Assembly (NCBI GenBank): GCA_024704765.1
Contig: JAKMXF010000122.1
Span: 186,001-250,000, forward strand
DNA length: 64,000 nt
From: Oopsacas minuta
Taxonomy: Eukaryota > Animalia > Porifera
Reading direction: 5' to 3'
Position 1 is the stretch's first letter. Each line of letters opens with the position of its first letter. Positions 1 through 64,000 of this stretch are shown here, piece by piece. The notes beneath the pieces were generated by a model. It was given only the letters and a program-made list of their open reading frames with translations, was not told the origin of the DNA and did no database searches. Position numbers and translations under genes: made by a program.

Positions 1-278
1 ACAGTTAAATACGATGGCTTTGACATTCTAACTTGCATGGTGATTGCACCATATTAAAAGTATGTCTAGGAGCTAGGCGTATCATAACCACTACCATTAT
101 CAATATATAGTTTGAACTCGCCCAGAATTCGACCCTAGGTTTAATATTCGAAACAATTTCAATTAATGTAACAGTCATGTCGATGTGTTCAAAATATATT
201 AATTCCTTTTCTTTATTACGCTTATCTGTAAACCTTTGCGTAAAATAACATCCACACCATCACCCTTTCTGTTTATAC
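1..278 (-). pseudogene. LINE (L2/CR1-like) APE endonuclease remnant, downstream half, interrupted by the P element
   Basis: Minus strand reads ...NRKGDGVDVILRKGLQI... and, after a frameshift, FEHIDMTV. This resembles the APE R-x-GGGVA motif and the GGGIAVILKKG...FKHMDLT segment of the L2 fossil near 61000. Confidence 0.55.
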
Positions 279-3200
279 CATAGACTCCTTAAATAGAAGG
301 ACTAGTATCTGGCAATCTCGGATTACGGAACTTGGGTCCCATTGTATCATGACGCAACGACGTCATTGCGTAATAAACATAGCAGGCCATGGAAAGATTT
401 TGCTTTATCGCCGCTCCTGGCGTCACCTAGCGTCACCTGACGCTCTCCGTAGCTCATGCTGCTGTATTATGATTTTTTCAGGTTTGTATTGTAACTTTAC
501 TAGCATTTCTGGTGCTAGGAATCATCCAATTTACAACTGCATTTTAAAGGTGGTGTTGGTATTTACTTTATAATACCTAAGAAGTGTACGTATTTAGATG
601 TCGTGGAAATTACAGGTGTGAACCATACACAAAAGTAGTACAATTTCCAAGTGATGAAGATGGGCGAGATCGTTGGATTGATGCTATGCCAAATGAACGC
701 TCCAATCTGCTACAACTTAAATATATGCTTGTTACCATCATTTTGACTGTGAATGGGTCACAGTTAAAGCTGGTAAATGACATAACCAACCTCCATCCAT
801 TTTTCCTGGCGTCCCAAAGTCCTGTTTAAAGTAAGTCTCTTCAACCCCTAGGAGTACAAGTTCTTCGGCAGAAGTACGTGCCAGAAATGAAGACCTTAGA
901 ACTAACGCTCTGATCAAATTGGTGACTTTGATTCTTTTTGTACAGTCATCCAACAGCCTCTCTCCAAAAATCATCTTATTATTCATGATGGTGATGATGT
1001 TTATATGTCCAAAACTGACGCACAAGGACGTTCAGTCGTCCAGTTTCTACATTTACAACATGTGAAATCACCATTTGGATTTTTATTCCTTAAATGTGTT
1101 GAGAAAAATGGAAAGGAAATACCTAAATCGTATTTTTCCAAAGCTGGTTTCCTACAGAAGAATAGCCTCATCAGGAAATGGTCACAATTCAATAGCATTT
1201 TAACGAGTATTCCAGAGTACGAATTCAAAGACACAGACTACGTGAAAAGTGCCCTTAAGGAATTGAGTCGTATGTGTTGCTCTGAACTTCCCCATTATCA
1301 ATTTTTGTATGCTCAGCTCGGGTTGTTACTTACTGCACCAAAAGCCCGTCGTTTTGATAGAAATCTTTATGTTCTTGCTGCTGAACTTCATAACATTTCA
1401 CCAGCTGCGTATAGAATGCTACGAAAATCTGGTGCTATTGCATTACCTCGAGTAGAACTGTTGAAGAAACTTCTTTCCAATAGTCTACATGATGAAAACT
1501 TGAGGCAACTTCTTCAAGAGCTTCAACCCCAGCAGCGTCTTGTAGACATTTTATTTGATGAGGCGAAGCTAACAGAAACTCTTAGGTACTCTGGTGGTCA
1601 TGTTGTTGGTTATGCTCAAAATAGATCTGGTGACGCTGAAGTTCTCGCAACACATGCTTTAGTGATCGAGGTTGTATGCCATTTTGGTGGCCCTAAATAC
1701 ATTCTACGTATTCATCCTGTCGCGAAACTCAATTCATATCAACTCAAGGGTATATTACTCGAAGCTCTCGCAGCAGTTAGCAATGCTGGTGGCACTACAA
1801 TTTCTTGTATATGTGACAATTGCAATACAAATGTCTCAGTCTATGCTAAATTGGGTGGAGCTGGTAGAGTGTTTATAGACATCTTAAACTCTCACGCTTT
1901 TCTCGTTTATGACTATGTCCATTTATTCAAAAACATTAAGAATAACTGGATAACTGTGCCTCATAAGGAACTCGCATTCACAAAAGATGGTAAATCACAC
2001 ATAGCACGTTGGAAAGACATTGAAGCACTTTACATTGATGACAGGAAGAACTACATCCGTTTGACCAAGATTACGTACACAGCTGTGTATCCCAAGCCTT
2101 TGCAAAGACAAAGTGTGCCTTTTGTTTGTCAGATATTCAATGACAAAACTGTTGCTGCTCTTTCAACTTTAAAATATATGCTCAGTATTAGCGAAGGGAC
2201 CATTGTTTTTGTTAAACTCATCACTGACTGGTTCCATATGATGAATGTCAAAGGCAGTTTTTCTGGTATAAATACGCGTGATGAGTGTCGTCAACCGTGG
2301 ACCAAGAATTGCACAAGTTTCAAAAAACTCGATGAAACTTGTGATGTCATATCGTCTTGTGCATGGCCAAATGGACAAGGTCGGACACAGAAACTCACAA
2401 AGCAGACTGCATATGCATTTGTACTGTCTACAAGAGCAAATGTCCAAGCAGCAGGGTTGTTGTGACACACCACAACTTCAGTTATGTATTGCCTGGAGTG
2501 TTCGCGGATGAAGCTCTAGAGAAGTTTTTTGGCCAAGCCAGACAACGCAGTACAGGAAATTTCTATATAGACGTCGTTGACATCAAGGCAGCTGCAGAAA
2601 CCAAGAATCTTCGCGCACTTTTGAATTACGATTCGACCCCACAGCCTCATAATGACGTACCTTGCACTTGTAACATTCACATAGAAAAAGATCAATTTGA
2701 TATCACTATTTTAGAGACTGAAGATCTTGTTCAAAGTAATGACACAATCAAACATAAAGTAATATTTATCGCTGGATATTTGGAACGAAAATTCCGAACT
2801 AATATTTCAACTGCCGAAGGTGAAGATGGTGATGATAATCTAACTGATTCGGAGTTTCTCACTAATTTAAACAGGGGTGGACTAACTGTACCCCTAATCT
2901 CAACTGTTCATTTCGTTCATTCAGCTTACAAACTGTTTGTTAATTGCAATTTACACTGCTGTCGAGCTCACCTCAGCCAAGCCTTATCTCGTATTGACAG
3001 TGCAATGTCTATTATTCAAGGAGCATGTGTTACTTAATCAAACATACTTTTGAAGTCATTTGTGCTTGATAATAATGATAAAGAAAGACAACTTGACCGT
3101 TTGAGAAGGAAGGAAAAACTCTCATCTCAAAATTGAATTGCAGTAATATCCCTGTTCACAGTCATATCCGTGTATACATGCAATTTTTGCCTTTTATTTG

Positions 3201-3563
3201 CTTTGTATACTGACCTTATTAATTCATTCGTGCTAATTTTAGCATTTAAACTGTCATTTTGACTTATATAATCACAATGTATACTATTTTGACTGTGTTT
3301 GTCTCGTTATCATGCATTAGATTAGAAGAACACACAAAATTTTAGATAAATTCCTTCTATTTTGAGTGTTTTAACCTTCAAATGACCTTCAGGTGACCTT
3401 TTAGATGGTCAAAAGTATAAAAAATTAATTCCTTGTCCCTCAAAACCCCATGTTAGACACCAAGATGAAGGTTTTAGCATGTGTACAACCCAAGATATGA
3501 TGGGACCCAAGTTCCAGGCCCCGAGCATAGGAGATACTAGTCCTTCTATTTAAGGAGTCTATG
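279..3563 (+). mobile_element. P-superfamily DNA transposon, full-length but decayed
   Basis: Perfect 32-bp TIRs CATAGACTCCTTAAATAGAAGGACTAGTATCT (279-310 / 3532-3563). Perfect 8-bp TSD GTTTATAC (271-278 / 3564-3571). A second 16-bp inverted repeat GGAACTTGGGTCCCAT (327-342 / 3500-3515). CAT...ATG termini as in P elements. Confidence 0.95.
573..3136 (+). pseudogene. THAP-domain P-element transposase (THAP9-like) pseudogene
   Basis: Frameshifted THAP zinc finger from ~573 (C..C...FP...W...C.HHF). Catalytic motifs ILFDEAKL, CICDNC, YDYVHLFKNIKNNW and ADEALEKFFGQARQR. Frameshifts in the THAP region and at ~2460, and a premature TAA at 3035-3037. Confidence 0.9.
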
Positions 3564-3760
3564 GTTTATACTAAGAACCTGGAGAATATCCAAATCAGAT
3601 ACCGCATTATTTAACTGACCAGGTTTCAACCTAGTCTCGCTGATGCAAAAGAATCTCATATTGATGTAACCATAAAGTCAATATTTGATATGAGGTCTTC
3701 AGTCTTTAACGAGTTTGAATTCCATAAGGACACACTAGGTTACTTGAATACTTCTTATGA
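3564..3760 (-). pseudogene. LINE APE endonuclease remnant, upstream half
   Basis: Minus strand reads FFCISETRLKPG (ISETWL-like APE motif). Removing the P element plus one TSD joins it in frame to NRKGDGVDVILRKG at 278 and below. Confidence 0.55.
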
Positions 3761-4530
3761 AAGAGGGATTGTTAATCAAATTTGATAAATTCTGATTTTT
3801 ATCTTTTTGAAAAACATTTTTCCATTCAGTATTGCGAGATTTTACTCGATATCCTGACTTAGCACTACACCCAGAATTTTTCCCTCGAGATCTCCAAACT
3901 TACTTCATAATTTAGTCATTAATCTTGATAACGGAGAAAAATTCAACCTATCACCAGTAATTTTGTGAAGAACAGAACCAATAGAGAAAGCAAAAAATTC
4001 ATGATGTTACTCAGTTACCAATGAACCAGAATTATTATAATCCAGAATGTATAATCACACCAGCTCTGAGACAGGGCAGCCATGAAGATCGCTTAACGAA
4101 TAGTAAAATACAAAGCATAGCCAATGATAACAGAAAACTGGTCAAATGTTAAGGGGTATTGATCGTGGTCTACACCACTGAAGTTCAGTTTGTAGAATTT
4201 ATATACAATACAAATGGTTAAGGTAAATCCATGAATTTCACAGATCTGATATCTTTGGACATTAGAGAATCCCAACCCATCCGAAATTCATGGATCTTAG
4301 ATATTGTGAATCAAATCAATCCAAAATCTATGGAACTATGGATTTTATTGATCTCAAACCAATTATTCATAATCCATCCGGCTCTTCTGCTCACACCAAT
4401 CTGACGCAATCATGAAGAATCTATGTATTGCCTTCTTTCCTCCAAATGAATACTCTGAGATACATTTAATTATACCAGATTGCCAGTACCATTGCCTTAG
4501 CGCATTATATTTCTACGAATACATATACTA

Positions 4531-5913
4531 CAGTCTGTCAACTTGAAATTGGGAAGATCTTTGTTTTTCCCTACTACAAGTACATTTAGTGTATTTCTAT
4601 TCTAATTATGTTATTAGAATCCTTAAACAATCAATAATATAGTAGGCCTAATAATTTATCTTATTTCCGTTACTTTTTCGTACTAATTTGACTCTTTTTG
4701 GCATCGATGACCAAAATGGACGTATAAATTCATGTTCTAAAGAATTCCATACTTCATTTAGCTCCCTTTCCAGCTTATTTAAATTTCGTGGTGACTTCAA
4801 ATCGATTTCTCTCTTGATCCACGACCAGAGGTTCTCGATCTGATTCAAATCCGTCTACAAGCAAGCCAATCCATCCTATGTATCCCTTTCTCCTCCATGT
4901 ATCCTTTAGCAAGTTTGCATGTGTGTTTGGGATCGTTGTCTTCCTGGAAAACCCATCCATCAGGGTGCAAGACACTTGCTTGTTCTACTAAACATTCGTG
5001 CAGAATGTCGCAGTAAAGGCGCCCGGTGAGATTTTCTCTGAAAACCTTGATATGAAACGTTCCACGTGCTGAAAACGCTCCCCAAACATGCAATTTAGGA
5101 AAGTGTTTCGTACTGGGTTTTACTGGTTTCGAATCACCTTTACACCAGACACATACTCTGCCACCAGCTAGCCAAATGGACATCTCATCGCTAAATATCA
5201 CTTTCTCCCAATCTCTACATCTGTTAGACTTAGCCCAATCGACACGATAAGCCTTATGGGTTTGTGTAAGCATCGGAATCTTTCTAGCAACCTTGCAGGT
5301 GAAGCCACGCCGCTTCATCTCAATCCTTACAGCCTCGTGTGAGAACGATAGACCCCACCTTTTGTAAAATTTGGAAGTCAACTTCCTCACAGATAACCTA
5401 GGATTGTTGATTGCCAAATTAACAAGTGATCTAGCGTTATTTGCTTTGATCTGACGCTGTTTCCCGGAACCAATCTTTCTATCAACGGATTCAGCATTCC
5501 TCAATTTGTAAACAGTGCGATAAACTGTACTTTTTGAAACTCCAGTTCTTCGAGATAATTCCATACAATTCGTGATTTCTGTGTCGAAAAGTATCTTGAC
5601 ATTGTTACGCTGTTCTTGCTCGTTCATTTTAACGTTTTGAATTGATGGAAGTAAAGAATTATTAGCGAAGAAATAGAAGTGTTGCGAGAAATTCAAGTGA
5701 TAAATATTCATATAGAATATTTGATTAGTAACCAAGTATAAATTGAAATATTTTGTAACCGCAGTCAGCTAGAGAAGTTCAGTTGGTTAAGAAATGACTA
5801 GAAATAGTTGAAAAACACAAATTATCAATATTATTACGATAACCAATTTGAAAATGCAATTAGGAACATTCTAGCATCGAAAAAGATTTTCCCAATTTCA
5901 AGTTGACAGACTG
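4531..5913 (-). mobile_element. Tc1-family transposon (DD34E), full-length
   Basis: TIR CAGTCTGTCAACTTGAAATTGGGAA (25 bp perfect, 32 bp with 1 mismatch) at 4531 and ending at 5913. TA TSDs at 4529-4530 and 5914-5915. Confidence 0.95.
4648..5627 (-). pseudogene. Tc1 transposase with a single frameshift near 4855
   Basis: N-terminal HTH (ELSRRTGVSKSTVYR), then IFSDE, FQEDNDPKH and DLNQIENLW. Repairing one lost base gives 34 residues between the second D and the E. Confidence 0.9.
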
Positions 5914-6139
5914 TATATCAAATTATTTGAACATTGTTGAATCCGGATATCACATTTATATGCTGATCTGGAATAATTAGAGATGTAAGGGTAGAGCCAA
6001 ATCCCGCTATCGGTAATAATCACTATATAAATGATTGAAAATAAAATCACTCAAACAAATCCGGGAAGCGTGACAAAGATATATTAGTCTTTACCTACCC
6101 TAATCAATATCCAAAGTCAAAAAGATGTTACTCGGAAAA

Positions 6140-6600
6140 GGATTTTTAGCCAGTCTGAGTCAGTTTTTACGAAGGTCCAACATAAATGTATATTTAAGAA
6201 GATTTCTTGCATTTAGACCAAAAGAATGGAACATCTAAAGAAAATATGATTTTATAGTATGTCAATGATCGGCATATGCGTTTCTCATTATGGTGTGGTT
6301 TTCTCACTTCCGGTACTTTTTTTAGCCGAAATAAATATCAGTGTGATATAAATGTGGCTTGTAGTTCCAAAAGCTATTGAATGTGATATAAACATTGGCG
6401 AACCGGGATTTTCAAATGAAAATAATTGCTTGGTTGACTCCTACCGACACTACTGGGTATAAATTTGGGTGTTAATTCAATCTGTAGAAAATGGCTTAGG
6501 AATAAAATTTGATTAGAAATATATATTCTAAATAAGTGTGCATTTTCAGAATTTTGAATTATTATAAATATTTGGTGAATCCTGTTGGTCAAAGAAATTG
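6140..6600. repeat. Degenerate dispersed repeat, paralogous to 11880-12630; possible SWIM/MULE transposase fossil
   Basis: 6290-6600 resembles 12345-12650 in the same orientation (e.g. ACACTACTGGGTATAAAT). 6140-6265 resembles 12010-11880 inverted. Confidence 0.45.
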
Positions 6601-8786
6601 TAAATAACTTCAATGGAACACTTGGGAACCAAATGAAAATTACTACATACTAAAAATGACTCAAATCAATCATATAAAATGGGTAAATTAAGGTACCTAA
6701 ATCTCCCCGAATGGTATATTATAGTTCCAAATTCACATTCCGTAACAGCTTCAGTCGCAGCTTTGAGGCACTCTTTATTTTCGAATATATTCAATTATAT
6801 CCTTATTGAATTCTCAACTTCTTTTCGTCAATAAATTGTTGTTTTTGTGGCTATATGAAGAAATCTCACTGCCAAGGCTGGGGTTAAGCGATCGAATTGG
6901 GGGGGCGGTTAAAACCTTAACGATAATACCGGTTAACTGGTTAACTTGCTGTAAATATTCTTCAAAACTATCACTGTTGTTTTGTTACTTCTAATGAACT
7001 TATCAATACATAGCTATTGTATATATGTGATTGTGACAAAAACATATCTTTCTAAAATATTGAAATTTGAGAAAATTTGAAATGTGGAATACTACACATT
7101 TCAAAAGGTGTCGAGCAACCTTTCTCAATTTTCTCCATTGTTAATTATCGAGCCGGAAACTACAGGTGAACGCAAGTTTTATGGGTAACTTTATACACAT
7201 GATACATAATAGCAATTTGTTAAACTTCAAACATATCGGAAACACACTTAATTATGGGAACCATTTCACTATGCAAACATACATCAATGAGGAGTTAGTT
7301 TCTTATGATGGCATGAGAAACCCAAAATTCAAATTGGAGAGCAGTCAAAATTCCCAGCATTTCCAGAATCAATTTCATTGTATTTATTCTACAATAAGTT
7401 CGATAGTATGTGGAGTAAGTAGTAGGTAGCATGTATTTATGAAATAGTTTACCAACAAATATGAGTTGTTTTCTTACGGTTAATTAGTTAAAATGAGGGC
7501 AAAAGTTCACTAGCTTAAAGTAAAGTCAATTCTTTGGTGAGTCTTGTGTAATGTTTCTAGTAAGAACAATATTTAGAAAATGCATACACCAATAATGCCA
7601 GCATCTCCCGCGGTAGATGTTAACATGTTCCAAATGTCAGCATCTCCCTTATCACATACAACTCTACCAGTAGAATTCAAAAGAAAAAAGTTACATAAAT
7701 TTGTATCCTCCATCGAAGAGTACAATTTCGATAAAGTCAAAATTATATGGCATCAGAATACGATTGCACTATGCAAATTACTTGTATTAGGACTACTAAA
7801 AGTTTTTCACTGTTTACTGCATAAATACTTCGATCTAACGACAACACTATAATTCAATTTAATTCAGCTACTCCGAACACAACTCTTGCATACGCCTATT
7901 AACTGCTACAATTATTCTTTAATACAATCAATGATGTTTTGTGCCTAAACCTGAATACATAGCTATTATTTATGCAAATGACAGTTTTCAATTAACCGAA
8001 TATACCTTATCCTAGTAGTTAACTGGCTATAGCGGCGGTTAACGAGCTAACCGAATCCAACCATGTTTACATCAAATAAATCGATTAGAATCCATCGATA
8101 AATATTCAATCGAAAAATATAGGTGACAATCCAATCTACGATCCAAGTTTAGGATACCTATATATTAATGTATTTAGTTAGTTGCCAGAAAAAGTGGGTT
8201 GGTACGAAATAGTGGCAGTTAATGTCTAATCGTTAGTAAGGGGAGAAGCACACTGGACGAATAACCAACAAGAATAATTCAACATTTTTCACAGTGTTTC
8301 TCCCAATTGTTAGCTGTAAAATATTGGCCCACTATATCAGTGGTCCTCCATCGGAGTACCTTAAAACCTTGTCCAGTATGTGAAATGGCGGCTCCAGGGG
8401 AGCATATCCCCTTTTTTTATAATAGAGCACTAATTTTCATTATGAACACAATCGTTGTTCATTTGTATTTGCATCCCTACTTTACACTATTATATATTAG
8501 TACTACTGGGGTGTATACATTATTGAACTCAAAAACCTACCTCTTTAGTGGAGAAAATGGAAAATAATTCGCATCCCATTTTCATTGCCATAATAGGTAT
8601 TCGGTTTCTGATAAATAGTTGTGCCCTACTAAGGATGATTTATGCCCCGTGGTTCACCCCCAGTTGTGGCATCGCCTTTGAGTGTGCCACCAGTATTACG
8701 CTGGCATAAATAAATTCGTTCAATATGGTTTCAAGGGGAGTAGTGAACTACTTTGTGTATAAAGTGGTAAGAGTAAAGAGGAACTG

Positions 8787-8904
8787 CGAATGGGAATTAA
8801 TTTTGATTCCAAGGAATGTGAATGGAAATTAAGCCCTTGATTTCTGGATTAAAGGGCTGAGAATGGGAATTGAAGGAATTAATTCTGAATTGAATCCATC
8901 CTTG
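8787..8904. repeat. Truncated copy of the GGGAAT-rich MITE found at 58561-58851
   Basis: Shares the GGGCTGAGAATGGGAATT / CAAGGAATG(G/T)GAATGG(G/A)AATT units and the terminal TCTGAATTGAATCC(A/G)TCCTTG. Confidence 0.75.
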
Positions 8905-11199
8905 GACTCTTGTCCCCTGTAAAAGTAGTCGGATTTCGAAAAGGGTAAAAATACTGCAGTATAGTAATGTATACCCGGCACAGTAAGAAAATTAGGGAAA
9001 TTTATACACAAGTGAGGGTTACCAGGTTCCCTCTTTTCAGAGGATAGCTCTTTATTTTTTCACTCTCTCTTAGAAAATGAACATTTTTTGTCTTTATTGT
9101 CCTTTTTTCTTCAATATCATTGCATAAGTTATTCCATATCTTGATAATACAGTCAAATTGCTTCTTGTTGCTTTCAAAATGCACTGATATAGAGGAAAGC
9201 TCAATAGACAATACATTCCGATTCAATTTCAAACCATTATATGCTTCGAAGATGAAATTCTTACTTTTCACATTCATCAAATAGTTTATGTAGCCTAGAG
9301 CCACAAAAATCAATTATTTCTTTTACACTACCTGGCAAAATATTGGATTACTGAACTGCGAGAATACGTTGAAAGATTCTGTGGGTATAGCTGAAAGTAG
9401 AACAATAGCATGTTACCATTTGTTGTTTATGACATATTTAGGTTCAAATGGTTAGAAATCATCTTTAGCTACGACTTAGGTTGCATGCATTTGGTGCTTG
9501 GTGTCAATTCTGGCAGAGTGTTCCAATACTTACGTCCAGACAGTGCATTCCCAAACAAAATTTCATCACTTTGAGCAATGAAAATTGATATAGTTAAAGT
9601 TAATACACTTGATTGATGTAAGCAAGATGGCAAGAATCAGGGATGCAAAATTTTCCGAAAGATAATCCATTAAAATCCCATTTGCGCCGCCCTGGTGATA
9701 AATGTGGCAAACAACAAGGCAAGCAAATATCCTCCTACCAAAAACAATACGTCCTATGTAAATAGTATTGAAAAGAAATCACTAGGTACTGAGAGCATGC
9801 TTACTACTGAGGAAATACGTTGATTAAAGTCGTCTGTGTCTGTACATGCTCAGAGAGTCGATTATGTTGCTTCAATTTTGGGATTATTTGTGTAATTAGT
9901 AATAATATTGTTTGGAATTACAGTATTGATCCACCGAGTTGGGGGGGGGGGGCAGGCAGTCAATATTGTTATTTCTTACAATTTACATGTGTCCTGTATT
10001 TATGATGAACATCTAGTAACACTGCCTCATTTGCGTATAGTGCGTATGCCTACGGGTGCCCCTTAACTGGGTATATATACATTAATGAGGTGTGGCAAAA
10101 GCCCCATCTGTCTCACCTTCGCTCCACCTCATGGTAACTGATTTCAATCTTTTAATGTTTATTAGTATATAAGACAATAGCAAATTTAAGGAATTGCTTG
10201 TTAAATATTTAGTAAGATCCTCAAATCGACTAAGCGACTGTATATAATTCTTTTGGCTAATATTTCTCCAATTCAAAGCTACAAAATTGAGGTTTATACT
10301 TGACTTTGGGTAAATTTTCACAAATTTCGTTTGTACATGCCTTAACTCGCCCAGGTGCCCTACAAATTTACTTTAATTGAGCTCATCATATTAGAACTTT
10401 AGATTTTGCCCCGATCTATCGTTGCAAAGCACTTTGAGACCTTACTCGTGCAAATCGTCCATATTGGGCATCTTCATTTATTCAAGCTGTAAAACAGCAG
10501 TGAGGGCTCAGAGTCACAGCAACCTGTGAAGTACAGTTTGGACGCACCATATTTCTAACGGGACACAATTTCTTTTGAAAATATATTGCTCTTGAAATCA
10601 CCTTCCTTTTCGTTCTCGAAAGTTTAACTCAGTGATATTTGGATTAAAATCCTATTATGCCGAAGGACTGGGAACCCTGATTTTACAACGTAAAATTATG
10701 TTTTCCGACTTGGTCTGGCTAGATTTGTTGTATACGTTTTTGTAATCATGATGTATGTACTCTATTTGGATAATAGTTTAAACTTTATTCTTTTGTTAAT
10801 AGAAAGTATATGGATAATTGATCAAACCGTTAATATCGGTGATATCGGCAGCCGTTATTTAAGAAAGCTCCATAATTATCACGAAACTGCAAATTGTCTT
10901 TGATTCCAAGTACATTACATAGACCTTGCCCATTTTTGTAGTTCCGTATAGGTGTGTAGGGATTTCTTACAGTTATACAGGGAATTTTAGTTTGGAAAAC
11001 TTTACTGATTGTTATCAATAATTGCTTCAGGCGCTGAGTACATGAATGAATGCACTTCCGCGCAGAGGTGTTACCTTTAGCTATAGCATATTGCATAGGC
11101 CCAAGAACGTTTACATAAGAACGATTACAGGTGCGGCATTCCACAACCCCGCTACTTTTCCCTCCGATGAAGCAACACCGTGCTATCGTTGCTACGTCT

Positions 11200-12630
11200 C
11201 TGTTATCACCATGGATGTTATGTATTTCCTATAGATGACTTGAATAATTTATTGAGATTGCTAGCACGGAAACTCTGTAAGTTTGCACTATAATTGTATT
11301 ACCAACTCATGTAAACATGGTACCAAACCATACCTATGTTTTTGAATTTATTATCTCATCATATGGTTCCTCAATAACTATTTCAATCCATGTTTACAAG
11401 GGTAGATCATTTATGGAGTATGAATTATAGTCAGATGTATTTGCTTTCGTAAAAGTTGAATTGTTAATGGGATTATAACACACTCCTCTGTGGCTATTCA
11501 AGTGGATTTAACAGAATATAGCCTTATCTGAAAATATTAATTGTAGAACTCAATATTTGGCACTAAAGGATCCGTAATAGGCGACATTAGATGAAAATAC
11601 TGTATTAATACCTAACTCTTACGCTTTAATAATATGTTATTGAATATATTACTGTATAAGGTCGGTGGAGATATGACGTAATACCTTTTTAACCGTTTGA
11701 GTCACGTATTACCATTGTATTATTCATCATTAGGAAGTCGCTTAATGCAGTTTCATTAGATCAAATATTAAGTTCTACAATGAATATGTTTCAGGTATGG
11801 CTGTACTCGGTTTAGAAACCTACCGAAAGTTACAAGCCAAACCACAGTGAGAAACTTCTTGGGTGAACATTGATCTACGTACTATAAAATCATTTTTTCT
11901 TTGGTTGCTCCAGTCTTTTTAAGCCTCGATCAGAAGAAATCTTTCGAAAAGTATATTTTTGCCAGACTTTCGTCAAACTGACTCACAACTGGCTAAATAT
12001 CATTAATAACCATGGCTGTTATACATTTGGTATAGATGACAGAAATATATTATTGGAGTGGCAAGCAGAGCACCTGTGTAAGTTGTGCACTGTAATAGTA
12101 TTGCCATCTAATGCCGACATGGTATCGAGCCATACATGTGGGTTTTCAAATTTATGATATCATCTTATGATTGTGTACTTGCTATTATTGGCGGATTTGG
12201 AAATAATTAGAACCAATCTTAATCCAGTTTTACTAATGGTGAATCTTTTATGAGATTCATGGAATTATAGTGAGATATAATTTCTTTCGTCAAATTGTTG
12301 ATGGGATTTTGACACGATTTTCAGTCGCTATGCAAATGGATGATTGGTTGGAATGATTTCTTGTGCGATATAAATGTCTAAATGTATCATTTACATTAAT
12401 GGTAATTCCATCAATACAATGAATGTGGCATAAATGATAAACAAATGTTCGCTTTTCTGCCCTCCCAACACTACTGGGTATAAATGTTATTGTTAATTCG
12501 ATTTGTGCAAAAGGTATTTAGGTATGATATGATTGGGAACATATATGCTTGTATGTTAGCAAAAACATCCAAATATACTTATTAATCATTCAGATTTTTT
12601 GCAATTATTTGTAAATATAGATTGAATCAT
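11200..12630 (-). pseudogene. Two highly decayed paralogous fragments with SWIM-like PCxH motifs (possible MULE fossils)
   Basis: 11210-11500 aligns by eye with 12035-12345. Minus-strand translations give YGLVPCLHELVI and YGSIPCRH*MAIL, with many stops. Confidence 0.3.
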
Positions 12631-14571
12631 TTTGGCCAAAGGCACATAACTCTGTCTCACAAATTTTGCACGATTTTGCTTCTTGGACATAAGTGCTTCC
12701 TTATGTACTATTGAAAAATGCTGAGTCCTAATTGAAAATCTATTGTGTTCATCAAGTCACAATATTAGAATTCCACTCACAAAATTGGGAAATTCCCAAA
12801 TTGAGTAAAACATACCTGAGAAATAGCACGTAGTCATTTTAAACATGTGAAGGATTTTACACAATCGTATAATCATAGAGAATAATAGCCATGAAGAGTT
12901 TTTTATGGGCTAAATTGTTCGTTTTTCACGAAATCTCGATTAATTTACACCTACTGGCCTATTAAATAGATGGCTGAATATGTCCCCGAGAAATCCAAGG
13001 AACCTGAAGGCGAGTTCATAATTTCCTCATGCCAAACCTGCGTTCAGTTGTTACACTAATTTCAAAGAATGACCCAAGAAAACAGTTTTTATGTTTCAGA
13101 TGATCCAAAATTGTCCAAAAAAATGGTTTATGTTTTTACATCGATCATTTCAAAGATAGATTCACCATTTAGTATGAAGCCAGAACGACATGTGGATGGT
13201 TGTGAGTGGATCCATACTTATTCAATGTATCCACTCCTAACCATCCATCCTAACTTCACACCCTTAATTCTAAATCCAGTGACATGTGAGTCTAGAGAAA
13301 CTTCCAAGATAAAATATTTCATCTGATGAACTCCAGACTTATAAATCAAAATATGAAATCAAATATTTTTTATGTCGTCAAATTTATAAGTGATTCTGAA
13401 GAATACATAGAATTTCAATTTGATGTTTCAAATAACAATATGCCTACTAGGTTGTGAATTGAAAGAATGCATTCACATTGTTCTTAACCCTAAAGTGAAA
13501 CTCAGTTATGAAATCTTGCTATATTCCTTCTCCAAGTTATATTGATCCAGCTGAAGGATCCAAGCATACCAGAACTGGATATGCTAACAAATCTACCAGT
13601 ATACTGAAAGAATGCTGAAGGGTCTAAAGTAACAAATGTTATTAAAGAATTACTACAAAATACAATACTACATTCCAAAAGAAGACCACCATTCCACATC
13701 AGCATTAAGATTAGCACTTATTATGCGATATACATCTAACTCAGCATATCAATATTGGTTATATTGAGGGATAACTCATTATTCACCAACGATGCTGTAC
13801 TATTGTTAGACGAAATCTTCAGGTCGATAGGGAGAGAAATTATAATCGTTGGAAAACGGAGAGACCTATTTATCTGGGGAATTGAGCACCCATAGACAAT
13901 AAGTCGCGCACAGATGCTCTATCCCTGTTGATTCAGTACACATGACTTATGAAGCAGAAGTGCGAGTGAATCTCCATTTGAGAAGTCAGAATTCTTTAGA
14001 TCTAAATTGATGCATATTAACCAAATACCTTTGGGAAATCTTTGATTTTAGGACGTCCAAAATTTCGACCATAATCGATTATTGTAGAGTAATTATGAAA
14101 ATTGACGTATCATGAAGCAGACATTTTGGGCCTTTTGGTACCTAACATTATTTCGAAAATTTCTTCCTAAATACAAAAAGTATCTTCTGCTTCTAGCTAT
14201 TTTATTCAAAAAATCCTTCATTTTAAATTCACGCATTTATCAATTAAGAAACTAAATTAATAGCAATATTTATATTTTGAATTAAAAAATCATAGTTCGG
14301 TGCCAATTTTGATGAATTCCATTCAAATTTCATTTTGGCGGAACGCCAGTAATTTCCCTGTTTTTTGGGAATTCCTTCTTTACTGACCACAGATTCAGTG
14401 ACAAATATCAGAATTTTTTTCTATTTAATTCTACCATAGCGAAAATGTAATTTGGTCAAATTTCCACCCAAATTCCAGAAAATATGTTAGCCCGTCTTCA
14501 TAGAAATATCGGCCTCTGACTGATTTCATTTTAAATTTCTTTTGGAAACACATTGGACAGACGAATTTTTT

Positions 14572-15229
14572 GCATCTGTATATTTTGATCGAATTCTTTG
14601 TAGAACTTTGATCAAATTTTCTTATGTCGAACTTTGATCAAATGATGAAAAAGGCAAATTTTGATCAAAGTTCTACTTAAATGTCTTCAGTCGAACTTTG
14701 ATCGAAAAATTGTAGAACTTTGATCGAAAAATGAGAACTTTGATCGAAAAATGAGAACTTGATCGAAAAATGTAGAACTTTGATCGAATAATGAGAACTT
14801 TGATCGAAAAATGTAGAACTTTGATCGAAAAATGACAACTTTGATCGAAAAATGTAGAACTTTGATCGAAAGATGAGAACTTTGATCGAAAAATGTAGAA
14901 CTTGGATCGAAAGATGAGAACTTTGATCGAAAGATGAGAACTTTGATCGAATAATGTAGAACTTTGATCAAAAATGAGAACTTTGATCGAAAAATGTAGA
15001 ACTTTGATCGAAAAATGTAGAACTTTGATCGAAAAATTGTAGAACTTTGATCGAAAAATGAGTACTTATATTTATCACATAAATATCACGAGTTATATAA
15101 TTTGGTTAACTAACATGAGATTTCTTTTTATCAATTCGGGAACCAGTGTTTACGTGCAAAATATCTATTGCAGAAATCAGCCCAATAGAAGTTACGTCAC
15201 CAGAAATTATTGATTGAACGATTAATACG
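14572..15229. repeat. Left TIR (~660 bp) of the MULE, containing an 18-unit array of GAACTTTGATCGAAAAATG(T)A at 14693-15061
   Basis: Units of 20-21 bp counted directly. Reverse complement of 17625-18220. Confidence 0.95.
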
Positions 15230-15783
15230 ATCTAATTTGTACTATTTTGATCTGAAATCATCACTTTGACCTCATTGTTAGATTATTCCGATCGCAAATT
15301 TAGTGTTAGATTCAATGTGTGTGTCCCATCTTTAAAAATCATTCCATAGGCTTAGATGCTCAGCTATATATTTTGCAGTTTTTACTGTGCCGACTATACT
15401 TTAGTATGAGGCTCAGTATTGATCTCAGTGCTTATTTGTTTTGTATTTTTTTTGTCTCTTGTTTCCGTTTTCGTTCTCCAGGCCACACCGTTTACGATTA
15501 AGAGCTGAAAATTATCAAAGGGTTCAGTGTGAGTCTGTGCGACCTATAGATTTGTACCTTGGTATACGATTTTTGATCTGACATGATTTGCCACTTCTGT
15601 GCCAATTTAATTTACCATTGAAATTGTATTAACTTCTAGAAAATTCCAATGGTTCTGATTTCCCAAACTTTATTTTCTTTGAATATTTTACTGTGGTATT
15701 TAGAATTATCTTATCAATAGTTTGCATAGTTATCCTAAAGTACTCTTCGATATTTTATACATCGCTCTTATCCATCTCAATCA

Positions 15784-17391
15784 ATGGAATATAGTGTTAT
15801 TGAAGGTAAAAAAATTGGTTCTGTTAACTATGAATGTCAAAGCTTTCGATATATTCAGTCCTCCTCGTCCTCAACATCCATTTATTTGAGGTGTACCCTG
15901 TGGAGGTGCAAAGAAATTGAATGTCATGGTACAGGGCGAATTCATCTCACAACTAATCTTTTTTACCTAAAAAAAGATCACAATCATCCTGAAGCCTCCT
16001 ACGAATCCAGTGTAATAGTTCTAAATAATAGAATCAAACGTGCTGCAGAATCGTCAACAGGAAATCTAAGGGAAATCTTTGATGATGTGACTTCTACGGA
16101 TCAAGCAGGTGCATTAGTGAGTTATCGCAGTGTTCGAAATACGATGGTTAAAAGAAGAAGACTTGAATTACCAGGGAATCCTCTAACGCCTGAACAATTT
16201 GAAGTAATGATCAAGCAAACACGATTTTCACACTTTTTCCGAACAATGATAATCTCATCAGAAGGCTTTGCAGCTTTATTCTGGTCTGATTTTATGTTTG
16301 AATCTCTGAAAAATACTGATGCTATCAATTTTGATGCAACATTTTTTGTTGTCCCCAAATTATTTTACCAGTTGTTTACTATTTTCCTACAAGAAGGTCA
16401 TCATGCTTTGCCAGCCATACATATTTTAATGTCAAAAAAATCAGAATCTCTCTATGACGATGTTCTGCAAAAGGTAAGAGAATTTATGCCTGATTTCAAA
16501 CCAAAATTAGCTGTAGGTGACTATGAAAGGGCTTCAAGAAATTCATTTCGCACAGCTTTCAATTCGATAGAAGTATCAGGATGCCTGTTTCATTTTTCGA
16601 GAGCTATTTGGAAAAGGTTAACAAAGCTACATCTCACTTCTTCGTATACAAAGAACTCTGAGTTTAATGGATGGGTCAGGTCTGTTATGGTACTTCCCAT
16701 GTTACCTGAAGAAGAAATTCTACCAGTCTATAGATTGTTATCTGGAGTTACTCTACAAAATATGAATGATCATGAGATTATTAATCTTCAAAGGCTTAAG
16801 AGTTACATAAAGAGAGAATGGATTAACAGAAATGATTTATCAATATCCCATTCTATTCAAACAACTAATAACTGTTCTGAAGTATATCATCGGGGTTTAA
16901 AGTCTCTCATCCGTGTAAAAAAGCCTAGCCTATCGGCATTTATGGAATGTCTCGAAAAGACGCTGAAAAAATATGATCTTGAATACCAGAGAATGAAGAA
17001 TGACCTAGAAATTGGCGAGCGAAGTGCAAAGGATATAAATAATGAGAAAATTAGAAACAAATGTAAAGAAAAACTTCAAAGAAAAGAATGCACATCACTA
17101 GAATATATTAAAGAAATTTCAAATACTATTGGTAATCCGAAATTTTGGACTTATTCGGGATCTACGGAATTGGAAGAAAGTATAGATGAAACTTCTGATA
17201 GTTCAAGCGATGAAGAATCAATGGTGAAGAATCCGTGTATCATTTGTTTGAACAGTAGAGATTTAACGTTTGTCTTCATACCTTGTGGACATGCTAATGT
17301 ATGCGGAAATTGTGAACTGAATTTTACGCTCGGTGATAGATGCCCAGTTTGTCGTTCTATTATAATGAACAAGATGCAGATTTTCCAATAG
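15784..17391 (+). CDS. MULE DDE transposase (FLYWCH-like N-terminus) fused to a C-terminal C3HC4 RING finger
   Basis: Uninterrupted 535-aa ORF. N-terminal YLRC...C.G....DHNH motif. DDE triad in FDATF, GDYE and TNNCSE, plus the GCLFH CxxH motif. Acidic linker EESIDETSDSSSDEES, then C-x2-C-x12-C-x-H-x3-C-x2-C-x9-C-x2-C (CIIC...PCGHANVCGNC...CPVCR) starting at 17236. Confidence 0.92.
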   Translation: MEYSVIEGKKIGSVNYECQSFRYIQSSSSSTSIYLRCTLWRCKEIECHGTGRIHLTTNLFYLKKDHNHPEASYESSVIVLNNRIKRAAESSTGNLREIFDDVTSTDQAGALVSYRSVRNTMVKRRRLELPGNPLTPEQFEVMIKQTRFSHFFRTMIISSEGFAALFWSDFMFESLKNTDAINFDATFFVVPKLFYQLFTIFLQEGHHALPAIHILMSKKSESLYDDVLQKVREFMPDFKPKLAVGDYERASRNSFRTAFNSIEVSGCLFHFSRAIWKRLTKLHLTSSYTKNSEFNGWVRSVMVLPMLPEEEILPVYRLLSGVTLQNMNDHEIINLQRLKSYIKREWINRNDLSISHSIQTTNNCSEVYHRGLKSLIRVKKPSLSAFMECLEKTLKKYDLEYQRMKNDLEIGERSAKDINNEKIRNKCKEKLQRKECTSLEYIKEISNTIGNPKFWTYSGSTELEESIDETSDSSSDEESMVKNPCIICLNSRDLTFVFIPCGHANVCGNCELNFTLGDRCPVCRSIIMNKMQIFQ

Positions 17392-17624
17392 CAAAGTCAA
17401 TCCAACGTTTGACATGACAGTTTTAACTGAATATTAGAATTAGGTTAATGTGATAATATATTGTAGTTTAGTGATGGTATATTATCTAAAGTTAGATAAC
17501 GAATATTACTTTATAGTTACATTACCCATATGCTATTAGAATGTAGAAGTAATATATGTGTCATATGTGTGTTCTATCCTAAGTTGTTTAATACTTCTTT
17601 CAGTGAAGACTTATTACGTTAACA

Positions 17625-18220
17625 CGTATTAATAGTTCAATCAATAATTTTTGGTGACGTAAGTTAATTGAGCTGATTTCTGCCACAGATATTTTGCACA
17701 TGAACACACAAGTTCCCGAATTAATAAAAAGAAATCTTATGTTAGTTAACCAAATTATATAACTCGTGATATTTATGTGATAAATAAAAGAACTCATTTT
17801 TCGATCAAAGTTCTACATTTTTGATCAAAGTTGTCATTTTTCGATCAAAGTTCTACATTTTTCGATCAAAGTTCTCATTTTTCGATCAAAGTTCTACATT
17901 TTTCGATCAAAGTTCTACATTTTTCGATCAAGTTCTCATTTTTCGATCAAAGTTCTACATTTTTCGATCAAAGTTCTCATCTTTCGATCAAAGTTCTACA
18001 TTTTTCGATCAAAGTTGTCATTTTTCGATCAAAGTTCTACATTTTTCGATCAAGTTCTCATTTTTCGATCAAAGTTCTACAATTTTTCGATCAAAGTTCG
18101 ACTGAAGACATTTAAGTAGAACTTTGATCAAAATTTGCCTTTTTCATCATTTGATCAAAGTTCGACATAAGAAAATTTGATCAAAGTTCTACAAAGAATT
18201 CGATCAAAATATACAGATGC
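17625..18220. repeat. Right TIR (~595 bp) of the MULE, containing a 15-unit array at 17794-18099
   Basis: Inverted copy of the left TIR; units counted directly. Confidence 0.95.
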
Positions 18221-18239
18221 GAATTTTTTGCTTTCTCCA

Positions 18240-18370
18240 TTAACTGGATACTGCCGGGAAAATATGTCATTTTGGACCTCACAAGGTGCTGAAATCTTGA
18301 TTTGTGTTCGGGAATTGGTTGAAACAATTTATTAAATTTTCTTGTTTCTTTCGTTACGAGTGTAACACTT
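18240..18370. repeat. Dispersed repeat fragment, also at ~31110-31205 and ~34365-34500
   Basis: Shared motifs CCGGGAAAAT(A/G)TGTCAT...GACCTCA...TTCGTTACGA(G/A)TGTAAC. Confidence 0.55.
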
Positions 18371-18421
18371 CTGTTGAAAGGATTATTAATAATATAGAGC
18401 TACTGTATCACTTACATCTAC

Positions 18422-19331
18422 CAAGGGCGGATCAAGAAAAATCTGGTGGGGGTATGCCGCCTACCCAACCGTCAAAATATTTAATTATCGGAGTTTGCTC
18501 TTTTACTAGATCATTATCAGTTTATTCCGTTATTTTAACAAATTGTAATTATACTATAACAGCCTGTATTTTTCAATATGTAGTGTTTTAACCAAACATC
18601 AACAAATATTTTATAGTGATGTATGTATCTTATGCGATTTTTACCTCAGGCTTAACCACCATGACCAATTTAACCAATCTTGACAAGTAGTCTAAGGTAC
18701 TCCAAAATAACTGTGTTCTTAATACAAACATTTTGTTTGTGGTTCATAGATTAATATATAATGGGAATTTCTGAATATAGTAGCTAAATATTATTTGTAA
18801 CTATTGGCTGAATCCTAAATACATAATATACTCTACTAGTACTAATAATATCACTAAATTACGAAATTCATGCGGTGATCTCTTGAAATTGCGAAACTGT
18901 TAACAATTTTAACCACATCTAATGGAATATGCTTATGAATATACATCAGTGTTAGACCAGTTAGTCTGTTTGCAAAAAAGTTGCTCAAGGTTGACTGATA
19001 TTTTGTCAAACAAACTTTCTTACGTTTCATAAGGAAACACTAATTATAAATAGGGTAAACAAATTGTTAGAAATATGGTGAAATATATATTCTTTAATTT
19101 AAATCAGGATTATATTCCTATGGTTCCTTAATAGCTACAGTAGACAATAATTAAATAGTATTGAAGGCACATTTCCTGAATTACAAGTATATAGTCGAGA
19201 AAATAAATTCATTAGGGTTGTGGTATAACAAGGTATGTACTTTATTAACTCTACTGAGTAGACGAAATAAATTATTTAACAAAGTTGGTGGGGGTATACA
19301 TACCCCCATAACCCCCATAGATCCGCCACTG
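18422..19331. mobile_element. Non-autonomous hAT element (910 bp)
   Basis: Perfect 8-bp TSD ACATCTAC (18414-18421 / 19332-19339). TIRs CAAGGGCGGATC / GATCCGCCACTG (10 of 12 match). G/C-rich subterminal tracts and no ORF. Confidence 0.85.
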
Positions 19332-19444
19332 ACATCTACCCCCAATAAGTGAATCGGGACCTTTGACGCCAGTACTACGTTTGTACTGGTATATTCATAG
19401 AATTTATGCACGAATAAGTTTCTTTCAATTTGTACAAAAATACA

Positions 19445-22400
19445 AGTGTGAAGTTAGCTGAAAATTCGACCAGCAGTACTTCAACCATTAATTTGACTAA
19501 CTTACCATGGTTAGAATGTGAATGTTTTGGGCCATTCGAAAGAAGAGATACGGACGTTTCTGAAAATGAAAGTATACTCTATGCACTTAGATTTTTCTGA
19601 TAGACATTGGTGCATCTAACTAGTAGTAGTTCACATATGAATTTTTGCATACTTACACAAATTATTTTTCACTTAGTAAGTTACGATAATCTTCTCGAGT
19701 GGTAGAAATTTCTGTAATTATATCATTAAGAAATCTATTAGATAATATCGCTTCAGTTGTTATCTGTCTCAGGCATTCTTGAAGCTTCAGGTTAGAGAAA
19801 TACCTCTACAATATTCAATTGAGCTCCTTTAACAGTTGAACTGTGTTTGGCAATATCAGTGACAGATGTGTACTGAAGACTTTTTTCATCTTGTAACAAT
19901 TCTACCACTTGCATTCAGCAGATGCTCGAAAGAAGGGCGCATTGACTTTGGACTGGAAGATATTTTATATCAATAATTGTTAAATTTAAGAACACCTGCT
20001 GGATATTTTTAAGATATTTGTTGCTAAACACAGCTGTCCAATCTCTATTCAACCTTCCTCTACCTTGTATTGAATGATATCCCATTCACCATCTCAAGAA
20101 GAAATTCTCCATTTGATTTTGACACTGGTGTCATAAGAGCTCATCAGATTTATCAGCTAACAGGAGTATTTTGTTATTAACTGTATTTGTAAGATTATTG
20201 TTGCATTAGATAGGAACTTCATCTTCAAAATCCTCATCAACAGGAAAATGATGAGTATTTTCAGGGCCAGAGGTTTGGGATAATCCCGGGAAAATTTCAA
20301 TTCGCATATTCTAGAATTAATGCAAATAGTATAAATAGCTTTAAATACCTCAGTACCAATACGTGAAACCTGGTCTCGCAATTTGGCTACCCAAAGAAAA
20401 GTATATTCATCTGATCATTGGTCAGAAGTAAGTACTTACTCTCAAACAAAATAGTTGATTTACAATCAATTTTATGTTAAACTATCCAGTTTGAAGAGAT
20501 AGCAAATCCCCACTTGAGAAAGATTTGAATCTATAACTCATAATCAATGTTATTGTTGTACTTTGTGGAGATTGTAAACATGGAGAAAGCGATTTACAAG
20601 GTATGAAATCTATGGATGGCCCAGGCGAGACTTATAGATCAATTAATCGCGGATAACAGAAGGATATTGCGTGGATTATTTTCCAATTTCAAATAAATAT
20701 ATTTTCGTTAAGGCGGGTTATTGAGTCTATGCACCAGATAGAATCGCTAACTCTAGGGCCAACAGAAAGAGAATTCACAACCTCTTTGTATGAATTGGAA
20801 GTGGATTCGATATATAAAGGTAACAGTTGAAGCTCTTGTGGAACTACAAAAGGAACATAAAAATGCTATATTCTCTGTACTCACCAGAAAACGTGTCAAG
20901 ATAAATCTAACTTTTGTTATAGCAATCGATTATTACACATTAAGTATGCATTCCGATGAGACGAAAATATTTGTAGAGTCGTGAGAGATTTTTCGATGAA
21001 AGTGATAAATATATAGGGGTTTCTTTATGAATGGATGAAATACCAAATAATATATATTATTATGTCTCAATTATTGTCTGTTTGTTAGTCCGTTGACAAG
21101 GAGAGGATTTAGGGGTATGCATTTCGAAATTGTCGCATAACTATGTATTCATTGTGTTTATCAAGGAAGTAAATAGAATCCAATAAACCTTCACTAATTA
21201 TATCGAACATGTTGAATCCTATTTTCACACTTTTGAATTAATTATATGTAAAGTATTGCTCTTTTTTTATGAATATATAACACAAATTTCAGTATTGAGG
21301 TAGAATCATACTTTCAACGACTATACTAGGATAATCGAGTATGCTGAGTCCGATTATGGTATTCAAATTACAATGTGAATATTTGTTTACATTTAAGATA
21401 CAGTAAAATATTTCAAAATTGTTGTAGAATCAAGATTTCAAAGGCTATGCAGCGGTAATCGAGTTGCTGAGTCTGAATATGATATATTAAACAACATCTA
21501 CGTATATTATTGAATCTCAATTATAGTTTGTTTGTCCGTTGATATGGAATTTATTGTCGTTATTAGCTATAAGCTTGCTCTAAACGGCTACAGAGGGGCA
21601 ACACAGTACCCTGAATCCCAATTTCGTATTTTCAAGTTTCTCATATGTAAATTTATCGTTGTTTTTATGAATATAAGAAAACTAATTTGCAAATCTCAAA
21701 ATTACGGATATCTGGCTCTCAACGGCTACAAAGGTGGTTGATCTTCCAAAATAATTCATTAATCTATATGCCATATACGTATATTTGTGAATTACTTTGT
21801 TCTAAATATCTATATTATCATACTCAAAGGGGTCGTCAATTAGGAGGATAATGGATACCTCGCGGCGTAATTTACGGAGTTCATTACGAAGCGATGAGCC
21901 AAAGGTAAGTATTTATAGAAATACCAAAGGACTATTTTAAGATGTTTACTCTTCAGCAAGATTGTTTACTATTTCAAATTGGGAAATTATCATGTGAATA
22001 TTTATCTTTTATAATTATTTCATGGTACATCTAACCTTAGTTGACTAATTAATTGAAATTTAGCAAATAATTCTGTACTATCCATTTCTACTCGACATTT
22101 CATCCATTGATCATATTCATCTATTTTGAATTATATTGAAACTAAATGCTATGACGTAATTGAAATTACTTTGTATATTCTATAGTTCATTGGGTAATTC
22201 CTAATGAGTAAACTGAGCTCAAACAGTTGATATTGCAGAAATCTGTATTCGTTACTAGTTAGAATAGATTATAATGTTTCATTAATTTTGTGGGCATAGT
22301 ATAAATCTAATAAGGACTCGACTCAAACAATCCAGTTTAGAAAGTTAAATATATCAAAATGTTTTGACTATTTACAGCAGAAATTCATATGTGAACTACT

Positions 22401-22583
22401 GCCAGTTAGATTCACGAATTTCTATTAGAAAAGATAAGTCTACGTATAAAAAATACGTTCAATTTGAGAAACGTCCGTATTTCTTCTTTCGAATGGTCCA
22501 AAAGATTTACATTCTGACCTTGGTAACTTAGTCAAATTAATGGTTGAAGTACTGCTGGTCGAATATTCAGCTAACTTCACACT
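19445..22583. mobile_element. Old element with ~117-bp TIRs and decayed internal coding remnants
   Basis: 19445-19562 (AGTGTGAAGTTAGCTGAA...TACGGACGTTTCT) is the imperfect reverse complement of 22467-22583. No TSD found. Internal repeated GCTGAGTC(C/T)GA.TATG and CTCT.AACGGCTACA motifs. Confidence 0.6.
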
Positions 22584-25500
22584 CGTTACAATAGGTGTAT
22601 CATTATTGAATTATTTGTTTTCTTGTTCATACTACTTGTGTGATCCGAAATTTACAGTTTGCTATTTGGGATAATATTTTGTATAGTGATATATCTTTTC
22701 AATGCTACTTGGATTCCAATCATAACATTTCATCTATAGTATCCTTGTGTAGGATCCCAATTGGTGACCACCTTGAGCCGATTTATATTATTTTAGCCCT
22801 AGCATGCATGGACAAGGCAATTCAAACAATTCCAATTATCGAATTAGTCCGATACTTACCATTATCTGCCAATTCTTCTGGTTTCAGTATTCCAATATGA
22901 AGTGCGGTTATCCTGTAATTTTTATGACGCTGGGATAAATCACCATTTTGTGGAAAAGTTGAGGGCAGAGGCCAAGTATTATTTACTAATTCATCTAATC
23001 CAATCAATTTACAGTCTTAGATAAGAATTACGAATAATTAACACTTCTATATGTTCAATTAACCTAATGCATATGATTGTTAGCTTGGTAATATAACCAT
23101 AAACATGCCTCAATATAGTAGTTATAGAGGATACTTACTGCCTAACCTTTAATTCACAATATAGTGACTTGTTTATTCAATTGGCATTTCAAGAATTTAG
23201 CAAATTGGAACGATAGATGAATGATTTGCATTCTAATTAACCTGTGTTTGATTTATTATATAAAATATATGCGTACACCTGAGTTTAAAGGTAATATTGC
23301 ATCATATTTGTAAGTTAAGATCCGAGCAAAGCGAGCCGTAAATTTTCTGTTTTGCAATTTGAGTCAACATTTCAGTGTGTAGGCATGAATTTATAATACT
23401 ATGACTCCATATCATATCAAATTATCCTGGTAGGAGAGATATTTCCCACCTGGAGCCGCCACTGAAGCCACTTTTGGTTCCCTGTGTTGTTCACAAGAGA
23501 ATAAATGAGTTCGCCAATACTAACGGAGTCTCTTTGCCAACTCAAAATTTTTAGATACAGCCCTCCAACTGAAGGGCGTATTGCATTATTCCTAGGACCC
23601 TATGCCATAATTATTTATCCGTCCCTATAGACTAGGCCCATATTCTATTCCTAACTACCCAAGTTGATAAATATTAAGGCTCAACTGTTATGTTGGAATT
23701 AAACTTTAATAACTGACATTGTCAATTTTTATATACTTTACTAAATTGTATATCTAGTATATATGGTTATTATTAATTATTTAGGAACATCTCTATCTTT
23801 AGCTTTGACATTTTGATTTCTAGATGTCCCAAACTAAGCCCCTTGAGGCTTATTAAACAAATTTTTTCTTTTCAGTGACATTTTTGTAAAGTTCTGACGC
23901 ACACAAGTTTCAAACAAAAGCAAGTTAAGAATAACTGTTCAAGATCTTCCTTATTCTATTATGGTTTTTCTAGATTTGTAAAAGGGAAATTTCAATCCTT
24001 AAATGTAATTTTCGTGTGCAAAGGCTTTATAAGTTCCAGACACTAACCAGTGAAAATGTTAAACAACTGCCTCTGAAAATTTGTCCCGACTACTTGTCAT
24101 TATTGATCCGATTTATGAATTTGCCCTTATAGTGGGTTGTTTTATTTGAGTTCTTCTTTTTTTCTTAGCAAATATCAATTTGATCGTTTAACTCTCAATG
24201 CTCCTCACATTTCGAGTCATATGGATATCTATCGAAAACCGTTTAGAACTAAATCTTTGAAGAATTACTCCAATCCAGATGATTTTACTTCCTTTCTTCC
24301 CTCTTTTGAAATTGATTCTCCTTCTCATGGGAGAGAGATTTCCTTCTATACTTATATAGCTCCAGATCCAAATCACTCCAAAGGTCAGTTTTATTTCCTC
24401 GAGCTTTTTTCATGAATCATTTATAAAGAATACAAAATGAAAGTTTCTTATCGTTGAATATTAATTTTCTATTATATTAGCGTCTAAGAATTATTATAAT
24501 ATTTGTAGAGTTTGTATCTTTCCGCATGCGAATATACTTAGAAATATTTTTGCTAAACCTTCTGGCTGATCACAGTTAATTTGAATAATATAACTATTCA
24601 ATATTTGTAGTTTTTGATACTGATTAGGTATTATAACTTTTTGTACTCTGGTTACCTAAATATATTCATTTATTACTTATTTTATCACTTCATCGGGGGC
24701 AAGGAGCAGTATTAAGGATTATGGAGACTTAAAATATCCTACTTACTATCGACGGATATATGCTACTACTTTCTAAAGATTCTTTTAGTTGCTCATTTAA
24801 TTGCCACACTTTCGGTGTTCCCTTCACTTTCTTCCCGAGACGAACAAGGGGTTCATGGACATCAGGTGTGAATTCCCAATTTGGAGAACCTGGCTAACTC
24901 GTCTCAATATAGTATCATACTGACATCCACGTTTGAATACAATGGTATTTTTATTAATAAATTGTGTACTAAACAAGGGTTTTGCAGTTCCCCTAGTCCA
25001 GGAAATCTTGCTGATATACCAAATAATTTGTTGTTTCGGTATTGCAGAAACGGTGCATATTTGCATGAATATTGAAACCTCATGTAACGTCAAATATTGC
25101 ATCTATCATTTCAAAGTAAATATTTGAAATGATATATGTATATTTTACCATTTTGTTATTTATCACCTTGAATAGTTCATGATGCATTAAAGGAGGAATC
25201 TTCGCAAAATCCCGTTGAATGATCTCATAAATAATTATTTAAATGAAAAGGAGCCGCCGTTCCATGCACAATTAGGAACATAATGTTGGTTGCAGCCGTC
25301 GCCCCTCGAAGAAATAATCCATATTGTGCCGTTACCGGAACTTTAACTAAAGAAGGTTAGGTGACATTTCGGCACAGGATGAAATAATCCTTATAATGCT
25401 GTTGCTTTCACTTTAAGAAGAATAATTTTAGTGCCGTAGCCGATACTCTAGCTACAGCCTATAATCCTATGTCGTATAATATGCATATAACATAAATACG

Positions 25501-25621
25501 TTATACTTGATCTATTTGAACCTGCTATACGTGTAGACTAACCTTCAAATAGGAAGTTTTGACATTTTTACATATGTATAAGTCACATTATTATCAAGTT
25601 TATTTAATTTGCTCAACAATC

Positions 25622-25712
25622 CTGAGATTTCTCATTAAGAATTCGAAAACTACCGTATTTATGCAAAGTATTTATTGCAGAAATCAGCCTAATAGAAGTT
25701 ACGTCACCAAAA
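25622..25712. repeat. Solo remnant of the inner TIR segment of the MULE family
   Basis: TATTGCAGAAATCAGCCTAATAGAAGTTACGTCACC matches 15166-15201 (TATTGCAGAAATCAGCCCAATAGAAGTTACGTCACC). Confidence 0.7.
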
Positions 25713-26399
25713 TTGTATAATATGTACGATAAATACTTATTATGTGTAATACATCTTCATTGAAGGACTTATTAATAACCTAGCTATAATTTTATGATCG
25801 ACAGATATAACTGGATATCCACAATTGACTACCGATATTTTGCACTATTTTGACAATTTGAGGCATATGAAATATACATCGAATTCTATGAGCTATCTCT
25901 AAGTTCATCAAAAGGGGTTGAGCTAAAATAACTTCACTAATTCTGTTGATGATATAGAATCTGATATTAATCTATTATTTTCAGAGAAAATATGAACATT
26001 TAGAATTTTGTTTATAATTTTGTTTACTCATTCTAGTATTACAGTTCAGGCTACTGATGAAGCAGTTTTTGATTTCCAATTATCTCTCATTATAATATTC
26101 ATTAATGCATGGCACTCATCCAAGGCGATGGTGTCATTTAATATTTGAACCAGGGACAGCGATAATTTTGCTAAATAACTACTGTTAATCTTTGACCTGA
26201 TTTATGTTTTACTGGTCTGTAGTTATTCTCATGATCCACGTTATTGTTATCAAAACATTTTTCAGTTCGAAAGGATCTCATATGATTAGTAATTTGCGCT
26301 TTGCTCTCGAGAATTTCCGATCTTTGATGCTATGTCGCTTTCGATTTCAGAATTTTTATTGAGTTTTTTATAGACGTTTCCATAAAAATATACATTTAT

Positions 26400-26560
26400 T
26401 CAAAATAATGTTCGCTACGTTCCAGAGTTATAGTAGTGACCAAGGATTGCACATTTTATCAATATCCATCCATATCTGGCCAACTTATAATGTTATGGCT
26501 AAACAATCCTGTCAATGCACAGGGTTAGGCATAAGTTCTGCAACTCAGATATCGTTGTAT
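26400..26560 (-). pseudogene. Possible Gypsy integrase zinc-binding (H2C2) remnant
   Basis: Across two minus-strand frames: HNIISWPDM and DIDKMCNPW, resembling WPxMxxDIxxxCxxC. Very decayed. Confidence 0.25.
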
Positions 26561-26641
26561 ATTCAATTCATTGGTATCGCAAACTTATCAAATACTTGTG
26601 ATTCAAGGTTTTCACATAGTTTTATATATATCCTATGGTAG

Positions 26642-27680
26642 CCCTTCGAAATTATCGCCCTTTGCATGAATGCATGAGCTCAGACGTTTATAGAAACAAT
26701 CTGAAGAGGCAGATAGCACTTCCTGTGGTATTCGATGCCATTCCCGAACTGATGATGCTCTGAGAGCCTCCAGACTTTTGTGGGGTTTAACGCAAGCTTT
26801 GTCCTCCAGAATTGACCAAATACTAAAGTCCATCGGATTTAGATCAGGAAATGAAGCTAGCCATTCTATAGGGGGGGATTATCTCTGGAAAATGGTCCTT
26901 TAACCAGGTTTGGATTGCTTTGGACTTATGAGCAGGAACTGAGTCCTGTTGAAAGATCTAATGCCTTCCTCGAAAATGCCTGGCGGTTCAAGGTTCTAAT
27001 TCGCCTTCTAATATGTCTTGAATATACTTTTCAGTGTTGACTTTGAGACCTTGATCAATGAACACGAGGGGTCCGACCAGTAGCTTTGATCCCGCCCCAG
27101 ACCATAGCAGAAGCAGGTTTTTGAGTTCGTTTAACTATCCTTGCAACTGGAGATATCCCTTTTGAAGTGGAGCAGAGAACTCTATCATTTTGCCTGTTCA
27201 AACTGCATTCGACGCTGAATAACTTTTCATCTGTGAGAAAAATATCAAGGTGTCTGCTATCTCTGAACCGCTCTCGAATTTTCTTACCTTTCTCTACCCT
27301 CCTCTTCTTGTTGACATCAGATAATAGCTGGGCCTTTCTAAATTTGTATGATTTAAGTCATAAATCGTCATAAACTAACCTTCCCATCGTTCGTTGGAGA
27401 TATTACATTGTTAGCCATTTCTGGACCCTTCTCTTGGGATTCTATCTGATCTTCTCCCTGACCGATTTTTTCAACAATGGTGTGCGTATGGATCGAGGTC
27501 GACCAGATCTAAGTCTGTCAGACGTTTCGCCTGTTTCGTTGAAACTTTGGATCATCCTATACAGATTCCATTTGGTAACTTCAGCGTCATAGGATGAACA
27601 ATCCTGGTTGGTATTGCTCTCTGCTTCTGGACACCTACTAGACTACGCCTGACGGTAGGCAGCAGATGTACGAGCCACTA
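26642..27680 (-). pseudogene. maT-type (DD37D) mariner-like transposase pseudogene
   Basis: SGRPRSIRTP, FQQDSVPAH and PDLNPMDFSIW. Removing one base from the C-run near 26875 gives a 37-residue D-D spacing. Several stops; TIR pair not recovered (3' end appears lost). Confidence 0.85.
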
Positions 27681-27933
27681 CTAGTTGGCATCTTTTGTGG
27701 TACAGGGAGAGAGGGAGTGAGAAAATTCAAAAGTAAGAGAGAGTGGAAGAGGGAACAAACGTCTGATTAAACTATCAATACAATCGGAAATTAACAAGGG
27801 ACATCAATAACAAGCAAATAATGAACAGAGTAGCAGCCGATTAGGCACAGATGTGAAGACGAAATTACAAAACATCTATACAATTAAAACACAATTAATC
27901 TATTTGTATGGTGTATATTTATAGAATTTGTAT

Positions 27934-29020
27934 TTAAATTGATAGAGCTCCGTGGTACTTTTGTGGATTTTTCAACATGTTCGCGAATATAAGGATCAAT
28001 TTCAGCACATAATTCGATAGACCCAAGAGAACACCCATTTTTTGTCCTGCAATGATTTCATTGTCACCTCGAAAGCACAAATCTCTCTCAGAATGAAATA
28101 TATAAGAACTATAAATCCTGTAGAACCTCAGGCCAGTATGAAAACCATATTGTCTGATAATTTCCAGCTCTTTACAGATTCTATTACCTTTAAGATGCTG
28201 TAATTTGTTAGATACTAGACAGAAGTGGTCTTTCGAATGTTCATGGAAGGTTAATCCGACAATGGCATTTCCAGTCATCAAATCCACATATGAATTTATT
28301 AATTTGTCGGTTACTAAAGAAACCTGCACATATAACAAAGCACTCTTCAAGTTGTTCTAATATTGATCCACCAGCCACCGAGTATGAGTGTAATCATTTT
28401 TCAGACGTATGCTAAAGTACCCTCTTTGAATAAATCCTTACAATAACTAAACTGACTGCAAATTTTGAATAGTCAGCATCAAATTTTGTGATGAATATGG
28501 ACTGCACACGATTACATAATTGAGTAGAACCTCGCAAATACGAACACTATTAATTCTAATTTCCGGATAATACGAACCAGTATTTATACAAATCAAGTCT
28601 CTACAATGGTTTTCAGTTGAGATAGCTCCGTTTGGCAAGTACTCCGCATAAGAAACACAACTTTCGGAGGTCTCGTGTACATGTTTACGAGATTCTACTG
28701 GATCTACATTCAGGTTCCATTCAACAGGGTCAGTGCTATGGCTCTGCATTTTAATATATTTAGATGGTATCGTATGAGCAATCTCAAATAAGTTCGGCTT
28801 TTTTGTTTGAATCCTGCTTGCATAAACAGCAATATCCATGTCTTGTGAATAAATTCAGCTTCAATAGAATGACTAGCTGAGTCAGCATCGTCAGGATTTG
28901 TCTCGATTTTTGTAACGAATTTAACAATGAGCCCTCCAATTTCCGTATCGCTTCTTCTTTAGATTCTCTTACCTCTCTTTTAGCATTGCCAGAATCGTTT
29001 TATCTTCGGTACCATCGGAC
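27934..29020 (-). pseudogene. 5' remnant of a ZMYM1/Tip100-like hAT transposase
   Basis: STDPVEW, LPNGA, GLTFHEHSKDH and ERDLCFRGDNEII...GVLLG resemble the TTF-zinc-finger/DUF4371 region of hAT transposases. Frameshifted. Confidence 0.6.
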
Positions 29021-29382
29021 ATTTTCAGATAGACGAGATTGAAAAATATTAATATCAGTGATCTAATGTTAATAACTGTACCTCATAATCGATAACGCAT
29101 GTGGGTTTGGATCCCAATATCCGGTTTGACTTCAACTTCAAACCAGGTTATGACATTTAATATAGCATTCAATCACGAATAGATATCAAGATAATCCAGG
29201 GTCCCGATATGAGTATCAGAATTGCACCTGTGTGATAGCTACTTGAAAAATAATATTCCTGCTTGGTACCTTTATCTGGAATTCTCGATTATATCCTATT
29301 AGCTTGAGATATCATAACATTAGGTATTCCAATTATCTGGAAAGTCGGAAATGTGCTATGTATATTGGTTCATCCACTAGGC

Positions 29383-29686
29383 CAGGGGTGGGCAAACTAC
29401 GGCCTGCGGGCCGGATTCGGCCCGCCTGGCTTAAATTATTTGAGTACTCTAACTATTTGATCACTGTCTTACTCTTTGTTACGCATTCGGAACTTTCATT
29501 AAACAATATTATGCTCTCATTAAATAATATTAGTTAATTATTATGTATAATTATTGTTTATTTTACAATTGGTTAGTAGAGCTTCTCTAATAAATTAGAA
29601 CATGGAACGTAGTCGTAGGTCAATGCTCCAGCATATAATTTTGGAATTAGTATGCCACCCGCGCAGAAATAGTTTGTCCACCCCTG
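29383..29686. mobile_element. hAT (Charlie/Buster-type) MITE, 304 bp
   Basis: TIRs CAGGGGTGGGCAAAC / GTTTGTCCACCCCTG (14 of 15 match). Flanks do not form a clean 8-bp TSD. Confidence 0.65.
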
Positions 29687-31268
29687 GATTAGATAACATA
29701 GTGAAACCTCGTCAATACAAACTCTGTATAACGTGAACATATTTTCCCATTGTTGCCTTCCGTATAAACGACTTCCCACAGTAGTTAACACATAATCGAG
29801 TTATCAAAAATCAGTGGAAATTTAGAAGAATGCGTAATCCATAGACCCTGCTGTAACTCAGGTATTTCATACTTTATGATGACAGTAATATACCAATTGT
29901 ATAAGAAAATTTTCAGATCATGTGGTATTGAGTAGTTGAAAATTGAAAAACTTTGTCACGCTTTCTGGATCTCGTCCTTTTCTATTTTCAATTTATTTAT
30001 TGCGATTATTACCGTAGGCAGGATTTGTCCCCCATATCATAACTTCCTTTAATCATTTCAGATCAGCATTAAATGTTAAATTCGAATTCCAATAGTCAAA
30101 TTCCAACAATTTGATCTATACTATAAGTATAGCAATCTAATACTAGAGCAATGACTTTGGCCATTTTCCAGGGACAGGATTAGTTACAGGAGCAATGCAT
30201 GATTTTGCTTGTAAACGTATATCAGATGTCTTTTGTCCTATGAAAGTATTGCATTCTTGTAGAAATACTTGCTCTCAGTCTATAAATGCGAAGATTATTT
30301 CGACATATGCTAATTTATATGCTTACTAAACAATAATTTTGGTAAAGTTCTCAAAGTTTTCCTATACGTATTTGGAACCGTAGAAATCGTTAAATATCTA
30401 GTTTGGGATGTAATATTGAAATATCAGATGATTTGTGACCGATTCTTTGTAAAATGATAATAATCATGGTAATGTTGGGACGTTTTTGAGATAATTATAG
30501 CATAAATCCTTGATGGCACATGTTTCTCAAAATTCACTTATACCTCGATAATCGTGGAGATTATTATTAAACCAGGATTGCCTATCTATTGTATACACCC
30601 AACTTCCCATACCCTAATAATACATTTTATGTGGTATCTCATACCGATGTTTCGCAATTATGAATATGCCCGTATACGGTAGTTATCAAAATAACGCAAT
30701 GAACTTGGTCACATCCCGTGAAATGTAACCATCGCTAAGTTTTCAAACTTTACCTATTCCGAATCAATTTCCCGAGTCTAACTGACCGTACTCGGAAATG
30801 CATACGTGTATGTTGCTTATCGCCTGGAGTATTTCTAGATTCTCTATTTTATCAAAGAAACAGAGAATTAAGCTTTCCTCACTTTTGGAGCACACGCCCT
30901 CCAAGCATTAAAATGGAGCCGTGCTCCCACCTCGCCCCTTATGCCATAAGGACTGCGCTCCTTTTCATTCTCCAGATTTACATTTGAATTGTTTTCTAAA
31001 TAGTAAGGATTTAGTTCAACATTTTGGAGGTTGCTAACTGTGTAACTTCAATTTATTTCAACGAATACATATCTCAACCGAATACTGTCGAGAAATTGTC
31101 CCATTTTAAGGCGTCAAAATGGTGCTAAAATCTCGATTTGGGTTCGAGAATTGGTAAAAGTAAGTAGGAAAATGTCATGTTTCTTTAAATTACGAAAGTA
31201 ACACTTCGGCCATGATCGGTTATATTAGAGTAATTTTGAATATTGACGTGGTATGAAGTAATCATTTG

Positions 31269-33940
31269 CAGTGATGGATCCACCGGGGGGGGTTCAGGGG
31301 GGTGCGCACCCCCCAAATTGGCTTATTAATTAAATTTAATTATATATGTATAAATTCCCATGAGTAATGAATGTACACTGTACTTAACATAATTATATAA
31401 ATATAATTATTAACTTTATAGCCTAATATTAAATATCTTTCAAGTCAACCTATTAAGTACTTATATGAAACGACAAGTGGAAAACCAACTTACACTGGAT
31501 TATTTTCAATCCAAACGAGATAACAACAGACCAGATGGTTGCGAAGACGAATATCCATGCTTCATGCATACTGAACAACAGGCAGTAGATAACAGTGTGC
31601 TTGAGATTAACAGCTCTGCTGGGATGATACAGGGTAGATTTTATGTTTTCAAACCCAGAGCTAAATTTACGTACTAAATTTTCTAGATATAAACACCGAC
31701 TGGTCTCTGCCTCAAGACATTGGTTGTAAGAAAGATGGACCTGCCCAACCATTAACCCTCTTCCCTCCTAAACCTGATTGTAACAAACGAAAAACAACCA
31801 ATTCCAGGCATCGTGGTCTAGTAAACACCCCTGGATCGCTTACAGCGAATCGCAAGACAAAGCATTTTGTTTTCTATGTATAAACTTCAGCATCACAAAG
31901 TTACAGGACAGGTTTACAAAAAGGGATTTCATAATTGGCAAGTTGCAGTTGGAGACAAAAACAAGGGGCTAGACAAGCATGCTAGGTGTGAATCCCACAT
32001 TATAGCTATTATGAAATGGGAAAACTATAAGTCTAACCCTGTCGAGATCCAGGAAAGACTTAATCCTAATCGTCGCATGCAGGTTGAGCAAAATAGAATC
32101 TATTTCGGTAAACTTGTCAGCTATATCAGGTGGTTTTGTCTTCAGAAAGTCGCTTTTCGAGGTGAGGAGGAACACGATGTCGGATTAGTCTGTAGAGGAA
32201 ACTTCAGAGAACTTCTTGAATTAGAATTCGAGCTGCATCCCGAATTCCTAGCCCAGAAGAAGTCTATTATGGAGCAGTACTCAATTTACACAGATTATCT
32301 CAGTAAGACGGTCTACGAAGAATTTATCTCAATCATGGCTGGCGAGATTAGGAAAATTATTGCAAGAGAGATTGCTCAAACAAAGTTCTACACATTAGTG
32401 TTGGACGAAGCTAAGGATGTCAGCGGCTATGAGCAGCTTTGTTTATGTGTAAGATATTGCTCAGGATCTGTTCCAGCTGAAAGATTAATGGGGCTCATAT
32501 GTCTTTCAGAGGGTCTATTTGATGCATGTGCTATAGTCCGTGGAGCTAAAGTTCTTATTCAATTGCTGTCTGGTTCTGGGTGTACACTAGTGGGATAAGC
32601 AGCTGATGGTGCTTCTGTTATGTCCGGTAAATTGGCTGGAGTGCAAGCTCTCCTTAAGGAAGAACATCTGTGGCTTATCTACGTGCACTGTGCTGCACAT
32701 AGGCTTAATTTGGTTTTAGTAAAGGCTCTCAAAAATTTGTGTCCAGCTATGATCAATATAGTGGACAAACTCCACTCGCTATTCAATTCAGCTAAAACGA
32801 ATGACAGTTTTGAAGCCGAGCAAAAGACACTCAAGATCAGGGTGCTAAAGTTTCCATTACGATCAGAAACAAGGTGGTCATCCATGTTCCACGTACTAGA
32901 TGTTATATGCTCTCACTTTAAACCGATCATGCTCACTCTTATGAAAAGGATAGGGGATGACGACAACGCAGCACTAACTGCTGGCGGTCTTTACCACAAG
33001 ATGGCGTGTGGTGAGTTCATAATTAATTGCGTCGTTCTGAGGAAAGCCCTTGCAACTATTCACAGCCTGAGTGAATATTTACAGGGAGCATCAATTGAGC
33101 GGCATCACGTTGCACACGATATTAGAGCCTGTAAGTCAATGATTAGTCAGTTTGGAAACGAAATGTCTGTTGCTGAAATGTTGAAACAAGCAGAAGAAAT
33201 CAGTACTGATTGCTGATACCCCTAAATGTGACCTCACCAGTTAACATAACAAGAAATTCAACAGAACATGTTGATTACTTGAGCCATATACAATCATTTT
33301 CAACAAAGGTTTGCACAAAGTCTTAGCTGAATTAGAATTACGATTTCCTGACACTGGTATGGAGCTGCTCAAAGGCCTAGATGGCCTGAATAGCACTTCA
33401 CAAAAGTACTTAAAAAGGAAAACACTTAGTAAATTAATTGCTCATTATGGTGACGTATTAGACGTTAATGAGAAGTTACTTAATGCAGAATTAGCAAAGT
33501 ATCACATGTTTGCTAATTCTGGATCTCGTATAGTAACCATGAATCCGGCTTTCTATCCCAATCTGATGAAACTCTTTAATTTAAAGAGAAGCTTGCCTGT
33601 ATCATCAGCAGAAGCAGAGAGAAGTTTCTCAACGATGAAACGGGTGAAAACCTAACAAAGAAACCGTCTTGATGACACACGTTTATCAGACCTCTGCCTC
33701 CTAGCTTCTGAAAAAGAATTGACCAAAGCTCTCAACATGAATAGCATAATGGATATCTTCAATCTGAAAGAAAGAAGGGTGCCTCTATAATTATAAATTA
33801 TCTATTAATTTACAATAATAAATGCTTAGTTGATTAATTGTTGATTAATTGATAGTTAAATAACCCCGGCTCAGATTCGGCTTGCTTGTCTCGCCGCTGG
33901 GCATTGCACCCCCCAGATATTTGTGCTGGATCCATCACTG
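31269..33940 (+). mobile_element. hAT transposon (ZMYM1/Tip100-like), full-length but decayed
   Basis: 14-bp TIR CAGTGATGGATCCA. Perfect 8-bp TSD ATCATTTG (31261-31268 / 33941-33948). Confidence 0.95.
31740..33790 (+). pseudogene. hAT transposase pseudogene (TTF zinc finger, DUF4371-like region, dimerisation domain)
   Basis: FQASWSSKHPWIAYS, LVLDEAKD, *AADGASVMSG, VHCAAHRLNL, SETRWSS and SAEAERSFS. Premature stops at ~32596, ~33214 and ~33653, plus frameshifts. Confidence 0.9.
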
Positions 33941-36268
33941 ATCATTTGGACCTTTTAGCCGACATTCTGCTACTTTACCATAGTACTGAGTTGAAATACA
34001 CAAAATTGCAATTTTTTGATTTTTGATTTATAATCATAGTTAGGCGCAATATTTGAAGATTTAAATTCAAATTATAAATGGACTGTTTTCTTGTGTCCAA
34101 AACTGGGTAGTACCGGTCGAACGCCGGTATTGTTTCGAATTTTGAAAGTTCATTCGATCAATGAGCCCAGTTTCATTTACAAATATCAACAATAAATTTC
34201 GAATGAAGTTGTAACACATCGATAATACAATATTGGCTAATTTAGGGCTAATTTATATACAAACAAGTCCAAATTAAACCTAATATTGAGAAGTATCGGA
34301 TTTTGGTCGATTTTATTTTGTTGTCCTTGGAAAAACATTTCAGAGACTTCTTCTCTGCTGTCACTAATACCCGAATACTTCCGGGAAAATGTGTCATGTT
34401 ATGACCTCAAAACGAGCTACAATCTCAATTTTGGTTCCGGAATTTGTTAAAATGATATGGAAAAATTCTCGTGTTCCTTTTCGTTACGAATGTAACTCTT
34501 TGCCCTAATCGTGCAATATAGTTTGTGAATAATTGTCCTGCGAATCACTTTTTATTGTAACAATCCTGAAATTTGTATAGAAAACTGATGAAATCTGTAA
34601 TTTATATGAAATCAAATAGGAATCGCTGCTTCAATGCACTGCAAAAAAGAGAATTTTATAGGAAGACTAAATTGATGATTCTTAAACGTAATGATTCCAT
34701 TTCCAACTGAAATTAGCTCTGAAATATATGCTTTTTGATTAGTTATATTTCAATTATACTTCATTTCATGTTAAAATGTACAAATTTCATTCTACGATCA
34801 GTAAATAAGATTTGTAATATTGTGGTTGAACCATAAATGCTGTGAATAATTATATATTAGTACTTGTAACTCGGGTTATTTTACTTCTTCCATGAGATTC
34901 ACCGAGATAGTATAATTCTGAGCACAAAAATTGAATAACTAAAATCCTCTCCAATTTATATATATATATATAATATCTACTAATAGACTAACCTCTTTCA
35001 ATAACCGCTCCCATTTTTTGCGTCCTGAACCTGTTCATGCGCCTGCGCCTGCTTCTTTCCTCCAGATTTACATTAGATAATCTAGATCCCCTCTCTTCTC
35101 AATTCCAGGGATCGACCCTTAATAGACTATACAAGTAGACAAAGCTTAATAGTCAGAGTATTCTGAGAAAGGGTGCTACCAGAGAAACAAAAGTATTTGG
35201 ATGCCGAAATGTTTCGATACTATAGGTAGGGCGAGATCTGTAGTAAATAATTTATTGAATTACTGTAGAACAACTATTAACAAATACTTTATGTAAATGT
35301 TCACTGAAAACTTGCTACTGAGGTACTGCATTCCATTTCCATTCTCAGAGTAAATGATCTCTCCCAAATCATATGAATATGTATACAAATACTACAATTA
35401 ACTTCAAGTGTTTTGTGATTCTCAAATTCTGGATATCAATGTAGGATAATTATTTCCTCGATAGTTAATTTGTTTATTCATCATTTACCACTTATCAAAA
35501 ATTCGGTGGATTTTAAACCGGACCTTAGAAATTATATTTTCCACCACATTCTTTGTAAAATTAGCTTTTTACCTGAGTTTCGGACAATTTTCCCCCTCAA
35601 ATTTAAATCTTCGTTTCCAAAAGAGTGAGATTAGATCAACTACTTCTTGGGTGAAATGTACTCGTGTGTCGCGGAAATTAACTAAGATTTCAACATAACA
35701 TTATTATTTGGATATAACATGAAGCAACATTGGTATTGGCCCCCGTTTGTAATTTTGGGATTCAAACTTTGTATGGATTAGTTCTAAATACCCTGCTTAC
35801 TTGGTGAAACAGCCTATTATTACGTACATTTGTAGTATTATATGTATATTTTGCATGGATTATCTTGTCAACAAACATAATTCTTTGATCCACAGGCCAC
35901 TATATCCTTTCCATTTGGGACAAATTCCAGTTGTGTCACTCAAATTCCAGCCCTGTTATAACAAACCCTTTGCTTTTAAATTCCCATAAAAATTCTGTAA
36001 CTTTTCTTTTGTGTTATTTGGAGTAACACCTACTATATAATTCTTAGTTCCCTGATTGTATTCTATATACTAACTCTGATATTTTTTTTTTTTGTAGAAA
36101 TTCCGAAGTGGCTGCAAGATTACAGTAAAGAGGAATCTCTTTTACAAGTATGTCTAATTAATTCATTTTTATTTCAAATGTTCACCTCTATTGTTTGTCA
36201 TATTGTTAGTCTCAATTTTTGGAGGATACCAGCTAAATTCCCCTGATAAGATTCGTATTTTCATCATA

Positions 36269-36441
36269 CAGAGAGACTCTTATACGAACACGGTTATGGA
36301 GTAACTCCCGATATGGAGTACGAATTTGAACACTTTATCAATTCCTTTCGATACCTTCTAATTAATTCGCATTATACGTTCTCCGTTAAGGAGTACGAAA
36401 TTTGGCATTCCCCTGGTCTACGTATTAACGAGAGTCTACTG
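36269..36441. mobile_element. Possible pogo/Tigger-type MITE
   Basis: Right end CGTATTAACGAGAGTCTACTG followed by TA. Left end TA-CAGAGAGACTCT is only an imperfect inverted match. Confidence 0.3.
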
Positions 36442-38154
36442 TACTGGCGCTTTCGTATGGTGAATCTCCTCACACTGTTAGGTACCTTAATTATACGCAG
36501 CTGCTTTGGTGCACTATAGATATTCTCGCCTGAACTTATGGATTGGATTTGAAACATCAAATATTCAAATACAGTGGTATAAATATACTGTTCGTGTGCT
36601 GTAATTTTTTAATATTGCCCACTGTCCACTATATATGAATACTTACTGTTGTAGATTCAGAAATACAATAAATTTATATTTAACTGTGATTATAGTATAC
36701 TACTAAAATATTTATACAATCCTTTACCCTTTCTAGAGGATATTGTGATAGGCTTTGTTTTTTTGTAATATACTCCATCAATTGCATTTAGTAGGCTCAA
36801 AATTCAATTAAATACTTGGTAATTTTTTCGTTTTCAAAAGATATGGTGTCTCATCATCACTATTTGTGTTTTAAATATTATTTCCTTTTTGTATTCTTTC
36901 ATTGGCGTCATAATTTTAATTTATGTCTCAAAATCAAAAAGTGGAGACATTTAAACCTTTTGAAAGTAAGGAGACAATCTCCAAAATAATTTTGCATACT
37001 TTGTACCTATATTCAGCCGCTATATTGCGTGATCTTCGATGAATCTCTTATTAATTATCCTTGAAAACATCACTTAAAGCCTGAAAGTGGTTATCACCTG
37101 CATTACGACTATCATAAGAAGTATTTTCAAATAATTTGGAGAAGAATCAAGGTCCTCCATTCGTCACATCCCATCAAGATTGTCATTGACAGCGCGTAAA
37201 TCAACACGAAAGAACACAAATACACATGTAAAAGGTGAAGGAGTGATTGCGAAATGAAGCCCAAAATATTTTGATTGGCCCAGACTAAGTCCATATATTT
37301 GAAAAATCTAGAATTTCTAAAATAGATGAATATAAGCAGAAAAGAAACAGCCAGGGACAGAATCTGTCCTTATATCACAGATTGCTATCATATAAATATC
37401 CACGATCCTTGATTTTTCCTGATCCCACTCGATTTCGATATCTAAAAGGTGCCAAAAGGTTGTAGATAACGCTGGTAAAAGGACCAACTATAGTTATCTG
37501 TACATTTATTAATTACTCAACTTAATTACTAGTACTTCATTATTACTGCCTTCAGAATTTCGCTTTTTGTAATTCTAGATAATTAGTGGACATACTGTAG
37601 TATTAACCAACCGAACTTGTCAATGTAAATGATGTTTATCTACTTTGGGTATGGCAGGCTTAGGAAAGATTATAAATAGGGTCGGGTGAATATATTACTT
37701 AAGAACTTACTACGTTTGCATTATCAAAAATATTATGGTTTGTTGCAGTATAAGTTCGAATTCATTGTAACTTGACACATGCAGTTGGATTTCTTGGTTT
37801 AAAATACAGCTTATCTGTCGTGTTAACCAATTTTGAGGCCCTGAAAGTTCTAATATTATTCGCCAGGTCCCTAATAATGTATTTTCTGATATGTACCTGT
37901 AGATTGAGTCTAAGGTTGATAGTCATATATGCATATAATTGAACATCTTTCACAGTGTTAGTTTACATATGTAATGATATGTTTTTCAAAGGATTAGTCC
38001 CACCCTAGTTCCCCAGAAGGTAGTTTAGTGTTTATCCGCAGTCAAAGATGTTCAAATAGTATGCAAAATATTCAGTGATTATTTTCATAATCATTTTGTT
38101 CTAGTCTATACACTGGTTAGGCAGATACCTCACCATCCCCAGCACATTCTATTC

Positions 38155-38591
38155 CAGAGCTGGAATCGAGTACACTTTTCAGAACCCGACCCGACCCGAA
38201 ACTTTACCCCTGATCTGATTCCGAACCCGGCCAAAACTCGGAGTGTAAATAAGTGTAGAAAGGAAAATTTATTCTTGCAACCAAATGGGTTAATAATATT
38301 TAGTCCGTAAATCATTGATTCTCAACCTTTTTTCTCCAGCGGGCCTTTTAGTTCATGTTATGGTATCGCGGGGCCCCTGCCAATAATATAACAGAAATGT
38401 TTTGCCGTACACTCCAGGTTGAGAACACTTGCCGTAAATATCCTTTTAAGGGCATTTCATTAAAGTTCCATATGATGTTTCTAATGTAAGTATAATCTTT
38501 CAAAAAATGGAATTAAATCGTTGAATTTCAAAAATTGCCCGCACAAAGTTCGAACTGGTCAACTTCGAACCCGAACCCGATTTCAACTCTC
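38155..38591. mobile_element. Possible old hAT-type MITE with ACCCGA subterminal repeats
   Basis: Imperfect TIRs CAGAGCTGGAATCG / CGATTTCAACTCTC (11 of 14). ACCCGA/AACCCG repeats at both ends. No clean TSD. Confidence 0.4.
38313..38431. mobile_element. 119-bp hAT MITE of the CAGTGGTTCTCAACC family
   Basis: Ends CATTGATTCTCAACCT / AGGTTGAGAACACTTG. Perfect 8-bp TSD CCGTAAAT (38305-38312 / 38432-38439). Confidence 0.8.
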
Positions 38592-39693
38592 TTTTCTCCA
38601 CTTTAATAATATTTATGGACCTGATGAATGAATAGACAACCTTTTGGTCCCTCTACTTTGCTTAACACAGTATTATAGGAAGGTAGCGAATAATAGTCCA
38701 ATAATTTAATGAATGTTAAGATAATGGATTGTATAAATCGTCTGAAAAGGTAATAAGAGACATCTTTCTTGCGATATGCAGATAGACTGTATTCGATACT
38801 AATACCTCATGTGTCAAGTTACAATGAATACGGATTTACACTAGTGATGGGGCCCGGGTAATATAATATTATTTAAGGAATAGTATAATGTTCATTGTAT
38901 ATTGAATACAAATGAAGTAATTCAATTAATCCTGTAAAATATTTAGTGGAATCCTTAAAAGTAACCGAGCAACAATAACATTGTATAATATATAGTATAT
39001 GAATGCTAAATTGATGTTAGTCCTGATCAATTTGAAAGAAAAATGGCAACAACTAAATCAAAATCATTAGCTTGGAAGCATTTTGGGAAATTTGGCGAAG
39101 AAGCAAAATGTTCCCTATGTATTTCAGTAATATTCTCAGCTGTAGTGGTGGAAGTACAAGTGCTCTTAGAAAACTTTTATTTTCCGTACACAACATCAAG
39201 TTCGATGATGTTCAAGAGGCTAAGGGGGACACTTTTTCAAGTAAGAGGATCAAACTGGATGATAAGCAAGTTTCTCTTCTGATTACACTAATCAGCAATC
39301 TCTAGGTGAAATATTATCCCGATTAGCTGCGGAAGATTGATTTAATTATCTAAGCATTTCTCAGAGTAAGTTTATCAGGTTATCCTTATCAGCAGAGGGT
39401 TTTATACCACCAAGGAGCCATTCTACTATATCAATCAGAGTTAGAGAATATAGTTTACAAGTGAAATATTCTATTTAGCAAGAATTGGCTGAAATGCTCG
39501 AGAATAATGCTCGATTTTGTATAACTCTGGATAATACACTTCAAATTGGAACAGACGGTACATGAATGTCAATCTCCATCTAAAGCTCCAAGTTTGGATC
39601 CTTGGACTTGCTAGAATATTTAACACCATGCCGGCCGAAAGTGCAAAGGGAATTCTTGAATCTAAACTTGAGGAATTCGATATTCATCTAAAT

Positions 39694-42102
39694 CAGTGGT
39701 TCTCAACCTTTTCTGGCCTTCCCCCCCCATGAAGTTTACTCTCCCTTTTGGCCCCCCTTCTCTCCCCAAATAATTTGAAATTAGTTTTTTTAATTCAAAT
39801 TAACTGTAATTAATGCGAACCTTGTGATTGCTTATTAGATGCTAATATTTCAATATCTGGACTATAACTTGATGCTGATATCCTTAAATCTTCACTGAAG
39901 TTAAGTCGCCTGCGGTGTTTTGATCTAAAAAAATTTGCTGAAGAAAACGTTTTCTCACAAAATATGTTGTTGGAAATGGAAGCAAAAGCAATCTTTCAAC
40001 TGTTTTGAAATGATTTGGTGCTATCCCCTTCACTAAAAACCAGAATTTCGTTTTGTTTGCACAAGAATATTTAGCTTTTGCCTCCTCTTTTGCCTGTAAA
40101 TATAACAACTCGTCTACTAGGATGTCGTCTAAGTCCATCATATCTTCCAGTGACATATCCATCGGGGTTAGCAGGTATTTAGGGATTGATGGAACGTCCG
40201 AAAAGCGATTTGAAAAATCTGTAACTAGATTTATCAAATGTTCTTCGACAAGGGGAGTAAATTTAACTTCAAGATGTGGCGAAAGGGAAAGAATTGCTTC
40301 TAAACGTGGGAACATGTTCCATTGGTTGCTCAGTATACGTAAACAAAGAATTCCAACTTATTTTGAAACGTAGTCACATTTTCTGTAGCCGCTTGAAGGA
40401 ATATCCCATCTCCCTGCAACCTAAGATTACTCAGGTTATGGTAAGAGAAGATTTCAGTAAGATAGCTAATTTCAGTTTGAAGTAGATCGATGAAAACTCT
40501 TCTGTCTCGAAGAAATGTTTCTGATCTAGAAATTCATATAACTGATCATAAATAGAATATACTCGTTCAAGAGATATTCCTCTACTAAGCCAGCGAACTT
40601 CTGTGTGGAAAAGGAGGACGTCGTGTCCTGCTTCCGAATCTTCACATAGTTTTCTTAGTATACGTTCGTTCATAGGACTTGATTCGACAAAGTTCACAAC
40701 TTTGATGACAAGGTTAAGTGTTTCATGAAGTTCAGACTGGAGATTTTTAGCAGCTAACGCCTGTTTATGAAGCATACAATGGATAAAACTGCACTGCGGT
40801 ACTTCCCTTTTAAAACAGCCCCAGAATCCAATATCTCTACCAGTCATATTTCGAGCTCCATCTGTACTAACACTAACAACTTGGCTTAAACTAATCTGAT
40901 GTGAGTCAAAATAGGATCTAACCATCTTGAAGATATCTTGTCCAGTGCAACGACATTCAAAATAATCAACGAAAAGCAATTCTTCCTTTATGCAATCGTT
41001 ATCGATGAAACGCATACAGACAATAAGAGTAGATTCTGCTGCAAATGTTGACTCATCTAATTGAATGCTGATAGGAATATCCTTTATAAGCCGGACCAAT
41101 TTATCTTCTAAATTCTGTGAAATTTCACTAATCCTCCTTTTTACTGTATCATTAGATAACGGGATTTTGTCTAGTTTCTCAGCTACCGCACTTCCCAGAA
41201 CATGCTTGGCACAAGCCAACAGTGAAGGTTTGATTAGAGTTTCTGCATCTGTGTGAGGTTTGTTAAGCTTTGTGATTAGAAAAGATACTTCATAGGATGC
41301 CAAAGTACAACATTTCAAATCGGTAGACTGAGTGAAGAGAGAAAAAGATTTTGTTGATTCAAATAGACTTTCTTTTTCTGCGAAAAGTATTCTATTGGCT
41401 GCCCCACCTCTGTGGGATGTTTTGAAAATTGATGCGTTTTTAAATAATGAGGCCTCATAGAATTATTCGCCAAGCATACATGGCAGGTCAAACAAAGAGG
41501 TTTTAATTCGTCTGGACTAGAAATGAATCCAAACTGCAGGTAAGAGGGATCATAATGTCGAATTCTGCTTTTTGCATTTGGTTCGGACATAATCTTCTGC
41601 TTGTATAATAAAGTCTTGCAATGATAGGATTGAAAATGAATTAATGTAGATACAGTTCTATGTCATATTTATGTAGATTGTAAAATGAAATTGTATCGAT
41701 CAATAAGATGCCATATTATTCATATTATTGGAATCACACATCGATAACGTATTCACAATCGAATGCATAGTATTTATTGTCATACAAAAGCAATTTATAT
41801 TTGTCAGATGCATGCCATCTTTTCGAACTCTTACAAAGTATTAACAATAATTATATCTGAGTACTAACTTTATTGACGTAATATGCAAATGGTTTTAAAA
41901 GAGCGAGAAATTAAATACAAACATATAAAATAAGTAGCGGTAGCGAAGAGCCTCCTCTGACTAGATTATTGACGCACACCCCAAGCATAGATTGTTCTCT
42001 CCGGATATGTATCCCCCTCTATCCCCCCTCTTGCGTTCATCCCCCCTCTTCGGTATCGCTATCCCCCCCAATGGGGGATATCCCCCTGGTTGAGAACCAC
42101 TG
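39694..42102 (-). mobile_element. Buster/Charlie-type hAT transposon nested in the Ac-type hAT
   Basis: Perfect 15-bp TIR CAGTGGTTCTCAACC. Perfect 8-bp TSD ATCTAAAT (39686-39693 / 42103-42110). Confidence 0.95.
39884..41590 (-). pseudogene. ZBED5/ZBED8/SCAND3-like (Buster) transposase pseudogene
   Basis: RHYDPSYLQFGF...PLCLTC, PLSNDTVKRRI, IQLDEST, STDGARNM, IHCMLHKQAL, FHTEVRWLSRG and LLPFPTTY. Frameshifts near 41317 and 40430. Confidence 0.9.
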
Positions 42103-42590
42103 ATCTAAATGAACATGTTGTAGCAGTGGTAACTGATGGTGCCTCAGTTATGACCAAAATGGGAAAACTTTGTAAAACAATTCACCAAATATGCTTTGCT
42201 CATGCCATCCATCTTGCAGTTGGTGATGTCCTCTATGATCCCAAAACTAACGATAGCGTTGAAATAATCGGAAATTCACTGGCTGAATTGAATGAAGAAC
42301 TTCACGATCACATGCTTCGTGATGTTGATGAAATTTGTGACCCATATGATATAGATATCATATTACCGATTCTAAAGCATCATTTGAACCTCGTAATAAA
42401 TAAGTTCAGAATAATTGCAAGGTTGTTTAGAAAATCTCCAACAAAAAATGATATTCTCCAGGGTTATGTTAAGGAAATTCGAAACGGAAAGGAATTGAAA
42501 TTAATCCTTGATTGCAAAACTAGATGGAGCAGTTTAGTCACTATGATTGAGCGGTTTTTGGGACTGAAAAAAAAATTAAGTAAAGCACTA

Positions 42591-44581
42591 TAGTAGAAGC
42601 TCGCAAACAGGGGCACCTTGGCGTTTCTGAAAAGTGCACCGGTTTGGGAGAGTGCCCCGGTTTGCGAGCTTCACAATATTTTCCAACTGAATTTGGATTA
42701 TGCTACAGTCTAGACTTCTTTTCACTTAAATAGACATGATTACATTGTTTAATAAATTATTCCAACCAATATCTGTATTGCTAGTCAATAAATGGTAATA
42801 TAATCGAATATTCGAACCCAATATTGGGCTTACTTATGATCACTGGCGAAGTAGTCACTAATTTGGGACTGTTTTTGTTCTTGGGTGTGTCTTGCAGCTA
42901 CTACCATCAAGTAGTTTTCAAACTTAAAATTCCCTCAAGAACTTCCTCATCACCACAACCCAAGGCATACATCTGAAGCACTCGAATAGCTTCTAGTGCG
43001 GATTTTAAAGTCGGGATAGGAAAAGCTTTAGATAGATCACCCTCAGAATCGCATTCAATTCCACAATCTTTGTCATGGACGTTTAGCCTTTGGGTGACAT
43101 TAATTAACGCTTCCTCAATGAGCTCTTCAGGACTGATTACAGGGGGAAAAATCCCATATTCGTCATTTTCTTCTATCTGAATTTGAATCTCCTTTGGATT
43201 TATGATCATGGGTAGCTCGGGGACAACAGTTGCAACTCCAAACCCGCACTTCGAAAAGCATTATGAGATCGTTCGGGCATTCACTTGATTCCAGGCTCGA
43301 GATGCCCAAACTATAACAAGGGCAATTGTAATCATTTTATAAGGGTCACCGTTAGGTTTATTAATTTTGTCAGTATTCACCATATGTGTCAATAGATTCT
43401 CATGCACCTGTTTACTATATAGCAATTTGAGAGACTGGATAATACCGGCATTTAATGGTTGGGTACAACTCGTGATGTTGCAAGGGGAATATGCAAGCTG
43501 TACTGCCTTTAAACTAAGCCCATCATAGGCTTTGTGGACACTTGCATTGTCCATGAACATTAGGATTTTCCTACCTGATTTGTACATTCTGTTGTCGAAG
43601 TCCTTCATCCAAGAGCAAAATATAAGACCAGTCATCCATGCCTTCCTCTGAGCCTTGTACACAACAGGTAATTTGGACATGTCTGCACCTTTCAAAGCCC
43701 TTGGTTTCTTGCTCTTCCATATCAGGAGTAGTTTCTCTTTTCACCAAGCATAGATGTACAGACCATGAGAGTGAGGCGAGATTTGTCCTGTTAATACCAT
43801 GAGCGGTATCTTTAGGAAGAACAAGGGACTTGGTGGTTGTTGTCCTGAAATATAACCCAGTTTCATCTCGGTTATAGATATCTTCCGGCTTATAAGACCC
43901 AATGATCCTAGGCAAGTCCTCTTCCCAATTCTTAAAAACCACCTTTTTAACACCTGCTGCATCACCTCTAAGTGCTCTTCCACAGAGCCCATAACGCGCC
44001 TTCACTCTCGAAAGCCATCCCTTTGAAGCCTTAAATCCCTCCACTCCATTTGCACCAGCTTCCCTCTCAGCTAGGGTACGAAGCATAGGGCCAGTTACGG
44101 CCATTCCTCGATCTCGCGCTAATTTCAGGAATTCAATAACAGCAGTCTCGATATCTTCGTACATGGGAACAACAACAGAGTGCTTTCGTTTCCTGATGTT
44201 CTCAGTGATTTCACTTGTTTCGTCTATTTGCAACTGAATTGCCACGCGATTGGATTTGATACTGTTAATTGCTCCTTTACCCACATTGAAGAATTCAGCT
44301 ACTATACGCTCACTCTTGCCATCATCCAACATCCTAAGAGCATTTTGTCGTGTTCGATGGTTGGGGCAGACTTGTGTGAAGTTTGATAGTAGACATGTAG
44401 TTTTTATAGTAAAAAGGCAAACTAAGCAATTAATATAATTTGGTTGTTCTCTGTTCAACGGTTTGTTGTCCAGAATTTATTGGCTACAATTTATACAGCT
44501 TAGTGCATCCTAAGGGTAGGATACAATGAAGACCAAGGGCACGGATACAATGGTGGTGCCCCGGTTTGCGAGCTTCTACTG
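42591..44581 (-). mobile_element. pogo/Tigger transposon nested in the Ac-type hAT
   Basis: 27-bp TIRs (T/C)AGTAGAAGCTCGCAAAC(A/C)GGGGCACC with 2 mismatches. TA at 42589-42590 and TG (probably a mutated TA) at 44582-44583. Confidence 0.92.
42907..44396 (-). pseudogene. Tigger/CENP-B-like transposase pseudogene
   Basis: CENP-B HTH (GPMLRTLA...FKASKGWLSRVKARYG), YNRDETGLYF, MFMDNASVH and QPLN (third D replaced by N, 32-residue spacing). Frameshifted. Confidence 0.9.
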
Positions 44582-46588
44582 TGATTGATGTTTCATGTGG
44601 TATTACCATCTATGAACATGACTGGGAAATGCGTGATGATATCCACAAATGTCCAAAGCCTGTAGAAATCGCAGTTGCTTCATTATGTAGCCGAGATTCT
44701 AATCTATTAACGGCAGAAGGAATATTTAATTTCATGTATTCACGAATTGACAATATTGGGTCACAACTGGCACTTGATGTATTTCAAACCCTAAAGGAAC
44801 GTATAGATGACAGAAGAGTGATTGAAATAGCTGCTTTAATAAAATATCTCCTTAATCCAGCATCTATCGATAATTCTATAAAGAAATCCGACCTGTTAAA
44901 GACTGCTAAAGGTATACTCAAACGTCTATACCCAATTCAAGCAGAGACTAATAATATTATTGAGGATAACACAACACAAATTAATAACACCACTGAATTA
45001 TCAAATTTGAGTATTGTTCCTTCCAAAAGTATAATGCTCGATGAACTAAGGGAATCTATTCGCAAATCCACAACTCATCTTCAAACAAAGTTCTTGAAGA
45101 CGACTTTCATTTTCTGGCTAAAGAATTCAGCCTTTTTCAGGCCACTGGTAGTAAATCATCTAATTTACAGTTGCTGGAGCAATCCCTATATACTATCTCT
45201 CCAGCCAGTGTAGAAGCAAAAAGAACATTTTTCCGCAGCAGGCCTTTTCAACACGAAGTTAAGATCTAGTTTAAGTGACTCCTCCTTGGATGCATTAGTA
45301 TTTCTGAAATGCCATTTCAAGAATACTACAAAATAGTAGACTGACAGAATATTATTACTAGTTGATGACAAGATAATACGATAGGTATTTAGTTATCCAT
45401 TGTGTTAAATCATATTGCTATTTAGTATGATTGACTAACATATATCGTAGTATAATGGGTAGACTTATTGCGCTTTTTTGGTAAGAAAATAAACATATAA
45501 TCCCATTGTAATTCAAATACCCGGGTATTCTGTGCCCAAGGATTCCATAATCGGGTCTTAGATAATAAGGATTCGTCGACAGCCCTAATTTACACCAGTG
45601 AATTCGTGAATTATCCAAAATGTTGTGCATTCTGAATACACTAGATAATTCGCGAATACACCCAATTTCGTACTTGACTGCAAAGCTATTCCATAGAATC
45701 CAGATATGCCATGAAAATACCCAGGAAATTGATGTGGTTGAATAAACATCTCGAGTCTATTTTCGAAATTTAATACACTGTGAGTTGGAATAAGCGCCAG
45801 GAAGATGGAAGAAATTCTAGAAATCAATTGCTTTGGAGCCCTTTAATTCGAATAGTAATTCTCAAATTTATGTTATAATTCTATAGATAGCTCACTTGTT
45901 GCAAACACGATACGTTAATTTAGTGCTTGAATCCCACCATCGATACGCTCGCGTTTGAAACCAATTTTACCAATTTTTTAACTCTCAATAGTATTTGAAA
46001 TAATCTGCAAGATAATATATATATGGATATTTTTCAATCTGAAAAGTTCTGAAATATTATATTTTGTATTCAGTAGGTTCTTAACTAAAATTCGGGCTTT
46101 GGAAGGCCATAGCTGACTAGCAATTAGAACTCTCGATTTGTGTCCTAAATCGAGTGTTCCAAAAGTGGGTCAGGCGTTATTTACAGTTGGACTTCCTTCT
46201 ACTATACCGGCAAGTTTTCATGTTTTCACAATAATGTTAGTTCTTAGTGTGACGACAAGTAACTTTTGAGCGAACAAGAGGATCTGTAACTTCTGCTTAC
46301 TCATAGCCTGCTCTAATATAAGACCTGCCAACCCCTTGTGACTTTTGGACCAGCAATACAGTCGGAGATGGAGGTATTTTGTGTGTAGATTCAAAAATGT
46401 GTAAACAGTTCATTTTGCCCGAATACATGATTGCCTATTTGTAGAACTTTGTATTATTAACCATTAACTGCTAAAAATTCTGCAATGTGTGGAATATTTG
46501 TCTATTGAGCATTTATTCGTTAAACTATGCCTTTCTTTGATGCCTGTAGAATCGTTAATAATACGTCTTAAGTATCAAAATCTGTCAT

Positions 46589-46980
46589 GATACAGTTTCC
46601 TCGTTCTTGAGTTACTGGAGATATCATAGTTGGCATATTTTTATGAATATCGAATTAGAATTCGATAATTGTTAAATTTTTTCCAAATCAGTGTAGTCAA
46701 TATATAGAATGCACTAGACTTCCCTATCTTGTAATACATTTTGATGTTTTAACTATTAACGTAATCGTGAAGCCTATATTTTGTTATTTTTATCATGATG
46801 TAATAATATTCAGAGATATCACATCAAAGTATACTACAAGTGTATTGGAGTCGGATATTTACTACAAATAGGCTATTCTAATTGACCATCACTTTAAAAA
46901 TTATCGAATTTCATTGGATATTCATAAAAATCTGTCATCCGTAGTATCGCCAGTAACTTTAGAACGAGCAAACTTTATCT
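46589..46980. repeat. Degenerate foldback MITE with ~90-bp inverted arms
   Basis: 46589-46677 versus the reverse complement of 46893-46980 is roughly 75-80% identical by eye (CTCGTTCT..AGTTACTGG.GATA...TTTTTATGAATATC..AATTCGATAATT). Confidence 0.55.
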
Positions 46981-49900
46981 CGACAGTTTTTGTATAGATC
47001 ATTTCATATGTTCACTTTAACTTGAAAGATCCAATATTTACTTTTGCACAAAGCATCAAAGAATGGCATATTTTAACAAAAAAATACTTACTAGGCAGAT
47101 TTTTTTATTCTTTCCTTGGATTTTTAGCATTTGCATAATGGTTGATAATATATTGTTCTACAAACATGAAGTTCAATTATTCTGGTGAAAATGTACCGTT
47201 TCTGTAATATTGGATATACACGTTAAATGCATTAATTTCCGACCATATCCCTGGTCCAAAATTCACAAAAAGTGGGCAGGTCTTATGGTAGAGTAGGCTA
47301 TGGCATACTTAATGTGAGTAGGCTTCAAGATATGAGTTAGTTGTACTGGAATAAACTACAATGCATGTCGTATAATTCATGGTTATAAATATATTTCTCA
47401 GCTTCGCCAAGGAATCACACTAAAATGTATTCATGTTTATCGATGGCAGTTCTGAAATGATAGCACAGGGACCTAGGATGAAACTTAACCAGGTCCATCA
47501 GATATTTACTGATCATATTCATTATTTAATCATGCTATAGTCCCACCAAAGATTGTTTAAAAGACTTTTTCTATAAGCAGATGTAACGTGAAGACCTCGA
47601 TCTAATCTTGTTGATAGCCACCCTCAAAACGCGCAAAGATTTTGTGAATTCGAAGTCCTTTTTCAGGTTGTCCTATATATAAATTCCTGATTACGGAGAG
47701 TCAATTTTCATAGTTTTTGAAGTGCATTCTGCTTCAGAAAGTTTTTCTCGGACCTTAAGCTGGGAATTTATGGGTTTAAGCCTTTGGATAAAGTATTACC
47801 GGTAAATCTGAGTATTGAAGGAATTTCGAACTTCTTTCATGACTTGACTCTCAGAATTGGTGACCCTGGCAGAAAAATCAAAATTTTGAAGGTCAAACGG
47901 CGCCCCTAAACCAGAAAATTTGGCAAATACCTATATATTAGAGATGAATTATCAAAAAACCTTTGTGTGGAGGTATGGTCATATAGAAGAAACCGGAATA
48001 ATTGTTAGTGCTATTTACGGACCTGTTCGAAATATTTGGGTACCAATTGAAAGTCAAAATTCAACTTTTTAGTTTTTTGTGCTAATTACAACCTAAATGA
48101 TAGGCAACTTCAAAACATTTAATGGTTAACGAAGTGATTACTTACCGCCGTTTTGCCCCCAAATGTTAAAACCACTGCCAGAGTCCAAATTTCATTAATA
48201 AGTGATCTCTGAACCTAATGAACCTCTCGCTAGGCAGTTTAATTTATCTAATTTCCAATCCATAATATGTCTGTAGGACATTGGAAGGCCCCTCTAATGT
48301 CTCCAGACCAATTGTTGCATTGAATAAGACATTATTGACCCCCACATATTTATATGTATATATATGTATTTTAAATAGCCATAAAATGTCTATTTTCATT
48401 CTAGAATGAGAATGTTGAATTCGAAAACAAATTTCTACCTCTATTTTTTTCCAAGTGGTGAAAATGATTTTGTACGAAAAATATTATTTATGGGCACAAA
48501 TCTTTTGATAATTCAATGAATATAACTTTTCTTTGTGTCTTAATGTATTATATGTAACTTAACAATTTAGTAAACAGAAATTATGTTATAGCTAATTCCC
48601 ATCCTATGTCAGTTCACTTAAATTCATATAACTTATTTTAAATATAGGTAATATGTATTCATTATATTATATATCAAGTATCAATTTCAAAATGAATTGT
48701 AAATATGAAATTAAAAATCGGATCTCACTGTGTAACTACTCAAAGGTATGGAAGATTGTAGAATCAATAAATCATGGAACCAGGAAGCCAAGTGTTAGCT
48801 CACATCAGAGAAAACTCAAAATGTAATAAATGCATGAGTCTAGTTACGCCTAAAGTCAGTCCCCTTGTCAAGAAGTACCCAAAGTTCTTACTTTTCGACC
48901 CCTACACCCCTCCTAATCGTGCCATTTTATCACCAATAAATTTAAACTTGTATTGTTTGAAACCAATTATTTGTGATTTTTGAATAGATCCCGAAATTTA
49001 ATGGCCTTTTCCGCTCGAGCAATATATTTTGAATGATAGTCTCACCTGTAATTTATTAATGGGCCTTTGCACGTAACAATTATAAATTTACTCGAAATCA
49101 CGATTTTCATCCTTACTTGTTTTCACTCTTCATTTATGTAATAATCTAATAAAGAAGCTTAAATTTGTACATAGAATTCACACCTTTTACCACTTTTGGC
49201 CATCAAGCATAAATAACCAAACGCAAACGGCTTCACGACATCCCTAAACGTTGATCATTTCAGAAAAATATGGTCCATGGAATTCGTATCAAAACACGTG
49301 TTGTTTTTCCTATAATTCAAACGAGATATTATTAAATCGATTTCCAAGAGAATATAGAAAAAATGTGTATAACAAAATTTCAATAATAAATGCATTTTCT
49401 CTGGATCTAAGATGTTTTGATGTTCAGAAGTAGTATGAATTGGTAGAAAGTCAGTAATTTGTTACTCTTTGTAATTAAAGTTTATTTATAATTAATAGGG
49501 TTGACATATGTATTTCCAAAAGTATGATAGAATATTGGAGAAAATATTATGATTTGGATTATTCTCCATGCTATGTGAAATAGTATTTAGATAACCATTG
49601 TGTGATTGCGAGTGTTTCGATTTTCCGCAAGAAATCTATTTAGAGAATCTTCACATAGATTCCACTAACAGAAATTCTTTGATCCTTAATTCTATGGGGC
49701 CATATTTATCCAAATATGATGAACGGTTAGAGACACCGTGGATGAATGAAACCAATGTATCACGGAGCTTCATTTCGTATGTGACAACATTTTTGAATAT
49801 ATTCAAGTTGTGTTTGGACTATTCAAACAAAACACTCGTCAGATTTTCATAATATCTAGATTGTCAGATTTTGCGATATTGATGCCCTATTACCCTTACA

Positions 49901-51102
49901 GTGAAGTAGGAAGCCCATGAAAAGTGGGCCGGCTATGCAGACTCATGGCCTATAGAATTAACATTATTTCATAGAAATTGGCATTTGTCGCCTTGCTTCC
50001 CAACGCCCTTACCAAAAGATATTTTTTGTTACTGGAGAGCTGTCAGTACGTGATATTTATATCAAGCCTTGGATAAATTTGGACGTGAATTCACAACTTC
50101 TTTTGTTTCAACACTATGATATCTCAGTCACCTATCAAGTATACCCCATACCAGGGCTCTCAACCTGGAAAGCTTCAAAATCTTGTGTTTCATCAATTAT
50201 CTCACGATTCTATCGTGAGGAGATGTGCAAATTAGTATTTGTAAATATTGACACTCACTACGAGATCTTGAGAGATGAGAGCATTGACATGACCATGAGT
50301 TGCGAGTGCTCCTTCATGTAATTATCACTTCTCAATTATGTCTCAAGATATACAAATAAAACTATTGATAGAAAAAATGCATTGTATCATTTACAGTGGA
50401 TTTGAAAGCTCCTTACTATTGCATGGCTTGGACGTATCCCTTGTTTATGGTGTACTTAGGACAAGAGAAGTGCGCTGGGTAGTGGTGCATTGAACCAAGA
50501 TAATCAGATCACCACAATATTTACGAAACTTGTGATATATATCATGGAGAATCGAAAATCGTGCAATCAACTACGATGGAATTGAAGAGAGTGAAGCATA
50601 TTATTTTTTGCCTGTAGATTTTATGTGATGTTCAACCTACCTTAATGGTACTTACTACTTGAAATAGGACACAAGTTACACGAAGCGATCCCCAGGAAAA
50701 TGTCTGATAAAGAAAAAGAATTCCATGGATTACTCAGAATATGTAATTTAGCGATGTTGTAGCCTCTTGCTTCGGGAAAGAGACTGTGGGAGATTTCAAA
50801 ATGGCGTACTCAATTTGAACAAGGATTTGTACAAATAGCCCTCCATTCTCCTACAAAAGTCCATTATATGTCGCGTCTTTAACTGTTGGAATGGTTTAGC
50901 GTAGTTTCGGAACAAGGAACAGAATCTACTATTCTAGATTCGGTAAACTTTGGGAGACAAGATTTATAAGTTTACCGAAAAGTCTCTACTGAAAAAATTC
51001 AAACTACACCTAAAGCTCTACAAAACACAATTTTAGGAGTAATCTTTCTGAATTTCATTAGGTCAGCATAGGTAATTAGCTATATATACATATATATATA
51101 TA

Positions 51103-52011
51103 CAGTCAATGGACAAAAGTATTCGACCACACAAATATATTGTCACAAATTGTATACTCTTTCCCGCTCCTATATATTGTGTAGTCTATATTCGTAGCTG
51201 CAATCTAGTAATTTGCATAGAATAACATATGTTTTTTTGAGAATTTCAAAAAATATTTTCGATTTACACTTTTTGAAGGTGTTAATTATTAATAATTATT
51301 AGATAATTATTGATAATCAAAATATATGGTAATTCAAAACCTATTAAGAATCTGTATTTTCTGACTTGATATTTGAATTCTACGTAGGCGAGTTACCCTA
51401 GATTTAAATTTCCAATGGGATTGAACAATTTTTACCAAAGTTATAGAAGAATTTCAATTTGTGCCACTTGAGCCACTTTTTGAAAAAAAGTGACACAGGC
51501 GGCAGGAAAAAGCGCCACTATAAGGAAATCAACTAGGGTTAGGAGGAATAAGTCAAAGTAATATTTTCGAATGATATGACTATGCTAACCCTTGAATTAC
51601 AAAATAACCTCTTGGTAACGACCACTTGTGCCACCTTGGGCAAAAGGTGCCACAAATTGAAATTCTTCTATAACTTTGGTAAAAATTGTTCAATCCCATT
51701 GGAAATTTAAATCTAGGGTAACTCGCCTACGTAGAATTCAAATATCAAGTCAGAAATTATAGATTCTTAATAGGTTTTGAATTACCACATATTTTGATAT
51801 CAATAATTATCTAATAATTATTATTAATTAACACCTTCAAAAAGTGTAAATCGAAAATATTTTTTTGAAATTCTCAAAAAAACATATGTTATTCTATGCA
51901 AATTACTAGATTGCAGCTACGAATATAGACTACACAATATATAGGAGCGGGAAAGAGTATACAATTTATGACAATATATTTGTGTAGTCGAATACTTTTG
52001 TCCATTGACTG
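51103..52011. mobile_element. Palindromic Tc1-type MITE (909 bp; 361-bp arms, 187-bp spacer) in a (TA)n tract
   Basis: Arms 51103-51463 and 51651-52011 are reverse complements with about 8 differences. Termini CAGTCAATGGACAAAAGT, flanked by TA microsatellites. No ORF. Confidence 0.92.
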
Positions 52012-54409
52012 TATATATATATATATATATATATATAAATATAATCATAGCATGTTAGTATTGGTAATTTAGGTTTTGATTGATATTAACATTGTAATTT
52101 TAGGATTTAACTTATTCCCATGTCTATTTCTATCCTAAATAGATACGGTTAACAATGCTTATAATTAAACTTCAGGGAAACAAAGATTGTTTTTATGTGA
52201 CAAAGACTTCATCATAAGGACTCAACATAAATCAATTCCTATGTGGTCATTTCTTGGGCGTATAGAAAATTCTGTGAAATTCGGTATCTATAAACTCTAC
52301 TTCTTGGGCTTACGACGAGTTTTGCAGTTCTTTACACGGGATTGGTTGCGTTCCCTGTGCCAGCAAATGCCGGAGCTGCTGGATCATATGTTTGTATTAT
52401 TTTTGTGGGTGTCGGAGAGTTTCACAGTAATTAATTGTTGTATGAAAATATTTAATACAGTTGAGTATAGAATTATAGATCTATTACATATCGTAAATCC
52501 GCAAAATCTCCTATCGTGAATTTATTTTGAGGAAAGTTGTAATGTTATCAGATAACACTAGAGAATGTAAAAATGGAAAATAACTTCTATGATTGAAATC
52601 CGATTACCCGGCCTGGAAGAAAGTACATTTAAATTGACTGTTTTACTTCCTATAGAGAAAACAACAATTCTCTAAACAGTCGTTGGTATAAAGCAGAATA
52701 TGACTTGTATATAAGTAGTGTGATCGAGAATAAATATGGATATATCAATTATTGCTCCAGTTAGATTATGAATTCATATCACAATGCATTCAAATGTATG
52801 CCAAGTTTGTTGTACATATTGGCTGAACTGATTTGATCAACTTTTTCGACCCTCAGGTTCTATGTGGGACTTAACATGATGTGCCATCCACTTTATCTCC
52901 AATTCTTCGGTAATGAGACAACGTCACAACAAGCGTATGGAAATCTTTAAAACATTTGGTGATAAATCTGAAATCGACAAATTTGTCAAAGTTACAATTG
53001 TGTCAATTGATGTGATTTTTTATTTTTTTCTCAAGCAAGGATTGTTTTTACAGTTATCTAATCCGTTGATGGTCAGCAATTATAGTACTCATAGTTACAA
53101 CACCTCTAGAGAAAGACAGTTTGATATTAAATATCCAGCTAATCTCTGAAACAGCCAAATCTGCCACAAAAAGGTTCAATAACTCATTAAGGGATTATTT
53201 AAACGTTACGTAACTCTACAAGGGGAGGTTTACAATGCGTAGTGTGATATCTCCGTCTTAATTACAAAACGGTGAAAAATCGTGAGATGAGCCCAAAATT
53301 TTGTAAATTTTGGGTTACTTAACGCTTGTATGGCCCTAAAGTGTATTTCAAAGTAATTTGTGTCGAGATCTAAGTATTTTTGTTTCGATATTTTAAGAAA
53401 TATTTCAATTTTATGTGGTCAATGAATATGATTAGGAATCATACACTAACAACGCTAGAATGTTTCAACAATGTAAGTATTTGAAAGTATTTTGCTCACG
53501 TACTATTTTCAACAATTTTGCTACACACCTACAATACTCTGCGTCAATGTGCGGAGACACTCAGGTAGTTGAGAAGAATTGAATAACGTGTCATTGGATT
53601 TGCTGTGGACCAATTTTCAGATGAATACTGTTACATTCATAGTTAATTCCTGCGTTTCTTGCCAATATTCTCTCCACAGTCTGTTCAATTGCTCATAACC
53701 ATGGGAAATTTCTGTTGACCACCAACTTCGAGGTATCTGGATTTAATTCAAATTTTTGCTTGTGTAAAGTGAAATTAGTAGTCACAATATTGGTTACGAT
53801 CTGACCGTTGGGTTTTATGGGATATAAACTATTCGAAAACATATTGTATAATTATGTGACATCCGCACCAAAACCCCTACAAACTATACATTTCTGACAC
53901 TATCATATATATTTTGTGTTTCTATAGTTCGCATGGAAAGACAGTAAAATTGATGACTTAATCTGTTGGATAACTCTCTTAGGAAGGTTGTATAAGAAAG
54001 AATTAGAATTATTGATTCAAAAATATGAAGAATGTAGGGATGATTTGATATTGATAATAAATGAAAGGAGTGAAGAATTAGTTGAGGAAAGAATTGCTTT
54101 AGAAAATGCTCTTATTTCTGAAGAAACATATGTTTAGATATATGTACAATATATTTTATGTTTCAAAATCTATTTGTGTATGAAAATCCCGTTTACGTAA
54201 CTGTATTTCTTTTGGTTTATTATTATTTGTTCGATTATACCCAATGATAATCGTATTGTACGTGATTTTGTTTTTTGTTTGGGCAACCAGTGTGAAGATC
54301 AGCTAATTTAGATTTTCTAGCCTTGCCTTGATATATTATATTAGCAGCTTCAGAAGTAATTAACTAACTTCATTCTATTTAATACTAGATTACAAATCTT
54401 ATTTCACCA

Positions 54410-55130
54410 ATGGCTGAACCAGAACCCAAGAAAGTAAAGAGATATTGCTTATTCAATGGTGCTTTCTAAAATTGATGAAGTTACTGCAAAGTGTCTTCTT
54501 TGTAAGAGGCACCGGGATTGTCAGAAACACAGAATTTCTAACTGTCTGCATCTCCTTCAGATTCAATGGCTACCTTTTACTGTAAAATAGTCATGAAGAA
54601 GATATTGTCCTCCAGCTGAACTCACGATGGTTACCATCGAATCATACATCATCTCAACTATTTATCAATGGATTGTTCATTAAACTTCTACCAATCATAT
54701 GCCCTGATTCCAAAATTACAAGGAAAATGTATTGTACCAGAAACAAAGCTGAGACTAAATTTCTCATATTGTATGTTCTCATTCAATTGAATTAACTGTC
54801 AAAAGAATTAAACTCTCAAAGAGTATCCCATACTCTGCTTCTACTGATGCCTCTAACATAGGGAATCTTAAACGCTATCATTTAGCGGTATTTAATATTA
54901 TAATTATATGTTTCAAAGATTTGGGTTATTGACTTTTATCAATGCCCTGATGAAACTCCTGATTCTATTTACATCAATATTATATTTAGACATTCTCAAA
55001 AAGGCGTTGATGTAAACAATCTAGTACGCGATGGTTCTGACAATGCTTTTGTGAATTATGACCGACATCATTGTATTTATGCTGATATCAACCAAGTTTG
55101 TCCTAAACGTATATCTTCGAATTGTAATTA
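54410..55130 (+). pseudogene. Decayed hAT transposase remnant
   Basis: Across frames: PDSKITRKMYCTRNKAE, YSASTDASNIGNLKR, IDFYQCPDET and SDNAFVNY, all hAT-like. Many stops and frameshifts; no TIRs found. Confidence 0.65.
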
Positions 55131-56516
55131 TCATATAATCAGTTGTGGATACAGGATTAAACTTCAAGGGGGCTTGCCTCCCAGAAAAAATCTTCAATGG
55201 GAAATATCAATGTATAGCGCTAGGTACCTAAATTCTAATAATTTTAAATAAAAAATGCCCTAAATTCGTGGGTTCTTTATCACTGGTCCTCTCACTGCCA
55301 GCGTTATCTTTGTGAGAGTAGAGTATTCTGACTCGATTGAAATGCCCCTTACCTCACAAATCTCATTACCCACAACGCTACCCTCACTTTGATTGCCAAC
55401 TTGAGACCAAATGGAACCGATCACCACTCGCCTACGTTTGGCTTCATTTAGCCAACTAAATATTTTCAGATATTGAATAGGGTAGGACTAATTTAACATT
55501 TGACGCTTTGAAATAATTGCGTCAACAACAAATGTTGGCGTAGATGATGACGAGTATACAATGAATTCTGTATATTCAGAGAGTGGAAATCAAGATAAAA
55601 TTATTTTAATAACACCATCGACCAACAGTGGTGAACTTTTCTCTGTCGCTGAATGTACCAATATTTTAATATTGGTAGAATTTGCACTCGCAGTTACAGT
55701 ATATATGGTTTAGTACAGGTATAAGAGACAGCGGCGGCACACAATCCCCGAAATCAGTGCTTTCAGAAAATGCGGTGAGAAACGCTGCCGTTGAAAGAAA
55801 TCGTCTAAGTACTGATATGGCTAAAACTGAACTATTCCCTCTCATGCAATAATAATTCTAATATAAATAAACAGCATTTAAATTACGCCTCTTACAAATG
55901 TCTCGAAGCTCTTAAAGTGGAATAAGACCATAAGAACAGGAGGAGAGTGTGTGCGAGGTAAGGTGTGTTTTGTGGAAAAATTTGAGGCAAAGTACAGATA
56001 AAGGAGAAAAATGATTCTGTTCGTCACTGCACAGAAATCGGTTTCAAACTGGATTTAAACCACGAATAAGTTTCTGAAGCTCGAATTCGGTGTGGGAGGG
56101 AATTATATACTCCTAGAGCAAAAGTAGAAAAGATCCTGTTACCATATGTTTTTGAGCTTTGACCTAGGCTTGTCGAGATTTACATAGTTGGAGTTTGTAG
56201 AACGCATGTGTTGCGTATGGTGGACAGGCCTTACAGGGCCGTGTTAGTAATGCAATCTGCCCAGGTCAAACCTAGGTAGAATTTTTCCAGGCCAGGTTTT
56301 GATCAGGTAACCTGGCCATATGGCCATGTCACTACCTGGTTAAATGATCAGGTGGCAGCCTGGGCACTGAAAATAGTGGATACATTTAGAATCTAGATAG
56401 TTGGCAACTATACGTACATATTCGTATGTAATAAAATCGATAAGAGTATACGTAGTTCCACATCGTTTGTTTGTTCTAATATAGATAACTATGAGGTTTT
56501 GAATTAATATGATATA

Positions 56517-57842
56517 CAGGGTGTTTCACAATTGATGTCGTATTTTCTAAATTTGTTTATTGTGCACCCATGCAATAATATCTGTGTATTTAAACTTGCA
56601 ATCGTAATTTATCTTACAGGGTTCTATTGAGTAATTATTTCATTCATCAATCGAAACATTTTATAGCTTCTATTTCCATATCCAAATTGGGCTAATTATT
56701 TGCATAATATAATGGTGAAAGAATACAGTATCATGATTCGCTCACAGGCTGTTGGCATGCTACAAGCTGACTCTTCTCAGAAGTTTGTGTCTCTTAAACT
56801 TGGAGTTAATATCCGTACAGTTCAGCGTTGGTGGCGACTTTTCAAGAATGATTTGGCATTAGAAATCAAAGGGGAACGTGGCCGTAAATCGTCCATATCG
56901 AAAGTTGCCAAGATTGTAATCAGTAAATCAATTGGCAAAAAGCGACAGTCTGTACGTGGTCTATCCAAGAAATTGAAGTTGAAGGGTCATTCCGTATCTC
57001 AGAGTACAGTGTACCGCTATTTGACAAAAGAAAAGGGCGTAAATCTTACAAACACCGGTGGCAGCCGTTAATAACAGAAAAACATGGCTGCTAAGTAAAG
57101 TTTTGTAAAGAACGTGTCAATTGGACAGCAAATGATTGGAAAACATATTATTTACAGATGAATCACCGTTTGAGTTAAATCATCCCCCAAACAGGAAAAA
57201 TGATTGTGTTTAAGCGAGAAACACATTGGATGTCGAGCCCGTTTAGATGGTGAAATTTTCAAAGAAAATTCAAGTATGGGGTATGATGTTACATCGTGCA
57301 CTGTCGGAGTTACACTTCATTCCCGTTGGACAAACTGTATCTGCAGAGTGCTATGTTAGTGAGATACTGGGTAAAACTTTAATGTCTACAATGAATAGAA
57401 AGCGAGAAAGAGGCACAGTTGTTGAGAGGAAAATGTTAAAAAATATGTCCCGTGCGATATTTCAACAAGATGGCGATCCAGCTCACGGCAAACATGACAC
57501 AAAATTGGTTGAGAAGTAACCTAAAGAGTTTTTGGGCGAAAGGTACCTGGCCAGCCAACTCTCCAGACTTGAGTCGCATTGAGAACATATGCTCGATTTT
57601 GAAAGATGATCTAGATTCAATAGGTGAGTTAAAAGACATAACAATGTTGGAAAATCGACTGAAAACAGCATGGTCCAATATTTCACCAGAGGTTTTGGAC
57701 AATTTGATGGATGGAGTGCCAAAACGAATCCATAAGTGTATTGAACTCAGTGGTGGATATATTGGCAAATAAGTGTAGTAATATATCTAGTATTCTATTA
57801 GTTATGTAATAGTGTATAACACATCAATTGTGAAACACCATG
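56517..57842 (+). mobile_element. Tc1-like transposon with DD37E spacing, full-length but decayed
   Basis: 22-bp TIRs CA(G/T)GGTGTTTCACAATTGATGT with 1 mismatch. TA TSDs at 56515-56516 and 57843-57844. Confidence 0.92.
56715..57772 (+). pseudogene. DD37E Tc1-like transposase pseudogene
   Basis: HTH (LGVNIRTVQRWW), LFTDES, FQQDGDPAH and NSPDLSRIE. Repairing a 2-bp deletion at ~57487 gives 37 residues between D and E. Confidence 0.85.
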
Positions 57843-58059
57843 TAATTAAAATTATTGTGCATCAAAAATAGAATAATATTTTTTCGTATATTTTAATGAG
57901 TCAGAGAATAGTCACACCGCATTGGGAGCTGTCACGGAACTGGTCCGGACCAGTTATGGCCGACTATAACTGGTCCATCGCGGGGTAGTAGCTCCATAAT
58001 ATATCACCCTTGGGTAATGTTCTTGGCTTGCCCACATCATACCAGTGCATATTTGAGGA

Positions 58060-58310
58060 CGAGGTATAATCTCTACTATTACACCTGACCAGTTGTTTTT
58101 CACCTTTTACAGAACGATCTACCATGATCAGTATGGGCGCCCACTAAACTACCACTTAGTTATGTATGTCTATAAATATGTTCTAAGAATAATACTTAGT
58201 AAGTGAATGGAAATCCCTTAAGAGACCTTCAATATAGCCTGGCCAGTTATGGATGCCCAACTGGCCCGAGCAGTACAATTTATGGGCCGGCCAGTTGCAC
58301 CGTTACAGCC
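58060..58310. repeat. MITE-like repeat, inverted relative to the copy at 61650-61909
   Basis: Shares GGCGCCCACTAA.CTAC...ATGTCTATAAATATGTTCTAA...TAAGAGACCTTC.ATATAGC with the reverse complement of 61720-61865. Confidence 0.6.
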
Positions 58311-58389
58311 TTGATGTTTACTCTAATTAGGTTTGACCTGGTCAGGGGAAATTAGTCTCGCACTGCCCTGGCCTATCAAATTTTTCAGA

Positions 58390-61330
58390 AAGACAAGTCA
58401 ACTATATGTGGGGATGTTTAATTTTATGATGGATACTTTATACTGGACCCTCTTTTCGATGGGTAGCCAGTGTAATTCTCGGAGTATTGACACAATATGT
58501 TGTCGTTTCTTAGTGAGAGTTACGATACGTGCTGCTGTGTTTTGTATCCTTCGTAAGTTCCAGTAATGGGTTCAATTCATGAATGGAATGTGATTTAAGT
58601 CCATGATTCTTGTAATTATAGGGCTGAGAATGAGAATTAATTCTCATTCCAAGGAATGGGAATGGGAATTCAGCCCTTGATTCCTGGAATTTAAGGGCTG
58701 AGAATGGGAATTAATTCTGATACCAAGGAATGGGAATGGGAATTAGGCTCTTGATTCCTGGAATTCAATGGCTGAGAATGAGTATTAAGTCCGAAAATTT
58801 GTTTTCGTTATGGGAATTGGAGGAAGTAAATCTGAATTGAATCCGTCCTTGTTCGTCATCTAGATAGTTGGTAATTTGGTAAATCACAGAGCAGTGAGTT
58901 ACAATAGTCTATCTTGGTGGTCACAAATGCATGAACTAAGCGTTCTGCTGTTTTATCATCCAAGTAGCTATGTACTTTGGTAAATCGACTAAGTGATAGA
59001 GATGCACTACGGCAGATATCGCTAATGCGGTCGTTAAATAGAAGATGTCTGTCGAATCTAAATCCTAAGTTCCAAACAGGACCCTCAATAATTAGGCCAG
59101 GAATTCTAGAGCCCGATTTAACTTTTGATGAGAAATAGATGAAGTTTGATTAGATTTAAGCTTAATCATCGTGTACCTGGTGTTCAGATCAGTAAGACAC
59201 CCTGTAATCTTGTAGATAGGTGAGCCTGTCCGAGGCCTAATTGAAAAGTATATTTGGTTGTCACCAGCATATGATGATGATGATTGTAAGCCCTAAGCTT
59301 CGATAATATCTTCAATTAGGATAGTGTACAGGGCAAATAGTAATGTGGATGCATAACATAACCTTGTGGTGTCCTCCACTCGACAATTTTCTGAGAAGAA
59401 TGATTTCCGGCAATTTATGTAACCTGTTATCTTTCAGACAGTTATGATATAACCATTGGAGAACTAAACAAGATGTGTCAAACGTGGTTCGCAGTCGATA
59501 GAGTAAAATTTCATGGTCCATTGTGGCAATGGCGCTACTCACGTCGATTAGGACTAGACCTCTTCAAGGCTGTCGTCGAGTGCAGACACGACATTGTTAA
59601 TTACTTTATAAGCGCAGCCTCGATGGTATATGTATACAATATACCGATTCAAGGCGGGGATTTAAGTTGTTATCAGAAACATAGTTGTCAATTTGAGGTG
59701 AAAGAGTCACGTTTTGATAAAAACGAAATATTTGGATTGGATAATCATGTTCTAGCATATCAGGATTTAATGATGCCTTCTTAAGAACTGGAGGACCAGT
59801 GACTTCTTAAATTCAGTAGTAAATATTGCTTCGCCTAGTCATATATAACAAAATGAAAAATGTGAGAAAGTAGTTTGTATGAAATAGATTTAGGAGAGAG
59901 GTAGTTAGCGGATCCAGATCGTAAGACTTTGGTGATTTAGTGATAATTTTGATTCATTTTTCTTCGCCGATAGGTGCTAATGTACTTAAAGCAGATGAAT
60001 TGGTCGCAGAGAGAGACACTGTTAATGTCGAAATGGTATCCTTCTGATTCTTGCAGATATACGTAATCTTCGATTCAAAGAAGTCAGAGAACTTAGTTAC
60101 TAGGTAAGCAATTTAGTTGTGCTTTGGGAGAGTAAGCTTCTTCTAGAATGTTTGTAGATTGCTTATCACTATATATAGCTTTCCAGATTTACAGTACTGG
60201 AATTTTCATTTAGAAGTCATCTTAAGACCGGTCTGGCAACTTCTTAAATTCACGCCTTCCTCCTTTAAACCGCTCCAATTCGGTGTACATGCGATGTTTC
60301 TTACTTCTTGCGAGTCTACGTATGCCCCGGATAATTGCCCTGAGGATGTCTGTGTACATGAAGCGTGTGGGCGAGGCCTCATAGTTCTGTCAAATTCTGA
60401 TCTGTGATTTTGTATGGTGGTACTAAGATTGTGGTAAATCGTCTAACAAGTTCGTATACTGAGTCGGTATCATATCCAAAGTCTGCGCTCTCAATTTCAG
60501 ATAGAAAAGTAATAATATCAAGATCCTAAACTTTCCTGAATGTAATGTTAAACTTTTTGATTTCTGGTCGAGGAAAGTAAATTTTGCACACTATACAACT
60601 ATTATCAGAAGGTACACCGTGAGTTGTCGTTAATGATTTAAAGAGATTTAGCTCAAAGAACCTGGTAAAGACCAGTCCAAGGTATGCCAAGATTTGAGTG
60701 TTGATCTGTAGTAATGTAATTTTAAGCCAAATGGCAAGAGAGTTTGTCCTGGACAGATTGGAATATAGGTCAGTTTGTAGGTCTTGGTGAAAGATAAAAT
60801 CACCAACGAATGTTAACATATTACGGCCGCGGAAAATTCGTCCAAGAATAATATACAGTGAGTTTACTCTTGGTAGAAGACGGAGAGCGATTGGCTGATA
60901 TCAATCTGATTGTTTGATCACAATTCTGATAGTTAAATCCATGTGTTTGAATGATGAAAACTTTGCTTAATTATTTAGCTTGATATCGAAGCCTTTCTTT
61001 AGTATTACAGCAATTCCGCCACCCTGAGAGGGACGTAGAAGGTTTACATATTGTTAGTCTTTGAGCGTTTCCATCAAAATTCACAAGTGATGAGTATCGT
61101 CTGCGTCAATTAAGTTTCCGTGATGGTTTATCAGCTATTATCATCTCCAAAATTGAGGCAGCCTTGTTCTTATAGAGCGAGTATTCCATACATCGAGGCC
61201 ACCATTATCCAAAAAAGTTACAAGACCAGGGGACGTGAACCAGGTTCCGAAAATCACTTGTTGGTACCTCGTGTCTGTACTTTCCTGTCTGTGAGAAGAG
61301 AGAAGGAATTGGGCCGGAAGCCAGTGCGAT
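58390..61330 (-). pseudogene. L2-clade LINE ORF2 fossil (APE endonuclease, reverse transcriptase and C-terminal region)
   Basis: WNTRSI..NK, ITET*L, GGGIAVILKKG, VGDFIFH, ATMDHEILLYRL, YAGDNQIY (decayed YADD), NLGFRFD...LVHAFVTTKIDYCNSLL and RIQNTAARIV...LRELHWLPIEKRVQYK. Confidence 0.9.
58561..58851. mobile_element. GGGAAT-rich MITE with ~74-bp internal tandem units, inserted in the L2 ORF
   Basis: Imperfect TIRs CAGTAATGGGTTCAATTC / GAATTGAATCCGTCCTTG (13 of 18). About 2.2 copies of a 74-bp unit at 58621-58780. Degenerate flanking duplication TTCGTAAG / TTCGTCAT. Splits the L2 peptide QLSR..|RRIQN. Confidence 0.7.
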
Positions 61331-61649
61331 GGTTAAAAGTTTATATAATAATCTAATTAACTGTTAATTTTTATGAAGAGTTTACGCATGGTAAAAGTTT
61401 GTAAAGCGGAAGCCATTTTAGAACACATATGAAGACTATAATTAGTTCTAAATGACTTAACTATTCATATGATTGCAAGGTAATATATGATTACCCGACA
61501 TTGTAATTGAATGCAACATTTTCATTAGTAAATAAAAACGTAGTATATTAATCAAAACAACAAATCAAAATAAGATGCAACAAAATTGCACCGTGTATGG
61601 TTGGCTTAAGCAGTCTTCTCTCTAAGGAATCCGAGGAGGCATATGACAT

Positions 61650-61909
61650 GGCGCAACTATTGCGGGACCAGTCGTAGCACTCATAACTGTTCGGACCCGG
61701 ACTAGTTATCTCCGGCCATGACTGGTCCAGCTATATAGAAGGTCTCTTACCGAAGGTCTATCCAGTTATTAGGGTTAGAACATATTTATAGACATGAATA
61801 ATTCAGTAGTAGATTAGTGGGCGCCAATACTGTTCCTAAATATCGTTCTGCAAAGGGGTGAATTAGTTATGGGCAACAGAACTAGCCCGGCCGACCAAGT
61901 AGTTGCCCC
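61650..61909. mobile_element. 260-bp MITE-like repeat
   Basis: Termini GGCGCAACTA / TAGTTGCCCC, internal GGACCAGT/ACTGGTCC motifs, and a second copy at ~58060-58310. Confidence 0.55.
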
Positions 61910-62544
61910 CTCCCCGTATAGTTCTCATTTTTAGACCTTACTATCCCGGAATTTTCGCTCCAAAAAATTTGATCACCAGGATAATTCCCTGAAATGTATA
62001 ATCTTTTAGCCTGTATCACGGATTTTTGATCATACATCCTGGAATTTGACAGCATCCCCATCATAATTTCTCCCAAAAAATTGAGGGAAGTGTAATCAAG
62101 TTATGCTGTAGCGAAATAATGTCCTTCCCTCAAATATAGTGATTAGTCATCGACGCTTTTTGTCCAATTTTAGTGTTCTAAGTTCTCTGTTCATTATTCC
62201 ACTAGCTTTATGACTTCAAAATAACCCCTAGCATCAATTAATAAGGAATCACCTACCAGTACAATACTATAGTTGTACCCAAATGCCAAACAAGATTTAG
62301 TTATGCTGAATAGTAGCAAATTATGTTATTTACGAAATTTCAAAAGGTAAAATGACTTCATGATTTCATCATTAGTGTGAATTCCGTCCAAAACTCAAAA
62401 ATGTCCTAGCCAGGCGAATTAGCCCTGTGGGCAGCAGTTCTCTTCAATCATTTTCGGACATACAAATATCTATCTCTCTCTAAATATATATATATACAAT
62501 TACAAAGCAATCAATCTAATGCGCATTCTTTGTTAGGTCTGTTA

Positions 62545-62857
62545 CGTAGGATTTTGACCCGCAATATAAAATCCTAATAGCATATCCATGGTGCGGGTCA
62601 AAATCCTACGATTTAATATATGCGTAGGATTTTGACCCGCATCAAAATGTATTACACTAATTACAGCCGTTGGATTTTGACCCGCATATTATATATTATT
62701 GTCGTAGGATTTTGACCCGCATATAATGAATTATTGTCGTAGGATTTTGACCCGCATATAATGAATTATTGTCGTAGGATTTTGATCCGCATATAATTTA
62801 TTATTGTAGTAGGATTTGACCCGCATACAATATATTATTGTCGTAGGACTTTGACCC
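62545..62857. repeat. Tandem array with core CGTAGGATTTTGACCCGCA (35-bp period; 8 direct copies and 1 inverted)
   Basis: Cores at 62545, 62623, 62668, 62703, 62738, 62773, 62808 and 62842; inverted core at 62592-62610. Confidence 0.9.
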
Positions 62858-63590
62858 TAAAGTAATCTTCTCTTTCATTGACTTTTTCGAATTCCATACA
62901 CTCTCATTACGTAATTACCACTAAATGTCATAATGTAATTCAACTTTAGACTTGCCATACATATACGTAACTGAATAAACAAGTCAATTTAGAGTTGGAT
63001 TCTAGAAAGTAGTGAATTTCTTTAATAACGTGTAAACTATATTCCCACTACGTATTACAAATTTACAATATGTATAATTATCCAAAATGCCAATAATAGA
63101 CAGTGTATATAAATATTATATAACAATATTATTTGTACAGAAGGTGGTAGGTATTTGATAATTATATTTAATAACTCATAATAAATAATATAATTTAACA
63201 TGTCAATCTATATATTGCAATATATTCTATCAAATAACAAAAATTTTACAAGCATTAGCATGATAATGAATATTCGGAATATCTTAAGTACAAATTGTAG
63301 GCGATTTCACCTTTGCCCTTTTCTCTATACTTCCTAACAAGCTTTAAGGGATATACCACTGAAATATGTTCATCTATTGCACAAGCGTAGACTATGCATT
63401 TTATACGGGAGTCTTAGTCTAATGTTGATATACATATAGAGTTGAGGTGAAAACCGCAAGCCTCTGGCACGCTGTATACTCCTGGAAAACACTAGATTTC
63501 TATAAACAAAACAAGTCAGCTGCGGTGGCCTCCTCCTTCCCCTTACAGCCACCCCCTAACGTTAAACGTTTAACATTAACCTCACCTTGT

Positions 63591-64000
63591 TTATGTGTGC
63601 AATGTAGGAGCGAGTTTCTCATGTAGTTGGGTTAAGTAGGTGTTATTGACAAAGGCTGATAGTATTCGAGGTTTCAATTGAAGTAGCTCAGAGTCGAAAT
63701 TTTCATAGATTGAGTGTTGTTGCAGTGTTTCAAATGTTTCTTCCATGGTATCCAGGTTCAATATATCATCCAAAGAATCTAAATACATAATAAATATGTG
63801 AAATGTAGGATTGCTATTACGTATTAATCGAATCAATACAGAACACAACTAGTTTTATATGTACTTAATCATGGGCTGAGTCAATTAGTTATAGTTCAGT
63901 ACATTATTGTTTCGCTAATATATTTACCGCTAGAAGGGATTTGCAAGATCTTTTGGGCTTCTTTGATTTGCCTGTCTTCGTTCGAGCCTGCCTTTTTTCG
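63591..64000 (-). CDS. Candidate spliced coding fragment of unknown function (exons 64000-63928 and 63778-63591)
   Basis: GTAAAT donor at 63927 and ...TATTTAG acceptor ending at 63779 define a 149-bp phase-1 intron. Splicing joins RKKAGSNEDRQIKEAQKILQIPSS-D-SLDDILNLD... in frame. No recognisable domain. Confidence 0.3.

Follow-up and report, generated by a model that had tools for sequence, protein, structure and literature searches.

The window analyzed here (the whole stretch of 64,000 nucleotides, positions 186,001 to 250,000 of contig JAKMXF010000122.1 of the hexactinellid sponge Oopsacas minuta) contains at 14572-18220, with near certainty, an intact, young, and autonomous Mutator-like (MULE) DNA transposon, whose transposase ends in a C3HC4 RING finger. 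On the sequence evidence, this RING was not captured locally but is ancestral to a large clade of metazoan MULE transposases, in which selection has maintained it. Conservation of the fusion across the family is nearly certain, and the RING is probably a working ubiquitin ligase (E3). RING fingers had been noticed earlier among Ghost-clade MULEs, with neither a complete element nor a functional reading.

The element is 3,649 bp long and is flanked by a 9-bp target-site duplication (TSD), GAATTTTTT, of which the left copy (14563-14571) is perfectly matched by the right one (18221-18229). Its left terminal inverted repeat (TIR; 14572-15229, plus strand, about 658 bp) begins GCATCTGTATATTTTGATCG, and pairs with the right TIR (17625-18220, minus strand, about 596 bp) when the element is compared with itself by blastn, positions 1-658 aligning with 18220-17625 at 85%. 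Over the terminal 169 bp, the two ends are inverted copies of each other, with no mismatch. These TIRs, of about 600-660 bp, are built of 20-21-bp repeats. TRF delimits 18.3 copies of the unit GAACTTTGATCGAAAAATGTA, with 90% matches, within the left TIR (14693-15067, plus strand), and about 15 copies within the right TIR (17795-18099, minus strand), the latter array being scored as a 41-bp double unit repeated 7.5 times with 95% matches. The repeat core, TTGATCGAA, has one further occurrence elsewhere in the window. The repeats of the left array are presumed to be putative transposase-binding sites, and the N-terminal FLYWCH-like domain would be the part of the protein most likely to bind the 20-21-bp units. 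TIRs accompanied by a TSD of 8-11 bp, typically 9 bp, characterize the MULE superfamily, and both are found here. The element is a compact (3.6 kb), single-exon, and apparently active transposon of the cut-and-paste type. The first-pass annotation treated the open reading frame (ORF) alone; the surrounding element, with its long TIRs and TSD, is newly assigned.

The transposase gene occupies a single exon (15784-17391, plus strand) that encodes 535 aa plus a stop codon, and its homologues all start with MEY, MEF, or MAY at the same position. The first-pass annotation had described an intact ORF with all MULE catalytic residues, an acidic Ser-rich linker, and the expected order of FLYWCH-like, MULE, and zf-C3HC4_3 RING domains, a description that was borne out throughout: the frame is stop-free, Pfam recovers the MULE and RING domains, and the FLYWCH-like domain emerges from the AF2 model (pLDDT 88.8, with the linker disordered) and Foldseek. 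Its further statement, that this is the sole uninterrupted transposase ORF in the window, holds roughly, as the window has no further MULE copy and its other transposase-like ORFs appear partial. These partial-looking ORFs are P/TNP-like (486 aa) and Tc1-like (296 aa), together with hAT and pogo pieces.

Residues 1-70 (15784-15993, plus strand) are modeled as beta strands with a pLDDT of about 90-95 and constitute a FLYWCH-like zinc finger domain (WRKY-GCM1 fold), predicted to bind DNA. Foldseek superimposes this domain on the FLYWCH domain 2rpr with a TM of 0.67, an rmsd of 2.3 Å, and a probability of 1.0. The Pfam FLYWCH profile gives no match at E<=1 on the 535-aa protein; a close paralogue (P0014) has PF04500, and the putative zinc ligands C37, C47, H66, and H68 (C-x-C...H-x-H) are invariant in the homologue alignment A1. 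The N-terminal FLYWCH / WRKY-GCM1 zinc finger that marks Phantom-type elements is, thus, recognized by fold, paralogue, and ligands. The catalytic core (residues 121-451; 16144-17136, plus strand) has an RNase H fold with a helical insertion, as delimited by Pfam, conservation, and Foldseek. It matches the Pfam MULE profile (PF10551) over residues 181-272 (E 1.2e-9, 38.9 bits vs. a cut-off of 27.6), and by fold it matches the transposase of ISCth4, of the IS256 family (E 5e-5). The catalytic residues D184 (16333-16335), D246 (16519-16521), C267 and H270 (CxxH), and E366 (16879-16881) are invariant in 32 homologues with 25-63% identity to the query. The DDE triad, the C/D-x2-H motif that follows its second Asp, and the profile match, by which Mutator/MULE transposases are recognized, are all present. 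The core is followed by a disordered, acidic and Ser-rich linker of ~30 residues (452-484; 17137-17235, plus strand), identified by its pLDDT (<50 at residues 452-481), low identity, and dN/dS, and including the stretch ELEESIDETSDSSSDEES just upstream of the RING.

The C3HC4 RING comprises residues 485-535 (17236-17388, plus strand), with a 12-residue tail ending in IFQ, and is supported by Pfam, phmmer searches of the PDB, Foldseek, and column statistics. Pfam zf-C3HC4_3 (PF13920) matches residues 482-527 (E 4.8e-9, 36.3 bits vs. a cut-off of 27), and the eight cross-brace ligands of the RING-HC type (C-x2-C...C-x-H-x2-C-x2-C...C-x2-C) are in place. The complete C-terminal RING with CPVCR and a short hydrophobic tail, claimed in the first-pass annotation, is indeed found in the C-terminus CPVCRSIIMNKMQIFQ, and the proposed IAP-like class is likewise confirmed: the best solved relatives found by phmmer are cIAP1, XIAP, cIAP2, BIRC7, and MUL1 (E 3e-8 to 4e-6). 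The AF2 model exceeds a pLDDT of 90 over residues 490-530, and Foldseek aligns it with the MUL1 RING (TM 0.79, rmsd 1.9 Å). The residues predicted from the sequence to activate E2~ubiquitin are all present (I486/I487/L489, P521, R524, and F534), so that the hydrophobic/Pro surface for the E2, the positive charge behind the last Cys, and the Phe/Tyr of the tail would be complete. In the phmmer alignment, F534 is aligned with Phe616 of cIAP1, which contacts the donor ubiquitin in trans and is needed for activity, the F616H mutant being inactive (PMC6349121).

The conservation of these features was assessed across the family. The zinc ligands are 96-100% conserved among 70 family members, and the RING Cys columns are invariant to the same degree as the DDE triad among the 32 homologues. 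Position 527 is I/V in 60/69 members, position 534 of the tail is F/Y in 49/55, and Arg follows the last Cys (R524) in 53/69, being absent in the other 16; the Arg and the aromatic tail singled out in the first-pass annotation are, therefore, conserved family-wide. Between sponge subfamilies, the identity is 0.515 for the RING, 0.511 for the core, and 0.197 for the linker, with dN/dS values of about 0.12, 0.11, and 0.61, respectively, at a saturated dS (about 2). The neutral evolution of the RING, named beforehand as an observation that would speak against its importance, is, thus, not what is seen between subfamilies (51% identity; dN/dS about 0.12, saturated). In the sole unsaturated pair (L006 vs. 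L007, dS 0.35), the RING, with 5.5 synonymous and 9.5 non-synonymous changes, has a dN/dS of 0.42, a value that is not clearly below 1 when taken alone. Amino-acid polymorphism within subfamilies shows no contrast among domains, as expected because inserted copies decay neutrally.

Conserved zinc ligands and a conserved dimer tail would also fit a purely structural dimerization module, and a non-catalytic zinc module for dimerization or for DNA/TIR binding, with no ubiquitin-ligase role, has to be weighed first. The RING occupies the C-terminal place of SWIM in other MULE transposases, and SWIM/FAR1 MULE models in the Atlas match its fold over query residues 1-535 and 26-535. The cross-brace CRD of piggyBac also binds TIR repeats (PMC5861402), and the present element carries large arrays of short TIR repeats. 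Nevertheless, E2~ubiquitin residues that the fold could dispense with are kept, namely the Pro preceding the last Cys (P521, 61/69 members), the Arg that follows it, and the hydrophobics in CxxC-L. Moreover, the top sequence relatives are active E3 RINGs rather than PHD- or CRD-type fingers, and the protein already has a putative DNA-binding domain of the FLYWCH-like type. A non-catalytic role is, on this evidence, somewhat unlikely.

E3 activity is plausible because the RING is conserved across subfamilies with its E2~ubiquitin-type residues kept, and the same arrangement in sponge, Hydra, and beetle transposases makes a ubiquitin-ligase module of their own probable. The RING would function as in the dimeric RING E3s cIAP1, XIAP, and BIRC7. 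Paired transposon ends would bring two transposase subunits together, allowing their C-terminal RINGs to dimerize; each RING would use the hydrophobic/Pro surface and the Arg that follows the last Cys to hold a UbcH5-type E2~ubiquitin, whose donor ubiquitin would be locked in its closed, reactive state by the Phe/Tyr in the tail of the other subunit. The transposase itself and proteins adjoining the transpososome would be the likeliest substrates, although this particular assignment is much less certain. As with the auto-ubiquitylation of RAG1, the outcome could be self-limiting turnover, or the transposase could be removed in a ubiquitin-dependent way once strand transfer is complete. A stricter version, in which the E3 is assembly-gated clade-wide, the RINGs dimerizing and activating E2~ubiquitin only on paired TIRs and so coupling ubiquitylation to synapsis or strand transfer, is unlikely. 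If true, the very stable transpososome would be removed through ubiquitylation, or its site would be marked for repair. The Mu transpososome is taken apart in a ClpX-dependent way, and an assembly-gated E3 would be a eukaryotic, built-in counterpart of this process, as well as an independent parallel to the RAG1 RING.

An active E3 could also be aimed mainly at host silencing, chromatin, or repair factors, serving counter-defence or the recruitment of repair; the degradation of host silencing factors was the third option of the first-pass annotation. The sequence hallmarks of an active E3 apply here too, and the long flexible linker would allow the RING to reach nearby proteins. However, Pfam and the AF2 model reveal no substrate-binding domain besides the transposase, the data indicate no particular host target, and a host range as broad as sponge, cnidarian, and beetle is harder to square with a host-specific one, which makes such targeting improbable.

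Among non-redundant relatives with a judgeable C-terminus, 70/111 have the RING, about 12 residues from the end, and RING carriers stand on both sides of every deep split in the core tree. Clustering at 50% identity leaves the identical architecture and tail length in dozens of separate clusters. Named carriers are Oopsacas, Hydra vulgaris, and Zophobas morio, most family representatives being eukaryotic contigs from metagenomes. A profile search with alignment A2 gave the sponge set and one fly protein only; starting from the Hydra protein, further matches were Hydra paralogues, Zophobas morio, and metagenome proteins. In an arthropod Atlas cluster, zf-C3HC4_3 reaches 91% and MULE 71%. The rarity implied in the first-pass annotation was, thus, overstated, as the architecture occurs widely in public protein sets, and UniRef Oopsacas entries are already named 'RING-type domain-containing protein'. 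Copies ending before the RING, which it held would count against the fusion, are limited to truncated or decayed members. Some small subclades lack the RING or are not judgeable; Pfam finds no replacement domain in the RING-less relatives, some of which are concatenated gene calls.

A second O. minuta copy (L008) is 99.4% identical to the window copy, from which it differs by 0 synonymous and 3 non-synonymous changes, too few for dN/dS; comparison of its flanks reveals no TSD (ATGGCCAAA vs. ATTGAAACA). In sequencing runs, the word depth over the ORF is about 8-10x that of single-copy flanks, and a TIR-only deletion derivative of the element is present. The runs holding the sequence are of unspecified kind and consist of fragmented, high-depth contigs, DNA-like in appearance; none could be recognized as RNA. 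The terminal motif CTGTATATTTTGATC is common to related sponge elements, one of which, 40% identical in protein sequence, is bounded by TIRs of its own and a TSD of 8 bp; the left end of the L001 element is truncated or interrupted. A domesticated host gene, a one-off capture (of a RING exon from the host, in the Pack-MULE manner), or an artefact of assembly or gene calling is highly improbable, since, although Dupeyron et al. detected neither TIRs nor TSDs for the Ghost RING elements and brought up domestication to explain this (PMC6446971), and no inverted repeats were detected around the homologues L005 (10 kb) and L002 (3 kb), the window copy has perfect termini and a TSD, several near-identical copies accompany the deletion derivative, the architecture and tail length recur, and the 40%-identical relative is itself bounded by TIRs and a TSD. 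Neither a chance ORF nor a capture limited to one copy nor domestication was accepted, given the TIR/TSD element, its multiple copies, and the recurrent architecture.

Several known systems invite comparison. The Ghost MULE clade (Dupeyron, Singh, Bass & Hayward 2019, Mob DNA 10:12; PMC6446971) occurs in invertebrates (aphids, spiders, and cnidarians) and includes two Myzus cerasi copies with a RING adjoining the transposase; the same paper also notes a RING in MuDR-37_Pi. That work recovered no Ghost element in full, and neither TIRs nor a TSD; the RING lay in its own 420-bp ORF next to a frameshifted transposase and was recorded only as a zinc finger (Table S2), without an E3 reading (PMC6446971). 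Both systems, thus, tie a RING zinc finger to a MULE transposase, but the Oopsacas element is complete, its RING is fused in frame, and its host is a sponge. The arthropod Atlas cluster with MULE and zf-C3HC4_3 may be the counterpart of the Ghost clade; a core-motif word search in the supplements of the 2019 paper, including part of the alignment, gave no match (PMC6446971). Animal MULEs of the Phantom/Muta1 type have an N-terminal FLYWCH domain, a single ORF, an 8-10-bp TSD, and TIRs of up to several hundred bp (PMC6446971), and the Oopsacas element shares the FLYWCH-type N-terminus, single ORF, TSD size, and long TIRs. The best whole-fold Atlas match is an arthropod FLYWCH-MULE cluster (TM 0.75, residues 3-473), which ends before the RING; Phantom/Muta elements are, by contrast, described with FLYWCH, SWIM, or no finger, and without a C-terminal RING.

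RAG1 and Chapaev/Transib also join a DDE transposase, or its descendant, to a RING, and the RAG1 RING has E3 activity and auto-ubiquitylates, as cited in PMC4411706 (its refs 19 and 20). Since these belong to the Transib/CMC superfamily and not to Mutator, and their RING is of another subtype, lies N-terminal to the core, and is preceded by a Chapa domain, the MULE fusion is most likely independent. The IAP RING E3s (cIAP1, cIAP2, XIAP, and BIRC7) and MUL1 share with the Oopsacas protein VFIPCGH, CPxCR, I-I, a Phe two to three residues from the C-terminus, and a RING at the extreme C-terminus. Unlike them, it has no BIR, UBA, CARD, or transmembrane parts, its RING being partnered by a DNA-binding finger and a DDE nuclease, and where a dimerization-aiding helix precedes the IAP RING, the Oopsacas model predicts the disordered acidic linker. 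The piggyBac transposase similarly combines a C-terminal cross-brace zinc domain, a DDE transposase, and short internal repeats in the transposon ends. Its CRD is PHD-like and binds DNA (PMC5861402), whereas the Oopsacas domain scores as zf-C3HC4_3 and keeps the E2~ubiquitin features.

The role of the RAG1 RING has been debated for two decades. In the view held in 2015, RING fingers among transposable elements were confined to the Chapaev/Transib/RAG1 lineage (PMC4411706). The Mutator superfamily holds a second, seemingly independent transposase-RING fusion, which is under constraint in sponge, cnidarian, and insect hosts. What was lacking for the 'Ghost'-type RING-bearing MULEs, namely complete elements bounded by TIRs and a TSD, is supplied here, and the counterpart of the Ghost 'zinc finger' here appears, from its residues, to be an E3-type RING in an in-frame fusion. 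This compact element offers a simple system for asking what role a putative ubiquitin ligase may have for a cut-and-paste transposase, be it self-limitation, transpososome disassembly, chromatin marking, or counter-defence.

A complete Mutator-like (MULE) transposon of 3,649 bp occupies window positions 14572-18220, and the transposase discussed here is its sole gene. Both ends of the element begin with GCATCTGTATATTTTGATCG, and their outermost 169 bp are perfectly identical in inverted orientation. The terminal inverted repeats (TIRs) extend over ~658 bp (left) and ~596 bp (right) and are 85% alike overall; they differ through their arrays, in which a 20-21-bp unit (GAACTTTGATCGAAAAATGTA) is repeated 18.3 times in the left TIR and ~15 times in the right. 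Elsewhere in the window (60 kb), the core of this repeat, TTGATCGAA, occurs just once. On either side of the element stands the same 9-bp sequence, GAATTTTTT (14563-14571 and 18221-18229), a perfect direct repeat that represents the classical Mutator target-site duplication (TSD). The neighbourhood is rich in transposon remnants, namely P-element/TNP-like (RNase H N and GTP-binding insertion; 1005-2465, + strand), Tc1-like (HTH_Tnp_Tc3_2/DDE_3; 4845-5735, - strand), hAT-associated DUF4371 (31867-32598, + strand), and pogo/Tc5 HTH (43571-44458, - strand). At 25583-25775, an isolated stretch that matches the inner, non-array portion of the TIR at 79% identity is probably the remnant of an older element copy.

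The first-pass annotation had proposed an uninterrupted open reading frame joining a MULE transposase to a C-terminal RING finger through an acidic, Ser-rich linker. This architecture is confirmed by a single frame of 535 aa (15784..17391, + strand), a length far beyond chance at ~32% G+C, in which both Pfam domains score above their curated cut-offs: MULE at residues 181-272 (E 1.2e-9, 38.9 bits, cut-off 27.6) and zf-C3HC4_3 at residues 482-527 (E 4.8e-9, 36.3 bits, cut-off 27). The linker is present (ELEESIDETSDSSSDEES), and the C-terminus reads ...CPVCRSIIMNKMQIFQ. The AlphaFold2 model, built from 32 homologues, has a mean pLDDT of 88.8 and a pTM of 0.70, with the linker (residues 452-481) below 50. 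Foldseek searches against the PDB matched the core to the transposase of ISCth4, a member of the IS256 family (E 5e-5), and more weakly to the P-element, Hermes, and foamy-virus integrase cores; the IS256 family is the bacterial relative of MULEs. The N-terminal 70 residues matched the FLYWCH domain 2rpr (TM 0.67, rmsd 2.3 A), and the C-terminus the MUL1 RING 6m2c (TM 0.79, rmsd 1.9 A). By sequence, the nearest solved RINGs are those of cIAP1, XIAP, cIAP2, BIRC7, and MUL1 (E 3e-8 to 4e-6). Residues D184, D246, C267-x2-H270, and E366 show no variation across 32 sequences sharing 25-63% identity with the query. A basic motif, KRRR, is found in VKRRRLELPG (residues 124-127, RRRL, window 16153-16164); it lies inside helix 114-128 of the model, R124 and R125 are invariant among eight sponge-type homologues, and it may act as a nuclear-localisation signal or contact DNA.

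The element is not alone in its genome. The host is the glass sponge Oopsacas minuta (assembly GCA_024704765.1): the transposase groups with three O. minuta proteins (KAI6658186.1, KAI6660539.1, and KAI6661986.1) at an identity of at least 90%, and one of them bears the UniRef title 'RING-type domain-containing protein'. A second O. minuta copy (L008:1624-6070, JAKMXF010000099.1) shares the termini of the window element exactly and is 99.4% identical to it in the interior, with three non-synonymous and no synonymous changes in the coding sequence. Its TIRs contain far longer arrays (a 41-bp double unit repeated 13 and 23 times, vs 9 and 7.5 times in the window element), and comparison of its flanks revealed no TSD (ATGGCCAAA / ATTGAAACA); array expansion, inter-copy recombination, or an assembly effect are possible explanations. 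In contigs from public sequencing runs, word depth is ~300-550 over the ORF vs ~35-48 on unique flanks, suggesting roughly 8-10 near-identical copies, contig depth being a poor measure of copy number. Contigs of two of these runs (X4 and X2) connect 14639 to 18141 at a word depth of ~82; the 3,501 bp between these points are absent, and 10 different letters (GAAATTTCCC) stand in their place. These contigs represent a TIR-only (MITE-like) derivative that has lost its whole interior by deletion. The identical termini, the TSD, the near-identical second copy, the high depth, and the TIR-only derivative together indicate that the family was active very recently. In another run (X7, organism C), a contig carries a 169-bp deletion within the transposase core (window 16740->16910), and the copies differ by ~5-10% from that of the window; related, partly decayed copies therefore exist outside the source sample.

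The RING accompanies the transposase well beyond this genome. A word-indexed search retrieved seven more full-length proteins (63-29% identity), all seven with a RING. Exhaustive searching of 1.84 billion representatives yielded 8,258 matches with E<=1e-3 and 125 with E<=1e-30, many of them as a single alignment from the N-terminus to residue ~534. Among the non-redundant proteins, 62 stop inside the core and 111 have a C-terminus that can be assessed; 70 of the latter bear a RING (a pattern identified 59, and profile alignments extending to the RING end the other 11), almost always 11-13 residues from the end. The family does not end before the RING, an outcome that would have spoken against the initial proposal; close RING-less relatives are decayed or cut (P0005 is frameshifted, P0010 stops inside the RING, and P0002 is truncated). 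In a maximum-likelihood core tree, RING bearers fall on both sides of every deep split, with RING-less proteins scattered among them, and the parsimonious reading is one old acquisition followed by losses and truncations. Named hosts are Hydra vulgaris (LOC124806256, LOC124809360) and the beetle Zophobas morio (LOC135120914); the beetle protein likewise combines an acidic linker with a C-terminal RING. Of the 77 proteins in an ESM-Atlas cluster, most of them from arthropods, 91% carry zf-C3HC4_3 and 71% MULE. The subfamilies from sponge-type assemblies form one clade (support 0.89) and have the terminal motif CTGTATATTTTGATC in common. One related element, that of P0009 (40% identical, L004:2167-5790), is bounded by 45-bp TIRs of its own and by an 8-bp TSD, AATCAAAC; between its left TIR and ORF, inverted arrays of a 31-bp unit (ATGTAGGCGTTAGTTCGAAT...) occupy L004:2219-3708, either as a nested foldback-like insertion or as an internal repeat block.

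Across 70 family members, the RING keeps its zinc ligands at 96-100%. Also retained are the Pro preceding the last Cys (61/69), the Arg following it (53/69), I or V at position 527 (60/69), and F or Y at the tail position of F534 (49/55), residues that matter for E2~ubiquitin activation rather than folding. F534 aligns with Phe616 of cIAP1; in the cIAP1-UbcH5B-Ub structure, Phe616 of the other RING-dimer subunit packs on the donor ubiquitin, F616H is inactive, and a trans tail contact is likewise seen in BIRC7, RNF4, and MDM2-MDMX (PMC6349121). Between the six sponge subfamilies, the RING and the core have nearly equal mean identities (0.515 and 0.511), against 0.197 in the linker. Nei-Gojobori dN/dS between the window copy and L001 is 0.12 (RING), 0.11 (core), 0.61 (linker), and 0.108 (whole gene), at a saturated dS of ~2 where only the ranking is safe. 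Between L006 and L007 (dS 0.35), the values are 0.42, 0.16, 0.236, and 0.18, respectively, that of the RING coming from only 15 changes and not being decisive alone. Within subfamilies, differences are few and evenly spread, as expected since copies decay after insertion. Neutral evolution of the RING is not borne out, this domain being about as constrained as the core between subfamilies.

On these sequence grounds, the hypothesis that the RING is a working E3 is moderately favoured. The FLYWCH-like domain would recognise the 20-21-bp TIR units, and the DDE core would catalyse cut-and-paste transposition in the manner of other MULEs. The RING, carried on a flexible acidic linker of ~30 residues, would homodimerise via its tail like IAP RINGs and activate a UbcH5-type E2~Ub. 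In the simplest model, the E3 would be turned on in the assembled complex and modify the transposase or its neighbours, because RINGs of this class depend on dimerisation for activity and synapsis of two ends requires a transposase to pair. A tentative candidate for the E3's main substrate is the transposase itself, with turnover or disassembly as the outcome. The main rival, a rather unlikely one, is that the RING serves as a non-catalytic dimerisation or DNA-binding finger, by analogy with the piggyBac CRD and with the SWIM finger found at the same C-terminal place in other MULEs. An Atlas fold search aligned models of SWIM-bearing fungal MULEs and of plant FAR1-like proteins over query residues 26-535 and 1-535, so the RING appears, as a lead only, to sit where other MULE transposases have SWIM.

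The element belongs to a widespread family, already deposited and partly glimpsed in the literature. Dupeyron et al. (2019) described the 'Ghost' MULE clade in aphids, spiders, and cnidarians, with a RING adjoining a frameshifted transposase in two Myzus cerasi copies, listed MuDR-37_Pi with a C3HC4 ring finger, and treated the RING as one more zinc finger (PMC6446971). They found no complete Ghost element, TIR, or TSD, and considered domestication (PMC6446971), whereas the O. minuta element is complete, with the RING in frame. Kapitonov and Koonin (2015) reported no RING fingers in transposable elements beyond the Chapaev/Transib relatives of RAG1, whose own RING is an E3 (PMC4411706). Full-text searches, whose coverage leaves out subscription journals and Repbase Reports and which are not proof of absence, returned no paper that treats a transposase of the MULE-RING type as a ubiquitin ligase. 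The O. minuta element, a complete and apparently active MULE, shows the RING to be an in-frame, constrained, E3-type domain, making MULE-RING a second, apparently independent transposase-RING system beside RAG1.
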